From UHGV virus genome UHGV-0210052: 38,615 bases of DNA; one strand, written 5' to 3'. Positions within the stretch are counted from its first letter, which is position 1, and each line of letters opens with the position of its first letter. This document shows positions 1 to 38,615 of this stretch, one piece after another. The stretch is from a virus. The position numbers and the translations under genes were made by a program. A model generated the notes under the pieces. It was not told where the DNA came from. It saw nothing but the letters and a program-made list of their open reading frames with translations, and made no database searches.

Positions 1-282
1 ATGAAGCTAAACATCGACCTCGGCAAATACGTTATCACCGGAACCAAACACGATCTGATTCTTAGCGAAAGAGGAATTATCAAAGAAGGCGAGAATGCAG
101 GGAAAGAAACACTAAGTCGTATCGGTTATTACAGCAAGTTTGAGCATCTGGTTAAAGAGTTATGCAACCGTGAAATCCTGTTATCTCAGGCGCAGACGCT
201 ACAGGATATTAAGCAGCATATCGAGACTTTAGGTGTGTCACTCAGCATGGCTATTGACCAGTTCGTGGAGAGTAAATCATGA
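1..282 (+). CDS. hypothetical early-left (ea) protein, 93 aa
   Basis: ORF starts at base 1 (ATG); same strand as the ea operon; stop overlaps next start (ATGA); no recognisable motif. Confidence 0.4.
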
Positions 283-443
283 GAGGACTTGCATACAATC
301 CCGGCATTCTTCCGGCAGAAATGATTATTCGCCAACGCGTAAATCCAATGCCATCGAGAGAGGAATTGCTTAAAAGAAATTCTTTTCCATCAGTGAATCA
401 AAACAAATATCTGAATGCGATGTTGCGGAGTGGGAAGAAATGA
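279..443 (+). CDS. small hypothetical protein, 54 aa
   Basis: Below track size cutoff; ATG overlaps upstream TGA (ATGA) and its stop overlaps the next ATG, a translational-coupling chain. Confidence 0.3.
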
Positions 444-829
444 AACAAATGTCACTAATTGAGATGGATGGATTTCTTAAAGGTAAATGCATCCCAAGTG
501 ATTTAAAGGTTAACGAAACAAACGCTGAATATCTGGTGCGTAAATTTGCTGAAGCGGAGGCCAAGTGCGCGGCGCTGGCGGCGGAGAATGCAAAGCTGAA
601 GGATTACCTGGCCCCTATAGGGCTGAAGGTTGAAGGGACTCCAGCCACCGACACTTTCCTGGATGAAGTCCGGGCGCAGGGCGTGGAGATGCTGGCAAAA
701 AATCATCAGAGTATCGTCAATGCACTTAAGGGAGATTCTTTATTTTCTGATGGTGAATACCGACATGCAGCTATTGTTTCCGCAGCTGTATATTTCGCTG
801 CAGAGCTTCGCAAAGGAGGCAACCAGTGA
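440..829 (+). CDS. hypothetical ea protein, 129 aa
   Basis: Intact ORF; coiled-coil-like Ala/Glu-rich middle; stop overlaps next GTG start. Confidence 0.5.
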
Positions 830-1470
830 GTAACCGTTTTTACATGATGTGCTTGCGTGAAACTGTGGGTAATAACGCCTCATTCCATTGCCATAACGGT
901 AATGGTTACAGTTCTGATATCGATCGAGCACATGTTTACACGCAGGAAGAAGCCCAAAAAGCCTGGAATTGTGGTCGAGATATCGATCAGCCTGTTTGCG
1001 CTGATAGCGTGGATGCAATGGCTGTGTGGCACGTTGATTGCCAGTACATCCCTACAGAAAGCCTGATTGAGTCAGATTGCACTGCGTATGTGGCCTACAA
1101 AAAAGGTAGCTGGAACGGCAACGATGTTTACTGGCTTCAACACGGTGGATTGCCAACAGATGACTTCAGTAAAGCGACCATCTTTAGCGTCGCCAACAAA
1201 AACGAACCAGGAATAGTTTGGTTGCCATTTTCCATTGCTGATGCAGCAAAGCGCCGGACGTTCAATATCAATAACTTTAATCGCAGAACAATGGTTCAGG
1301 GCGCAGGTTTGGTCATGCCTGACTGGTTGAAAGAGCAGAACAGAAGAAAGAAGTCGCGAAGCGGGAAGGTGCGTTGGAATTGTCCGCATTGCGGAAAAAT
1401 AACCTGGCAGTACAGCCCATATGATTTTGAAGGCTGTAGTGATTACAACTGTGAAGAATGGCGAGAATGA
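826..1470 (+). CDS. hypothetical Cys-rich protein, 214 aa
   Basis: GTG start with AAGGAGG SD 7 nt upstream; C-terminal CPHCG...C..C cluster suggests a zinc ribbon. Confidence 0.5.
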   Translation: MSNRFYMMCLRETVGNNASFHCHNGNGYSSDIDRAHVYTQEEAQKAWNCGRDIDQPVCADSVDAMAVWHVDCQYIPTESLIESDCTAYVAYKKGSWNGNDVYWLQHGGLPTDDFSKATIFSVANKNEPGIVWLPFSIADAAKRRTFNINNFNRRTMVQGAGLVMPDWLKEQNRRKKSRSGKVRWNCPHCGKITWQYSPYDFEGCSDYNCEEWRE

Positions 1471-2165
1471 AAATTGACTATCAGGCACTGCGTGAAAAGG
1501 CAGAGAAAGCAACGTGTGGTGTGTGGTCGCTCGAATATGGAAAGGGCCGATTTGATGGTGATGATGCACTAATTCATCGTGAAGTTGCTGGATATATTCC
1601 TATTTGCAGAATTGAAGGAGCGCATCCAGAAAGCGGTTTCGATGAAGATTTCCAAATGGAACAGCAGGCCAACGCTGAATTCATCGCCGCAGCCAATCCG
1701 GCTACCGTCTTGGCGCTGCTGGGCGAGCTGGAAACAGCAAAAAAGCGCATAGCAGAACTGGAAGCCGAACCTGTAAGCCAAACTTGCAAGTTGCCAGTTA
1801 ATACACCTTGCCAAGATGCGCCAGCCCATATCTGGCTGCAAACGGCTGGAGTATGGCCAGAAGATGGCGAGTTAAGCGAATTAACGTGGTGCAGCCACAA
1901 TCAGCACCATGATGACACGCTATATGTTCGAGCTGACCTTGTGAATGGCAACTCTCCGGTAACTCCGGATGGTTGGATAAGCTGTAGTGAGCGAATGCCG
2001 GATAAGTTAATTCCGGTAATGGTCATGTATGAAGACGGTGAGATGTGGTCTGCAATGTGGAATGGTAATCGCTGGGATGATGGCACCGAATATCCGGATC
2101 CGCACTCAGTTACGCACTGGCGTGAAATGCCAGCAGCACCTAAGCAGGAGGTTAACCGTGGCTAA
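1458..2165 (+). CDS. Ead/Ea22-like protein with DUF551-like C-terminal domain
   Basis: N-terminal ALREKAEKATCG...ANAEFIAAANPATVLALLGELE matches the Ea22-like family of lambdoid prophages as recalled; alternative start ATG 1467. Confidence 0.6.
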   Translation: MARMKIDYQALREKAEKATCGVWSLEYGKGRFDGDDALIHREVAGYIPICRIEGAHPESGFDEDFQMEQQANAEFIAAANPATVLALLGELETAKKRIAELEAEPVSQTCKLPVNTPCQDAPAHIWLQTAGVWPEDGELSELTWCSHNQHHDDTLYVRADLVNGNSPVTPDGWISCSERMPDKLIPVMVMYEDGEMWSAMWNGNRWDDGTEYPDPHSVTHWREMPAAPKQEVNRG

Positions 2166-2442
2166 CCTGCAACTTGCCGTTAAAGGTGAATATTTCGACC
2201 AGATGAAGTCATACGAGAAAACGGAAGAGTATCGCCTGTGTAATGATTACTGGAAAAAGCGAATTATGTTCCGGAAGTATGACCGCCTGATTATCACAAA
2301 GGGATATCCGAAGCGCGACGATTCCAGTCGCAGAATTGATGTTCCGTATGGTGGATATGAAATCAAAACAATCACACATCCGCACTTCGGTGATAAACCG
2401 GTAAAGGTGTTCGCGATAAAGGTGAATATCAGCAATGAATAA
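2158..2442 (+). CDS. hypothetical protein, 94 aa
   Basis: GTG start at 2158 with AGGAGG SD at 2146-2151; the track's 2029 start lies inside the upstream gene. Confidence 0.45.
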   Translation: MANLQLAVKGEYFDQMKSYEKTEEYRLCNDYWKKRIMFRKYDRLIITKGYPKRDDSSRRIDVPYGGYEIKTITHPHFGDKPVKVFAIKVNISNE

Positions 2443-2443
2443 C

Positions 2444-2473
2444 AATCCTCGCACTCGCGGGGATTTCTTTTAT
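2444..2473 (+). terminator. intrinsic terminator-like hairpin
   Basis: 9 bp stem (AATCCTCGC/GCGGGGATT, one G-U) with 4 nt loop followed by TCTTTTAT. Confidence 0.45.
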
Positions 2474-2501
2474 CTGAACTCGCTACGGCGAGTTTTGTTT
2501 T

Positions 2502-2813
2502 ATGGAGATGATTATGGCCTGTTCAACATTCAACCATCTAACGTTACAGAAATACCAGACAGACCCTGAAGATTTATGCTCACTGTGTGGCGGAAATCAT
2601 GGTAAAGCCGCCATGATCGAATGTAAGGACAAAATCCACATTTGCCTTAATTGCGTTGATGTCCTCGTTGATATCAAAAATGAGAGAGAAGATAAAAAGC
2701 GTAGCGAGGCTGTTCGCGCCTTAGATTCATGGATGCGGGATGGATATAGTGCCGCGCAAATTTATGACTTAGCAATATCAAAAGGAGAAATACCAGGAGT
2801 GCGCATCGAATAA
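2502..2813 (+). CDS. hypothetical Cys-rich protein, 103 aa
   Basis: Intact ORF with CxxC ... CxxC pattern; followed by a terminator. Confidence 0.45.
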   Translation: MEMIMACSTFNHLTLQKYQTDPEDLCSLCGGNHGKAAMIECKDKIHICLNCVDVLVDIKNEREDKKRSEAVRALDSWMRDGYSAAQIYDLAISKGEIPGVRIE

Positions 2814-2854
2814 GACGTAACCAACATTCGAATTGAAGAACTGAAAGAACACCA

Positions 2855-2878
2855 AGCCGCCTGATGGCGGTTTTTTAT
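2855..2878 (+). terminator. rho-independent terminator at end of ea gene block
   Basis: AGCCGCC-TGAT-GGCGGTT hairpin followed by TTTTTATTG. Confidence 0.55.
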
Positions 2879-2886
2879 TGCCTGAT

Positions 2887-2902
2887 TTGCAGGTTCGATT
2901 CC
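2887..2902 (+). other. tRNA-Arg (argW) T-arm-like fragment upstream of torI
   Basis: TTGCAGGTTCGATTCC matches the T-stem/loop of E. coli tRNA-Arg(CCU) as recalled; identity ends after CC. Confidence 0.4.
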
Positions 2903-2921
2903 CTATTCGGAGATAGCACTC

Positions 2922-3122
2922 ATGCAACACGAACTACAACCTGATTCACTGGTTGATTTGAAATTCATCATGGCTGATACTGGCTTCGGTAAAACCTTCA
3001 TCTACGACCGGATTAAGTCCGGCGACCTGCCAAAAGCCAAAGTTATCCACGGGCGAGCAAGATGGTTATATCGTGACCATTGTGAATTCAAAAATAAGCT
3101 CTTAAGCCGCGCCAATGGGTAA
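2922..3122 (+). CDS. torI: TorI-like excisionase / recombination directionality factor, 66 aa
   Basis: Protein matches, from memory, the 66 aa TorI excisionase of the KplE1/CPS-53 prophage; lies immediately upstream of attP core and int. Confidence 0.7.
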   Translation: MQHELQPDSLVDLKFIMADTGFGKTFIYDRIKSGDLPKAKVIHGRARWLYRDHCEFKNKLLSRANG

Positions 3123-3137
3123 AATAGCGGGTAAAAT
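3117..3137 (+). repeat. two direct GGGTAAAAT repeats at torI stop (putative arm-type recombinase sites)
   Basis: GGGTAAAAT at 3117-3125 and 3129-3137; same motif recurs at 3327-3371. Confidence 0.45.
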
Positions 3138-3195
3138 ATTTCTCACATCTAAAAAACACCATTCAAATCAATCCCCTGCCTCGTCAAGTAGATGT

Positions 3196-3210
3196 CTGCA
3201 GGGGACACCA
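3196..3210 (+). other. attP core: identity to 3-prime end of tRNA-Arg argW
   Basis: CTGCAGGGGACACCA equals T-stem 3-prime half, acceptor 3-prime strand, discriminator and CCA of argW as recalled; flanked by CCCCTGC/GCAGGGG inverted repeat; lies between torI and int. Confidence 0.6.
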
Positions 3211-3326
3211 TTTATCAGTTCGCTCCCATCCGTACCAGTCCGCAAAATCCCCTGAATATCAAGCCTTACGTATATTCACGGTTCGTCATGGTTCGCGTCA
3301 GATCGTTGACAGCCGCACTCCATGAC

Positions 3327-3371
3327 GGGTAAAAAGTGGATAAAATAATTTTACCCACCGGATTTTTACCC
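3327..3371. repeat. GGGTAAAA motif cluster abutting int start codon
   Basis: GGGTAAAAA at 3327-3335 direct; TTTTACCC at 3349-3356 and 3364-3371 inverted; last copy ends 1 nt before int ATG. Confidence 0.45.
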
Positions 3372-4529
3372 ATGCTCACCGTTAAGCAGATTGAAGCAGC
3401 AAAGCCGAAAGAAAAACCATACCGCCTACTCGATGGTAATGGCCTGTACCTTTATGTCCCTGTATCAGGGAAAAAGGTATGGCAGCTTCGCTACAAGATT
3501 GACGGTAAGGAGAAAATCCTGACTGTCGGAAAATATCCGCTTATGACTTTGCAGGAAGCAAGGGATAAGGCATGGACTGCGAGGAAAGACATCTCGGTTG
3601 GCATCGATCCGGTAAAGGCGAAAAAGTCTTCGTCTAGCAACAATTCATTTAGTGCGATTTACAAGGAATGGTACGAGCACAAGAAGCAAGTCTGGTCAGT
3701 AGGCTATGCAACTGAACTTGCCAAAATGTTTGATGACGACATTTTACCCATCATCGGCGGTCTTGAGATTCAGGATATTGAGCCGATGCAACTGCTGGAA
3801 GTAATCCGCAGATTTGAAGATCGCGGTGCAATGGAGCGAGCCAACAAAGCCCGCAGAAGATGCGGCGAGGTTTTTCGTTACGCTATTGTCACTGGTAGGG
3901 CTAAATATAACCCGGCACCTGACCTTGCTGACGCCATGAAGGGATACCGCAAGAAGAACTTCCCGTTTTTACCTGCCGACCAGATCCCGGCATTCAACAA
4001 AGCACTTGCAACATTTTCAGGAAGTATCGTATCGCTCATTGCGACCAAAGTTTTACGCTACACAGCCCTAAGAACGAAAGAGCTTCGTTCCATGCAATGG
4101 AAGAACGTCGATTTTGAAAACAGGATTATCACCATCGACGCCAGTGTGATGAAGGGACGCAAAATTCATGTTGTCCCGATGTCAGACCAGGTGGTTGAAC
4201 TTCTCACTACGCTAAGCTCAATCACTAAACCAGTATCAGAGTTTGTTTTTGCCGGGCGCAACGATAAGAAAAAGCCAATCTGCGAGAACGCGGTATTGCT
4301 TGTGATCAAACAAATCGGCTATGAGGGTCTGGAAAGCGGTCACGGATTCAGGCATGAATTCAGCACGATTATGAACGAGCACGAATGGCCTGCTGACGCT
4401 ATTGAAGTGCAACTTGCACATGCCAACGGCGGATCTGTGCGCGGGATTTACAACCATGCTCAGTATCTAGATAAGCGCAGAGAAATGATGCAGTGGTGGG
4501 CTGACTGGATTGATGAAAAGGTGGAGTGA
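3372..4529 (+). CDS. intS: tyrosine integrase, IntS (CPS-53/KplE1) type, 385 aa
   Basis: From MLTVKQIEAAKPKEK the protein matches K-12 IntS as recalled; C-terminal R...HGFRH...Y catalytic motifs; track GTG 3336 start rejected. Confidence 0.9.
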   Translation: MLTVKQIEAAKPKEKPYRLLDGNGLYLYVPVSGKKVWQLRYKIDGKEKILTVGKYPLMTLQEARDKAWTARKDISVGIDPVKAKKSSSSNNSFSAIYKEWYEHKKQVWSVGYATELAKMFDDDILPIIGGLEIQDIEPMQLLEVIRRFEDRGAMERANKARRRCGEVFRYAIVTGRAKYNPAPDLADAMKGYRKKNFPFLPADQIPAFNKALATFSGSIVSLIATKVLRYTALRTKELRSMQWKNVDFENRIITIDASVMKGRKIHVVPMSDQVVELLTTLSSITKPVSEFVFAGRNDKKKPICENAVLLVIKQIGYEGLESGHGFRHEFSTIMNEHEWPADAIEVQLAHANGGSVRGIYNHAQYLDKRREMMQWWADWIDEKVE

Positions 4530-4713
4530 TCGATCTTAACCACTATCGGATAGTACAAAGCTTTGTGTGCCTCGTTCATGCCTCACATTACCTGGCAATC
4601 ATCAAATTCACCAGAACGTTCATAAATCGTCTTTGTGATCTGCTTCACTGTTAGACGTAATACTTTTTGCAGTTATTTTATAATCATAGAAATGCTCATC
4701 ATGAGCAGTGAGT

Positions 4714-4744
4714 TGGTGATCTGCGCTGGTAGCCCTGCTATAAT
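4714..4744 (+). promoter_or_regulatory. candidate promoter for acyltransferase gene
   Basis: TATAAT at 4739-4744 with TTGGTG at 4714-4719 (19 bp spacer, suboptimal). Confidence 0.3.
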
Positions 4745-4762
4745 CCTTTGAAATTTTATCTC

Positions 4763-5902
4763 ATGGTGTGCATTATGATCTTTGAGGCGCAAAGTCTTTA
4801 TTTATATTTTTTGTCTCTTTTAGCCGTTGTGTTATGTATTACACTATTGACACGATATAACTATTTTTCTCACATCAACTTTGCAAGTAACAGGTATTTC
4901 TTTATAGACGGATTGCGTGGGATAGCTGCGTTCAGCGTTCTTATTAATCACGGCGCTCATACAATTATTACCAATGGAGTTCAGCCCATATTTATAGACT
5001 TCACAAAATACTCCATCACAGGGAATATGGGTAGCTTCGGTGTACAGATTTTCTTTTGCATTACAGGATTTTTGTTCTTTGATAAATTAATAAAAGGAAA
5101 TAATACATTTGACTGGAATAAATTTTATGTTGCTCGGATAAAAAGACTCGTTCCTCTATATATGCTTACTGCGCTTTTGGTGGCAATTTTAGCTATTATA
5201 TTATCCGGCAGTTCAGCAAGGCTTAACTTTGTTGATTTTTCAAGCTTCCTAAATTTTTTTGGGTTTGGATTTTTGGGCACAGAAATCTTCATTGGCTCTT
5301 TTAACGCATCAGGATTAAATGCGGTGATATGGACTCTACCGTATGAATGGAGGTTTTATTTAATTTTCCCTCTATTATCGATTGCCATCGCAAGCAAGAG
5401 ATATGGTATGTTTGCCATTTCCGCAGTAATGTTACTTGCGGCAAGAGACTTTATGACAGAATTTGTTTTGTGGCCATATTTTATAGTTGGCGCCTTAGGT
5501 GCATATATATTCAATAAATCTTATGTTAACATTGATGATAAATATTGGATATTCTCATTCATTTCTTTCATAGCTATTTTTGTTATCTTCTGCTCTTCCG
5601 CAGACAGCTATGGACGAATCAGATTTGCATGCATTTCATTACTATTTATAATGGTACTTATAACTAAACCAAAAATATTTAAAATAAAATCATTAGTTTA
5701 TTTAGGTGAGGCAAGTTATAGTCTTTATTTGCTGCATTTGCCTATCATGGCTATAGTAATGAGAACAATAAATAATTTCTATAACCTATCGAGCATGTCT
5801 ACTGTGAATTACACAATTTTGATAGCCTTTATTGCATCTCTGTGTAGCGTTATTTCCTGTATCTGTTTTAAGAATTTTGAGTGGAGATTCATTAAAAAGT
5901 AA
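4763..5902 (+). CDS. membrane acyltransferase family 3 (OafA/Oac-like), candidate O-antigen acetyltransferase
   Basis: Multi-TM protein with R...FIDGLRGIAAFSVLINHG acyltransferase_3 motif; very AT-rich versus flanks; start uncertain (track TTG 4748, ATG 4763 or 4775). Confidence 0.75.
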   Translation: MVCIMIFEAQSLYLYFLSLLAVVLCITLLTRYNYFSHINFASNRYFFIDGLRGIAAFSVLINHGAHTIITNGVQPIFIDFTKYSITGNMGSFGVQIFFCITGFLFFDKLIKGNNTFDWNKFYVARIKRLVPLYMLTALLVAILAIILSGSSARLNFVDFSSFLNFFGFGFLGTEIFIGSFNASGLNAVIWTLPYEWRFYLIFPLLSIAIASKRYGMFAISAVMLLAARDFMTEFVLWPYFIVGALGAYIFNKSYVNIDDKYWIFSFISFIAIFVIFCSSADSYGRIRFACISLLFIMVLITKPKIFKIKSLVYLGEASYSLYLLHLPIMAIVMRTINNFYNLSSMSTVNYTILIAFIASLCSVISCICFKNFEWRFIKK

Positions 5903-5906
5903 CATT

Positions 5907-5933
5907 GCGGGGCGATGGCCCCGCTTGATTTCC
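5907..5933. terminator. bidirectional terminator between acyltransferase and tailspike
   Basis: GCGGGGC-GATG-GCCCCGC 7 bp GC-rich hairpin with T-rich tracts on both sides. Confidence 0.6.
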
Positions 5934-5934
5934 G

Positions 5935-8133
5935 CTACGCTATATTAAGATTACCATATGTATTGTTTCCAAGACCATACCATGCCCAGTTTGTTCCTGA
6001 TGCAGGAGTACCTGCATTGTGAATCATATCGCCTATATTTATCAGCACTTTCCCAGGGTATGTTGTAGTAGGAGCAGTGTCTATTCCAGCAGACACATCG
6101 GCAAAACGCCAACCACAGGAAACCATATCTGCGTTATCTCTAAATTTCTTAATTGAAAACGTGTATCTGTTTCCTCTATATATCATTCCAGCAAAACTAG
6201 GCCAGTCAATAAGTTGATTTACTGGTGAGTTTAAAGTGTTACTAAACTCATTATTTTCAATAACTGGTTCATCGATACGCACACCCGAAGTTGATACTAG
6301 ATATGTAGAATCAAAGTCGTTGTCAGAAATAATTGGAGCATAACCACCAATTTCACAACCTGTATTGCCATGAACAAAATATGACTTATTCCCTCGGTAT
6401 ATAGATTTTCTCCATGTGGGCATTGTTACTTTTACGGCATCAGTTCTATCAAACTGGTTGTTTTCAATCACAAGTCCATAACAATATGCAGACATCTGAG
6501 TTTCAGCATAATCATTTATGGCATAACCACCGCCTTTAAATGTATTTTTTGTTATTTTAATTCCATTGAATGATGTTGAGTAGTCATTACTACCATTCCA
6601 GATAATTAGAATATGAGATGAAAATGTGCCATCCTCGTTCTGATCCCCAATGCTTATATTGCTATCAATAACAACATTCTGCGCTGCAACACCGTTAGAT
6701 TCACCTCCTATCTCAACGAATATTCCTTGTCCTGTTTTGATGTTATTCGATATAACTGCACCACCAGTCACCCCCCAAGGAGTAATCCTAGACTGAATAC
6801 TTATAGGGCTTATAAAGTGATTTCTTTCTGCAATTAAATATTTTGTTCTTGCTGAGCACGCAAAATCTTCACCAAAAGTATGCCATTTTCTGCCTGTTCT
6901 GTACGTTTGGCAGTCAATCATCTTAGCAATTCCATTAAGATTTTTAGTGAAAAATGTATAATTTGTTACCAAATCAGTCCTTACATTGCTAAGAGTTATA
7001 TCCTCATTTGGTATAGCACCGTCACCATCAGCATCTGCCATTACAAAGATTCTTGCAGCCAATACGTCAATATCATTAATAGATCCACTACTCCCCTCAA
7101 GTGCGAAACCAAACCAATTCTCTTGAGGGGTAAACGTGGTATCTGAAGGTCCAGTTGAAAAATTTGTGCATGACTGGTTTAACTTTATACCATTAAATTT
7201 AAAGTTTTTGCAGTTGAATAAACCAAAGCAAACACGCTCAGCCTCACCATTTCCATCTGTATTTATATTTACATCATTATCTGCGTAAACAAATAAATTA
7301 TTTTTACCATTAATTACAATTGCTGTTTTACGTATAACACCTGCAGAGTCATGATATTGCTGGCTGATTTGGTAATTAAACTTTATCTCACCGGCGCTAA
7401 AACGTATTGCTCTAACACCACCAAATTTTGATATACAAGCGTTAACCGATGCCGTTGAATCATGCACTCCGTTAATATCATGTCCAGCCCAAACTGTATG
7501 TATGCCATCGAGCACACAATTCGAACGGATCCAGCAACCAGAGCCACCACCATCACTCTCACCAGTTCCCGCAAGGAAAGCAGCGAGCTCAGCATACGAA
7601 CCATCCCACGGAACTGTGGGGCTAAATATGGTGATACCGTTGTGCTGAGATTTAGGCATGCTGGCATCCCAGTAAAACTGCCCGCCGCCAAAGTTGGTTC
7701 CTGGTACGTATCCAATTACATTTAATGTGTGATTCCCAGCAGGCTCGCTCATTAAGGTATGGATGTCAGGAACATTCTCCATTCGCTGGCTAAACTGATC
7801 GGGATCATACTTCAGCACATTGGGAAAATAGAACTGCTGCGAACCATACGCATCATATACAGCCATGGAATGGCCTTGCACAGTTACGAACTTGGCAATC
7901 TGTCCGTTATATACCGGATATCCGGCAGCGTTAATGATTATTGGTTGCGAAACAGGAACGTGAGAGCCGTCTTCGTTCTCTATATAAACCTGAATCTGGT
8001 TTTCTGAATTTACGGGGTCAGCGTCAATTTTACCGATATAAATTTTACCATTGGCAACTGCTTTAAAAGAACGCGCCATAGTGAAGAGTTGCGAAGGCAT
8101 GCTTACCACAACATTTGCGGTGATATCTGACAT
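5935..8133 (-). CDS. tailspike protein, P22-like head-binding N-terminus plus distinct receptor-binding domain, 732 aa
   Basis: [37 protein letters not shown] matches P22 gp9 N-terminal domain as recalled; GGAG SD before ATG 8133; track start 8181 rejected. Confidence 0.9.
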
Positions 8134-8254
8134 TTCATTGCTCCAGACGAATGATATGATGCAACCATGATGTGATTGCATACCGAAATGGTACTATTGA
8201 GTATTTATCCAGTAGGTTACGATGCCATTCCACCCAACTGGTGAGGCATCAAGG

Positions 8255-8515
8255 ATGTACAGCAAATACGACGAGGCGCAGTTTCACTTGAGACTTCCGC
8301 ATGAACTCCACGCGAAAATTAAGCAGCGTGCGAAGATGAATAACAGGTCGCTGAACTCAGAGATAATTGCAGCGATTGAAGAATCATTGGCTAAACAAAG
8401 CTCTGCATCTGTTTACATTGACGATGCAGAGCGTATGGCAGAACAACAATCTGATATGGTTAAGAAAATTGTCTTTGATACGCTCAAGGAGCTATATAAA
8501 AAAGACAGCAGCTAA
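8255..8515 (+). CDS. mnt: Mnt-like ribbon-helix-helix repressor, 86 aa
   Basis: FHLRLPHELHAKIKQRAKMNNRSLNSEI and C-terminal VKKIVFDTLKELYKK resemble P22 Mnt as recalled; GAGG SD 8 nt before ATG 8255. Confidence 0.75.
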   Translation: MYSKYDEAQFHLRLPHELHAKIKQRAKMNNRSLNSEIIAAIEESLAKQSSASVYIDDAERMAEQQSDMVKKIVFDTLKELYKKDSS

Positions 8516-8532
8516 CCATCCGTTGCTTTCCG

Positions 8533-10836
8533 TTACTTCTGGTTATCATCACTGTTCATCCAGTACATGATGCCTAGCCTTGATATGGTTTTCTTATCTG
8601 ATTCTGGAAGTGAGTTGTAAAACGAGCGCCAAGCAGAAGAGCGTCTTACAGTTGTATCAACGATGCTTTCTGGTGCTTGTTTTACTGCCAGCCTTGCTGC
8701 TTTCTGGAATTCTGGTGAGCTAATTAGCTTTTCTGCAGATTCAATTGATTCAGCGCCGCCCATCGCCCTGATTTTGCTGGCGACTTTTGCCCCAATTTCT
8801 GACCCAGCAACAGCACCTACTGCACTGAACGGTCCTGACACAGTTGAACCAACCGCAGTGCCAATGCGTTGGGCATGGTTAGCAACAAATTCATTTGCCG
8901 CAGTGACGCGATTAAACCGTTTGACGAACTCGTTTAGTCTTCCTGTAGTTATCTCGTAAGATTTTGCATCTTTGATAGCCTTTGCGACCTTATATACATC
9001 GTTCAGACCTGACATAGTCTCTTTTGGTAAATGTCGGGCAAGATTGCGCATCTGCCCGTTTGCTAACATGTTTTGATACCAGTCAGCAAACCCTGCAGGA
9101 TTAAAATCAGCGCCACGTTTTCCGTTCGAAAGCATATCCCGAAGACCTGTTCCCAGTAGCTCGGTTCTTAGCTTCCTGGACGGCGTGTTTTGCATCAATT
9201 CACGAAATCCTTTGGCATCGCCTTTCGACATTGCCTGTAGTGCTGTAGTTGCTTTGCGAGAAACATCACCGTTCAGCGTTCTGCCAGTTAGATTAATCAT
9301 TTGCTCTTCCATGCTTTTTCGCATCTGAACAAGCCTCTGAGCAACTTCAAAATCACGTAATGCATTTGTCTCTGACAGCGCCGCCTTTTGATCATCGGCG
9401 AGCGAACCGTAAAGCCTCGATAAAGCAGCGCGATCAGCATCTTTATATGGTCCAGAATTCTTATGAAGTGCATCACCAACAAGTCGTCGTTGCTTATTGA
9501 GATTTGCATAAGTTAATGCGCCGTTCTTGCCTGGATTAACTGCCCGAAAGACTCTCTTTTCAATAGGGTCAAGGTTTTTCATCCCGCCAAGATCTTCTGC
9601 CACCTGTTTGAGCATTGACCTTGTTGATGGTGCATCAATTTTTGCACCTGCAGGCATCGCCTTTTCAACATTGCGATAAAGCTGGTCGCTTCGTTTCATC
9701 AGCGCAGACATTCTTCCATTGACCGTATCAATAAACTTGTCGCTCATACCAAGAGCATCTTTTGCACCGGAAACGCGATCAATTATCTCCCCCGCGCCCT
9801 GTGCTAGCTGCCTGATTGCTTCATTTTCCTGCACCTGTAGAGCAGAACCCGCACGGGACTTGATTGCTTGCTCAACTGCCTTGTATTGCTCGTTCCCGGA
9901 AAAGTGTGAAGGGAGTAATGAATCAACATTAAGCCTTTCAGCAGACTCCAGAACTTCAGCCTGAGGATTGATATCTAGTTCATCAAGCGATGAAGCGAGA
10001 TTTGGCCTTTTTTGTGCTGCTACTGTGCGAACGACTTCCTCTGGGTTCCTCGTCGCAGGCGTCATTGGTACACCTTGTGCTACTCTTGCCTCTGCGGCAT
10101 GAACCGCAGGATTTGTTGCTGCAGCGGCATCACCGGAGAATGGTGATGTTTCTGTTGGCGCAGTGGTCGCTCTCTGTGCAGATGTTTTATTGCCACTAAT
10201 TATATTTGATGCACCACGAACACCACGGGTAACGCCATTTATCAGGCCATGCGTAGCAATGTTAAGTCCGGCATTAATAGCGGCATTTTCGGCAAAATCA
10301 CCCCGTTGATTCGCCGCGTCAGCGAGAGAACCAATGACCATGTTTCCAGCTACTCCTGCTCCAGGAACAAGATAACCGCCTATTGACTCTCCAGCTTGCG
10401 CATACGGATCCGTTGGCCGGTTAACTGGTCTATATACTTCATCAAGAATCTTTGGTCCATCAAAACTCTGAGATGCGGCATTAATGAGACTCGCCCCCCC
10501 CTGAAGAACGTCAAAAGGAATATTTACAAATCCTCTTACCGCCTGCTCGGCAATTTGACCTACGCTTTGCCCACCTGTTAGCCATTCTCCTGCACGCTGC
10601 ATAAGTGATTTGTCTTGCTGAATGGTATCAGGAGATTGCCCTACTTCCTGCTGTTCTGTCTGCATTGAAGGCAATGGATAGGCATCATAGAAAGCTTGCT
10701 TAGCCTGCTCTGCATTTTCTCCGGCTTGCGGTGCCACGACTTCATTGAAGTATTGCTCCTGAGCCTGCGCTTTTTGTTCTGGTGCTAACGCCTGATACTG
10801 TGGAGAGGCGATAACATCTTTCCATGCTTTAGCCAT
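8533..10836 (-). CDS. ejection/injection protein, P22 gp16-like position, 767 aa
   Basis: Last gene of the gp7-gp20-gp16 block; Gly/Ala-rich low-complexity segments. Confidence 0.6.
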
Positions 10837-12131
10837 TAATCACCCCATAGTGAAGAAAAGTTACTGCCAGTAGTAGGTTGTTGCGCTGGCGTATTCTGTA
10901 CTGGCTCCTGATAATCAAACTGTTTTTTAACAGTGCTCAACTTGCTTTCAAGCTGATTTCTAATCTTTCCGATAGAGTCACGAAAAGCCTTTTCACTCAT
11001 TTTGGGGCTTAGGGCACCAACCGCATCGGATAATTTTTTACCCTCAGCATCTGAAAGAGCGCCCATACCCTTCAGGGACTGCACCATAGGAAGGAATGTT
11101 TGAGCTTTAAAGGTGTCGAGCCTTGCTTCAAAGTTAGCCGCATCAGAGCCAGGAACTGTCGGAAACGCTGAGCGAATTCCTACTGCTTTTGAAAGGCCGG
11201 GGCTTTGCTCTATCTCGTTGAGAGAATCAAGCGCAGTGCTGAACGTATCAACTGCACCCTGAGCGGCGGCCTGCCTGTCAGCGCGGGCTATGTCAGCCTT
11301 TTGCCGAACATCTGCCTGTTTCTGTTTTAGCTCTTCAAGCTTTAACTGATTGCTTTCTCTGGCTATCTGTCTGTCCAGAGCCTTTTCTTGTAATTCTGCT
11401 CTTTGTATTTCTCGGGAAAGAGCAGCATTCTGTGCGCTGATGTTCTGTCCACGTATCTGGATGTCCTGACCTCGAGCTGTTAGTGCTTCTCCTGCCTGAT
11501 TGCTGCGGATTGTCTCTGCCAGCCTGCCTCGGTCAATTTCACGACCAGCCATCTTGTCCTGAACATTGAAGTAATCAATCGGACCAAGCGCAGCCATCCC
11601 AAGGTGATCAACAAACTCACCAAATCCTGAAGGGTTCTGCTGATACATCTGAGCAACGCTGTTAGGGTCAACACCGACGCGCGCCAGCTCATTGGCGTTG
11701 TTTTGCAGCCATGATTGCATTGCTTCTGGAGACGATGACGCAAGGCGTGCGCCAGCCGCTAAGGTGCCGATAGAATTACGCTGCTCTTCATCAATGAATC
11801 CCATGCCTTTACGAACGGATTCAATCTGGTCTGGATATTGAGTAGCCAACTGACGCAAAGCACCGCGATCACCAGACGCATAAGCATTAGCGTATGCCTG
11901 CTGAAATTCTTTCTGCCGCTGAGCCTGCTTTTCCTGCTGAAACACCCCCGCAATACCTGAAAGGCCTTGCAAAGCAGTCAGCCCAACATTGTTAGCGCCT
12001 GAACGCTCAATATCATTGTTCTGCCTGATAAGCTGAAGCGTATTGCCGATGTCATTTACGCTCGGAGCGTTTGAGTTGACACCACCGATACCAGCCAACA
12101 ATCCGCCATTTGTTCCTTGCCAAGTAGCCAT
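10836..12131 (-). CDS. ejection protein, P22 gp20-like position, 431 aa
   Basis: Synteny; Gln/Ala-rich coiled-coil-like sequence; start overlaps upstream stop. Confidence 0.6.
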
Positions 12132-12140
12132 GATTACCCC

Positions 12141-12836
12141 TTAAAACAACGATCCAAGCAGGCCAAGTCCGCCGCCAATTGCCGCACCTAATCCAGTGCC
12201 AAGTCCGGGAACAATAGAGCCAAGAGCAGCGCCAGTCATAGCCCCTGAAGCTCCACCGCTAATTGCTGTCTGAAGACCTGATGGTTTGTTGGCATTAGCA
12301 GCGGCAAGAGCTGCGCTTTGCTGTGCAATGCTGCTCATGTTGTTGGCGTACGTCTGCCCGGCGTTTGCCTGACCTTGCAGAGCACCAAGCCCAACGTTTG
12401 CCAGATTGTTGTAATTGCTCATCTGGTTTGATAACCACGACTGACCGAGAGTCGGAGCAATCGTAGCCAGTTGATTGCTTGTGGCTGTCGAACCAAGTCC
12501 GCCAGTCGCCTCCGCAGCAGCAAGACTCTGGTAACGCGCCTGACCTGCAAGGTCTTTATACTGCTGAGAGTTGTAATACTGATTAAGTGCCTGCCCCTGA
12601 CCTTCTAAACTGGAAAGATTCTGCAACTGGTTAACATACTGCTCCGCAAGCGGCGTGAACGGAGCAAGGTTTTTCATGATCGTCTGCCACTGCTGATTTT
12701 GCAGGTCTGCGGCATACTTCTGAGCTTCTGCTGCATACTTTGCGCTTTTATCAGAGCTGCCACCTTTCCCGCCTTTTTCAGGGCAATAAGGTTCCTCGCC
12801 GCGCAGTTTTCTGCCCAGCTTAAATGCATATAACAT
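12141..12836 (-). CDS. ejection protein, P22 gp7-like, 231 aa
   Basis: Size and position match gp7; C-terminal Gly-rich hydrophobic tail GLGAAIGGGLGLLGSLF. Confidence 0.6.
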   Translation of the reverse strand: MLYAFKLGRKLRGEEPYCPEKGGKGGSSDKSAKYAAEAQKYAADLQNQQWQTIMKNLAPFTPLAEQYVNQLQNLSSLEGQGQALNQYYNSQQYKDLAGQARYQSLAAAEATGGLGSTATSNQLATIAPTLGQSWLSNQMSNYNNLANVGLGALQGQANAGQTYANNMSSIAQQSAALAAANANKPSGLQTAISGGASGAMTGAALGSIVPGLGTGLGAAIGGGLGLLGSLF

Positions 12837-12838
12837 GG

Positions 12839-13297
12839 CTATCTCCCGTGATTCAGGAAGTCGATTAGTTCTTCGCGTGTGGCGCTGTAAAACGTCACGT
12901 CATCCACGCCTTTGAAGTATTTCTTGATGGTTCCTACACGCTTAAGGCCAATCATTGCGCAGTACATCTGCCCGTGGCGGAATTTGCGTGCAGCGAACGA
13001 TGTGATGCACTGAACGGTGGTGTTAGTCAGAATGTATCGCCAGAACTCCAGCCCGATTTCCTTGCTGAAGCCGCGAATCTCTGGCAGATACATGGCGTGG
13101 CAATCGAATGTCAGCGGCTGAATCTCCTGATAGTAAACAATGCCGCCGAACTGCCCGTGCACGTTCACCTCGAAGTAACGGCATTCAGGCTTGTAGTCGT
13201 ATCCATCACCGTTATTGCTTCCGGCGATAATGTCAGGGTGATTTCCGACTGCTTCGATCAGGTCGATGTTTCGCGTTGGTTTGAACTGAATCATCAC
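12839..13297 (-). CDS. P22 gp14-position protein, 152 aa
   Basis: Synteny between tail needle and gp7-like gene. Confidence 0.5.
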
Positions 13298-14142
13298 TGC
13301 TCCGCGATTATCTTGATGGTTGTGGCAGTAAACGCCGCACCATTTGACTGAATGGTTAACGTGCTGCCATTTGTGGCAAGAAATCCGTCTTTATCCACGC
13401 TGAAGAACGTAGCTAACAGGATGTTGTCGGTTGTTGTCGCCGCATTACGACTGCTAACCAGTGTGTCAGGAACAGAGCCGGAAAAGGTTAGCTGCATTGA
13501 TCTGTTAGCGGTTCCGCTGGGCCACGTCCCGACGATCGACAGCTTGAAGAACAATGTTTTGTTCTCGTTGAACACAACCATCTTGTTGTTAACGGTGTCG
13601 AAGAATGGTGCCAACGTGCCGGATGACGGCGTGAGCGTTTTCAGCAGGCTAACAAGGTTGGTCGGCGCTGTCGGGATGGTTACAGATACGCCAGAGTAAA
13701 CAACCTCTGACTTCTTGCGCGTGGTTGCATACTCCAGAGCATCAATGCGCGTTTCATGGTCTGAAACCTGCGACTCCAGCGACTGAACTCTGGTATCAAG
13801 CGACGCAATATCGCTTTCATTCTGAGCGATTCGCGTTTCATGTTCCTGAAGAGTTGATTCTGCCTGGCTGATTCGCTCCTCATGATTAACAAGCGTTGCT
13901 TCCGCAGCAGAAATTCGCTGCTCATGGTCAGCGAGAATCACATCCTGCTCATCGTTCCTGACTTGTGCATCATAAGCGCCCTGTCCGGCCTCGTTGGCCT
14001 TGTTAGCCACATTACCAACATCAGTGCCCTGTGCGATAACGTAAAGCAGATACGACTGCGAGAAGATATTGCGTGGAAGGACTGATGTATCGAGCCGCGT
14101 AGCCTGGATGATTACCGGCACATTGAGATTCGAATCCGCCAT
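13294..14142 (-). CDS. tail needle protein (gp26-like) with C-terminal knob domain, 282 aa
   Basis: Heptad coiled coil ([26 protein letters not shown]...) followed by ~130 aa globular C-terminus; position after gp10-like gene. Confidence 0.7.
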
Positions 14143-15560
14143 TACTCAATCCTTATCTGGCAGCCTGACAGAGTGACAGGTGACTTCGTGATAACGCGCA
14201 ATTTGAAGCCAACATTTTTCCTGATGCGCCCTACTCGCTTCCACAAAACACGTTTGTCGTAAACGAACGGTTCATTCTGCTCAATCATCTGCTCACGCCC
14301 GTAATTGATGCCGTCAGTGGTTGCAGAGAGAAAAAGGCGGTCAGCATACTGCGCAACGCCAGTTGAAGATTCAACTTCAAGGTCGAAAACTCTGGCGTTA
14401 TCTGCTTTGAAGAGTGGAGTAAACAGCAGGTGTTCCTGTTGCTTGTCGTACTGGCTGCTGATGTCGAATTGCAATTTCCCGGTCACGGACTCCAGCTTAT
14501 CACCGCACGTTATCCGATTGCCTTCGTAAATGAAGTCGATAGCGCGGTACACATCGTCATACAGGCCCGTTTTCAGCACACACCATTGCGGACCATTGGC
14601 GCTTGAAGATGCGTCGTACACGAGAACATGGCGCGGAAGATGGATAATCAGCAGCTCATGCGCATCAAATCGCAGAGACTCCATCACACCATCAGCCAGT
14701 TCATCAGCAGTGTAGGAGCGGAGAATTTTCTCAATGCTCGCGCTGGCGATTGGTGATACCTGACCGGAGCCGATGATGTATACAGACGGAGCACCTGTTG
14801 CCGGATTGCTGATGAACGCATACGAATCAGCAAACGGCGTTTTGCAGTAAGTTCCGGCAATGCCTTTCTGCACCATCAGTGATGGCTGTGCGACATACAA
14901 AGCGGCACCAACGGTGGTTGCCCCAGTCAGGGAAAAATATTCAATCGTCGATGAACCAAAGCAGACGATGAAGTCTCGCCATGTTCCGATGCCGAGGATA
15001 CCGTCCGGCTGCGATTCTGCGCGATATTGTGCGCTGTAGCGGTCAGGATGCGATTCGTCTTCAAGGTCAGTGATAAACCATGAATCAGTACCATCTTTTG
15101 ACCACGCATAACGCCCACGTAAGCGCGTAACGTCACGAACCGAACCTAACTCATACTGCGTGAATCCGCTGTCTGTAGGCCAGTTTGAGACTGTTTTAAC
15201 CGTGCCATCATAGCGATACTCGACCAGTTGACCATTAACGCCTACCGCCTGTGATGTCCGACCATGCGCCATTGATACGCGACCACTTCCGGCAACATCA
15301 CCAACCTCGCTTTCTCCTTTGTACAGTTTGCCACCACACACGCGATAAACAGCACTCTGCGCCATGTTGTACTCGACGCCGCGAGATACACCGTTCACAT
15401 CAGAACGTTTGGCAATGCCCGGGAATGAGCGAAGATATCCGCTGCTGTTAAGGATTTCTTTGGGTGTAGCCAACATATTCACTGGCAGATAGTCGATATA
15501 GTCGGCGTTTCTAAAGTCTTTGCCGACGCCTTTCATGAGCGGAAGTTGCTGAATCGGCAT
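14142..15560 (-). CDS. tail hub protein, P22 gp10-like, 472 aa
   Basis: Size and synteny (P22 gp10 is about this length). Confidence 0.65.
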
Positions 15561-15569
15561 TTATTCACC

Positions 15570-16031
15570 TCACGTACTCGGATCATCTTTCTCGATGTAA
15601 AACCGATTCCACGTAAACGCGCTTTTGTTACCACTACCGCGAGGCATGTCATTTCGCCGCTCAAGTGGTGGTATTTTGGTTAAAGCGATACAGATTGTTT
15701 GATATGCACTGTCAGCAGCGGTAAGGAGAGCGTCTGACGGCTGAATGACGTTATCCATGCACACTTGCACAGCGAGTTTCAAAGCGACGCCATCATTTGC
15801 CCATGTAGGGATACCTGAATCATCGTCAGGTAACGGCATGATGCCGTTTTCTGTATCAGCAAACTGATACCCAAGCTCGATACCTTTCGCCTGCCATGCT
15901 GCCATCATGTCTTCGAGGTCATTAATGGCATCTTCAATTGCCTGAGGGTCAGCATCTGTCAACGTGGCATTGGAATACAACCCGGCTTTTCGCAAAGCCT
16001 TTAGAACGAGATCACCCTTCGTTTTTGCCAT
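15570..16031 (-). CDS. head-tail adaptor, P22 gp4-like, 153 aa
   Basis: Synteny between coat-proximal genes and gp10-like gene. Confidence 0.55.
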   Translation of the reverse strand: MAKTKGDLVLKALRKAGLYSNATLTDADPQAIEDAINDLEDMMAAWQAKGIELGYQFADTENGIMPLPDDDSGIPTWANDGVALKLAVQVCMDNVIQPSDALLTAADSAYQTICIALTKIPPLERRNDMPRGSGNKSAFTWNRFYIEKDDPST

Positions 16032-16200
16032 CTTCTTCCGCCTTAGCCACTTTTTGCTTCGTTGCGGTTTCTTCAGGAGTTTTTACCCAACCTTTTTTCA
16101 GGTGAGATTTAACTTCTTCGTCATCAACAATGACGTAATCGACAGCAAACTGACCACAGGTGATCATGTTGCCAGGCTTATAGAGCATTGTTCGTGCCAT
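16012..16200 (-). CDS. small hypothetical protein, 62 aa
   Basis: ATG 16200 preceded by GGAG SD; lies just after the coat terminator; track start 16239 rejected. Confidence 0.4.
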   Translation of the reverse strand: MARTMLYKPGNMITCGQFAVDYVIVDDEEVKSHLKKGWVKTPEETATKQKVAKAEEDGKNEG

Positions 16201-16211
16201 TGTCTTCTCCC

Positions 16212-16234
16212 AATAAAAATGGGGCCGAAGCCCC
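16212..16234 (-). terminator. rho-independent terminator after coat gene
   Basis: On - strand GGGGCUUCGGCCCC hairpin followed by AUUUUUAUU. Confidence 0.6.
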
Positions 16235-16241
16235 ACCAAAA

Positions 16242-17495
16242 TTACTGCCCGGCAATAACGATGCCCGTATATTCAGGAACAAGTACAGAGCAACCGTACA
16301 GAGTGGTGAAACGAGCAGTGGTTACGCCTTTGATGTGGTCGAAGGCGTAAGACATGATCAGCGTAGCGCCCTGCTCGGTGGTTGCTGTCATTACCTGTGG
16401 ACCCTGACCAGTCGGGAACGCCAGTTTGCCGTACATCAGCTCAACAGAACCATCAGCCCAGAACAGGTTAGCCGGTGCGGCATTTTTGTTGAGAATGGTA
16501 ATTGCTGCACCATTTGCCGCGTTAGCATCAACGTTTGCATATGGTCGGCTGGCGACATCCGCGTTGTCAGGCGGCAGAATTTTCGGGGAGATAGTTACTG
16601 TCGTTCCGCTTACTGCCAGAACGCGGAATACCTGCGGCTGCCCGGTGGTATCTTTGGTGATCTGGTGTACAGAATTCACCCCTGCAATGGTAAACGCATC
16701 GCCAACCTGCAAACCTTCAGCAGATACCGTAATGGTCCCCTGTCGGTTATCCACTGGCATATCGTTAGCATCTTTCGCTTCAACCTTGTGCGCAGGTGCT
16801 GCTGCCAGCGTAATGGAAGTTGCTGTACCCTTCGGAACACGACCAGAAATATCGGTCTTGTAGCTATCGAAGGACGCAACCGGAGGGATCTGCGCTTTTT
16901 CGTATGCTGTCAGGGTTGCGCCCTGAGCATAGGCACGGTGACCAAGCTCGCCAGCAAGGTCTTTGTAGTTGAAGGGGTTCCAGAAAGAGCGACGGTTGAT
17001 ACCCTGAGGTACACCAATCGCCGTCATGGTGGCATCAATACCTGCCGCACAGTTCCACAAATCACGGCCCTGTGAACCTGTGGTTGAGTCACCCATCGTG
17101 ATCACGTTAGTAGCACGCTGCGTGACCATGGAAATCAGGTCAGAGTCAATCTGTGCAGCAAGGCGCATACCTGCGGCTCGACCAGCTTCAGTTTTATGTT
17201 CCGGGTCACGCATTTCACGCGCATCCAGAGTGTACAGAATGTTTTTCGGCTCCTTGAACACAGAAGGAACAAGGCGCTGAACCAGTGCTGTAGGCGTTTT
17301 GCCGCTGAGATCGAGGCCTTCTTCAATGTTCATGTGGTAATGCTGCGGACGATACAGAACATCACCTGCTCGCTGCATTGCGGTATCACCGGGACGGAAT
17401 TTTTTAGCGTTACGGGAAACTACGCAGGCGGCCTCAAAGCCTTCAACGTAGTTTTCGAACATGATTTCAAGGTCTTTTGCTAATTGGTTAGCCAT
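16242..17495 (-). CDS. major capsid (coat) protein, P22 gp5-like, 417 aa
   Basis: Size, position after scaffold gene, terminator immediately downstream. Confidence 0.85.
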   Translation of the reverse strand: MANQLAKDLEIMFENYVEGFEAACVVSRNAKKFRPGDTAMQRAGDVLYRPQHYHMNIEEGLDLSGKTPTALVQRLVPSVFKEPKNILYTLDAREMRDPEHKTEAGRAAGMRLAAQIDSDLISMVTQRATNVITMGDSTTGSQGRDLWNCAAGIDATMTAIGVPQGINRRSFWNPFNYKDLAGELGHRAYAQGATLTAYEKAQIPPVASFDSYKTDISGRVPKGTATSITLAAAPAHKVEAKDANDMPVDNRQGTITVSAEGLQVGDAFTIAGVNSVHQITKDTTGQPQVFRVLAVSGTTVTISPKILPPDNADVASRPYANVDANAANGAAITILNKNAAPANLFWADGSVELMYGKLAFPTGQGPQVMTATTEQGATLIMSYAFDHIKGVTTARFTTLYGCSVLVPEYTGIVIAGQ

Positions 17496-17513
17496 GCTTA
17501 ATGCTCCGATAGG

Positions 17514-18407
17514 TTATTTTTTTGCCTTTTTAGCGGCGAAATACGGCGTCCAGTCACCAGTTTCCAGCGCCTTGGCTTTCAGTTTGTCGAGGTTATTGAT
17601 TACTGCGCCGTTGCTCCCCTTAACTGTCGGGGTTGTGGCTGCCGTGGTTTTTGCTTTTGGCATGATTCTGGCCTTCGATTCGATACGTTCCAGCAGACGA
17701 CCAATTGCTACGGGGTTGGTAGCTTCTGCCAGTTGCTTGCGCAGTTCAGCGTTGCGACCGAGCGCCAGAACAACGATTTCCGGCTTCTCTGACTCAAACA
17801 GGATCGCGTTTTGTGTCTCGATGGGAATTTCCTCGAGTACGGCCTGCTCAGCTTCCTGATAGCCAGGAACTTTGAGAGCCTTAACACGTTGCTGATATTT
17901 GGATAATCGCTCTTGATAGGCAGCCTGAAGCTCCTGCTCCTTCTGCTTGCGAGCCATCTCCTGTTGCTGGTACTTGCCGTTATCCTCTGCCCACTTAGCC
18001 ATGCGTTGCTGGTAGATTTCTTCATCGAAACCGATGTCCTCATCATCCAGTTTTGGCATTCGCGGTGGGTGAGTGATTACCGGCTGCTGCTCGACGGGTT
18101 TCTGAGACTGACGCATCAGCTCTTTCAGCTCGCGGTCTTTCTCTTTAATCGTCTTGCGCAGGTGTTTTACCAGTCCATGCTCAGCGCCATCTTCGCTGGT
18201 TGGCGAATCCAGCTTTTCGTCACCAAAGTAGAATTCCTGTTCTGATTCGTCGTCATCAGTTTCAGTAGCTTCCTCTGCATCATTGCCGGAGGACTCACTG
18301 CCATCTTCTGTTTCGACTTCTTCAGCCAGTTCGACATCATCAGGAATCTGCTCTGACGCGTCGGTTTCGATTTCAACTTCTGGTGTGTTTTCTGCCATCT
18401 GGTCCAT
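17514..18407 (-). CDS. scaffolding protein, P22 gp8-like, 297 aa
   Basis: Highly acidic N-terminus, charged helical protein between portal and coat. Confidence 0.8.
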   Translation of the reverse strand: MDQMAENTPEVEIETDASEQIPDDVELAEEVETEDGSESSGNDAEEATETDDDESEQEFYFGDEKLDSPTSEDGAEHGLVKHLRKTIKEKDRELKELMRQSQKPVEQQPVITHPPRMPKLDDEDIGFDEEIYQQRMAKWAEDNGKYQQQEMARKQKEQELQAAYQERLSKYQQRVKALKVPGYQEAEQAVLEEIPIETQNAILFESEKPEIVVLALGRNAELRKQLAEATNPVAIGRLLERIESKARIMPKAKTTAATTPTVKGSNGAVINNLDKLKAKALETGDWTPYFAAKKAKK

Positions 18408-18497
18408 TTGTTACCCCTGTTTACTCGATGTTCAGCCCATCGGAAGGCAATAGGGTGCAAGGCCTCATAAAGACAGCCATTGCACGTTATGGGTTAA

Positions 18498-20696
18498 TTA
18501 CTGCTGTGGTTGTTGCTGGGTTGATTTTTGCAGGATGCTGCTGATGTCCATTCGTTGTGCATGGCCCTGTGCCTGACTTTTCAGGACAAGCTCTGCATCA
18601 GCACGGGCATTGTCTCCTTGCTGTTGCTGGAACTGTCCGAGCAGTTTCAGCGCCTCACGGATATCAGATTTTTGCTGGCTATCGGCAGATGCGAGGATTT
18701 TCACAACATTTGCCGCAGCAACCTGAGCATCCGTCTGTGCCTGGAATGCTTTAACCTGAATGGCTGCCTGTTCGTTCTGCGCTTTCTGCAATTCAGCCTG
18801 ACCAGCAAGAAGCTGACCTTGCGCTGCAACCATAGCCGGATCTGGCTGACTGGCCTGTTGTTGTTTCGCCTGTTCAACCATCTGCTGTTCTTCAGGCGTT
18901 CTCGGCTTGATAACGCCAGACAGAAGCAACTGATTGCGGTTGTATTCTTTAAGGTCGTCCATCCCTTCGCCGTCCATATTGTCGAGAATCATCGACGATA
19001 CAAGGTCGTGCTTCGGCGTTCCTGGTGGGATAAGTGCCAGCATGGAAAGTAACGACTTAACCGTTGCATCACGGCGAGTAGCGAACGACTGACCGACATC
19101 GACAGTCACTTCATAGTTACCCTGCGAAAGGTCGTTAAGCGCGATAACCTGCCCTGTCTGACGGTCAACCACTTCACCAGTCATCAGCGCCACGTCATCG
19201 CTGCCATCCTCATTAACGATACGCATCGGCGTATCACTTCCATAGACCTCACGCGCCATAGAAAGCCACACAACGCCAGCGCGACGCATGGATTTAGCCA
19301 TGTTGTCCATGTAGATATAGGACTGCGTATCCATCCGGTTAAAGATGCTATCAACGGTATCGGTGGCGACGTTGCTCGGCATGTTCTCAAGCTGAGACGC
19401 ACCTGTAATTTGCTGAATAGCCGTTCCGGTGTACTGCAATAGCCCGGCAAGAGCTGGAGGCATTTGTGTCGAAGGCGTATAACTGCTGACCTGAGCCTGC
19501 GCAGTAATATCTCCGTTTTTGTTTTTCAGACTGACCATCGGCAGGAACGCCGGGCGCTTTTTGTTGCGCTCCGCCCAATGAGTGGCGAGAGGACCAGGAA
19601 TCATGTCAACATCAACTACAGGAATGCCATCACCGCCAGCCTGAGTAGCGTTATCTGCAATCATGGAAACCATCAGGTTCTCAAGACGCTGTGCATCCAT
19701 CGCTTTTGCAGCGTGGCCTTCGATTCGCTCCTGATTATCAACAAATGAGCGACGCCCATATACCGGGATGAGAGGAATATGTTCGCCCGGAATACGCTTC
19801 GGTTCTTCCAGCCATTCAGCGCCAGACAGAAGACCGCAATAAACGCGGCGTTTCTTCACCGTTCGCTCGCCAATCAGTTCGAATGCACCATCGGTCAGCT
19901 CGTCGACAATATCTTTGATTTGCTCTTCATCATAGATTGCCGTTTCTCCGCTGACAGGGTTACGCCATGCTGTGAGCTTCACCTTCTCTATGCGGACTTC
20001 GTAGTAGCGTCCAACATAGATGGCATCAGGAGTTGACCAGTCATACTGAGTACCAGTGTCATCACGAGAAAGGCTTGCCGCGATGGAATCAGGGTATTCA
20101 GCCTCGAACGCTTTAGGCGTCATGGAGAACATTTCCATAGCCCACATAGCATCAGAGCGGTCATATTGCTTGCTGTCCTGATCAAAGAAGACGCATGTCG
20201 CCGGGTCGTAAACAGGAAGAAGGCTGATGCGTCGCTGCTCGTTACTCGGATCCATTTCATCTTCGTAATCAGCACACATGCGGAAACAACCGAATCCGCC
20301 CGTTACAGCATCATCAAATGCGTTATCACACGCTTCGCCACCGGATGTTTCCTGATAGTCAGCGCGGAATTTGCCGTTCATTTTTTCGGCTAACGCTTCC
20401 GATGCCTTGTCATCCTTCGGCCTGAATTTAACGCTGATGCGATTCTGTCGATACTCGCCAATGATGCGATCACATTCACGGGCAATCTTATTCAGTTCAA
20501 AGCGCGGATAATGCTCGAACCTGCCTTCATCAAATGAGTAACCAGCATTTGTGCTGCCTTCCCACTGTGCGCCGGACACCCTGACGAAGCGTTGAGCTTC
20601 TATAATCTGCTCACGCATATCCTTCGTTGCTGACCAGGCATTATCAAAGTTGCACAGCACCTTGCGATGCCAGTCAGTCATCTTTTTTTCTGCCAT
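18498..20696 (-). CDS. portal protein, P22 gp1-like, 732 aa
   Basis: Size, position after terminase, Gln-rich C-terminal tail ending QQQPQQ. Confidence 0.85.
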   Translation of the reverse strand: MAEKKMTDWHRKVLCNFDNAWSATKDMREQIIEAQRFVRVSGAQWEGSTNAGYSFDEGRFEHYPRFELNKIARECDRIIGEYRQNRISVKFRPKDDKASEALAEKMNGKFRADYQETSGGEACDNAFDDAVTGGFGCFRMCADYEDEMDPSNEQRRISLLPVYDPATCVFFDQDSKQYDRSDAMWAMEMFSMTPKAFEAEYPDSIAASLSRDDTGTQYDWSTPDAIYVGRYYEVRIEKVKLTAWRNPVSGETAIYDEEQIKDIVDELTDGAFELIGERTVKKRRVYCGLLSGAEWLEEPKRIPGEHIPLIPVYGRRSFVDNQERIEGHAAKAMDAQRLENLMVSMIADNATQAGGDGIPVVDVDMIPGPLATHWAERNKKRPAFLPMVSLKNKNGDITAQAQVSSYTPSTQMPPALAGLLQYTGTAIQQITGASQLENMPSNVATDTVDSIFNRMDTQSYIYMDNMAKSMRRAGVVWLSMAREVYGSDTPMRIVNEDGSDDVALMTGEVVDRQTGQVIALNDLSQGNYEVTVDVGQSFATRRDATVKSLLSMLALIPPGTPKHDLVSSMILDNMDGEGMDDLKEYNRNQLLLSGVIKPRTPEEQQMVEQAKQQQASQPDPAMVAAQGQLLAGQAELQKAQNEQAAIQVKAFQAQTDAQVAAANVVKILASADSQQKSDIREALKLLGQFQQQQGDNARADAELVLKSQAQGHAQRMDISSILQKSTQQQPQQ

Positions 20697-20697
20697 A

Positions 20698-22113
20698 TCA
20701 ACCTACACCACAAGGAATTGAGTAACTGGAATAGTCGGGTTGCGCAGCCGACTCCGGGCAATGCATACACATCATCAGCGCATCAGCCAGGTTAGGAGAT
20801 GGAATGCCGAGCTTCTGCTTCATTTCGACCTTAGTCATTAGCTCCAGCTTCCCGTTGTTATTGAATTTGCGCTGAATCTGCGTCAGTTCTGCAAACAGCT
20901 TCTCCAGCATCTTCTCGCCTATCGCTTCTTTGTCGAAACTCAGCATGTCGTCGGGGTCTGCATACTCACCGTGGACAACCGACCGATATGTCAGATAAAG
21001 CCTGTCAGCCAGCGCGTAATAGAATTGCGCTCGCTTATTGCGGAACACATCACCAATAGTGCGAACGTTGTCACCCTGTACGACTTCATCAGCCCATGCT
21101 CCGGCCTGATATGGCGCATCTTCATCGAATGGCGATTCGCTGCCCTTGAACATCGTGGCGGTGATTTTCTTGCCGGAGAACGCTTCCGTTGTCTGTCTGC
21201 GTAGCCCGGCACCAACACCATCACCATCCCACAGGTAATGGTCAGCGCCGTCTTCAATCGCCAGCGAAGTAGCCCAGTCAGCACCCTCGTTGATGTCCAT
21301 CAGCAGGCCTTCGGCAATGCGCTTAACAACCGAACCGTGACGCGATGCATAACCTTTAGCATCTGGCCCTGTATCTGATGGGTCATGCGCAGAGACAACA
21401 GCGCCTTTCGCTTTCCATCCGAGTTTCTTGTGCGCATCGGTTGCGGCTTCAAGCCATTCACGTTTGATGATTGCCATATCACTTGCGCTTACTGGCTCAC
21501 CAAGCCAGATGTGACGATACAGTGTCGGATTTCTGCGTTTGCACTCTTCCATCTCCAGACGGAGAACTTCAGGAAAGTGCGGATTGTCGGTGTAGTTCAC
21601 CGTCAGCAGGCAAATATCATCGGGAGGATTTACAACGAATCGCTGATAGGTATCGTCGAGTATGTTCTTCGGGTTAAAGCTCACCCATATTTCAGAGAAC
21701 GGCTTACGGATGGTTGGTATCAGGATATCCCATGATTCCTTCGTTACCGCTTCCGCTTCTTCCACCCAGCAGATATCAATGCCTTCGAGCGATTTAATCT
21801 TCGTCGGGTTGTTTTTGATGCCGTAGAACATGAACTCAGCATTCGTTCCGAGATGACGAATCATGGAACGCTGAATTTCAAACTCAGCCGAATACCCTTC
21901 ACGCTCGATGGTATCTTCAAGCAACCGGATTACCGAATCGCTGATACTGTTTTGCAGTTCACGAGCGCAGAGAATACGCACAGGCTGCCGACGTGCCGCC
22001 TCAACAAGCAGCCTCGCAATTGCCCATGATTTACCGCTACCTCGACCGCCTTTGGCAACTTTGTAGCGATGCGCCTCAATGAACGGTTCAAAGATAGGAT
22101 TAATCGAGGTCAT
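20698..22113 (-). CDS. terminase large subunit, 471 aa
   Basis: Walker A-like VAKGGRGSGKS near N-terminus; nuclease-type C-terminal half; overlaps terS by ATGA. Confidence 0.9.
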   Translation of the reverse strand: MTSINPIFEPFIEAHRYKVAKGGRGSGKSWAIARLLVEAARRQPVRILCARELQNSISDSVIRLLEDTIEREGYSAEFEIQRSMIRHLGTNAEFMFYGIKNNPTKIKSLEGIDICWVEEAEAVTKESWDILIPTIRKPFSEIWVSFNPKNILDDTYQRFVVNPPDDICLLTVNYTDNPHFPEVLRLEMEECKRRNPTLYRHIWLGEPVSASDMAIIKREWLEAATDAHKKLGWKAKGAVVSAHDPSDTGPDAKGYASRHGSVVKRIAEGLLMDINEGADWATSLAIEDGADHYLWDGDGVGAGLRRQTTEAFSGKKITATMFKGSESPFDEDAPYQAGAWADEVVQGDNVRTIGDVFRNKRAQFYYALADRLYLTYRSVVHGEYADPDDMLSFDKEAIGEKMLEKLFAELTQIQRKFNNNGKLELMTKVEMKQKLGIPSPNLADALMMCMHCPESAAQPDYSSYSIPCGVG

Positions 22114-22550
22114 TTTCCGAATAGAGTGCTCATCGGTGATGTTTCAATCTGAATTGCGCCGCCGTCTTTGCCTGTTAGCTCGTGATCAACCTTGTCGCGC
22201 CATTTATCCTTCTGTCGGTTCTTAAGCCAGAAGATGGCGGCGGTTGTATCAGGCGGGTAATACTTCTCAAGCGGAGTTTCGACAATTCTGTTTTCAATAA
22301 CACGAATATCGATGTCTGGAGCCACAAAGCCCATAGCGCGTTGATAAAGACGGTCACTAACTTCTGCATCAGCGACGGCCTTACCCTTTTTTATGGACTC
22401 CGAAAACTTAGGATAATCAAGCTTCCACTTGTTAATAGTTGACTCACTGACTTCAAAGAAATCAGCAAGTTCTGCATCGGTGTAGCCCAGCAAGCACAGT
22501 TTGCGTGCCTGTTCGGCATACGCCTCTTGATACTTTGTTGGGCGCGCCAT
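22110..22550 (-). CDS. terminase small subunit, 146 aa
   Basis: Immediately upstream of and coupled to terL; HTH-like N-terminus. Confidence 0.7.
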   Translation of the reverse strand: MARPTKYQEAYAEQARKLCLLGYTDAELADFFEVSESTINKWKLDYPKFSESIKKGKAVADAEVSDRLYQRAMGFVAPDIDIRVIENRIVETPLEKYYPPDTTAAIFWLKNRQKDKWRDKVDHELTGKDGGAIQIETSPMSTLFGK

Positions 22551-22552
22551 GT

Positions 22553-22795
22553 TTATGCTCCGGTAGTGAACAGGTCTAACGCTTCCTTCGATTTACGCAC
22601 TGCTTCGAATGTGCGGATCGTGATATCTGAATTAGCGCCGCCTGACTGGAAGTGAATTTTGAATAACTCAAGCTTCAGTTCGTCAGTGCCAATGAACTGA
22701 AATGCTTCCTCTGCGGCTGCGTTCTGGTTCATGACCAGTTTGTAAATCTCTAACTGGAATTTCTGTTCTTCAGTCATGGGAATAATCTCTGCCAT
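22553..22795 (-). CDS. hypothetical protein, 80 aa
   Basis: GGAG SD before ATG 22795; directly precedes terS. Confidence 0.45.
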   Translation of the reverse strand: MAEIIPMTEEQKFQLEIYKLVMNQNAAAEEAFQFIGTDELKLELFKIHFQSGGANSDITIRTFEAVRKSKEALDLFTTGA

Positions 22796-23147
22796 TGTTG
22801 GCTCCGTTTATCCGTTAAAAGGGATATCAGTTAAGTTATCCCGTGTAGGGTATAAGCCATTGTCGAGACCACTCATTGAATGGCCTCTGCAATAACCGAT
22901 GTCTTTCCATCAGTCCGCCACCACAAAGAATCTTTTTTGCCATAAGGCTGGAGGTTCATCTTTCAGTGGCTGCCAGTGTTATTTCCCCACTTACTGGCTT
23001 GGGTTGCTTCGTGGTACTGCCGTAACTGGTGGTGCACAGATTTAGTTAAATCTGTTCTCGCCTGAACTATTTTTTACATACCCGGATTGTGGGGATGTAA
23101 ATCACAGTTTCATTATCAAGCCCACCCGTAGATGGGATTTGGAATGG

Positions 23148-23666
23148 TCACTTTGGCAGTCCGGGGATCGATATTTGCGCCTGCTGCTCAAGCCTTTCGA
23201 TTCTTGCTATGAGTTGCGGTTTTTTGATCCTGCCCCAGCGGTTCAGCAAGCGTCCTGACATACTGGCAACATCCTTTTCCTTCATGAACTCCAGCATTAA
23301 CTCGTTGTGCTCTCTTTGGTATGAGTGAGCCATCTCCATCAGCCTGTCACGCATCCAATTAAATGCTTTGATAAACGCCTCTTTGATGGCGGCAGCTTTT
23401 TTGCCGGTAAACGACATGATGATGTACATCGCGCCGTCTTTGGAAATTTCATATTCAACATACTGATTACCCTTGTGTTCATAGGTAACCCGCGAAAAGT
23501 TGCTGGTTAGAAATTCATCCGAACAGTCTAGCTTTTCGATTTTCTGAATGATGTGGTGATGCTGCTTGTCGAAGTAAGCTGCTACCTTGCGGGAGGTTGT
23601 GATCACGCGATCACCAGAAACAACCACCATGTCCCGGAAATCGAGATTAGCCAATTGATGATTCAT
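23148..23666 (-). CDS. rha: Rha family phage regulatory protein, 172 aa
   Basis: VITTSRKVAAYFDKQHHHIIQKIEKL resembles the Rha N-terminal domain; same position as P22 rha; track TTG 23909 extension rejected because it spans a terminator hairpin. Confidence 0.65.
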   Translation of the reverse strand: MNHQLANLDFRDMVVVSGDRVITTSRKVAAYFDKQHHHIIQKIEKLDCSDEFLTSNFSRVTYEHKGNQYVEYEISKDGAMYIIMSFTGKKAAAIKEAFIKAFNWMRDRLMEMAHSYQREHNELMLEFMKEKDVASMSGRLLNRWGRIKKPQLIARIERLEQQAQISIPGLPK

Positions 23667-23805
23667 AGCGTCTTTACCTTTTAGAAAGTGAGCCTGTCTC
23701 ACAGAAAAGCCGCCCGAGAGAGGTCGCCACCTATAACGGCATTTCTCAGGCTCGCTTACTGAAAGGCTCTCGTTAATATGCGCGTGAGATGCGCTGTGAA
23801 ATTCA

Positions 23806-23834
23806 GATATAAAAAGCCCCGCGAATGCGAGGCT
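23806..23834 (-). terminator. terminator-like hairpin downstream of Rz
   Basis: On - strand AGCCUCGC-AUUC-GCGGGGCU (one G-U) followed by UUUUUAUAU. Confidence 0.45.
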
Positions 23835-24008
23835 AAATCCTGGTATTTGTAATGAACTGGCTCTTATCTCAACGCAGCCCCTTACCGCGCGCCAGATGCT
23901 CAACTTCAAGCATCAGCAATGAGATGTTTAATCTGGATTCACTCCAGAAGTGATCACCACCCTGTCTACAGAGCCAGATGTGAAGGATGATGAGTAAAAT
24001 TATCGCTA

Positions 24009-24446
24009 TCATCGAAGGCATTGCGTCCTGATGTATTCCTGCAAGTAGTTAACCTGCGCGGTTATCTTGTCGATTCCACTTCGGAGACGGTAATAATTGA
24101 GTTCAGCATCTGCTGTAAGTCTTGGGCTTTCTCCATCGCCCATGCCGCTGGCTCCGGTCGTTGACTTTGCACAGGTGGCGGCGACTTGCAGGCGCTTACG
24201 CCCAGCAGAAACATCAGCACGGAGACTTTCGATAGTCGCGTTAGCATCAGCAAGCTCCTTTGTGTATCTGGCGTCGAGTTCTGCTACATCACGTTGACGC
24301 TTCTGCATATCAGCGATGATGGATGTGGCTTTATCGCGCTGCTCTTTGTAGGTCATGGCGTTATCACGGTAATGATTAACAGCCCATGACAGGCAGACGA
24401 TGATGCAGATAACCAGAGCGGAGATAATCGCGGTTACTCTGCTCAT
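24009..24446 (-). CDS. Rz: Rz i-spanin, 145 aa
   Basis: N-terminal TM helix then charged coiled coil; follows lysozyme; overlaps R by ATGA. Confidence 0.85.
24062..24253 (-). CDS. Rz1: Rz1 o-spanin lipoprotein embedded in Rz
   Basis: +1 frame inside Rz; signal peptide with lipobox LLGVSAC and Pro-rich mature part. Confidence 0.75.
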
Positions 24447-24919
24447 ACCTCAATCTCTCTGACCGTTCCGCCTGCTTCTTTGAATTTTGCAATCAGGCTG
24501 TCAGCCTTATGCTCGAACTGACCATAACCAGCGCCCGGCAGTGAAGCCCAGATATTACTGCAACGGTCGATAGCCTGACGAATATCACCGCGATCAATCA
24601 TCGGTAAAGCGCCACGCTCTTTAATCTGTTGCAGTGCCACAGCGTCCTGGCTTTTCGGAGAGAAGTCTTTCAGGCCAAGCTGCTTACGATAGGCATCCCA
24701 CCAACGGGAAAGAAGCTGATAGCGCCCGGCTGCTGTTGATTTGAGTTTTGGGTTTAGCGTGACAAGTTTGCGAGGGTGATCTGAGTAATCAGTGAATAGC
24801 TCTCCGCCTACAATGACGTCATAACCATGATTTCTGGTTTTCTGTCGTCCGTTATCAGTTCCCTCTGACCACGCCAGCATATCGAGGAACGCCTTACGTT
24901 GATTATTGATTTCCACCAT
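24443..24919 (-). CDS. R: lambda R-type lytic transglycosylase (endolysin), 158 aa
   Basis: Sequence from [34 protein letters not shown] matches lambda R almost exactly as recalled. Confidence 0.9.
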
Positions 24920-25226
24920 CTTCTACTCCGGCTTTTTTAGCAGCGAAGCGTTTGATAAGCGAACCAATCGAGTCAGTACCGATGTAGCCGATAAACACGC
25001 TCGTTATATAAGCGAGATTGCTACTTAGTCCGGCGAAGTCGAGAAGGTCACGAATGAACCAGGCGATAATGGCGCACATCGTTGCGTCGATTACTGTTTT
25101 TGTAAACGCACCGCCATTATATCTGCCGCGAAGGTACGCCATTGCAAACGCAAGGATTGCCCCGATGCCTTGTTCCTTTGCCGCGAGAATGGCGGCTAAC
25201 AGGTCATGTTTTTCTGGCATCTTCAT
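24903..25226 (-). CDS. S: lambda S-type holin/antiholin, 107 aa
   Basis: [10 protein letters not shown] dual-start motif and three TM segments; matches lambda S as recalled. Confidence 0.9.
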
Positions 25227-25471
25227 GTCTTACCCCCAATAAGGGGATTTGCTCTATTTAATTAGGAATAAGGTCGATTACTGATAGAACAAATCCAGGC
25301 TACTGTGTTTAGTAATCAGATTTGTTCGTGACCGATATGCACGGGCAAAACGGCAGGAGGTTGTTAGCGCGACCTCCTGCCACCCGCTTTCACGAAGATC
25401 ATGTGTAGAAGGCAGCAGCGTAACTATCACTGATGAATTCAGGATAGCCAGTGGCTACGGCTCAGTTTGGG

Positions 25472-25598
25472 TTGTGGCGGCCGGAATCGAACCGGCTTCC
25501 ATCGGTGCGCTGCCGATTGCAGTACGCGCGGCGGTCAGCTACATGACTAGTATTTTCACTGTCGCCTATCTGCTAGCTCGCCATTGAGCTTCACCACA
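25472..25598 (-). other. tRNA-like element (T-arm plus acceptor stem) with oversized central region
   Basis: On - strand GCCGG-TTCGATT-CCGGC T-arm, 7 bp acceptor-like pairing (TGTGGTG/CGCCACA) and GCTC...GAGC D-stem, but about 127 nt total. Confidence 0.3.
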
Positions 25599-25674
25599 AC
25601 GATAAGAGCACTGCGCGGCACCTTTCACCAATTCCGCGAGGTCTGCGGGTTCAATGCTCTTACCTGTTGCACAG

Positions 25675-25737
25675 ATATAAAAAATCCCGAAACCGTTATG
25701 CAGGCTCTAACTATTACCTGCGAACTGTTTCGGGATT
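25675..25737 (-). terminator. tR' (late 6S RNA terminator)
   Basis: On - strand AATCCCGAAAC...GTTTCGGGATTTTTTAT, same as the lambda tR' hairpin as recalled. Confidence 0.7.
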
Positions 25738-25877
25738 GCATTTTGCAGACCTCTCAGCCTGCGATGGTTGGAGTTCCAGACGATACGTCGAAGTGACCAA
25801 CTAGGCGGAATCGGTAGTAAGCGCCGCCTCTTTTTATCTCACTACCACAACGAGCGAATTAACCCATCGTTGGGTCA

Positions 25878-25906
25878 AATTTACCCAACTTTATTCAAAA
25901 AGTCAA
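25878..25906 (-). promoter_or_regulatory. late promoter PR' (with qut region downstream)
   Basis: On - strand TTGACT, 17 bp spacer, TAAATT immediately after Q stop, matching lambda PR' architecture. Confidence 0.65.
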
Positions 25907-25948
25907 TATCATGCCGTTAATATGTTGCCATCCGTGGCAATCATGCTG

Positions 25949-26572
25949 CTAACGTGTGACCGCGTTCAAAATGTTGTCTGCGATTGACTCTTCCTTGTGG
26001 CATTGCACCACCAGAGCGTCATACAGCGGCTTAACAGTTCGTGACCAGGTGGGTTGGGTAAGGTTGGGGATTAGCATCGTTACAGCGCGATATGCGGCGC
26101 TTGCTGGCATCCTAGAATAGCCGACGCCTTTGCATCTTCCGCACTCTTTCTCGACAACTCTCCCCCACTGCTCTGTTTTGGCAATATCAACGGCCCGGCC
26201 AGTACCGTGGCAATCTCTGCATCTTGCGCCCGGTGTCGCGGCACTACGGCAATAATCCGCATAAGCGAATGTTGCGAGCACTTGCAGTACCTTCGCCTTA
26301 GTATTTCCTTCGAGCTTTGCCACACCACGGTATTTCCCCGATACCTTGTGTGCAAATTGCATCAGATAGTTGATAGCCTTTTGTTTGTCGTTCTGGCTGA
26401 GTTCGTGCTTACCACAGAATGCAGCCATTCCGAATCCGGCTTGTGATTGCGCCATCCCCATGGCAGCCATCACATCAGTACCGGAAAGAGAGTCAGAAGC
26501 CGTGGCCCGTGGTGAGTCGCTCATCATCGGGCTTTTTGGCGAATGAAATTTAGCTACGCTTTCGAGTCTCAT
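25949..26572 (-). CDS. Q: late antiterminator Q, lambda type, 207 aa
   Basis: Matches lambda Q as recalled, including CRDCHGTGR...CGRCKGVG zinc motif. Confidence 0.9.
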   Translation of the reverse strand: MRLESVAKFHSPKSPMMSDSPRATASDSLSGTDVMAAMGMAQSQAGFGMAAFCGKHELSQNDKQKAINYLMQFAHKVSGKYRGVAKLEGNTKAKVLQVLATFAYADYCRSAATPGARCRDCHGTGRAVDIAKTEQWGRVVEKECGRCKGVGYSRMPASAAYRAVTMLIPNLTQPTWSRTVKPLYDALVVQCHKEESIADNILNAVTR

Positions 26573-26757
26573 CGTCTCCCCCTCTTGCCCTGTTTGACCA
26601 TCAGGACGCCGTTAACTATTACGTGACGTTCGCCTTTGCTGTCTCGGTTGTACTTGAGCACCGTTCCTCTTGCGCAGGAAAGCATCCTCGCCACTTCGGT
26701 CTGATTGCCTCGTGTCTGGATAAGAAGCTCTGGTATCGTTTGAATTGTGGCGTTCAT
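26569..26757 (-). CDS. ninH: NinH-like protein, 62 aa
   Basis: GNQTEVARMLSCARGTVLKY motif resembles lambda NinH; directly upstream of Q. Confidence 0.7.
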   Translation of the reverse strand: MNATIQTIPELLIQTRGNQTEVARMLSCARGTVLKYNRDSKGERHVIVNGVLMVKQGKRGRR

Positions 26758-27116
26758 ACGTTCTCCAGTTCGGTGATTTTTATTCCAAGCCTTCCGCCTG
26801 GTACTTTCACGCCACGAATTACGCGAATGTCATCGAATTGCTCGTCGTCTTCCGCAAATCCGGCGTGGATAAGGGAGTCGAGTAAACCCTTCAGGATGTT
26901 ATCGAGGTCGCGGCGGCGGGAGTCTGGAACGTCTGCGATGACTTTGATGCGGAGTCGTGATTTGGTGAAAATATCTAACTTGAGTTGGCGGATGATTTTC
27001 TGAACGTCTTTTCTGTATTTCTGGCCTTTATCGCTGATGTAGTATTGGCTTCCCCTTCTTCGCCAGTAGGTATTCACCGACGGCGGGTATGGAAGCACAA
27101 ACTGATATTCGTTCAT
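26754..27116 (-). CDS. rusA: RusA Holliday junction resolvase, 120 aa
   Basis: N-terminal LPYPPSVNTYWRRRG and DxRRRDLDN catalytic motif. Confidence 0.85.
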   Translation of the reverse strand: MNEYQFVLPYPPSVNTYWRRRGSQYYISDKGQKYRKDVQKIIRQLKLDIFTKSRLRIKVIADVPDSRRRDLDNILKGLLDSLIHAGFAEDDEQFDDIRVIRGVKVPGGRLGIKITELENV

Positions 27117-27403
27117 GGCTTAATCTTTCCCTCCTTCAGTAGTATCACCTGCGTCCTGATCACGCCTTCGAGGTGGTAAAGTCTGGCGTCTTTGTTGTCG
27201 AGATTATGGGTGCGTCGGTCGATTTCATCGTGACACGCGCTACAAGCCCATGCGCCGATCAGGTCGTCAGGCTTCATTCCCGTTCCGCAAATTCCAGCCA
27301 TCCGGTAATGTGCCAGAACTGTAGTTTCAGGGTTGCCATTGCATACGCCGTAAATACGTACCTGACATTCTCTTCCGCGCGCTTCTTTGCGTAGGTTAGC
27401 CAT
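27113..27403 (-). CDS. YbcO-like DUF1364 protein, 96 aa
   Basis: RGRECQVRI..VCNGNPETTVLAH..CHDEIDRRTH resembles DLP12 YbcO as recalled. Confidence 0.7.
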   Translation of the reverse strand: MANLRKEARGRECQVRIYGVCNGNPETTVLAHYRMAGICGTGMKPDDLIGAWACSACHDEIDRRTHNLDNKDARLYHLEGVIRTQVILLKEGKIKP

Positions 27404-28125
27404 TAAGCAGCCTCCCCTGTTACTTTCAGCATTCCGTTATCGTGCAGCTTTCTGGTCAGCCACTGTTGACCACGCCCGGTGATTTTTGTGGTGAACGATA
27501 TCTGTATTCCGTGATTTGTGTTGACCGCTGTTTCTTTCACTGTGAAATAGCCGCGATCCATATATTCCTGCATTGGCACATTTCGCCGGGAACCTGAAGC
27601 AATAAGGATTTTGTGATCGCGCATCCACGCAAACAGTTTGTTTGGACCAATTCCAACAACCTTTGCAAAGTTTCCAATCAAAATTCCGCTGGCCTCGCCA
27701 ACGCGATCGGCAAACTCAACTTTAGGTGCGGCAATTGCGAGCTGGTTTTCCAGTTGCATTTTCTGCTCAGCAAGATCAGCAGCAAGGCGCAACGCTTCTG
27801 GTAGCGTTTTGGGGATATTAACCGCAGTTTCCTCAAGCTCTCGCCAACGGTCAACAAGACGAGCGGTGAATTCCGGCGACAACTGAGCGACGACAATAAT
27901 GCTGTCTCGCTTACCTTGTTCGCCCTCAAAAACGTAAGCCTCTACGCCACGAAGTAATCCTAAGTTATTGATTTTTTCGAAAACCACCATTGGGGGATTT
28001 CGGATCACACCTCGAGCCGCCAGTCGTTCAATAGATTGTTTCACCTTGTCATGACGACTTCCCACCAACTCAGCGATTTCAATGCTTGTCATTTTGATGG
28101 AATTGCCATTTATTAACTCATTCAT
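27403..28125 (-). CDS. putative antirepressor (Rha/AntA-like N-terminus, KilAC-like C-terminus), 240 aa
   Basis: N-terminal TSIEIAELVGSRHDKVKQSIERL DNA-binding-like segment; family assignment from motif memory. Confidence 0.6.
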   Translation of the reverse strand: MNELINGNSIKMTSIEIAELVGSRHDKVKQSIERLAARGVIRNPPMVVFEKINNLGLLRGVEAYVFEGEQGKRDSIIVVAQLSPEFTARLVDRWRELEETAVNIPKTLPEALRLAADLAEQKMQLENQLAIAAPKVEFADRVGEASGILIGNFAKVVGIGPNKLFAWMRDHKILIASGSRRNVPMQEYMDRGYFTVKETAVNTNHGIQISFTTKITGRGQQWLTRKLHDNGMLKVTGEAA

Positions 28126-28288
28126 CGTCTTCTTCCTCGTACATTGAGCTGTTCGGATCGCTCATCAGTTCTGCGCAGCAGTGCTCACACATGTGAACTT
28201 CCAGCACATGCAGCTTCTGACCGCAGTTAGCGCACGTTAAAGCTCGCTCGACGCTTTCTTGTTCGTAACTTCGATTTTGGTCAATCAC
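28118..28288 (-). CDS. ninF: NinF-like small Cys-rich protein, 56 aa
   Basis: Manual translation gives (V)[55 protein letters not shown], matching lambda NinF as recalled; GTG start overlaps ninE stop. Confidence 0.55.
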
Positions 28289-28467
28289 CTTGTTTTCCTC
28301 GCACGTTCTCTAAGCCACCGGATATCCCACAGGTGAGCCGTGTAGTTGAAGGTTTTTACGTCAGATTCTTTTGGGATTGGCTTGCGTTTATTTCTGGAGC
28401 GTTTCGTTGGAATGTATTTGCAGTTTTCGCAGATGATGTCGGTGAAACTTCGTCGCTGTCGCCTCAT
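28285..28467 (-). CDS. ninE: NinE-like protein, 60 aa
   Basis: [27 protein letters not shown]... matches lambda NinE as recalled; track start 28557 would overlap the methylase. Confidence 0.7.
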
Positions 28468-28991
28468 GCCGCCCTCCTGACGCCCTGCCCGATCGCCATC
28501 AATGCCGCTTTGGATACGGTAGTAAACATCCGTCGAGGACTGATGAACGGTCGCCAAATCAGCAGCATGGAGCCTTTGCTGTTTCCCTTCTTCTCCAGCC
28601 CTGTCGATGGTTCGATAAAATTAATCCGTCCATCAGTGATAATGCGAACTTCGTCGACACTCTCCAGAGCCTTGCTGAACCATCCGACTGACATATCCTC
28701 TGGCACAAGCATAACTACCGTCTGTCGCTGTTGTATGCACTGCTCAGCGGCTTTTTCCACCCACGGCCTGATATTGCTGTACGGTGGGTTATTCCAGATT
28801 GCACCGTGGCTTATCCACTCAGAATTTAGCGCGTCGTCGGCCTCAGTTAACCAGTGAGCGCACAGAGCATTTTTGTCGCTCGCTGCCGAATCCAGCCAGA
28901 ATCCAAACTCAATATCCAGTGCATCAAAAAGCCAAAGCGGCGTTTGCCAGCAGTCCTTGTCGTGTGCCGGCGTATTTGATTTGATAGTCAT
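28464..28991 (-). CDS. phage Dam-family N6-adenine DNA methyltransferase, 175 aa
   Basis: [10 protein letters not shown] and NPPYS motifs; ATG 28991 has GGAG SD and overlaps ninB stop (ATGA). Confidence 0.7.
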
Positions 28992-29431
28992 GCAGCCCGA
29001 TCTCCCCATCGCGCTTTCCATTCGAGAGCCAGTCGCGCTTCGTCTGACCACTTAACGCCACGCTCTGTCCCGAATGCCTGTATAAGCTCTAATAGCTCAG
29101 CAAATTCGCTTACACGCATCCTGCTGGTTGACTGGCCTATTACCACAAAGCCATTCCCGGCAAGGTTAGGAACAACATCCTGCTGCTTTAATGCTGCGGT
29201 AAACACACACTTCCAGCTTTCTGCATCCAGCCAGCGACCATGCCATTCAACCTGACGAGAGACGTCACCTAAGCAGGCCCATAGCTTCCTGTTTTGGTCT
29301 AAGCTGCGGTTGCGTTCCTGAATGGTTACTACGATTGGTTTGGTTGGGTCTGGAAGAATTTGCTGGATAGCTTGAATGGCGTTCTGCTGATGGATGGGGC
29401 TTCTTAGTTCAAACGTTAGTTTCCTCACCAT
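28988..29431 (-). CDS. ninB: NinB recombination protein, 147 aa
   Basis: Near-identical to lambda NinB as recalled (IVVTIQERNRSLDQNRKLWACLGDVSRQVEWHGRWLDAESWKC). Confidence 0.85.
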   Translation of the reverse strand: MVRKLTFELRSPIHQQNAIQAIQQILPDPTKPIVVTIQERNRSLDQNRKLWACLGDVSRQVEWHGRWLDAESWKCVFTAALKQQDVVPNLAGNGFVVIGQSTSRMRVSEFAELLELIQAFGTERGVKWSDEARLALEWKARWGDRAA

Positions 29432-29573
29432 TTACGCTCCTGTAATCGTCAAGTGCAGCTGCAATAGTCCCTATCGGGTCATGGTCTTGCCCGATAATCT
29501 CATTTACGTTTTCATCTTCTTCCACACCGAAAAAGAATCGCAGGGCTAACATGATTTCTTCGTATGCGCTCAT
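29409..29573 (-). CDS. small hypothetical protein, 54 aa
   Basis: ATG 29573 with AAGGAG SD 7 nt upstream; track start 29621 rejected. Confidence 0.45.
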   Translation of the reverse strand: MSAYEEIMLALRFFFGVEEDENVNEIIGQDHDPIGTIAAALDDYRSVNGEETNV

Positions 29574-29575
29574 AC

Positions 29576-29842
29576 TCACTCCTTCACTTTGACTCCAGCA
29601 GCGCGAATCCGTCCTTCGCATTCACTAATTGCGTCGTTATAACCAAATGTGACCCCATCCTCGAAATCGGTAGAAAATGCCTCACGCTCTCTTTTTCCAG
29701 GACACTCAATCTCGATAGCTGCTCGCGATGCCTGCCACGCTTGCCAATACATCTCAACCATATTGGCGTATATTTTATTTTTAGGATCACATCCGGTGTA
29801 ATTTTCAAACCATTCTTCAAACTGCTTTCTTGATTCGTCCAT
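29576..29842 (-). CDS. hypothetical nin-region protein, 88 aa
   Basis: Intact ORF in co-directional nin gene block. Confidence 0.5.
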   Translation of the reverse strand: MDESRKQFEEWFENYTGCDPKNKIYANMVEMYWQAWQASRAAIEIECPGKREREAFSTDFEDGVTFGYNDAISECEGRIRAAGVKVKE

Positions 29843-29853
29843 ATCAATCCCCG

Positions 29854-30054
29854 TTATGACAGGTTAATTTTCACCCAACCCTTCCCACGCACATTTGCAA
29901 CAAGCCCTTTCTTTCTCAGGTATTGCATACGGCGATCGATGGTTTCGATATACATTCCATTGCTCCGCCATTTAAGCCAGATATCAAAAACAGGTGTTGG
30001 TCTTTCACTCAGCATTGAAAGAATGTTTTGATCTAATTTTTCGTACTTGCTCAC
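29854..30054 (-). CDS. hypothetical protein, 66 aa
   Basis: Intact ORF; basic C-terminus; coupled to upstream gene. Confidence 0.5.
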   Translation of the reverse strand: MSKYEKLDQNILSMLSERPTPVFDIWLKWRSNGMYIETIDRRMQYLRKKGLVANVRGKGWVKINLS

Positions 30055-30377
30055 AAATACCCTCTCTCACTTAATCGCGCCCACGCTTCGTTAAACTCTT
30101 CTCGAGTTGCGCCGGATTTTCTTTCTTCAAACATCATGCATTCGCTGATGTCTCCCCATGACTTTGATCGCTTTTCAGCGAACAGATCATCCCATTCGAA
30201 TACCCAGCGGCCTGATTTTCGGTAGTGGTAAATGGTCAGCCATGTTGTGCTGTTCGCTGGATACCCATAGAGAACTTCGACTTTTTGATCACGGTCTTTA
30301 TGCTTTTTCAGCAGGATAAAGCCAGCAACCAGCGAAGCTCCGGCAAGAATGATGATTGGAATTTGCCAGTCAGCCAC
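30051..30377 (-). CDS. hypothetical membrane-anchored protein, 108 aa
   Basis: GTG start; N-terminal TM helix IPIIILAGASLVAGFILL. Confidence 0.5.
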   Translation of the reverse strand: MADWQIPIIILAGASLVAGFILLKKHKDRDQKVEVLYGYPANSTTWLTIYHYRKSGRWVFEWDDLFAEKRSKSWGDISECMMFEERKSGATREEFNEAWARLSERGYL

Positions 30378-30391
30378 ACTTCCCTCTCCCC

Positions 30392-30424
30392 CAAATAAAA
30401 AGGCCTGCGATTACCAGCAGGCCT
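30392..30424 (-). terminator. tR2-like terminator after helicase gene
   Basis: Perfect 8 bp stem AGGCCTGC/GCAGGCCT with 8 nt loop, followed on - strand by UUUUUAUUU. Confidence 0.55.
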
Positions 30425-30452
30425 GTTATTAGCTCAGTGATGTAGGTGGTCA

Positions 30453-31904
30453 TCAGAATCCTCCTTTCTTCTTGGACTGCGGTTCCTCGCGTTCACGGCG
30501 GCGCATTTCAGCAGACTGTTGGTCTGTGTCATAAATAGCGCCATTTGCCTGAATGCAATACACCGTGCCGGTATTGCCATGACGATTGAGACGAAGGATT
30601 AGTTCGGTTTCACCAGGCGGAACACTGTCATCAAAAGCACCTTCACGATGGATCCCCACCCAATAATCGCAATCCTGTTCAATCTGCCCTGTATCGCGCG
30701 AGTCACTTGGTAATGGGCGTTTATTGGTTCGGCTTTCCAGTGCGCGGTTAAGCTGCGTCAGAAGCACAACAACGCAATCAAGCTCTTTGGCAAGGTTCTT
30801 CAGTCCTTTGGTGATCATGCCGTAAGCAAGGTCGTTACGATCGGCTTTCTCAGCGGTCATTAGTGTCAGGTAATCGACCAGAATCATCCCAACACATCCT
30901 TTTTCTCGCTTGATTCGACGGCTTTCGCTGACGATTTGAGCCAGAGATAATCCAGGCGTGTCGTCGATGTAAAGCAGGTCGATTTCACTCAAGCGATTTG
31001 CTGTTTCGATCGCCCTGTTGAAGTCACCATCGTAATCACCCTGATAGCCGTCATCAGCGTCATTTGTCGCCGGAAGGTAAAAAATATTCGGGTTAACACC
31101 AGACTTCTGCCCTACCAGTTTTTCCAGTATCTGGTCACCTGGCATTTCAAGGCTGAACATCAGAGCTGGCTTTTTCTCATGCACTGCGCAATTGATTGCC
31201 ATCTGGCTGTATAGCGTCGTTTTCCCCATCTTAGGGCGAGCGCCAATGACAAACAGAGAGCCTTTCACCAGACCTTTCGGTGACAGCATCCTGTCCAGCG
31301 ATGGGATCCCTGTGCTCATTCCTCGTTGTTCGCCTGACGGGTCAAATCGCTTCTCAAGGTCGCTAACCCAGTCTTCCATGACCTCACCAAATAAGCGAAG
31401 GCCGCGACGCGATCCGGTTTTTGCATGGTCTGTCAGTTGCGTGAAAATCGCCTGAATAGCTTCGTACTTCTGCGTTGCAGTCATTCCGTTGCGTGAATAG
31501 AGCAATTCCGTCGCTTCAGTCATGCGGTTGATGGCGTAGCGTTCCATTGCGGTTTCACGAACCTGCATTGCATAGGCAACGATGTTTGCTGCGCTTGGCG
31601 TGTTCTTTGCGATCTCAGCGATATAAGCAAAACCGCCAACAGACGCCGTTAACGATTTGCGCTCCAGTTCATCGAAAAGCGTCAGCCCATCTACTGGCTT
31701 TTGCTCCCGGTGCATTCTGGTTATTTCTTCGAAAAGGATTTTGTGTGGCCGGCTGTAAAATGAATCAGGCTTCAGCATCGCCAGAACTTTCCGGACGCGC
31801 TCACTGCTGTCATCATCCAGAAGCAATCCACCAATAACCGCCTGCTCTGCCTCGATGCTATGGGGCGGCGCATAAAAATTATCGGTCATCGTGTTCACCC
31901 TCAC
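30453..31904 (-). CDS. replicative DNA helicase, DnaB family, 483 aa
   Basis: Walker A GARPKMGKTT and DnaB-like C-terminal RecA fold motifs; GTG start; overlaps O-like gene. Confidence 0.85.
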   Translation of the reverse strand: MRVNTMTDNFYAPPHSIEAEQAVIGGLLLDDDSSERVRKVLAMLKPDSFYSRPHKILFEEITRMHREQKPVDGLTLFDELERKSLTASVGGFAYIAEIAKNTPSAANIVAYAMQVRETAMERYAINRMTEATELLYSRNGMTATQKYEAIQAIFTQLTDHAKTGSRRGLRLFGEVMEDWVSDLEKRFDPSGEQRGMSTGIPSLDRMLSPKGLVKGSLFVIGARPKMGKTTLYSQMAINCAVHEKKPALMFSLEMPGDQILEKLVGQKSGVNPNIFYLPATNDADDGYQGDYDGDFNRAIETANRLSEIDLLYIDDTPGLSLAQIVSESRRIKREKGCVGMILVDYLTLMTAEKADRNDLAYGMITKGLKNLAKELDCVVVLLTQLNRALESRTNKRPLPSDSRDTGQIEQDCDYWVGIHREGAFDDSVPPGETELILRLNRHGNTGTVYCIQANGAIYDTDQQSAEMRRREREEPQSKKKGGF

Positions 31905-32769
31905 GAACTTTCAGGTAGGTATTGTCGTTAAGCAGGAAATCAAATCCCTTTTTGTGCCAGACGGTTCCGCGTTGATGGTTTGGGCGTTCTTCGAACATCC
32001 ATCGGCAATTTTCGCCTACGTAGCTCAAATAATTTCTCCAGTCCTGCATCGTGAACCCATGCCCGTCAAGCTGGCGGGTTATCACTCCGGCTTTGCGCCA
32101 GAACGTTCGGATCTGGTTTTTACGCTTGTCATTCAGTGCGCGGATTCTTGGCGCTTCAGGAAGGATTTCGTGGTAAGCATCGACAACATCCTGACAGCTA
32201 ACGGAAGGTTTTTTCTTGTCAGACTTTTTGTCTGCTGTGGCACTCTCTAATACGTCAGTATTAGAGATATTATTTATATTATTGTTTATGGACAACCGTT
32301 GGACAACCGTTGGACAATCTCCGCTGAGAGCCGCGCCATTACTGGGGTTTGCGTTGGACAACCGTTGGACAACCGTTGGACAATTTTTTGCCTGAAAATC
32401 GTCATATTTAACGATTGTAAACAGGCTAAATTTCTTCCCCATCGAGCAAATATTAAGCATCCCTTTCGACTCAAAAGTCCGTAATAAGCTCCGAACTTTG
32501 TTGTCGGGGATGAATGTTTCTCTGACCAGCGACGGGCGTCCAGTTATCATCTGACCGCGATCAACAGTTATCGGACCGATATCCGTATTGACGACAGTAG
32601 ATTCGTGATTAGCCTTGAGGATTAAGTGAAGCCAAAGATGTACTGCCTGAGAGTCCTTATAGAGCCTGCTGTCCATAAACTGGCGGTGTATAGAGACATA
32701 CCCCATACTGGATGCCTCCTGATGTTGTACAGGGTTATGCCTGTAATCAGCTAACTTAACGACGCCCAT
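31879..32769 (-). CDS. replication initiation protein (lambda O-like role) containing origin iterons, 296 aa
   Basis: Position upstream of helicase; internal CPTVVQRLS peptide repeats encoded by DNA iterons. Confidence 0.75.
   Translation of the reverse strand: MGVVKLADYRHNPVQHQEASSMGYVSIHRQFMDSRLYKDSQAVHLWLHLILKANHESTVVNTDIGPITVDRGQMITGRPSLVRETFIPDNKVRSLLRTFESKGMLNICSMGKKFSLFTIVKYDDFQAKNCPTVVQRLSNANPSNGAALSGDCPTVVQRLSINNNINNISNTDVLESATADKKSDKKKPSVSCQDVVDAYHEILPEAPRIRALNDKRKNQIRTFWRKAGVITRQLDGHGFTMQDWRNYLSYVGENCRWMFEERPNHQRGTVWHKKGFDFLLNDNTYLKVREGEHDDR
32288..32386. repeat. origin iterons: two clusters of three 11 bp GGACAACCGTT repeats
   Basis: Tandem copies at 32290-32320 and 32356-32386, followed on the - strand by an AT-rich tract. 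Confidence 0.7.
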
Positions 32770-32917
32770 GTTTCACTCCTGCTTTTGCTAGTCTGTAAAC
32801 ACCAACAAGGCGCTCTGCGAACGCCCTGTTATTTGCTGCGGCTACCACTAATCCCTCAGGTGAATCAGGGTGTCGAATCTCTTCTTTTTCCTGGTATTTC
32901 TTACGACGTTTTGTCAT
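32756..32917 (-). CDS. small basic hypothetical protein, 53 aa
   Basis: ATG 32917 with AGGAG SD; stop overlaps start of O-like gene; below track cutoff. Confidence 0.35.
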   Translation of the reverse strand: MTKRRKKYQEKEEIRHPDSPEGLVVAAANNRAFAERLVGVYRLAKAGVKHGRR

Positions 32918-32926
32918 AATTACTCC

Positions 32927-32995
32927 TGTGGATTGATCCAGTCTTTCTACATCAGGCCTCGAAGAATTCGCCGTTCTTCGGGGCTTTTTCTTTTG
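32927..32995 (+). ncRNA. OOP-like antisense RNA opposite the cII 3-prime end
   Basis: Strong + strand terminator (10 bp stem CCTCGAAGAA/TTCTTCGGGG then TTTTTCTTTT) inside the cII 3-prime end; CATAAT -10-like box at 32915-32920. Confidence 0.4.
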
Positions 32996-33230
32996 TCAGC
33001 ATTCTGGCTACTTTCTTAGCCAGTTCCGCCAACTCCTCGTCTTCAACACCCCACTCCAGTACAGCCAGAAGCATGGCCATCTTTGGGATAAAGCTGTCTT
33101 TCCATCGCGAAATTTGCGATTCATTGATCCCTAATGCGTCGGCCACCTTTCGCTGACCACGTACAGCAATTCGATTCAGGATGTTGCTTGTAATTGCATT
33201 CGCTTTCTTGCGAGTACTTGTAAGTTGCAT
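32952..33230 (-). CDS. cII: CII transcriptional activator, 92 aa
   Basis: SQISRWKDSFIPKMAMLLAVLEWGV matches lambda CII core as recalled. Confidence 0.85.
   Translation of the reverse strand: MQLTSTRKKANAITSNILNRIAVRGQRKVADALGINESQISRWKDSFIPKMAMLLAVLEWGVEDEELAELAKKVARMLTKEKAPKNGEFFEA
33184..33197 (+). promoter_or_regulatory. CII binding site TTGC-N6-TTGC (PRE -35 region)
   Basis: TTGCTTGTAATTGC on + strand inside the cII 5-prime coding region, oriented toward cI. Confidence 0.5.
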
Positions 33231-33288
33231 ATGTAAGTATTTCCTTAACTAATAAGAAGTTATGCGCATCAACTTATGCGCGTTGTAT

Positions 33289-33332
33289 TCCCGCATTTCG
33301 GCGGGAATGAGGACCATGACTGTTAAAGAGCG
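33289..33332 (-). promoter_or_regulatory. nutR (boxA CGCTCTTTAACA, boxB hairpin)
   Basis: On - strand boxA-like CGCTCTTTAACA after cro stop, then UCCCGCCGAAAUGCGGGA stem-loop; same elements recur at nutL. Confidence 0.6.
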
Positions 33333-33338
33333 GTGTTA

Positions 33339-33539
33339 CTATTTGTTTTTCTTGTTGCTTGGGAAAGGACGAACTTCCTCTCCAATCACACTGCCATCAG
33401 GCTTTACCGTAACCATGATGTTACGGCCTGCCAGAATGGCCTTGCTGATAGCGCACTGGATTACACCAAAGTCACTGGCTGCTTTAGCCTGTCCATGGAT
33501 TTTGGCGTAATCGGCAAGTGTCATTCGAATCATATGCAC
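33339..33539 (-). CDS. cro: Cro repressor, 66 aa
   Basis: [49 protein letters not shown] closely resembles lambda Cro as recalled; GTG start. Confidence 0.85.
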
Positions 33540-33562
33540 TCTCCGTTATTAACCATGAACAA

Positions 33563-33591
33563 AGAATACTACAGGTATTCAAAGCAATCAA
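33563..33591 (-). promoter_or_regulatory. PR promoter
   Basis: On - strand TTGATT, 17 bp spacer, TATTCT; overlaps OR1/OR2. Confidence 0.5.
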
Positions 33592-33628
33592 TACTCAGGG
33601 TATTTTTAGTTTAAGTACCTTAGCTATT
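33565..33628. promoter_or_regulatory. OR operator array (three 15 bp AATAC-N5-GTATT sites)
   Basis: AATACTACAGGTATT 33565-33579, AATACTCAGGGTATT 33590-33604, degenerate AGTACCTTAGCTATT 33614-33628. Confidence 0.6.
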
Positions 33629-33633
33629 AGAAT
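33605..33633 (+). promoter_or_regulatory. PRM promoter (leaderless cI transcript)
   Basis: TAGAAT at 33628-33633, 7 nt before cI ATG with no SD; weak -35 TTTAGT. Confidence 0.4.
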
Positions 33634-33639
33634 TAAGCT

Positions 33640-34356
33640 ATGGAAAATAAAAAATCACTGACGACAGAACAGCTCGAAGACGCTAAGCGGCTTAAGGCTT
33701 TGTATGAGTCAAAAAAGAAAGAATTGGGAATAACCCAATACTCAATCGCTGATGAACTGGGTATCACCCAAGGAGCGGTAGGGCATTATCTTAATGGCAG
33801 AAACGCGCTAAACGTTGAGGTTGCATCTGGTTTTGCACGATTGTTGCAAGTCTCAATTGCTGATTTTAGCCAGTCAATTGCTGCCAAGGTTGCAGAACAG
33901 GCAGAAAGCCTTAAGAGCGATGCCAACGTAAGGTATGCAGGGGAATACAGAGCAGGAAAGAGGTATCCGGTGTTAAGCAGTATCCAGGCTGGCTCGTGGT
34001 GTGAAGCATGCGAACCATACACCATTAAAGACATAGATGTTTGGCTTGAGTCTGACGCGCATATTCAAGGTAATGCGTTTTGGCTTAAAGTGGAAGGTGA
34101 TTCAATGACGGCACCGGTTGGGTTAAGCATTCCAGAGGGAACATTCGTTCTTTTCGATACCGGAAGGGAGGCGATCAACGGCAGCTTGGTCATAGCAAAA
34201 CTTTCTGACTCTAACGAAGCAACATTCAAGAAGCTGATAATCGACGGCGGAAATAAATACCTCAAGGGACTTAATCCTGCATGGCCTCTCGTGCCAATCA
34301 ATGGAAACTGCAAGATTATAGGCGTTGCAATTGAGACAAAACTAAGGCTGGTTTGA
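33640..34356 (+). CDS. cI: CI repressor (HTH N-terminus, LexA-like S24 C-terminus), 238 aa
   Basis: LTTEQLEDAKRLKALYESKKKELG, Ser/Lys dyad context (EGDSM ... FKKL); resembles lambda CI as recalled. Confidence 0.9.
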   Translation: MENKKSLTTEQLEDAKRLKALYESKKKELGITQYSIADELGITQGAVGHYLNGRNALNVEVASGFARLLQVSIADFSQSIAAKVAEQAESLKSDANVRYAGEYRAGKRYPVLSSIQAGSWCEACEPYTIKDIDVWLESDAHIQGNAFWLKVEGDSMTAPVGLSIPEGTFVLFDTGREAINGSLVIAKLSDSNEATFKKLIIDGGNKYLKGLNPAWPLVPINGNCKIIGVAIETKLRLV

Positions 34357-34373
34357 TCACGCAAGGGGCGATT

Positions 34374-34742
34374 ATGGTTGGAACCGCTATAGCAAGCTTT
34401 TTTGGGATGTTGGCAATCTCGACAATTTACGGCTTAGCGCATGCTTTTATTGCGAAATCTCTATCAGAAAAAATAAGCCAGGCTTGGGCGCATAGATCAG
34501 CTCGTTTCATGATTCTTGTGATCATAGCAATACAAGGGATATCTGCATTTATCCTCTATGGATCAAGCTTATACCTATTGTATCAAGGCGCGACATTTAC
34601 GCCTTACACCAGTGATTACGGAACTCTATACGATGGTAGTGAAGACATCACTGTGGCTTGGATCGTCTTTGGTTTATCTATGGCCGTGTCTGTTGTAGCA
34701 GACATCATTAAGGTAATTCTCGTCTTAACCTTCGCTGACTAA
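34374..34742 (+). CDS. small multi-TM membrane protein co-transcribed with cI, 122 aa
   Basis: ATG 34374 with AAGGGG SD; starts 18 nt after cI stop; three predicted TM helices; no motif recognised. Confidence 0.5.
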   Translation: MVGTAIASFFGMLAISTIYGLAHAFIAKSLSEKISQAWAHRSARFMILVIIAIQGISAFILYGSSLYLLYQGATFTPYTSDYGTLYDGSEDITVAWIVFGLSMAVSVVADIIKVILVLTFAD

Positions 34743-34828
34743 CCCATAATCCCGACAGCAATAGCTATCGGGATCCACTTCACATATCCCGCATAAAAAT
34801 CACTGAACAAGCAGACAGCGAAAAAATA

Positions 34829-34913
34829 AATATCCTTTGTATTCATTTGTTTATCATTATTTCATCAAAAATAAATACCTTGGGTATTTACACAATAAAA
34901 TACCTACAGTATT
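34829..34913. promoter_or_regulatory. OL operator array
   Basis: AATATCCTTTGTATT 34829-34843, AATACCTTGGGTATT 34874-34888, AATACCTACAGTATT 34899-34913; same consensus as OR. Confidence 0.55.
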
Positions 34914-34915
34914 CT
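34887..34915 (+). promoter_or_regulatory. PL promoter
   Basis: TTTACA, 17 bp spacer, TATTCT; overlaps OL sites; about 195 nt upstream of N. Confidence 0.5.
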
Positions 34916-34961
34916 TTAGCCATCAGCAGGACGCTGGAAGCCAAACGGAACAGATTGGCAG

Positions 34962-35002
34962 GCTCTTTAACATTGATGGGATTGTCCCGCCGAAATGCGG
35001 GA
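34962..35002 (+). promoter_or_regulatory. nutL (boxA GCTCTTTAACA, boxB hairpin)
   Basis: boxA 34962-34972; boxB TCCCGCCGAAATGCGGGA 34985-35002, identical to the nutR boxB. Confidence 0.6.
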
Positions 35003-35109
35003 ACCAAAGAGTAGTTGGCTTTGGGGTGGCGTGAAGTGCAGCTGCACGACGGCAACCGGAAGATAAGCACCCGGCGCGTCACCGCCAAAGTCAATCATCG
35101 GAGGTCAAC

Positions 35110-35382
35110 ATGACAGTAGTCATTACATATCTGGCTGACGATAACGCCAGAAATCGCCGCAGAGCACGCAGACAGGCTCAACGTGAACAGGCAATGCAAG
35201 AGCAGCGACTGGCACGAAAAATTGCGCTAAAGCTCTCTGGTTGCGTCAGAGCAGATAAAGCAGCATCACTCGGAAGCCTTCGCTGCAAGAAGGCAGATGA
35301 ATGCAGTGGAAGTATTTGCCTGCCAAACGTAGCCATTTACGCGGCAGGCTACCGGAAATCAAAACAACTGACAGCGAGGTAA
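35110..35382 (+). CDS. N: N antiterminator, P22 gp24 type, 90 aa
   Basis: Arg-rich N-terminus NARNRRRARRQAQREQ; C-terminus AIYAAGYRKSKQLTAR resembles P22 gene 24 protein as recalled; GGAGG SD. Confidence 0.8.
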   Translation: MTVVITYLADDNARNRRRARRQAQREQAMQEQRLARKIALKLSGCVRADKAASLGSLRCKKADECSGSICLPNVAIYAAGYRKSKQLTAR

Positions 35383-35610
35383 GTGGTGAATCAGACATAC
35401 ATTCCATCATGCTTGAGAAATCTGCCAAAGCAGAAAGCAAAGCCCCGCAAGCAAGCCATAAAGGACGCTAAGGCAGAGGTTATTGATCAAGCAATACAAT
35501 TGCTCAGGGAGGAGTTAAGAAGTGGCAAGCTCGAAGGAATGATGATGCCCTATCAGCGCGGATATCTATCGGCGATTAGTAAGTTGGAAGTATTGAAGAG
35601 TGAATTATGA
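35383..35610 (+). CDS. hypothetical protein, 75 aa
   Basis: GTG start directly after N stop; basic N-terminus, helical C-terminus. Confidence 0.4.
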   Translation: MVNQTYIPSCLRNLPKQKAKPRKQAIKDAKAEVIDQAIQLLREELRSGKLEGMMMPYQRGYLSAISKLEVLKSEL

Positions 35611-35665
35611 ACTATCTGGAATTTCCGGATGGTTCATTGTTTTGGCAGCAAGCATAGAGGTGAAT

Positions 35666-35962
35666 ATGGAATTCAAAGGTACTAAAGGTAAGTGGGAAAT
35701 AATGATGGATGGCGATGAGATTAAAATCATCCAGGCAGACTCACTTGAAAATGGCGCAGGCTGGCGTTCGTATATTGCAATCTGTGAGGAAGTTCAATGC
35801 ATTGAAGATGCCAATCTAATAGCGGCAGCACCTGACCTTCTCGAAGCACTTCAGTTATTACTTAAGCAAGCCAAAAATAGAACAACGACAACATATCCAG
35901 AATGGTATGGAGCTGTTAATAAGGCTCTCGAAGCTATCAAAAAAGCTATAGGTGATGAATAA
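35666..35962 (+). CDS. hypothetical protein, 98 aa (alternative start 35600)
   Basis: ATG 35666 preceded by GAGGTG SD; AT-rich; stop shares a base with next ATG. Confidence 0.4.
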   Translation: MEFKGTKGKWEIMMDGDEIKIIQADSLENGAGWRSYIAICEEVQCIEDANLIAAAPDLLEALQLLLKQAKNRTTTTYPEWYGAVNKALEAIKKAIGDE

Positions 35963-36150
35963 TGAAAGTAAAAATAACTGCTTCTAATACCAGTTTTGTT
36001 AGTGTTGGTGATATTACAGAAGTAATAACAAACCATGATGGAACACAAGTTATGTGGTCTGATTTCTGTAAAAGATATGAGCGAGTTAGTTGGTGTAAAC
36101 TCGTATGGGGCGTCGAATACGAAGAATTACCTGAAATGCATGACGAATAA
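35962..36150 (+). CDS. hypothetical protein, 62 aa
   Basis: ATG overlapping upstream TAA; AT-rich; followed by inverted repeat and terminator. Confidence 0.45.
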   Translation: MKVKITASNTSFVSVGDITEVITNHDGTQVMWSDFCKRYERVSWCKLVWGVEYEELPEMHDE

Positions 36151-36245
36151 GCACTGTGTATTCATTCCAACGAGTGAATACACGGAGCAATGTCGCTCGT
36201 AACTAAACAGGAGCCGACTTGTTCTGATTATTGGAAATCTTCTTT

Positions 36246-36271
36246 GCCCTCCAATGTGAGGGCCTTTTTAT
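36246..36271 (+). terminator. rho-independent terminator inside the PL operon (tL-like)
   Basis: GCCCTC-CAATGT-GAGGGC hairpin followed by CTTTTTAT. Confidence 0.6.
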
Positions 36272-36335
36272 ATGCATACCAATAACGCTTCACGAGAGGC
36301 GTTTTCGTTATGCAATCAAACAGAAGGAGCATCCT

Positions 36336-36506
36336 ATGCAACAGTTCGCTATTGCAGGGGCGGCATCGGTTCGCCCTTTCAACCCGATTTTATCGGTACA
36401 GCATTCACGAAAAAATATTTTAACCGGAGCAGACTTTAAACAACCAAGAATGAAAAGTTTGCTCGAAAAGCTTTGGGATATTTTGAAACAACAAGGCCGT
36501 CCATGA
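36336..36506 (+). CDS. cIII: CIII-like protein (FtsH inhibitor), 56 aa
   Basis: MQQFAIAG ... KSLLEKLWDILKQQGRP parallels lambda CIII MQYAIAG ... RLIDILNQPG as recalled; AAGGAG SD; track start 36231 rejected (spans terminator). Confidence 0.7.
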   Translation: MQQFAIAGAASVRPFNPILSVQHSRKNILTGADFKQPRMKSLLEKLWDILKQQGRP

Positions 36507-36610
36507 GTTTTACAGATAACTGGTCAGACGAAGAATTCATTCGTCAGATGAACAAAATGCTCAATCAGCACAAAGAACAGGAGAAAGATGATGATTCTGA
36601 CTCTGAATGA
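36503..36610 (+). CDS. small acidic hypothetical peptide, 35 aa
   Basis: ATG overlaps cIII stop (ATGA); overlaps next gene in another frame. Confidence 0.3.
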   Translation: MSFTDNWSDEEFIRQMNKMLNQHKEQEKDDDSDSE

Positions 36611-36899
36611 TAAGCGTGAAATATCGCAAATAATCGCAAGTTTTACTGATGAAGATTACGAACGAATCAACAGTGAAGTTGATCGCCTCTGCAAACGTTG
36701 CGACCCAATAAGCGAAATGCTTCGCTCATATAAACCAGATGAACACACTAAGGACGCTATCGACTGGCTGGAAGATGATGACTGTAACTATCAGGAAAAA
36801 GCCGCTGAATGGTTCTGGGATGCAATAACCGAAAGAGTTAAGGCTGAATATGCCTTCGCAATATTCAAACGCAGACACATTTTTGGAGAAGCAGCATGA
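36588..36899 (+). CDS. hypothetical protein, 103 aa
   Basis: AGGAG SD before ATG 36588; directly upstream of recT. Confidence 0.5.
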   Translation: MMILTLNDKREISQIIASFTDEDYERINSEVDRLCKRCDPISEMLRSYKPDEHTKDAIDWLEDDDCNYQEKAAEWFWDAITERVKAEYAFAIFKRRHIFGEAA

Positions 36900-37807
36900 G
36901 CAATATCGTTGAATTCGTTAAACAGCAGGAGCAGTTATTCTGCGGAGCATTGACTGAACAGACGGTGACATGGGCTAAGGAAAGCCAGTTTGCAATTCAG
37001 TATTTCCAGAAAAACGATTACCTGGCTAAAACGGCACTGGCAAATCCGACCAGCGCACAGAACGCTATCATCAACGTTGCGGCGATCGGCATCACCTTAA
37101 ACCCGGCCAGCAAACTGGCTTATCTAGTTCCGCGCGACGGCATGGTTTGCCTTGATATCAGCTATATGGGATTGCTCCATATTGCAATGGAGTCTGGTGT
37201 TATCTCATGGGGTCAGGCAAAACTTGTTCATGCTAACGATACCTATGAGTCAAACGGGCTTGATAAAGCACCAACCCATAAATACAACGCCTTCGGTGAT
37301 CGTGGTGATATCGTTGGCGTTTACTGCACAGTTAAGACGCCAGCAGGTGATTATCTAACGGAAGAGATGAGTCTGGCTGAAATTGAGGCTGTAAGGAAAA
37401 CAAGCAAGGCGGCATTCAGCGATAAAGGACCATGGGTAAATCACTGGAATGAGATGGCGCGAAAGACGGTCGTAAAGCGTGCAAGCAAGTATTGGCCTAA
37501 GGCATCACGTCTTGATAGTGCTATTCACGTACTAAACGAAGAAGAAGGTGTATGGACTGAACCAGTTATGCCGCACAAATCAGAGGAAGATATCCGCGAA
37601 GATGAACGGAAACGCCAGCAGGAAATTATGGAAAAAGCACAACTTCTTTGTGATGAAATGGCTCAGGCAGAAAACATGGATGATTTGAAGCGATATTTTG
37701 CAGAAGCATATCGCCTGACATCTGGAATGAAATTGCAGCAGAACGTACAAGCCATTTACGCAGAATGCAAAGCGAAACTGGAGGTTGCCAGTGAGCAAAC
37801 TATATGA
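36896..37807 (+). CDS. recT: RecT-family single-strand annealing recombinase, 303 aa
   Basis: GPWVNHWNEMARKTVVKRASKYWP matches the Rac RecT motif GPWVTHWEEMAKKTAIRRLFKYLP as recalled. Confidence 0.85.
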   Translation: MSNIVEFVKQQEQLFCGALTEQTVTWAKESQFAIQYFQKNDYLAKTALANPTSAQNAIINVAAIGITLNPASKLAYLVPRDGMVCLDISYMGLLHIAMESGVISWGQAKLVHANDTYESNGLDKAPTHKYNAFGDRGDIVGVYCTVKTPAGDYLTEEMSLAEIEAVRKTSKAAFSDKGPWVNHWNEMARKTVVKRASKYWPKASRLDSAIHVLNEEEGVWTEPVMPHKSEEDIREDERKRQQEIMEKAQLLCDEMAQAENMDDLKRYFAEAYRLTSGMKLQQNVQAIYAECKAKLEVASEQTI

Positions 37808-38273
37808 AATTGCCAATGAATACGCAAAATTGATGGATTCAGATTTAGAACCAGAGATGATTGCTGACACAATAGAAGGCATGGAAGGAGAGTTTACCGA
37901 TAAAATAGAGCAACTTCTTGCCATTATTAAAAATGAATCTGGTTATGCTGAACGCCTCAAGGACGAGGCAAAGTCACTGAATGAACGAGCAGCAGTAATT
38001 CAAAATAAGATTGATAGCATTATGGCATATATAGCCTCATCGCTTGAAATGGTTGGCAAGAAAAAGATTAGAGCAGGTATTCACCAGGTAACAATCCGCA
38101 AACCGTCAGAAACTGTAGAAATCATCGACTCAAGCGCCCTTCCTCCTGAATACGTTGAGTTTGAAACGACAATTAAAGCCGACAAGTTGGCAATCAAGCA
38201 CCAACTAAAAGCAGGAATAAATATCCCAGGCGCTCAACTCAAGGTTGGGAAACCTTCACTTCTTATCAAATAA
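37791..38273 (+). CDS. Gp157-like protein (Siphovirus Gp157 family), 160 aa
   Basis: GTG 37791 with GGAGG SD; KLYEIANEY ... VEIIDSSALPPEY pattern typical of Gp157-family proteins next to RecT/Sak recombinases. Confidence 0.55.
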   Translation: MSKLYEIANEYAKLMDSDLEPEMIADTIEGMEGEFTDKIEQLLAIIKNESGYAERLKDEAKSLNERAAVIQNKIDSIMAYIASSLEMVGKKKIRAGIHQVTIRKPSETVEIIDSSALPPEYVEFETTIKADKLAIKHQLKAGINIPGAQLKVGKPSLLIK

Positions 38274-38284
38274 CGGTATCGCCT

Positions 38285-38599
38285 ATGAAAAAGACTCCAT
38301 GGGAGAAATGGGAAGTCGATTTCTTGCGCGAAGTGGCGGCGACAATGCCAGTTGAAGTTATCGCTGAAAAACTGGAAAGGACTGAAAAAGCAGTAATGGC
38401 GAAAGCAACAAGGATTGGAGCTGACATTGTTAGCCGACTTCGTGGAAGACGATGGACAAGAGCCGAAGTATCACTTTTCGGTAAGTTCTCCGCAGAAGAA
38501 ATAGCAATTGCAACCTGCCGCTCAATTTATTCAGTAAGGGCTATGCGATACAAGCTAAAAAAACTCGATGAAGAAAGAGCAGGCATACGAATAAATTAA
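38285..38599 (+). CDS. hypothetical protein, 104 aa
   Basis: Intact ORF; continues the early-left operon toward window end. Confidence 0.45.
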   Translation: MKKTPWEKWEVDFLREVAATMPVEVIAEKLERTEKAVMAKATRIGADIVSRLRGRRWTRAEVSLFGKFSAEEIAIATCRSIYSVRAMRYKLKKLDEERAGIRIN

Positions 38600-38615
38600 C
38601 ATGGAATAATTAACA

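What the first reader, a model, noticed from the sequence alone, without database searches (positions are those of the whole stretch)
33289..35002. Matched nutL and nutR pair with identical boxB hairpins paired with a P22-type N
boxA (G/CGCTCTTTAACA) and the identical boxB hairpin TCCCGCCGAAATGCGGGA occur downstream of PL (34962-35002) and downstream of cro (33289-33332, - strand). N has the P22 gp24-like C-terminus. The boxB loop (CGAAAT) differs from the lambda and P22 boxB loops as I recall them, suggesting a distinct N-boxB specificity. Several intrinsic terminators in the early-left operon (2444, 2855, 36246) are consistent with N-dependent read-through.
Basis: partly seen in the sequence, partly recalled or inferred. 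Interest (0 to 1): 0.35.

Follow-up and report, generated by a model that had tools for sequence, protein, structure and literature searches.

The report
Known HK620-type nutL/nutR antitermination sites
The two matching hairpins are real and are almost certainly the RNA landing sites for this phage's N antitermination protein, but the identical sites were already annotated in coliphage HK620 in 2001 and sit in about one in ten E. coli genomes, so the finding is correct but ordinary.

Summary
Observation confirmed. An 18-nt hairpin TCCCGC-CGAAAT-GCGGGA occurs exactly twice in the window. Each copy lies 12-14 nt after a boxA (GCTCTTTAACA): one between PL and N, one just after cro.

The region is 99.5% identical to coliphage HK620. 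That GenBank record already labels these coordinates as putative nutL and nutR.

Interpretation largely supported:
- In 116 distinct N-gene contexts, the N-terminal arginine-rich motif (ARM) always travels with its own boxB type.
- The HK620-type ARM has the CGAAAU boxB at both nut sites in 85 of 91 contexts. The six exceptions are deletions, an IS insertion, contig ends or one orphan second N gene.
- This holds across 8 different immunity regions and several N C-terminal modules.
- No cross-type pairing was seen, including in 80 HK97/933W-type loci.

"P22-type N" is only partly right, because N is a three-part mosaic:
- residues 1-33: its own ARM;
- residues 34-64: 97% identical to phi21 N;
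- residues 65-90: 85% identical to 933W-type N and 69% to P22 gp24.

The closest RNA-binding relatives are HK97/933W (ARM RRRARR, true GAAA tetraloop) and phi21 (hexaloop with a C.C closing pair). I infer that boxB is a GAAA tetraloop closed by a C.U mismatch.

No binding or antitermination experiment on this type was found. Low interest.

The parts
33321..33332 (-). nutR boxA (CGCTCTTTAACA). It starts 6 nt after the cro stop codon.
   Evidence: It lies inside the HK620 feature 'nutR; putative N-utilization rightward' (L001 1588-1633, equal to window 33287-33332).
33287..33308 (-). nutR boxB hairpin AUUCCCGC-CGAAAU-GCGGGAAU. The core 18-mer is 33289-33306.
   Evidence: It is identical in relatives carrying 8 different immunity regions. 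Cedecea and MAG relatives show compensatory stem changes with the loop unchanged.
33264..33281 (-). Second hairpin, GCGCAU-AAGUUG-AUGCGC, just downstream of nutR boxB and upstream of cII. The adjacent 7 nt are labelled tR1 in HK620.
   Evidence: Sequence. Variants GCGCAUC-AGUU-GGUGCGU keep the pairing. Its function was not tested.
33339..33539 (-). cro, lambda-type.
   Evidence: Pfam PF09048, E = 3.6e-26.
33640..34356 (+). cI repressor (HTH_3 plus Peptidase_S24 domains).
   Evidence: HK620 annotation.
34887..34915 (+). PL promoter (TTTACA-17-TATTCT), overlapping OL1.
   Evidence: Promoter scan. HK620 pL is at L001 3188-3223, equal to window 34887-34922.
34961..34972 (+). nutL boxA (GGCTCTTTAACA).
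   Evidence: HK620 nutL is at L001 3262-3303, equal to window 34961-35002.
34985..35002 (+). nutL boxB hairpin UCCCGC-CGAAAU-GCGGGA.
   Evidence: The loop and core stem are invariant in 20 distinct nutL sequences while the flanks vary.
35014..35095 (+). Long hairpin in the N leader. Its base (GGCUUUGGGG / CCGCCAAAG) aligns with the N leaders of lambda, phi21 and P22.
   Evidence: Whole 131-nt fragment (boxB plus leader) folds at -54.5 kcal/mol, z = -4.0, with 0 of 200 shuffles folding as well. The equivalence to the lambda RNase III site rests on my own knowledge and was not tested here.
35110..35382 (+). N antitermination protein, 90 aa. The ARM is ADDNARNRRRARRQAQREQAM (about residues 9-29).
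   Evidence: Pfam PF25694, E = 1.1e-15. PHROG 271 'anti-termination protein N-like', E = 4e-34. Mosaic structure.
36246..36272 (+). Intrinsic-terminator-like hairpin (GCCCUC-CAAUGU-GAGGGC plus a U-run) in the early-left operon. A second one starts at 36284.
2444..2881 (+). Cluster of three terminator-like hairpins (2444, 2476, 2854) on the early-left strand, upstream of the 397-aa + strand ORF at 3336-4529 (presumed int; not searched).
   Evidence: That the early-left operon wraps round the window end to reach them is an inference.

Best explanation
These are the nutL and nutR sites of an HK620-type lambdoid early antitermination system.

Proposed mechanism (every step inferred from the lambda paradigm, none shown here):
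- Transcripts from PL and PR carry boxA (GCUCUUUAACA), which recruits host NusB-NusE.
- 12-14 nt further on they carry the boxB hairpin.
- The N-terminal arginine-rich helix of N binds boxB. N then loops onto the elongating RNA polymerase through its NusA-binding middle segment and its C-terminal polymerase-binding segment.
- The polymerase becomes resistant to the terminators downstream in both early operons.

boxB is a 6-8 bp GC-rich stem capped by the hexaloop CGAAAU. I read this as a canonical GAAA (GNRA) tetraloop closed by a C.U mismatch. It would be the counterpart of the phi21 hexaloop (C.C pair plus UAAC) and of the HK97/933W boxB (U-A pair plus GAAA).

The ARM/boxB pair behaves as its own specificity class: it is swapped as a unit among phages.

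Shown here: the sequence, positions, fold, protein family, and strict ARM-boxB co-inheritance including nutR across swapped immunity regions. Inferred: binding, the C.U-closed GNRA geometry, dependence on Nus factors, and which terminators are read through.
For: - Exact duplicate hairpin, expected 0.02 by chance, each copy downstream of boxA and at the canonical positions.
- The same sequences are annotated as putative nutL/nutR in HK620, together with pL, pR, OL/OR and tR1. Identity to HK620 is 99.5%.
- N matches Pfam N_peptide and PHROG 271.
- Co-inheritance across 116 distinct contexts: 85 HK620-ARM contexts have the CGAAAU boxB at both nut sites, phi21-ARM 8 of 8 have CUAACM, P22-ARM 11 of 13 have GACAA at both, lambda-ARM 3 of 3. 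There are no cross-type pairs.
- 0 of 80 HK97/933W-type loci carry an HK620 boxB.
- Proteins identical to the window's N from residue ~34 onward but carrying the phi21 ARM have phi21 boxBs. Proteins with the HK620 ARM but a lambda/phi21-like or P22-like remainder keep the CGAAAU boxB.
- nutR matches the ARM across 8 unrelated immunity-region clusters and in Escherichia, Salmonella, Enterobacter and Cedecea.
- An N only 48% identical overall keeps the ARM core and the loop.
- Stem changes are compensatory (G-C to A-U, U-A to C-G, A-U to G-C, U-A to U.G) while the loop is invariant.
- The phi21 CUAACC hexaloop is a C.C pair plus a GNRA-like fold (PMC12550061, read).
- Terminator-like sites lie downstream.
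Against: - No experiment on this N/boxB type was found in the searchable literature. The HK620 record itself says 'putative'.
- nutL lies only ~110 nt from the ARM codons, so their co-inheritance is partly plain linkage. Only nutR is an independent test.
- Many sampled loci are close relatives, so the counts are not independent events.
- In 61-66 nt context the fold is not better than shuffles (z = -0.6 and -0.9).
- One natural nutR variant has a C.C mismatch in the stem.
- The C.U-closed GNRA geometry is by analogy only.
- Rfam has no model that matches, and no solved structure matches this N by sequence.
Confidence: 0.85

Rival explanations
1. The sites are nut sites, but the specificity is not distinct. 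HK620-type N and HK97/933W-type N would recognise each other's boxB, because both present a GAAA turn and both ARMs share the RRRARR core. The C.U versus U-A closing pair would then be neutral.
For: The ARMs align as ARNRRRARR-QAQREQA against AASRRRARRANLQSQEA. HK97/933W boxBs are GGCU-GAAA-AGCC at nutL and CGCU-GAAA-AGCG at nutR, so they carry the same four loop bases.
Against: In nature the two types are never mixed: 85 of 85 complete HK620-ARM contexts and 0 of 80 HK97-type loci. The stems, closing pairs and spacer architecture differ; the HK97 type has an extra spacer hairpin. Exclusive pairing could also reflect linkage and sampling.
Confidence: 0.25
2. The conserved boxA-boxB blocks are mainly recombination 'boundary sequences' flanking the exchangeable immunity module. 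They would be conserved because they serve as homology for module swapping, not because N reads this particular hairpin.
For: The blocks sit exactly at the edges of 8 different immunity regions. The CUS-3 record labels a 'boundary sequence' in this region. One relative, mEp213, shows a recombination joint inside the hairpin.
Against: A recombination-homology role does not predict compensatory stem changes with an invariant loop. It also does not predict strict matching of nutR to the ARM type when the rest of N is swapped. The two roles are not exclusive.
Confidence: 0.05
3. The hairpins have another primary role, such as terminator, Rho-site element, RNase III site or translational operator for cII or N. 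N would act through other RNA elements.
For: In lambda, nutR overlaps the rut site of tR1 (PMC3526286). A second hairpin and a long leader hairpin lie right beside the boxBs.
Against: Neither copy is followed by a U-run. The same 18-mer sits in two different operons, where the only shared context is boxA. No other repeated element accompanies the ARM type.
Confidence: 0.03

Closest known systems
Coliphage HK620 nutL/nutR and N (GenBank AF335538; Clark et al. 2001, J Mol Biol 311:657)
   Same: Identity is 99.5% over 33200-35382. The boxA and boxB sequences are identical. The coordinates map one-to-one onto the record's 'nutL' and 'nutR' features. N is 97.8% identical.
   Different: The genes downstream of N and much of the rest of the genome differ. 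The window is a different mosaic Lederbergvirus; its best whole-genome match covers 64%. The HK620 nut sites are themselves only 'putative'.
HK97/933W-type N and nut sites (for example Stx2 phage II)
   Same: The ARM core is RRRARR followed by a Q-rich helix. The boxB loop contains GAAA. The C-terminal 24 residues of N match at 22 positions.
   Different: boxB is a true tetraloop closed by U-A on a GGCU/AGCC or CGCU/AGCG stem. An extra hairpin sits in the boxA-boxB spacer. The N-terminal and middle parts of N are unrelated. The two types were never found cross-paired.
Phage phi21 N-boxB (structure PDB 1NYB)
   Same: Both have a hexaloop boxB with a pyrimidine-pyrimidine closing position: C[UAAC]C in phi21 against C[GAAA]U here. 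The boxA plus spacer are homologous (GGCTCTTTAACAT.GA.GG). N residues 34-64 are 97% identical. The first half of the ARM follows A[KR][SN]R..ARR (PMC12550061).
   Different: The four inner loop bases differ (UAAC against GAAA). The second half of the ARM differs. The phi21 N C-terminus is lambda-like. Phages with the phi21 ARM always carry phi21 boxBs.
Phage P22 gp24 and its boxB
   Same: The C-terminal polymerase-binding-type segment matches at 18 of 24 residues. The host phage is P22-like. P22 nutR also flanks its loop with C...C.
   Different: The ARM is GNAKTRRHERRRKLAIER and the loop is the pentaloop GACAA. Overall identity is 40%.
Phage lambda N-boxB
   Same: Same architecture: boxA, spacer, boxB, leader hairpin, N. 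Both have a purine-rich GNRA-type loop and an RRRxRR ARM.
   Different: Lambda has the pentaloops GAAAA/GAAGA closed by U-A. The lambda ARM has Trp18; the aligned position here is Ala. Lambda boxA is CGCUCUUA, whereas here it is the consensus-like GCUCUUUAACA. The N proteins are otherwise unrelated (9% identity).

Membership tests
Lambdoid N/nut processive antitermination system | A boxA element followed within ~10-20 nt by a boxB hairpin, present once in each early operon. | tested here: met
Lambdoid N/nut processive antitermination system | Position: nutL between PL and N; nutR between cro and cII. | tested here: met
   ORFs and Pfam matches, promoter scan, HK620 annotation.
Lambdoid N/nut processive antitermination system | A small basic N protein with an N-terminal arginine-rich motif. 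| tested here: met
   Pfam PF25694, E = 1.1e-15. PHROG 271, E = 4e-34. The ARM is visible.
Lambdoid N/nut processive antitermination system | The ARM type and the boxB type co-vary, which marks a cognate pair. | tested here: met
   Contingency table.
Lambdoid N/nut processive antitermination system | Terminators downstream of the nut sites in the early operons. | tested here: met
   Pattern matches only: 36246, 36284, 2444, 2476 and 2854; tR1 label in HK620.
Lambdoid N/nut processive antitermination system | N-dependent, NusA/B/E/G-assisted read-through of terminators. | not testable with these tools
   Needs reporter or in vitro transcription assays. No published test of this type was found.
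HK620-type specificity class | ARM A[DN][DN]NARNRRRA[RK]R together with boxB CGC-CGAAAU-GCG at both nut sites. | tested here: met
P22 gp24 / GACAA class | ARM GNAKTRRHERRRKLAIER and boxB pentaloop GACAA. | tested here: not met
   The ARM segment is 27% identical. The loop is CGAAAU, not GACAA. Only the C-terminal ~26 residues resemble gp24.
phi21 / CUAACC class | ARM GTAKSRYKARRAELIAERR and boxB hexaloop CUAACC. | tested here: not met
   The ARM segment is 18% identical and the loop differs at 3 of 6 positions. The hexaloop format, the nut flanks and the middle of N are shared.
HK97/933W / GAAA-tetraloop class | ARM GTAASRRRARRANLQSQEA and boxB GCU-GAAA-AGC (U-A closed tetraloop). | tested here: not met
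   The closing pair here is C.U and the stem differs. 0 of 80 HK97-type loci carry the HK620 boxB. Functional cross-reactivity was not tested.

The most novel reading that the evidence does not exclude
The HK620-type ARM/boxB pair is a fourth or fifth naturally orthogonal N-peptide/RNA recognition pair that has not been characterised biochemically. In it, a canonical GAAA tetraloop closed by a C.U mismatch would be discriminated from the U-A-closed GAAA tetraloop of HK97/933W phages, and from the lambda, P22 and phi21 loops, by an ARM that lacks the lambda Trp18. If so, it would add a ready-made orthogonal RNA-tethering tag and a clean natural test of how closing-pair geometry sets ARM specificity.
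Probability: 0.45. Interest if true: 0.3.

Novelty: already known. Interest (0 to 1): 0.15.

Why it matters
As an annotation it matters little. It confirms that this P22-like phage controls its early genes with an N/nut system already described for HK620.

Two things may be useful:
- This module is one of the commonest N types in E. coli prophages. The nutL-ARM segment is in 526 of 5426 complete genomes, yet no biochemical study of it turned up.
- The comparative table (ARM against boxB at nutL and nutR, across swapped immunity regions and swapped N C-termini) shows in natural data that the ARM and both boxBs are inherited as one functional unit.

Measuring its cross-reactivity with the HK97/933W GAAA tetraloop would be a small but clean experiment on ARM-RNA specificity.

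Tried and rejected
- Rfam scan of the whole window at gathering thresholds: no match, so there is no curated nut or boxB family to test against.
- Sequence search of N against PDB chains: only chance hits to RNF168. The lambda, P22 and phi21 N-peptide structures are not retrieved.
- Literature searches for HK620 with boxB, nutR or antitermination found no functional study. The phi21 structure paper (PMC1370434) is not held. A search for the lambda N-leader RNase III work found nothing citable, so that point rests on my own knowledge.
- My first automatic hairpin caller picked up unrelated boxA-like sites and gave noisy nutR calls. I replaced it with explicit boxB-type patterns.
- 'Hairpin absent in relatives' was considered for L028, L034, L039, L055, L057 and L070 and rejected. 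They are, respectively, an IS-type disruption, a contig end, two prophages with a cro-ninG deletion, an orphan second N gene, and a contig end.
- I checked whether the structured leader-RNA module seen in relatives is hidden elsewhere in the window. It is not: nhmmer finds nothing at E <= 10.
Full report
**1. What is in the sequence**

The 18-nt inverted repeat TCCCGCCGAAATGCGGGA occurs exactly twice in the 38.6-kb window, at 34985-35002 (+) and 33289-33306 (-). Allowing three mismatches adds no further hit, and shuffles predict 0.02 hits. Each copy lies 12-14 nt downstream, in the sense of transcription, of GCTCTTTAACA. These are the only two copies of that 11-mer even with one mismatch allowed.

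The hairpin alone folds as a 6-bp stem with a 6-nt loop (-9.7 kcal/mol, z = -2.9). At nutR two more A-U pairs extend the stem.

The gene order is the lambdoid immunity region read backwards:
- cII, 32952-33230 (-);
- nutR;
- cro, 33339-33539 (-);
- cI, 33640-34356 (+);
- a small membrane ORF;
- a PL-like promoter, 34887-34915 (+);
- nutL;
- N, 35110-35382 (+).

N matches Pfam PF25694 'N_peptide' (E = 1e-15) and PHROG 271.

**2. It is already annotated**

Window 33200-35382 is 99.5% identical to coliphage HK620 (AF335538). That record carries the features 'nutR; putative N-utilization rightward' and 'nutL; putative N-utilization leftward'. These map onto window 33287-33332 and 34961-35002. The record also labels pL, pR, OL1-3, OR1-3 and tR1.

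The rest of the window is a different mosaic of P22-like (Lederbergvirus) modules. Its best whole-genome match, phage Kapi1, covers 64%.

The nutL-ARM segment is present in 526 of 5426 complete E. coli genomes. The N protein clusters hold hundreds to more than a thousand members. This is a common prophage module.

**3. N is a mosaic, not simply 'P22-type'**

Segment-wise comparison and the alignment of database relatives show three modules:
- Residues 1-33 carry an ARM, ADDNARNRRRARRQAQREQAM, which is at most 27% identical to the ARM regions of P22, phi21, 933W-type or lambda N.
- Residues 34-64 are 97% identical to phi21 N.
- Residues 65-90 match 933W/HK97-type N at 22 of 24 aligned positions and P22 gp24 at 18 of 24.

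In the databases the same ARM is joined to a lambda/phi21-like C-terminus (P0010, 1223 members) or to a P22-like middle and C-terminus (Salmonella, Enterobacter). Conversely, the window's middle and C-terminus are found behind a phi21 ARM (P0054) or a P22 ARM.

**4. Test of the 'distinct specificity' idea by comparative genomics**

I collected loci by several routes:
- N homology in IMG/VR;
- exact-protein look-ups;
- reference phages P22, DE3 (imm21), a Stx1 phage, Stx2 II, lambda and mEp213.

Among 116 distinct N contexts, the results were as follows:

| ARM type | Contexts | boxB found |
|---|---|---|
| HK620 | 91 | CGAAAU at both nutL and nutR in 85 |
| phi21 | 8 | CUAAC(C/A) at both sites in all 8 |
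| P22 | 13 | GACAA at both sites in 11; nutL only in 2 |
| lambda | 3 | GAA(A/G)A at both sites in all 3 |

No ARM was found with another type's boxB. None of 80 HK97/933W-type loci contains an HK620 boxB.

The six incomplete HK620-type cases are explained as follows:
- two prophages with a cro-ninG fusion deletion that removes nutR;
- one disruption upstream of N by what looks like inserted DNA carrying a minus-strand ORF (not searched);
- two contig ends;
- the second, orphan N gene of mEp213.

nutL lies about 110 nt from the ARM codons, so their association is partly linkage. nutR is the independent test. It lies beyond the immunity region, which falls into 8 unrelated clusters (1.14-2.17 kb) among the HK620-type loci. 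In all of them nutR carries the matching boxB.

The pairing holds in Escherichia, Salmonella, Enterobacter and Cedecea. It also holds for an N only 48% identical overall that keeps the ARM core.

Within the hairpin the loop never varies. The stem shows G-C to A-U, U-A to C-G, A-U to G-C and U-A to U.G changes, plus one C.C mismatch in a Cedecea-type nutR. The spacer and flanks vary freely.

This is what selection on a cognate RNA-protein pair predicts.

**5. What the boxB probably looks like**

Reading real sequences gives these boxBs:

| Phage type | boxB |
|---|---|
| lambda nutL | CCCU-GAAGA-AGGG |
| P22 nutL | GCGCU-GACAA-AGCGC |
| P22 nutR | CCGC-C[GACAA]C-GCGG |
| phi21 | C[UAAC]C hexaloops |
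| HK97/933W | GGCU-GAAA-AGCC and CGCU-GAAA-AGCG |
| this phage | CGC-C[GAAA]U-GCG |

The phi21 hexaloop is known to form a GNRA-like fold flanked by a non-canonical C.C pair (PMC12550061, citing Cilley and Williamson 2003, PDB 1NYB). By analogy I infer a true GAAA tetraloop closed by a C.U mismatch.

The ARM supports this placement. Its core RRRARR and its Q-rich continuation are closest to the HK97/933W ARM. Its first half follows the phi21 pattern A[KR][SN]R..ARR. It lacks the lambda Trp18.

The boxA plus spacer of both sites is homologous to phi21 and Stx1-phage nut sites. So the nearest characterised systems are phi21 and HK97/933W, not P22.

**6. Mechanism and confidence**

I take the sites to work as in lambda:
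- boxA is bound by NusB-NusE;
- boxB is bound by the ARM helix;
- the middle of N (phi21-like) contacts NusA;
- the C-terminus contacts RNA polymerase.

This would yield a termination-resistant complex that reads through tR1 and the early-left terminators. All of these steps are inferred. None was or could be tested here, and I found no published experiment on this type.

Confidence that these are functional nut sites for this N is about 0.85. Confidence that the specificity is separate from lambda, P22 and phi21 is high. Whether it is separate from HK97/933W is open; I give that rival 0.25.

**7. Verdict**

The label 'P22-type N' should be replaced by 'HK620-type ARM on a phi21-like middle and a 933W/P22-like C-terminus'. 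Novelty: already known. Interest: low (0.15). The only open point is biochemical characterisation of a widespread but unstudied ARM-boxB pair.

**8. Seen along the way**

- The 107-nt N leader folds into a long hairpin (whole 131-nt fragment, boxB plus leader: -54.5 kcal/mol, z = -4.0). Its base aligns with the lambda, phi21 and P22 N leaders. In lambda this is the RNase III site that modulates N translation (my own knowledge).
- In relatives this leader is a hotspot for inserted modules, 194-561 nt long.
- One such module sits immediately after boxB. It is a ~250-nt element with a strong Shine-Dalgarno sequence, a conserved three-codon ORF (MVH) and a ~200-nt multi-hairpin RNA with compensatory changes. 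It has no Rfam match.
- The same element is unannotated in Hafnia, Klebsiella and Providencia phages. In Klebsiella phage RothC it lies downstream of the Q gene. It is absent from this window.
- mEp213 carries two N genes. The second is HK620-type and has lost its boxB through a joint with a terminator hairpin identical to the one at window 36246.

Noticed in passing
window 35014-35095 (+): The N leader forms a long hairpin (whole 131-nt fragment, boxB plus leader: -54.5 kcal/mol, z = -4.0, 0 of 200 shuffles fold as well). Its base, GGCUUUGGGG/CCGCCAAAG, is conserved in the lambda, phi21 and P22 N leaders while the interior varies. It probably corresponds to the lambda N-leader RNase III site that controls N translation.
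   Followed up: partly
L008:4142-4399, L144:3384-3640, L103:3485-3745, L265:1225-1455, L266:1195-1425, L267:1190-1415, L268:1165-1395 (not in the window; the insertion point corresponds to window ~35004/35005): Some relatives carry a ~250-nt module immediately after nutL boxB. It has a strong SD, a conserved mini-ORF ATG GTG CAC TAA (MVH), and a ~200-nt GC-rich multi-hairpin RNA in which 11 of 50 predicted pairs show compensatory changes. It has no Rfam match. It is unannotated in E. coli, Hafnia, Klebsiella and Providencia phages, and in Klebsiella phage RothC it lies downstream of gene Q. It is a candidate undescribed structured leader RNA.
   Followed up: partly
L086 (mEp213, NC_019720) 2218-2848 and 3600-4273; the same region is L055: mEp213 has two N genes in tandem. 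The first is lambda-type, with a lambda nutL upstream (GCCCUGAAGAAGGGC) and a lambda-type boxB on the opposite strand upstream. The second is HK620-type, and the left arm of its boxB is replaced by the left arm of the terminator hairpin found at window 36246. This is a recombination joint inside two hairpins, leaving an orphan N without cognate nut sites.
   Followed up: partly
window 33264-33281 (-): A second hairpin, GCGCAU-AAGUUG-AUGCGC, lies 7 nt downstream of nutR boxB and ~35 nt upstream of the cII start. Relatives carry GCGCAUC-AGUU-GGUGCGU, which keeps the pairing. The adjacent 7 nt are labelled tR1 in HK620. It could be a terminator or a cII translation element.
   Followed up: no
L039 and L057, 2936-3457 (-): Two prophage contigs with the same N and nutL lack nutR. 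In them the cro N-terminus is fused in frame to a NinG-like protein, which deletes cII, the replication genes and most of the nin region. Q and the lysis genes follow directly. These look like defective prophages.
   Followed up: partly
L185-L264 (HK97/933W-type loci); L104:3163-3215: HK97/933W-type nut sites carry an additional small hairpin in the boxA-boxB spacer (GUCGA...UCGAC at nutL, GGAC-AUUC-GUCC at nutR). Their boxB is a true GAAA tetraloop closed by U-A. nutR uses the boxA variant CGCUCUUUGUAACAA.
   Followed up: partly
window 34374-34742 (+): A 122-aa predicted membrane protein (HK620 hkaS; PHROG 6534, function unknown) sits between cI and PL. This is the position held by rexAB in lambda, so it is possibly a lysogen-expressed exclusion or conversion gene.
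   Followed up: no
L009, L026, L003, L091 and others: leader between the N-leader hairpin and the N Shine-Dalgarno sequence: A second insert of ~204 nt occurs in two sequence versions between AAAGTCAAT and CATCGGAGGTCAAC. It carries its own AGGAGG, a short ORF start and a terminator-like hairpin (CCCCUC-AAUUC-GAGGGG). Another relative set has a ~55-codon ORF inserted there. The N leader is a hotspot for small inserted elements.
   Followed up: no
L028:425-824: In one contig the region upstream of an intact HK620-type N, including nutL, is replaced by unrelated DNA. It appears to encode a protein on the opposite strand and looks IS-like; the ORF was not searched against any family.
   Followed up: no

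Follow-up and report, generated by a model that had tools for sequence, protein, structure and literature searches.

Among described phages, the closest counterpart of the immunity region analysed here is that of HK620 (GenBank AF335538 / NC_002730, deposited 2001; Clark, Inwood, Cloutier & Dhillon, J Mol Biol 2001), whose record annotates OR1, OR2, OR3, OL1, OL2, OL3, pR, pL, pRE, nutL, nutR and a terminator, and carries no PRM annotation. The paradigm for the arrangement is phage lambda, in which divergent cI and cro genes surround three 17-bp operators; upstream of its PL there is a site for IHF as well as a distant UP element, the latter also boosting PRM through a loop between OL and OR (Giladi 1998, as cited in PMC3708714). 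A third point of comparison is VT2-Sakai (Stx2-I), whose operators are bound by lambda CI in vitro and for which cross-immunity with lambda has been reported (PMC10742460).

The stretch of DNA analysed here, 38,615 nucleotides of the UHGV virus genome UHGV-0210052 (hereafter the window), very probably contains the immunity region of a P22-like temperate coliphage with an HK620 module, and this region appears to be a one-to-one counterpart of the lambda switch. Its left part, on the minus strand, holds a helicase gene of the DnaB type, a replication gene resembling O, then cII and cro; after a first control region come cI and hkaS on the plus strand, a second control region and N. The genes that bear most directly on the switch are:

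33339 to 33533, minus strand: cro, 64 aa, lambda-type (Pfam Cro PF09048, E 3.6e-26, full length)
33640 to 34356, plus strand: cI repressor, 238 aa (Pfam HTH_3, E 8e-10, and Peptidase_S24, E 5e-24)
34374 to 34742, plus strand: hkaS, small hydrophobic protein with no function assigned (HK620 annotation; phrog_6534)
35110 to 35382, plus strand: N antiterminator (Pfam N_peptide, E 1.1e-15; N of HK620), first gene of the PL operon

The products of cro and cI belong to the same families as their lambda counterparts. Cro, encoded at the same coordinates as HK620 cro, is 63% identical to lambda Cro and has the recognition helix Q-C-A-I-S-K (positions H1-H6), while CI is 43% identical to lambda CI, has the helix 3 sequence QGAVGHYLNGRN, and shares with lambda CI both its domains and its self-cleavage motifs. 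The QAG, GDSM and FKKL motifs of the two repressors align, so that both the site of cleavage (Ala-Gly) and the catalytic Ser and Lys are conserved (A111-G112, S149 and K192 in lambda CI). A difference from lambda is the presence of hkaS, co-oriented with cI, in the position occupied there by rexAB, a slot that ranges in length from 85 to 2,613 bp among relatives of this locus.

The 38.6 kb of the window contain four exact copies of the palindromic pattern AATAC-N5-GTATT, where 0.02 would be expected, and none of 100 shuffled sequences contained at least four. These exact sites (33565-79, 33590-604, 34874-88 and 34899-913, by pattern scan) form two pairs, one in each of the control regions that flank cI, and the centres within each pair are 25 bp apart. 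When up to two mismatches are allowed the pattern is no longer enriched in the window (18 seen, 15 expected), so weaker sites need to be judged by their position. For example, matches with one or two mismatches elsewhere (such as 5949-65 and 22890-906) occur at chance frequency inside structural genes and were rejected as operators. A scoring matrix built from the four exact sites was used to rank the ~38,600 positions of the window. Taken with the comparisons described below, the data strongly support a predicted 17-bp operator of the form R-AATAC-Y-N3-R-GTATT-Y, which CI and Cro would both recognize.

The first control region comprises the 106 bp between cro and cI, and contains the following elements (no strand is assigned to operators):

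33564 to 33580: OR1, GAATACTACAGGTATTC, exact consensus, annotated as OR1 in HK620; overlaps the PR -10
33589 to 33605: OR2, CAATACTCAGGGTATTT, exact consensus, annotated as OR2 in HK620; overlaps the PR -35
33613 to 33629: OR3, AAGTACCTTAGCTATTA, two mismatches, annotated as OR3 in HK620; two-base overlap with the PRM -10
33563 to 33591, minus strand: PR, with -10 TATTCT at 33563-68, a 17-bp spacer and -35 TTGATT at 33586-91
33628 to 33640, plus strand: PRM -10 TAGAAT at 33628-33, then 6 nt and the cI ATG at 33640, in the lambda register (TAGATT, 6 nt, ATG)

This cI-OR-cro layout reproduces that of lambda nearly base for base. In both phages OR1 and OR2 lie over the -10 and -35 of PR, OR2 shares the bases TTG with the PR -35, and the last two bases of OR3 are the start of the PRM -10, with 6 nt between this hexamer and the ATG of cI; in addition, OR2 adjoins the predicted PRM -35. 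PR matches 8 of 12 consensus positions, which places it under the cut-off of 9 used in the promoter scan, and it falls within the HK620 pR feature, aligned with OR1 and OR2 just as PR is in lambda. The spacings of the operators depart slightly from lambda, since the centres of OR1 and OR2 are separated by 25 bp and those of OR2 and OR3 by 24 bp, each 1 bp longer than the 24 and 23 bp of lambda. The 15-mer at the heart of OR3 (33614-28, AGTACCTTAGCTATT) has two mismatches and ranks seventh in the window by matrix score; it is not significant as an isolated pattern match, and it sits where the lambda layout predicts.

The same geometry bears on the proposal that cI is translated from a leaderless mRNA. 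The TAGAAT -10 ends 6 nt before the cI ATG, as in lambda, so the predicted PRM start is likely to be the A of this ATG. A hexamer of the form TA[GCA][AT]AT is present 6-7 nt 5' of the cI ATG in all aligned relatives, and none of them has a Shine-Dalgarno sequence there, which adds support to a predicted leaderless cI transcript, as had been suggested for this locus.

The second control region, between hkaS and N, contains the OL operators and PL, as well as two stretches that compete for the role of third operator:

34821 to 34831, plus strand: A-rich motif AAAAAATAAAT upstream of PL, invariant when the window is aligned with lambda and an Erwinia phage
34828 to 34844: probable OL3, AAATATCCTTTGTATTC, one mismatch, fifth in matrix rank; centre 45 bp from that of OL2
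34851 to 34867: the stretch annotated as "OL3" in the GenBank record of HK620, TTATCATTATTTCATCA; not supported as an operator
34873 to 34889: OL2, AAATACCTTGGGTATTT, exact consensus with the top matrix score in the window; OL2 of HK620; overlaps the PL -35
34887 to 34915, plus strand: PL, with -35 TTTACA at 34887-92, a 17-bp spacer and -10 TATTCT at 34910-15; matches the HK620 pL feature
34898 to 34914: OL1, AAATACCTACAGTATTC, exact consensus; OL1 of HK620; overlaps the PL -10

PL matches 9 of 12 consensus positions and is the sole promoter-like match of the scan within 33200-35150. OL2 and OL1, with centres 25 bp apart, lie over it as they do in lambda, and among HK620-type copies the variation in OL1 is confined to its central bases. 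The original prediction had placed six sites at a spacing of 23-25 bp, three in each control region, overlapping PR (TTGATT/TATTCT) and PL (TTTACA/TATTCT). Both promoters are located as described, with their -10 and -35 hexamers overlapped by operators, and the regular spacing holds for the four exact sites and for OR3; it breaks down at OL, where no third site was found 23-25 bp from OL2 and the only third candidate is 45 bp away, compared with 20 bp in lambda.

The identity of this third OL site is the point at which the present analysis and the HK620 record part. The 15-mer at the centre of the candidate (34829-43, AATATCCTTTGTATT) has one mismatch and is not significant as an isolated match, so its assessment depends on comparison with other phages. 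The sequence of 34828-44 is the same in HK620, and across 64 HK620-type copies (22 distinct sequences) it contains no polymorphic position. To extend the comparison, 91 distinct OL regions of the AATAC operator family were examined for a site with no more than two mismatches, and a site at the -45 offset from OL2 was present in 58 of them. The regions divide as follows:

third site at -45 only: 53 of 91 OL regions, of which 21 fall outside the HK620 type (among them Serratia, Pantoea and Tatumella)
third site at -21 only: 16 of 91 OL regions
third site at -30 only: 9 of 91 OL regions
third site at more than one offset: 5 of 91 OL regions, including Kluyvera and Phytobacter, which have the -45 site
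no third site recognisable: 8 of 91 OL regions

Exactly one of the offsets -45, -30 and -21 is therefore used in 78 of the 91 regions, and this near-exclusive use looks like the trace of one functional third OL site that moved.

A different reading would keep the third operator at 34851-34867, where GenBank places it, and attribute the candidate at 34828-44 to a chance resemblance arising from the A-rich motif, or would grant OL two functional sites only. The annotated stretch is 22 bp from OL2, close to the ~20 bp that separates OL2 from OL3 in lambda, and 8 of the 91 related regions manage without a recognisable third site. In addition, the left half of 34828-44 overlaps AAAAAATAAAT, a motif that lambda retains as well and does not use as an operator, so part of the operator resemblance may be incidental. 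Yet the stretch at 34851-67, whose sequence was confirmed in HK620, matches 4 of 10 consensus positions, ranks 16,411 of ~38,600 by matrix score and has two polymorphic positions among the HK620-type copies that show none in 34828-44, and it is hard to reconcile with the 78 regions in which a site of this quality stands at exactly one of the three offsets. This reading is consequently regarded as unlikely, although it retains some weight, and 34828-34844, with its centre 45 bp from that of OL2, is the most likely third OL site, in preference to the GenBank OL3 stretch. AAAAAATAAAT, an A-rich element 5' of PL as in lambda, is probably the counterpart of the lambda distant UP element and IHF region, with a presumed function to match. 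On the HK620 branch, OL3 may be displaced to a position over this conserved UP-like element.

The HK620 record also places a cI-operon terminator in this area (34824-54). The terminator scan found no canonical plus-strand terminator there; folding gave a GC hairpin at 34749-74 that lacks a T-run, with weak AT pairing beyond it.

Apart from OL3, the correspondence with HK620 is close to complete. The region from cII to N (33200-35100, 1,901 bp) is 99.6% identical to HK620 at the nucleotide level, Cro is 100% identical and CI 99.6% identical, with one residue different, and neither the five strong operators nor the -45 site shows any difference in sequence. OR1-3, OL1-2, pR, pL, the nut sites, cII, N and hkaS are at the same positions in both phages, and five of the six operators annotated in HK620 coincide with consensus sites, OL3 being the exception. 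The resemblance ends with the module, since the rest of the window is another mosaic of P22-like modules, and no sequenced phage covers more than 57% of the first 25 kb. The module itself recurs at 98.6-99.8% identity in HK630, HK140, mEpX2, HF4s, HZ41, phi296, phi367, 611R6 and two Stx2c-converting phages, and the cro-OR-cI segment is found at ≥95% identity in 146 of 5,426 complete E. coli genomes.

These data settle the suggestion, made in the original prediction, that the operators might define a distinct, uncatalogued immunity. That view could draw on the differences of the operator and recognition helices from those of lambda, and on the absence of any biochemical characterisation of the AATAC specificity from the accessible literature; the full texts accessible yielded neither footprinting or gel-shift results nor immunity tests for CI or Cro of the HK620 type, and they mention HK620 only incidentally. 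It fails because comparison with catalogued immunity types identifies a known one, HK620, in which operators and promoters have been annotated since 2001, and because the module is common among the phages and E. coli genomes listed above; a new lambdoid specificity is accordingly given almost no credence. By its sequence, the immunity type is that of HK620 and already known. The narrower point, that the specificity is unlike that of lambda, survives, as the recognition helices differ and so do positions 3 and 4 of the half-site.

The nature of that difference can be examined residue by residue. The half-site reads x1-A2-A3-T4-A5-C6 here and T1-A2-T3-C4-A5-C6 in lambda, so that base pairs 3 and 4 are changed. 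Helix 3 of CI is QGAVGHY here and QSGVGAL in lambda: residue 45, Ser in lambda, is Gly here, and there are further changes at 46, 49 and 50. In lambda CI, it is Ser45 that contacts base pair 4. For Cro the recognition helices are QCAISK here and QSAINK in lambda, which amounts to a change of Ser to Cys at H2 and of Asn to Ser at H5, with the residues for base pairs 2, 5 and 6 kept. Rules derived for Cro proteins (Hall, Lefevre & Cordes 2005; Hall et al. 2011), in the form quoted in PMC6649833, pair Gln at H1 with A2, Ala at H3 with A5 and Lys at H6 with C6, and as quoted there all of them hold for the helix Q-C-A-I-S-K and the half-site x-A-A-T-A-C. The same source describes, for lambda Cro, contacts of Ser H2 to base pairs 4 and 5 and of the recognition-helix Asn to base pair 3 (PMC6649833). 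The changes at base pairs 3 and 4 thus match the positions at which the helix residues predicted to read them have changed.

VT2-Sakai provides an additional comparison. The DNA-binding domain of its CI is as close to that of the window as lambda's is (54% identity), and its Cro helix, QSAISK, differs only at H2 from the QTAISK found in relatives of the window. Its operators differ from those described here in being lambda-like (TATCAC/TAACAC type), with no AATAC sites. The combination of QSAISK with lambda-like operators points to H2 as the main specificity switch in Cro.

Whether AATAC operators and this helix type go together was addressed in both directions. In a scan of viral contigs for pairs of AATAC-N5-GTATT sites separated by 8-12 bp, 37 distinct diverged CI/Cro pairs were recovered, with CI DNA-binding domains 64-92% and Cro proteins 46-87% identical to those of the window. 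All 37 keep the CI helix 3 QG[AG]VGHY[LM]NGR[NI] and the Cro helix Q[CT]AISK, and in all 37 the centres of OR1 and OR2 lie 66-69 bp and 42-44 bp, respectively, before the cI ATG. OR1 and OR2 were in part selected by the scan itself; OR3, which played no part in the selection, is found 19-20 bp before the cI ATG in 32 of the 37, where it reads AATA[GAC]-N5-GTATT. Across these loci conservation is confined to the half-sites, with free variation in the five bases at the centre.

In the reverse direction, relatives of CI were collected from species-representative genomes by means of peptide motifs outside the recognition helix. Among CIs of the QG type, 22 of 23 have at least one AATAC site (no more than one mismatch) 5' of cI and 19 of 23 have at least two, whereas lambda-like CIs of the QS type have none in 38 cases, about 21 of which are lambda itself; as the loci are related by descent, these counts do not represent independent events. 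The Erwinia phage vB_EhrS_49, found by protein search, whose CI DNA-binding domain is 68% identical to that of the window, has all six sites. A protein-based scan of viral contigs was set aside as an independent test, its matches being almost all identical copies. Together, these searches place the AATAC operator type in Escherichia, Serratia, Yersinia, Pectobacterium, Pantoea, Tatumella, Morganella, Providencia, Xenorhabdus and Erwinia.

About 26 further viral loci with the paired-operator pattern encode no CI or Cro relative; some of these are truncated loci, and others probably reflect chance in AT-rich genomes.

That the palindromes might instead be bound by a different protein of phage or host, or simply arise from the way AT-rich promoters are built, is suggested by their base composition, their overlap with promoters and the sequence-based nature of the assignment to CI and Cro, but it is very improbable given half-sites that stay fixed while centres and flanks drift in diverged relatives, AATAC sites that track the CI/Cro helix type, and a number, spacing and promoter overlap that reproduce the lambda operators position for position. 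The sites are thus predicted, with strong comparative support, to be operators for CI and Cro, as had been supposed at the outset.

The domains and motifs of CI and Cro, together with an OR that aligns with that of lambda position for position, lead us to infer a lambda-type mechanism, in which CI would bind cooperatively, loop OL to OR and activate PRM, and transcription of cI would start as in lambda. In such a switch, dimers of CI and of Cro would bind the 17-bp operators; occupation of OR1 and OR2 would block PR, and that of OL1 and OL2 would block PL. CI at OR2, beside the weak PRM -35, would presumably activate PRM, from which cI would be transcribed as a leaderless mRNA beginning at the A of its ATG, as in lambda. 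Binding of Cro or of excess CI to OR3, which overlaps the PRM -10, would shut off cI, and RecA-stimulated self-cleavage of CI at the conserved Ala-Gly would lead to prophage induction.

The main finding itself changes little, as it describes a textbook-style switch whose exact sequence has been publicly annotated since 2001. One practical consequence is that the OL3 annotation in the HK620 reference record is likely wrong and may have been copied to related records. Another is that the data set linking the helix types of CI and Cro to operator types should be useful for deriving rules of protein-DNA recognition.

It is also possible, though on balance doubtful, that the AATAC type constitutes a large specificity class spanning several genera and that, in its HK620 branch, a displaced OL3 alters the self-repression of cI. 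If the displacement is real, it could change how cI limits its own expression. As diverged CI and Cro proteins keep the same helix and half-site, prophages that look heteroimmune could cross-repress or engage in cross-talk. Such cross-repression, if true, would parallel the relationship between lambda and VT2-Sakai, and a single operator specificity common to diverged prophages of many Enterobacterales would bear on cross-immunity, including for the Stx2c-converting phages that carry the HK620 module.

Among AATAC-type immunity regions (those whose CI and Cro operators read AATAC-N5-GTATT), the interval from the cI stop codon to the operator OL2 ranges from 85 to 2,613 bp when the window is compared with immunity loci L004-L122. 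This stretch is a variable cargo slot, located at the position that rexAB occupies in lambda, and in the window it contains the following features.

34357-34872, the slot between cI and OL2, with a counterpart in L004-L122
34374-34742, hkaS, which lies in the slot and encodes a hydrophobic protein of 122 aa (phrog_6534, a family without known function)
34749-34774, a GC-rich hairpin, CCCGACAGCAATAGCTATCGGG, directly past the hkaS stop codon and lacking a T-run

Overall, folding of the region is better than that of its shuffled sequences (z = -3.9). The terminator annotated in HK620 (34824-54) is AT-only, and a terminator scan of the window gave no match at this position.

Upstream of PL, the A-rich motif AAAAAATAAAT (34821-34831) is invariant in a three-way comparison of the window phage, lambda and an Erwinia phage, even though the operators differ among these phages. 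This motif is probably the counterpart of the lambda region that contains an IHF site and a distant UP element; the UP element also stimulates PRM via the OL-OR loop (Giladi 1998, as cited in PMC3708714).

Elsewhere in the window, the O-like replication gene contains two clusters, each of three 11-bp direct repeats (TGGACAACCGT; 32278-32395), which are origin iterons and agree with the rep_origin feature of HK620. The repeat TTGC-N6-TTGC is the classic CII-binding element of PRE-type promoters, and one copy (TTGCTTGTAATTGC), in the same sense as cI, is present within the 5'-terminal part of cII (33185-33198), ~10-20 bp away from the cII-binding site annotated in HK620 (window 33207-33230).

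The genome contig scan also found CI and Cro recognition helices identical to those of lambda on contigs of ~21 species-representative assemblies from unrelated taxa (loci L231-L248, L258, L260, L263 and L267), including Shewanella, Kitasatospora, Paenibacillus, Capnocytophaga, Bradyrhizobium, Limosilactobacillus and Helicobacter. These contigs are mostly tiny, with roughly 1x coverage, and look like lambda DNA contamination of the assemblies.

By reading the cro-cI intergenic regions of five other loci (L225, L215, L216, L218 and L230), it was found that AGTAC-type half-sites accompany CI QSAVGHY and Cro QIAISK, and an xCTAC-type OR2 accompanies Cro QMAISK. In the same intergenic region of a Yersinia prophage, whose CI helix is QSAVNQF, there are hybrid sites (TATTAC/AATAC...GTGAT) that are intermediate between lambda-type and AATAC-type operators. 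The five loci are natural intermediates of operator specificity.

Follow-up and report, generated by a model that had tools for sequence, protein, structure and literature searches.

The stretch of viral DNA analysed here, 38,615 nucleotides long and referred to below as the window, is that of a P22-like (Lederbergvirus-type) mosaic phage with an immunity region of the coliphage HK620 type. Between positions 33300 and 35382 it differs from HK620 by just a handful of bases, and across 34300-34900 the DNA is 99.7-99.8% identical to that of HK620 and HZ41. The order on the plus strand is OR, the repressor gene cI, a 17-nt spacer with the sequence AAGGGG, the gene hkaS, a hairpin, a cluster of operators and PL at 34829-34922, nutL and N. 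The hkaS coding sequence (34374-34742, plus strand) specifies 122 amino acids and a stop codon, and was assigned from the open reading frame call, the HK620 annotation, a match to PHROG 6534 and conservation.

The operators OR1-OR3, with the divergent promoters PR and PRM, lie at 33564-33629, as mapped from the identical sequence in the HK620 annotation, and both OR1 and OR2 fit the pattern AATAY-N5-RTATT exactly. The cI gene (33640-34356, plus strand) is the first cistron of the immunity operon and encodes a 238-residue repressor with Pfam HTH_3 and Peptidase_S24 domains that is 99.6-100% identical to the cI proteins of HK620, mEpX2 and HZ41. A -10-like TAGAAT is found immediately 5' of the cI ATG, a position that, by analogy with lambda, suggests a leaderless cI mRNA from PRM.

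A first-pass annotation of this DNA had hkaS starting 18 nt after the cI stop. The adjacency stands: 17 nt separate the cI TGA (34354-34356) from hkaS, and the first base of the hkaS ATG is the eighteenth after the stop. A Shine-Dalgarno site, AAGGGG, can be read directly from the plus strand at 34363-34368, 5 nt before the ATG. A stem-loop of the form TCCCGAcAGC..GCTaTCGGGA (34749-34774, plus strand) begins 7 nt past the hkaS stop and is not followed by a U-tract; the RNA fold of 34736-34860 is predicted at -20.9 kcal/mol (z = -3.0). The stem-loop likely marks the 3' end of the cI-hkaS mRNA, or may stabilise it. GC-rich hairpins occur 3' of the hkaS stop in every lineage (loci L003, L007 and L008), with unrelated sequences, such that position alone is conserved. 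The short gap, the separate Shine-Dalgarno site, the lack of any promoter-like site between the genes and the hairpin past the stop agree with the earlier placement of hkaS as a second cistron behind cI, and suggest that HkaS would be made whenever cI is made.

On the far side, OL2, OL1 and PL, with which the early-left operon begins, occupy 34873-34922 on the plus strand and are identical to the HK620 annotation, so that hkaS does lie upstream of OL and PL as first described. Both OL2 and OL1 match the operator pattern exactly, and a promoter-like site is found at 34887-34915. The region annotated in HK620 as tIMM (34824-34854, plus strand) holds a further palindrome at 34829-34843, AATATCCTTTGTATT, which fits AATAY-N5-RTATT exactly and is conserved in diverged loci. 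Five exact matches to the pattern are present in the window (OR1, OR2, OL2 and OL1 among them), where chance alone would give about 0.2-4 according to the stringency applied. Given that the site annotated as OL3 in HK620 (34851-34867, TTATCATTATTTCATCA) departs from the pattern, the palindrome at 34829-34843 is probably the real third left operator. Within hkaS itself, an operator-like stretch at 34529-34543 (codons 52-57; AATACAAGGGATATC) departs from the pattern by a single mismatch; it is retained in the closest lineage but absent from the Salmonella and other lineages, and is therefore probably a chance match. On the minus strand, convergent to hkaS and starting beside the operators, 34739-34846 could encode a hydrophobic 35-residue peptide (MNTKDIYFFAVCLFSDFYAGYVKWIPIAIAVGIMG). 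This frame was considered as a toxin or partner of HkaS and rejected, since stop codons cut it in the Salmonella and Hafnia-type loci, and it is probably not a gene.

The N antiterminator gene (35110-35382, plus strand; Pfam N_peptide, E = 1.1e-15; PHROG 271) is the first gene of the PL operon and forms the far edge of the slot. The resemblance to HK620 ends right after N, and 35383-36900 instead carries small open reading frames with no Pfam match. The HK620 genes hkaQ and hkaP, the latter annotated as 'putative superinfection exclusion protein', are missing from the window. A homologue of Mnt with 49% identity was detected by tblastn at 8270-8509, the holin of the phage is encoded at 24903-25226 and matches PF05106, and a search of the whole window against Rfam gave no match.

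The reading frame is not a new one. It is hkaS of phage HK620 (AAK28867.1), for which the annotated product is 'unknown', and it matches PHROG 6534, a group of unknown function, with E = 2.4e-79 across residues 1-122 of 122. The earlier statement that no family could be recognised thus survives in part: no characterised family matches the protein, but the gene had already been annotated. Both existing labels name the gene and do not explain its function, and none of the papers searched names hkaS together with HK620.

Several lines of sequence comparison establish that hkaS is a genuine gene. The frame is intact over 122 codons in all 80 of the loci retrieved from IMG/VR, and a length of exactly 122 codons, with zero indels, is kept by five lineages whose proteins are 52-83% identical: those of the window, Salmonella/Enterobacter, Buttiauxella, a Hafnia-type metagenome group and an unassigned Logan contig. 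Synonymous positions differ throughout hkaS, even within the most conserved C-terminal codons, so that constraint acts on the protein rather than on a DNA or RNA element. The dN/dS ratio is 0.14 between the window and locus L009 and 0.20 between loci L003 and L009; in deeper comparisons the synonymous sites are saturated. A purine-rich Shine-Dalgarno sequence lies 5-8 nt before the ATG in all five lineages, as AAGGGG in the window and as an equivalent site in the four diverged ones. Some gene callers begin the frame at a TTG at 34353; this start was rejected because, in diverged homologues, a stop codon interrupts the added segment. Together with the retained Shine-Dalgarno sequence, that comparison identifies the ATG at 34374 as the true start of hkaS.

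The rate at which the gene changes sets it apart from its neighbour. Among 80 close relatives, synonymous diversity is alike in hkaS and cI, at about 0.23 per site, whereas there are 23 protein alleles of HkaS and six of cI, and pN/pS is 0.36 for hkaS and 0.04 for cI. In deep comparisons using the same genome pairs, dN is 0.33-0.42 for hkaS and 0.07-0.09 for cI. Amino-acid change is 4-9 times faster in HkaS than in cI. Given the intact reading frames, the low dN/dS and the higher dN, HkaS is constrained yet changes far faster than the protein encoded beside it. Such fast but constrained change is typical of genes that face other phages. The lack of a family annotation and the fairly high amino-acid polymorphism might be taken to mean that the frame is spurious or decaying and has no function, but this reading is very improbable and effectively excluded by the conservation data, namely the intact frames in every locus retrieved, the fixed length even where identity falls to 52% and synonymous sites are saturated, the conserved Shine-Dalgarno sequence and a confident helix prediction.

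HkaS is predicted to be a three-pass inner-membrane protein. The open reading frame, hydropathy analysis and AlphaFold2 agree on three hydrophobic helices in 122 residues, as the first-pass annotation had it, and from the alignment of the family AlphaFold2 confidently models a bundle of three helices, with a mean pLDDT of 89. Hydropathy places the first transmembrane helix at residues 3-27 or thereabouts (34380-34454, plus strand; helix 2-29 in the model). It is followed by a predicted cytoplasmic loop of residues 28-44 (34455-34505, plus strand) with a net charge of +3 and a short helix, KISQAWAHRxAR, modelled at 31-38. The second transmembrane helix spans approximately residues 45-70 by hydropathy (34506-34583, plus strand; helix 41-74 in the model) and contains an invariant Q54 and, at its predicted periplasmic end, a YLLY motif at 67-70. 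An acidic loop at residues 71-92 (34584-34649, plus strand), modelled as a beta-hairpin, is predicted to be periplasmic, and the third transmembrane helix with the C-terminus occupies residues 93-122 (34650-34739, plus strand), with hydropathy assigning the helix to 93-121 and the model to 89-121.

The charges of the loops suggest an orientation. Loop 1 carries K28, K33, R41 and R44, and loop 2 carries D81, D87, E90 and D91, so that application of the positive-inside rule would place the N-terminus and loop 2 in the periplasm and loop 1 and the C-terminus in the cytoplasm. A cleavable signal peptide with the motif AHA at residues 22-24 was considered and rejected; the AxA motif is not conserved across lineages, which argues that the first helix is an anchor rather than a cleaved signal peptide.

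Conservation appears to be polar with respect to this predicted topology, with the cytoplasmic face conserved and the periplasmic face variable. The residues invariant across lineages include K33, W38, H40, R44, Q54, YLLY, W96, D110, K113 and the C-terminal VLTFAD. The predicted cytoplasmic loop has a mean pairwise identity of 71%, with nine of its 17 residues invariant, and the predicted periplasmic loop one of 52%, with four of 22 invariant. Within the third helix, mean pairwise identity is 46% for the outer, periplasmic half and 80% for the inner, cytoplasmic half with the tail; the inner half, with D110, K113 and VLTFAD, is almost invariant.

The HkaS family is tiny, and its members come only from lambdoid prophages in Enterobacteriaceae. 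Among 5.8 billion proteins, a word-indexed search recovered 12 clusters, all of them close relatives at more than 50% identity, and a profile scan across 1.84 billion representative proteins recovered one full-length sequence and one fragment, with no remote relatives. Among GTDB species representatives there is a single locus, in Buttiauxella. The gene is present in 146 of 5,426 complete E. coli genomes (about 2.7%), chromosomal every time, and the identical protein is found on at least 1,000 E. coli and Salmonella contigs, always named "hypothetical protein". Carriers include prophages of E. coli, Salmonella, Enterobacter, Hafnia-type hosts and Buttiauxella, and the phages concerned have unrelated virions: podovirus HK620, the Lambdavirus HK630, mEpX2, HK140 and Stx2c phages. 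Among the loci and E. coli genomes examined, no stand-alone chromosomal hkaS was found outside a prophage immunity module.

Within these modules hkaS is closely tied to cI. It lies 17-20 nt behind cI and ahead of N in every locus examined, and the order cI-hkaS-OL-N is shared by the homologous loci of E. coli, Salmonella, Hafnia-type metagenomes and Buttiauxella (L003-L010 and L017). Each of the 146 E. coli genomes with hkaS contains it in a contiguous cI-hkaS unit, and HK620-type cI occurs alone in none. For remoter relatives of cI, the slot is empty (Serratia OS31) or filled by an unrelated soluble 200-residue protein (Erwinia phage 49). CharmingMan, with a related cI C-terminal domain (77% identity), has no hkaS, and P22 has nothing in its cI-N slot.

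In the Buttiauxella locus (L017, 1833-2869; CBCPKK010000004.1) the N-terminal helix-turn-helix of the repressor is unrelated and cro is different, and the HK620-type C-terminal (S24) domain is retained together with a 56%-identical hkaS. This mosaic indicates a recombination joint inside cI, with hkaS travelling with the C-terminal half. The linkage is probably for the most part physical, in that the immunity module captures any gene placed after cI and before its OL operators. Genes of the immunity operon have been described earlier as transferring together (PMC9836094).

Searches with the protein gave no clear match to a housekeeping or characterised phage protein, by profile or by predicted structure, both of which had been proposed as checks in the first-pass annotation. 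Pfam returned sub-threshold noise alone, with no holin family, NCBIfam returned no match, and the defence models of PADLOC-DB v2.0.0 gave no family match at E values up to 10. A sequence search of the PDB found no match to HkaS, and Foldseek comparison of the confident AlphaFold2 model to BFVD and the PDB found nothing at E <= 1e-3. Pairwise profile comparison by hhalign gave probabilities of 0.3% for P22 SieA, 0.6% for lambda RexB, 0.2% for the PF05106 holin of the window and less than 1% for 434 Hex. Finally, tblastn of P22 SieA, SieB and GtrA and lambda RexA and RexB across the window detected no homologue.

The slot between cI and N is the site of rexAB in lambda and also of BstA, Hex and Stk, each of which works differently. 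Lambda rexA and rexB lie between cI and OL, just as hkaS does, and the first-pass description of a rex-type locus is apt. RexB, encoded in the cI operon, is a multi-pass inner-membrane protein made in lysogens, and HkaS can be likened to it by slot and by predicted type of protein. The two share no sequence or profile similarity, and against the three helices predicted for HkaS, RexB is usually credited with four. RexAB depolarises the membrane and thereby excludes T4 rII and other phages. That system pairs a sensor, RexA, with a membrane component, whereas hkaS is the sole open reading frame between cI and OL and RexA is absent from the window. The cI-N slot is regarded as a hotspot of lysogen-expressed accessory and defence genes, including rexAB, bstA and hex (PMC7067206, PMC8585504, PMC3564112).

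The BstA protein of BTP1 is a defence protein encoded in the same slot of a P22-like prophage and co-transcribed with cI, with a single transcription start site for the cI-bstA operon (PMC7067206, PMC8585504). It acts where phage DNA replicates (PMC8585504). BstA differs from HkaS in that it does not belong to the small multi-pass membrane proteins and comes with a DNA element for self-immunity (aba), and no search detected similarity between them. The hex gene of phage 434 lies directly behind a related cI (about 52% identity) on the PRM transcript, and the PRM-cI-hex operon provides heterologous exclusion and reduces RecA-stimulated cleavage of the repressor, which stabilises lysogeny (PMC3564112). 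Hex is unrelated to HkaS in sequence, its N-terminus resembles a signal peptide, it lacks a multi-pass membrane domain, and its gene overlaps the end of cI. The hydrophobic, signal-peptide-like start of Hex (MIRIAALLSILLTTSANSEC; 'repressor protection protein', positions 1809-2213 of locus L099) is unexpected for a protein with a reported action on cytoplasmic RecA-mediated repressor cleavage (PMC3564112).

The best mechanistic analogue of HkaS may be P22 SieA, a three-pass inner-membrane protein that blocks DNA delivery by P22-like phages via their ejection proteins (PMC10883804). Both proteins are small and come from P22-like phages; expression from the prophage and three inner-membrane helices, as described for SieA (PMC10883804), are predicted for HkaS, the helices by hydropathy and AlphaFold2. 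SieA differs in that it is longer (162-164 residues), is encoded near gene 16 and mnt under its own promoter rather than in the cI operon, and is not homologous. Class I holins of the lambda S and P22 gp13 type are similar in size to HkaS and have the same predicted N-out/C-in topology with three helices, but they have a charged C-terminal tail and belong to the lysis cassette, whereas HkaS ends in VLTFAD without a basic tail and is encoded in an immunity operon. Beyond these phages, Sie2009, Ltp and K139 Glo are small envelope proteins encoded beside a repressor gene.

With these comparisons, the earlier suggestion that the gene is an exclusion or abortive-infection determinant, for which the evidence is its position and the type of protein encoded, is plausible. 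More specifically, HkaS is tentatively proposed to be a lysogen-expressed inner-membrane superinfection-exclusion protein, a favoured reading that still falls somewhat short of probable. Placed second in the cI immunity operon of HK620-type lambdoid prophages, hkaS would, judging from the gene layout, share the cI transcript, which starts at PRM in lysogens and at PRE while lysogeny is being established, and would be translated from its own Shine-Dalgarno site. The 122-residue product would cross the inner membrane three times, with its N-terminus in the periplasm and its C-terminus in the cytoplasm. Present in the membrane of every lysogen, HkaS could then interfere when an incoming phage forms a channel or translocates its genome, and so exclude it without killing the cell, in the manner of P22 SieA, T4 Imm and lactococcal Sie2009.

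Exclusion is favoured because HkaS has no soluble domain or partner, because its predicted outward face is variable, and because the best-characterised similar proteins block DNA entry. The variable periplasmic loop and outer half of the third helix would fit an outward surface that meets incoming phage components. As context for this reading, none of the other exclusion genes known from P22 and lambda (SieA, SieB, GtrA and RexAB) has a homologue in the window. No homology ties HkaS to any exclusion protein, however, and both co-transcription and topology are predictions. The fast change may simply mean that a small membrane protein is weakly constrained, and the most conserved surface is predicted to be cytoplasmic, which would suit a host or cI-related partner equally well. 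In addition, hkaS travels with unrelated virions, those of P22-like HK620, the Lambdavirus HK630 and Stx phages, and so is not specialised for the way in which its own type of phage enters the cell.

Alternatively, HkaS might alter a trait of the lysogen that has nothing to do with phages, such as a transporter, tolerance of envelope stress or colonisation. Predicted expression in lysogens, a membrane location and the lack of a defence-family signal would all suit such a host-physiology moron, as would its maintenance across prophages of E. coli, Salmonella, Enterobacter, Hafnia-type hosts and Buttiauxella, and there is precedent in bor and lom, lambdoid genes that are expressed in lysogens and act on host traits (PMC7067206). 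This explanation is nonetheless unlikely, given that the profile search of 1.84 billion representatives found no similarity to a host regulator or transporter subunit and that the family is confined to prophage immunity modules and never found as a lone chromosomal gene.

An abortive-infection effector would remain inert until superinfection and then form, as RexB or a holin would, a lesion or channel that collapses the membrane potential, such that the cell dies and no progeny are released. The slot is shared with lambda rexAB and the abortive-infection gene bstA (PMC8585504), the predicted topology is that of a class I holin, and an invariant D110/K113 pair and Q54 within membrane helices would suit an ion path or gating. 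HkaS has, on the other hand, no RexA-like sensor, no soluble domain able to sense infection, no similarity to RexB or to the holin of its own phage, and no charged C-terminal tail. With no partner gene and no soluble domain, a design of sensor plus effector is less likely than a stand-alone membrane blocker. Moreover, the protein is predicted to be constitutive in about 2.7% of complete E. coli genomes with no visible decay of its gene, suggesting that HkaS is not overtly toxic. An abortive-infection role is therefore quite unlikely.

A role in the lysogenic switch is quite improbable as well. Here HkaS would modulate repressor stability, RecA-dependent induction or the establishment of lysogeny, either via membrane proteases or chaperones or via the C-terminal domain of cI. 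Linkage to HK620-type cI is complete, with both genes in each of the 146 genomes, and in Buttiauxella the HK620-like cI C-terminal domain and hkaS are kept together despite a different DNA-binding domain and cro; adjacency explains such linkage, though, as hkaS is 17 nt from cI and trapped before the OL operators, and CharmingMan has a 77%-identical cI C-terminal domain without hkaS. Other occupants of the slot set a precedent: Hex lowers RecA-stimulated repressor cleavage (PMC3564112), and RexA and RexB influence the lysogenic-lytic transition, according to a preprint (bioRxiv 10.1101/2021.04.19.439022). The conserved parts of HkaS are predicted to face the cytoplasm, as would be needed, but the exposed loop offers only about 17 residues, and a binding partner of so highly conserved a domain would not be expected to change 4-9 times faster than cI.

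Related phages carry anti-phage genes at this position, which makes hkaS a reasonable candidate for exclusion, and it fits a familiar category, the lysogen-expressed accessory gene in the rex slot. A bolder proposal, and a doubtful one, is that HkaS founds a new family of single-gene defences, composed of three membrane helices only and hard-wired into the repressor operon with no sensor partner. Such a protein might block entry across virion types, or might act as a self-gated abortive switch by means of Asp110/Lys113 and VLTFAD, and it might feed back on induction as 434 Hex does.

HkaS fills the cI-N slot of a widespread immunity type, one found in about 2.7% of complete E. coli genomes and in some Stx-converting phages. 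If superinfection exclusion by HkaS proves correct, it would add a minimal and easily transferable membrane defence, and would help to explain patterns of phage resistance in lysogens, including Shiga-toxin-producing E. coli (STEC). If HkaS instead tunes induction, it would have a bearing on prophage stability and on the release of Stx phages.

Follow-up and report, generated by a model that had tools for sequence, protein, structure and literature searches.

Independently exchangeable small genes and a PreS/LPR1 locus probably make up the N-to-cIII interval of a P22-like phage

Introduction

Do the three small genes that lie between the antiterminator gene N and cIII in the virus genome UHGV-0210052 form one unit, and what might they do? 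They occupy positions 35383-36271, on the plus strand, of the 38,615-nt window, by which we mean the whole stretch of DNA that was analysed. A preliminary description of the interval read it as a single horizontally acquired three-gene cassette for host takeover, anti-restriction, or exclusion, with an inverted repeat and a terminator of its own as its boundaries. It was correct about the position: the N-to-cIII interval is the site of ral, sieB, gene 17, and ea10 in lambda and P22, and this shared position speaks for the cassette. The sieB/ral/ea10 region of lambda and the 'accessory region' with ral that Silas et al. described (bioRxiv 10.1101/2023.04.06.535777) are likewise hypervariable slots that hold small, non-essential early genes.

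Results

Layout, composition, and transcription signals

The three ORFs were recovered on the plus strand where they had been placed, with a refinement of the start of ORF1 (Table 1). This gene most likely begins at the GTG codon at 35386 rather than at 35383, as a Shine-Dalgarno sequence (GAGG, 35376-79) lies 6 nt before this GTG and the homologs carry an ATG at the same position. The last two genes share one base, as had been described, with the ORF2 stop and the ORF3 start overlapping in TAATG. On the left, the N region (34700-35382) is 98.97% identical to that of HK620.

Table 1. Features in and around the N-to-cIII interval, with positions in the window
Feature	Position	Strand	Properties and basis
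Antiterminator N	35110..35382	+	Pfam N_peptide, E 1e-15; phrog_271
ORF1	35386..35610	+	74 aa, basic (pI 9.7), soluble; phrog_5305, PHROG class 'unknown function'
Hairpin behind ORF1	35607..35645	+	14-15 bp plus TGTTTTGG (TGTTTT), overlapping the ORF1 stop; z -3.8; absent from the preliminary description
ORF2	35666..35962	+	98 aa, acidic, soluble; PF27050 Phage_P22_Y8K6, phrog_1273; precomputed Pfam matches of homologs, RefSeq name, hhalign
ORF3	35962..36150	+	62 aa, acidic; phrog_10407; start overlaps the ORF2 stop
RNA hairpin	36156..36183	+	12-bp stem 36156-36167/36172-36183, CAAC loop; extends the 9-bp repeat described earlier
PreS/LPR1 sRNA ortholog	36185..36269	+	Identity to lambda lpr1, 5' end, seed
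Intrinsic terminator tL2a (PreS 3' end)	36246..36271	+	Stem GCCCTC-CAATGT-GAGGGC plus CTTTTT
Second terminator-like hairpin, HK620 tL2B equivalent	36284..36310	+	Upstream of cIII; absent from the preliminary description
cIII, right-hand backbone gene	36336..36506	+	phrog_550, E 1e-22

Base composition was among the arguments for a foreign cassette. The GC content of the 35383-36271 block is 40.8% versus 47.1% for the whole window, which places it at the 8.6th percentile among equal-sized windows, and N has a GC content of 50.5%. The claim that the block is more AT-rich than its surroundings therefore holds against N and the window mean, but it fails against the backbone genes downstream, since cIII, a kil-like ORF, and orf103 (37-43% GC) are as AT-rich as the block itself. 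The same figures bear on the notion that the genes are a lysogenic-conversion 'moron', expressed from the prophage and shielding the lysogen like sieB and rex. Classical lambdoid morons are likewise lower-GC accessory genes inserted between backbone genes, and the AT-rich region, its accessory genes, and the terminator behind them resemble such an element; the composition of the block is distinct from that of N and similar to that of cIII, the kil-like ORF, and orf103.

A moron is very improbable. The sole plus-strand promoter-like site upstream of cIII lies at 34887-34915, in the pL region, and none was found on the plus strand from 34915 to 36509; promoter-like matches in the region occur at the level expected by chance (5 versus 4.1 +/- 1.9). 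Unlike a classical moron, the locus thus has no promoter of its own from N to cIII, and its genes lie within the repressor-controlled pL operon. SieB and RexB are membrane-associated, whereas searches for membrane or hydrophobic segments in ORF1-3 found none.

Protein families and evidence for real genes

Searches of ORF1-3 against Pfam (a copy without PF27050, with Ral and Kil included), NCBIfam, and PADLOC returned only noise, and neither the single sequences nor the profiles of the three proteins found anything meaningful among PDB sequences. The PHROG families of the three ORFs are all classed as 'unknown function'. ORF1-3 differ from ral, sieB, ea10, and the characterised genes of Silas et al. 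in having no homology to them. Among the supplements of that study, searched for ORF1-3, the only family member found was QBZ71465.1, a distant relative of ORF2 that is given without a phenotype in the supplementary gene table (bioRxiv 10.1101/2023.04.06.535777). The suggestion of an anti-restriction, exclusion, or kil-like role consequently gained nothing from these searches: no Pfam, NCBIfam, or PADLOC match to an anti-restriction, exclusion, or defence family, no membrane segment, and no own promoter were found. None of the homologs has an established routine function that would speak against such a role either, all of them being uncharacterised.

The statement that the three ORFs carry no recognisable motifs has to be dropped for ORF2. 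Homologs of ORF2 at 55-97% identity carry a precomputed PF27050 match, a 96-aa homolog that adjoins an ORF3 homolog is labelled PF27050:Phage_P22_Y8K6, and the RefSeq label of a 96%-identical gene is XkdD/Y8K6 family phage-associated protein. Alignment of the ORF2 profile to P22 orf78 with hhalign gave a probability of 96.5% (E 1e-9) over the C-terminal 48 residues, with the N-terminal half unaligned. Judged by these matches, ORF2 is a member of the PF27050/Y8K6 family, the family of P22 orf78; this 8.6-kDa protein gave PF27050 its name. The hallmarks of ORF2 are EFKGTxGxW, LIAAAPDLLEAL, and AIxKALGxE. It shares LxxAAPELLEAL and AIGKALGKE motifs with P22 orf78, which differs in being 78 aa long and in lacking the EFKGTxGxW N-terminus. 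A similar 'NAxxIAAxxP' motif had raised ead/Ea22-like proteins as relatives of ORF2; this candidate was rejected, as hhalign against the Ea22-like protein of PK8241 gave a probability of 0.2%. Text searches on the LIAAAP motif and PF27050 found no papers.

Structure prediction added a fold for ORF3. The AlphaFold2 model of ORF2 (pLDDT 69.8) contains a confident helical hairpin at residues 45-95; Foldseek of this model against the PDB returned generic helical hairpins only (E > 0.5). The model of ORF3 is a confident five-strand SH3-like beta-barrel and so agrees with the five- or six-stranded architecture of small beta-barrel folds. A comparator is Gp54 of phage Bas11 (PDB 9axb), whose small beta-barrel triggers CapRel-SJ46; no sequence homology of ORF3 to it or to another characterised barrel member was found. 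Remote homology and structure prediction, the first checks proposed for the locus, hence placed ORF2 in a family and gave ORF3 a fold, with no characterised homolog for any of the three.

With no known function for any of the ORFs and small families for ORF1 (41 clusters) and ORF3 (21 clusters), some of them might be non-functional filler between RNA elements that alone matter. This is hardly credible in view of their conservation. The dN/dS values are 0.13 for ORF1 (versus APC_JM3.2) and 0.25-0.34 for ORF2, which indicates purifying selection on both; amino-acid sequences are conserved to distant phages (37-61% identity); ORF3 has a confident fold; and the ORF2 family is huge, with 12,441 representative clusters at 50% identity in a profile search. 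Homologs of ORF1 occur in Erwinia, Salmonella, Pseudomonas, and Vibrio phages, with relatives also in virulent, non-lambdoid phages, and homologs of ORF3 that are 55-61% identical are likewise found in virulent phages. On these signs, ORF1-3 look like real genes.

Three genes that assort independently

Whether the genes travel together was examined in 5,426 complete E. coli genomes and, separately, in 86 viral loci. Of the E. coli genomes, 149 carry ORF1, 160 carry ORF2, and 94 carry ORF3; the tL2/PreS element is present in 2,240 (about 40%), whichever gene lies upstream. In 12 E. coli genomes the three ORFs are located in one place, and in one they are colinear; none of the 86 viral loci has all three together. 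E. coli PK8241 carries the three genes contiguous and co-oriented, as they are here, and this arrangement favours a cassette. Neither the co-occurrence nor the kept order of a single co-inherited cassette was seen in the census, however, and the three ORFs assort independently.

Comparison with 11 related loci by blastn placed mosaic joints at 35317, 35640-35651, 35966, 36143-36151, and 36273/36274. The first module (35317-35651) consists of the last ~66 nt of N, ORF1, and the hairpin behind it; similarity to the end of N in other phages starts only at 35317, so that the tail of N moves with ORF1, and the right end of the module is a joint at 35651/35652, just past the hairpin. This hairpin is unchanged in six loci, even where ORF1 is only 86.7% identical, and is a candidate tL1-like terminator on the basis of its sequence, although its T-tract is weak and terminator-like matches in the region are not clearly in excess (4 versus 2.2 +/- 1.7 in shuffles). 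In BL12, phi296, and mEp506, ral and other genes come after ORF1, and in mEp043 and APC_JM3.2 genes other than ORF1 precede ORF2. Extra genes are inserted between ORF1, ORF2, and ORF3 in other phages, and ea10, a TolA-like gene, or DUF2528 is inserted at the 36273/36274 junction. ORF2 makes up a second module, and the gene is itself mosaic around its central motif.

Comparison across related phages, another of the proposed checks, thus yielded separate mosaic modules and no shared cassette. The proposal of horizontal acquisition survives insofar as the interval is an exchange hot spot, with the same ORFs beside different neighbours in many phages; what was lost is the single unit. We consider it probable (roughly three chances in four) that the pL operon of this P22-like phage carries, in its hypervariable slot between N and cIII (35383-36271), a row of accessory modules that can be exchanged independently, with a conserved RNA element of the backbone behind them. 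A single cassette with host-takeover, anti-restriction, or exclusion functions is, by comparison, very unlikely.

The cassette boundary is a conserved small RNA locus

An inverted repeat and a terminator had been taken to close the block. Both exist at the sites described, the repeat being a perfect 9-bp one (GTGTATTCA at 36156-36164 and TGAATACAC at 36175-36183), but they are part of a conserved PreS/tL2a backbone that is present whatever gene lies upstream, which counts against the single cassette. Positions 36151-36273 are 96.7% identical over 123 nt to lambda 33923-34045, a stretch that separates ral from ea10. The seed of lambda PreS (core ~36220-36237, region 36218-36242) is identical here, the 5' end of a published cloning primer (GAGCAATGTCGCTCGTAACT) maps to 36185, and the element is invariant across a 10-phage alignment. 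Rfam 15 has no family for PreS, and a search of it at E <= 1 over 34700-36700 returned no match. Given its identity, 5' end, and seed, the sequence at 36185-36269 is an ortholog of lambda LPR1/PreS. The two share the GC stem and U-tract of the 3' end and the position in the pL operon directly behind N-proximal accessory genes; the element here differs in having ORF3 rather than ral upstream and a U-tract that is one T shorter.

According to the preprint that describes it (bioRxiv 10.1101/2024.10.31.621285), lambda PreS/LPR1 is an Hfq-dependent sRNA whose 3' end is tL2a; it is expressed in the lytic cycle, is absent in lysogens, and activates dnaN translation through Hfq, favouring phage replication. 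A moron that shields the lysogen fits poorly with a terminator that is that of PreS: instead of the own promoter and own terminator of a moron, the locus has the tL2a/PreS terminator of the backbone. The tL2a sequence aligns with annotations of 'tL2A' in HK620 and 'terminator' in HK97, and it is replaced by another hairpin-plus-T-tract in P22 and two of the compared loci (L062 and L101). To its right, 36274-36359 aligns to lambda 33443-33522. With ea10 absent here, tL2B and cIII come directly after PreS.

The hairpin marked by the inverted repeat ends 1 nt upstream of the 5' end of PreS and is kept in lambda, HK97, and HK620. In mEp043, APC_JM3.2, and P22, another stem (ATAGCAGA/TCTGCTAT) takes its position, and by-hand comparison of single-sequence folds showed that 7-8 of the 8 lower pairs are altered on both sides with pairing maintained. 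When five PreS-region sequences were run through RNAalifold, the two hairpin types were misaligned, and the resulting pair counts are therefore too low a measure of the covariation. The available part of the preprint (bioRxiv 10.1101/2024.10.31.621285) contains no discussion of this hairpin that we found.

Two further candidates in this stretch were set aside. In some phages a 31-aa ORF (36190-36285) is annotated as a CDS; it was treated as non-coding because of its location inside PreS and a C-terminus that changes with the sequence after the terminator. The 'boundary sequence bsq5' of CUS-3 was considered as covering the PreS element and was rejected, as bsq5 covers the pL/nutL region.

A recurrent overlap between ORF2 and the gene behind it

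The closest parallel to ORF2-ORF3 is P22 orf78-orf87, which occupies the same position in the early-left operon, between ral and gene 17. As with ORF3, orf87 overlaps the upstream stop by one base and is followed by a hairpin, a PreS-like sequence, and a terminator; unlike the SH3-like ORF3, it is a DUF551 protein, and the genes upstream are sieB and ral where this phage has ORF1. At least four unrelated genes were found in the slot that overlaps the upstream stop, including ORF3, a 52-aa gene, a 66-aa gene, and DUF551 (P22), and a one-base overlap with a small downstream gene is present at 44 of 79 ORF2-family loci.

These overlaps raise the possibility that ORF2 and ORF3 are a functional two-protein unit, in which translation of an exchangeable small effector (the SH3-like ORF3, DUF551, or another) is coupled to that of a constant Y8K6 partner, scaffold, or antidote, and ORF1 is unrelated. 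The stop/start overlap is retained whichever gene occupies the slot, and identically so for orf78/orf87 in P22; ORF2 nearly always precedes ORF3 in lambdoid loci; and in one locus (L160) an ORF3 homolog again follows an ORF2 relative of only 33% identity. We nevertheless regard the unit as unlikely. The slot alleles show no correlation with the N- or C-terminal variants of ORF2, and this free reassortment counts against co-evolving interfaces, so the fixed, co-evolving partners of a toxin-antitoxin-like pair are not what is seen here. Relatives of ORF3 occur alone, with no PF27050 neighbour, in Nonanavirus and non-lambdoid contigs, one is fused to a different N-terminal domain in RB49, and at another locus (L027) a 44-aa ORF other than ORF2 lies upstream of ORF3. 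The ORF2 family is vastly broader than the ORF3 family (12,441 clusters versus 21), and small phage genes that lie in arrays often overlap by ATGA or TAATG. The recurrent overlap and the L160 pair leave it conceivable that ORF2 is functionally linked in some way to the gene behind it. More doubtful still is a specific form of this idea, a modular early host-takeover or counter-defence pair in which the Y8K6 gene would supply a common adaptor coupled to interchangeable effectors (SH3-like ORF3, DUF551, and two further families), with ORF3 binding a host immunity or replication protein as Bas11 Gp54 binds CapRel.

Discussion

The row of exchangeable modules favoured here is typical of mosaic accessory slots in lambdoid phages and offers little for discovery; the three genes are already in databases as uncharacterised families. 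Since the terminator and hairpin belong to the conserved PreS/LPR1 locus (tL2a), the region is largely ordinary, and the apparent boundary of a cassette is a recently described sRNA.

By analogy with the architecture of lambda and P22, ORF1-3 are most likely N-dependent early accessory proteins. With no promoter of their own, they would be expressed from the pL transcript, during lytic growth or after induction only. ORF1 would be co-produced with N, ahead of the first hairpin, and ORF2 and ORF3 would be produced after N enables readthrough by RNA polymerase, with ORF3 probably coupled translationally to ORF2. Small, soluble, and non-enzymatic-looking, the proteins would most likely bind a host or rival-phage protein, in host takeover or counter-defence, and may be dispensable in the laboratory. 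Such binding is what is assumed by default for small accessory proteins. The ORF2 family, being very large and without known function, is a reasonable target for a functional screen.

Termination at tL2a, together with processing of the 5' end beside the upstream hairpin, may free PreS from the pL transcript; as in lambda, PreS could raise dnaN translation via Hfq and thereby favour phage replication. The covarying hairpin 1 nt upstream of PreS suggests a testable route by which the sRNA might be excised from this transcript.

Composition and gene content of the interval

The window belongs to a P22-like phage (Lederbergvirus type) whose host is E. coli or Shigella and whose virion genes are ~95% identical to those of Sf101, CUS-3, and Sf6, and positions 34700-35382, including N, share 98.97% identity with HK620. 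The interval between N and cIII (35383-36271) contains accessory genes; behind them lie the PreS sRNA, already known, and the tL2 terminators. A preliminary description had presented the interval as an AT-rich three-gene cassette, possibly acquired as one module and closed by an inverted repeat and a terminator. Each element named there (the ORFs, the one-base TAATG overlap, the 9-bp inverted repeat, and the terminator) was recovered at the stated coordinates. The interval (40.8% GC) is indeed more AT-rich than N (50.5%) and the window (47.1%; 8.6th percentile among equal-sized windows), but the downstream backbone genes are equally low (37-43%). ORF1, assigned a start at 35383, probably begins instead at GTG 35386, given the Shine-Dalgarno sequence (GAGG, 6 nt upstream) and the ATG found at the same codon in homologs. 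All three ORFs look like real genes; dN/dS is 0.13 for ORF1 and 0.25-0.34 for ORF2, and ORF3 has relatives at 55-61% identity in unrelated phages.

Features of the early-left operon, in operon order
Feature	Position	Strand	Remark
c2 repressor	33640-34356		
129-aa hydrophobic ORF (phrog_6534)	34353-34742	+	Overlaps c2 stop codon; position of HK620 hkaS
pL/nutL region	Between 129-aa ORF and N		
Promoter-like site	34887-34915	+	In pL region
N	35110-35382	+	Pfam N_peptide
ORF1	35386-35610	+	Probable start
Strong hairpin with TGTTTT tail	35607-35645		Absent from preliminary description
ORF2	35666-35962	+	
ORF3	35962-36150	+	
Inverted repeat	36156-36183		
PreS ortholog	36185-36269		
tL2a	36246-36271		
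Second terminator-like hairpin (tL2b)	36284-36310	+	Absent from preliminary description
cIII	36336-36506	+	
kil-like ORF, then RecT-type recombinase	Downstream of cIII	+	

Mosaic structure

On sequence comparison the interval is not one cassette, as its genes occur in separate combinations with breakpoints between them. In blastn comparisons with eleven related loci, similarity broke at 35317, within the 3' end of N, and at 35640-35651, 35966, 36143-36151, and 36273/36274. The last 22 codons of N together with ORF1 were found behind two different N alleles; downstream of ORF1, BL12, phi296, and mEp506 carry ral or other genes, and the genes upstream of ORF2 in mEp043 and APC_JM3.2 are quite unlike those found here. 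ORF1, ORF2, and ORF3 were present in 149, 160, and 94 of the 5,426 complete E. coli genomes, respectively; at least 80% of the interval was covered in 12, colinearly only in strain PK8241. No phage record covered more than 75% of it. Of 86 viral contigs selected for the conserved element on the right and 2.5 kb or more of upstream sequence, 2 had ORF1, 11 had ORF2, and 4 had ORF3; no contig carried all three. The features of the locus are real but ordinary: uncharacterised accessory genes that were already catalogued are here combined anew in a slot known to be variable.

PreS and the tL2 terminators

The repeat and terminator proposed as the end of the cassette instead form part of a stretch (36151-36273) that matches lambda 33923-34045, located between ral and ea10, at 96.7% identity. 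This stretch hardly varies in HK97, HK620, Stx phages, and others, irrespective of the upstream gene. When the interval was compared with the 5,426 complete genomes, this element accounted for most of the 2,240 genomes with a match. HK620 is annotated with tL2A and tL2B for the two terminator hairpins; Rfam 15 gave no match over the region. According to a 2024 preprint, the lambda region encodes LPR1/PreS, an Hfq-dependent sRNA of ~88 nt that has tL2a as its 3' end, is produced only in lytic growth, is processed to ~68 nt, and pairs through its seed upstream of dnaN, increasing translation and aiding phage replication (bioRxiv 10.1101/2024.10.31.621285). Since the 5' end defined by the cloning primer in that preprint (GAGCAATG) falls at 36185 and the seed region is identical to that of lambda, we assign 36185-36269 as the PreS ortholog and 36246-36271 as tL2a. 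A 31-aa ORF (MSLVTKQEPTCSDYWKSSLPSNVRAFLYAYQ; 36190-36285, + strand) lies within PreS and the terminator and is a CDS in some phage records, e.g. phi296; its C-terminus varies with the sequence after the terminator, and the ORF is therefore unlikely to be a gene.

The inverted repeat folds as a 12-bp hairpin whose end lies 1 nt upstream of the 5' end of PreS, and folding of the 128-nt element is far stronger than that of shuffled sequences (z -4.9). Lambda and the window share one stem (type A), and mEp043, APC_JM3.2, and P22 carry another at the same place (type B, ATAGCAGA/TCTGCTAT). Between the types, 7-8 of the 8 lower pairs are altered on both sides with pairing kept and the apical AUU/AGU retained, which argues for a selected hairpin, the swap being effectively one replacement event and hence one independent observation. 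The hairpin may guide the cleavage that frees PreS from the pL transcript, setting the sRNA 5' end, or may protect the 3' end of the upstream mRNA; no discussion of it was found in the preprint sections consulted (bioRxiv 10.1101/2024.10.31.621285).

In P22 (28749-28884; locus L225 4250-4385, - strand), a type-B hairpin is followed by diverged PreS-like sequence (GAGCAATATCGCTCG...CTCGTTCTGGTTATTGGAG) between orf87 and gene 17. Its terminator hairpin is different (GCCGC/GCGGC) and recurs in two other viral loci (L062 and L101), suggesting that P22 may have a PreS variant of its own, in which the seed is changed.

Position 36273/36274, immediately 3' of tL2a, is a second insertion point. It holds ea10 in lambda, a TolA-like 322-aa gene in mEp043 and APC_JM3.2 (the latter also DUF2528), and an 82-aa gene in BL12; it is empty in the window, so tL2a and tL2b are adjacent. 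Just ahead of the cIII ribosome-binding site, an imperfect 28-nt inverted repeat (36264-36323; 71% complementarity) encloses the tL2b hairpin. A structural switch is known in cIII mRNA.

The three accessory genes

The ORF1 product (phrog_5305) is a soluble, basic protein of 74 aa (pI 9.7). Its family comprises 41 clusters in Enterobacteriaceae, with remoter relatives in Erwinia, Salmonella, Pseudomonas, and Vibrio phages, and no functional annotation was found for any homolog. Some database proteins of 97-102 aa (P0144 and P0174) fuse an alternative-frame N 3' end (MQWK..LPEIKTTD..) to ORF1 (compare 35301-35471, + strand), and are probably frameshifted or mis-called rather than a genuine longer isoform. 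The ORF1 module ends in 67 nt (35585-35651; hairpin 35607-35637 plus TGTTTTGG) that do not vary among six loci, even in APC_JM3.2, whose ORF1 is only 86.7% identical. This segment could act as a tL1-like terminator, form some other structured RNA, or serve as a recombination linker.

The ORFs had been described as lacking recognisable motifs, yet ORF2 belongs to PF27050 (Phage_P22_Y8K6), an assignment made through precomputed matches of close homologs, as the Pfam release searched directly predates this family. Recent RefSeq records name the gene 'XkdD/Y8K6 family phage-associated protein', and a profile search returned 12,441 clusters at E <= 1e-3 among 1.84 billion representative proteins. 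Family motifs are EFKGTxGxW (N-terminal), (A)NAxLIAAAP(D/E)LLEAL (central), and AIxKALG (C-terminal). These genes are mosaic within the coding sequence: in the family alignment (A1), at least four N-terminal and two C-terminal types meet at the invariant central motif LIAAAPDLLEAL, as if this motif acted as a recombination joint. The AF2 model is of moderate confidence (pLDDT 69.8), with a weak beta-hairpin at the N-terminus and a helical hairpin that is predicted confidently. A PDB search with ORF2 returned nothing similar, and a literature text search found no function for the family; a supplementary gene table of Silas et al. (bioRxiv 10.1101/2023.04.06.535777) lists one member, without a phenotype. 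Another member is P22 orf78 (hhalign 96.5%), located between ral and gene 17, and P22 orf78/orf87 have the same arrangement as ORF2/ORF3.

In lambdoid phages a small gene always overlaps the ORF2-type stop codon, and this slot is occupied by ORF3, by unrelated genes of 52 or 66 aa, or by DUF551 (orf87, P22). No correlation of slot allele with ORF2 variant was seen, and in one viral locus (L027) ORF3 follows a 44-aa ORF in place of ORF2; a functional link between ORF2 and its downstream partner is kept as a minority alternative because in another (L160) an ORF3 homolog follows an ORF2 relative of 33% identity. ORF3 is confidently modelled as a five-strand SH3-like barrel (pLDDT 90.8). In RB49-like T-even phages this domain is the C-terminal part of a 119-aa protein, after an unrelated 60-aa N-terminal region (RB49 ORF076c; locus L005 2312-2671), and stand-alone relatives occur in Nonanavirus, an Aeromonas phage, and non-lambdoid contigs with no PF27050 neighbour. 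In Nonanavirus SP069 (locus L006 2492-2668) the gene adjoins a minor-tail-protein gene, on the strand opposite to its neighbours. The occurrences in RB49-like phages and Nonanavirus show that the small barrel has been transferred between virulent and temperate phages.

Proposed expression

Upstream of cIII, the pL region holds the sole promoter-like site on the + strand, so ORFs 1-3 should be silent in the lysogen and switched on early once infection or induction has occurred. Synthesis of ORF1 would accompany that of N, with ORF2 and ORF3 made later, by N-mediated read-through of the hairpin that follows ORF1, if that hairpin terminates. The products are small and soluble, without catalytic motifs, and binding to a host or competitor protein is the default expectation. 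Unlike ORFs 1-3, the 129-aa hydrophobic ORF could share the transcript of the repressor in the lysogen, making it the better candidate for prophage-expressed exclusion.
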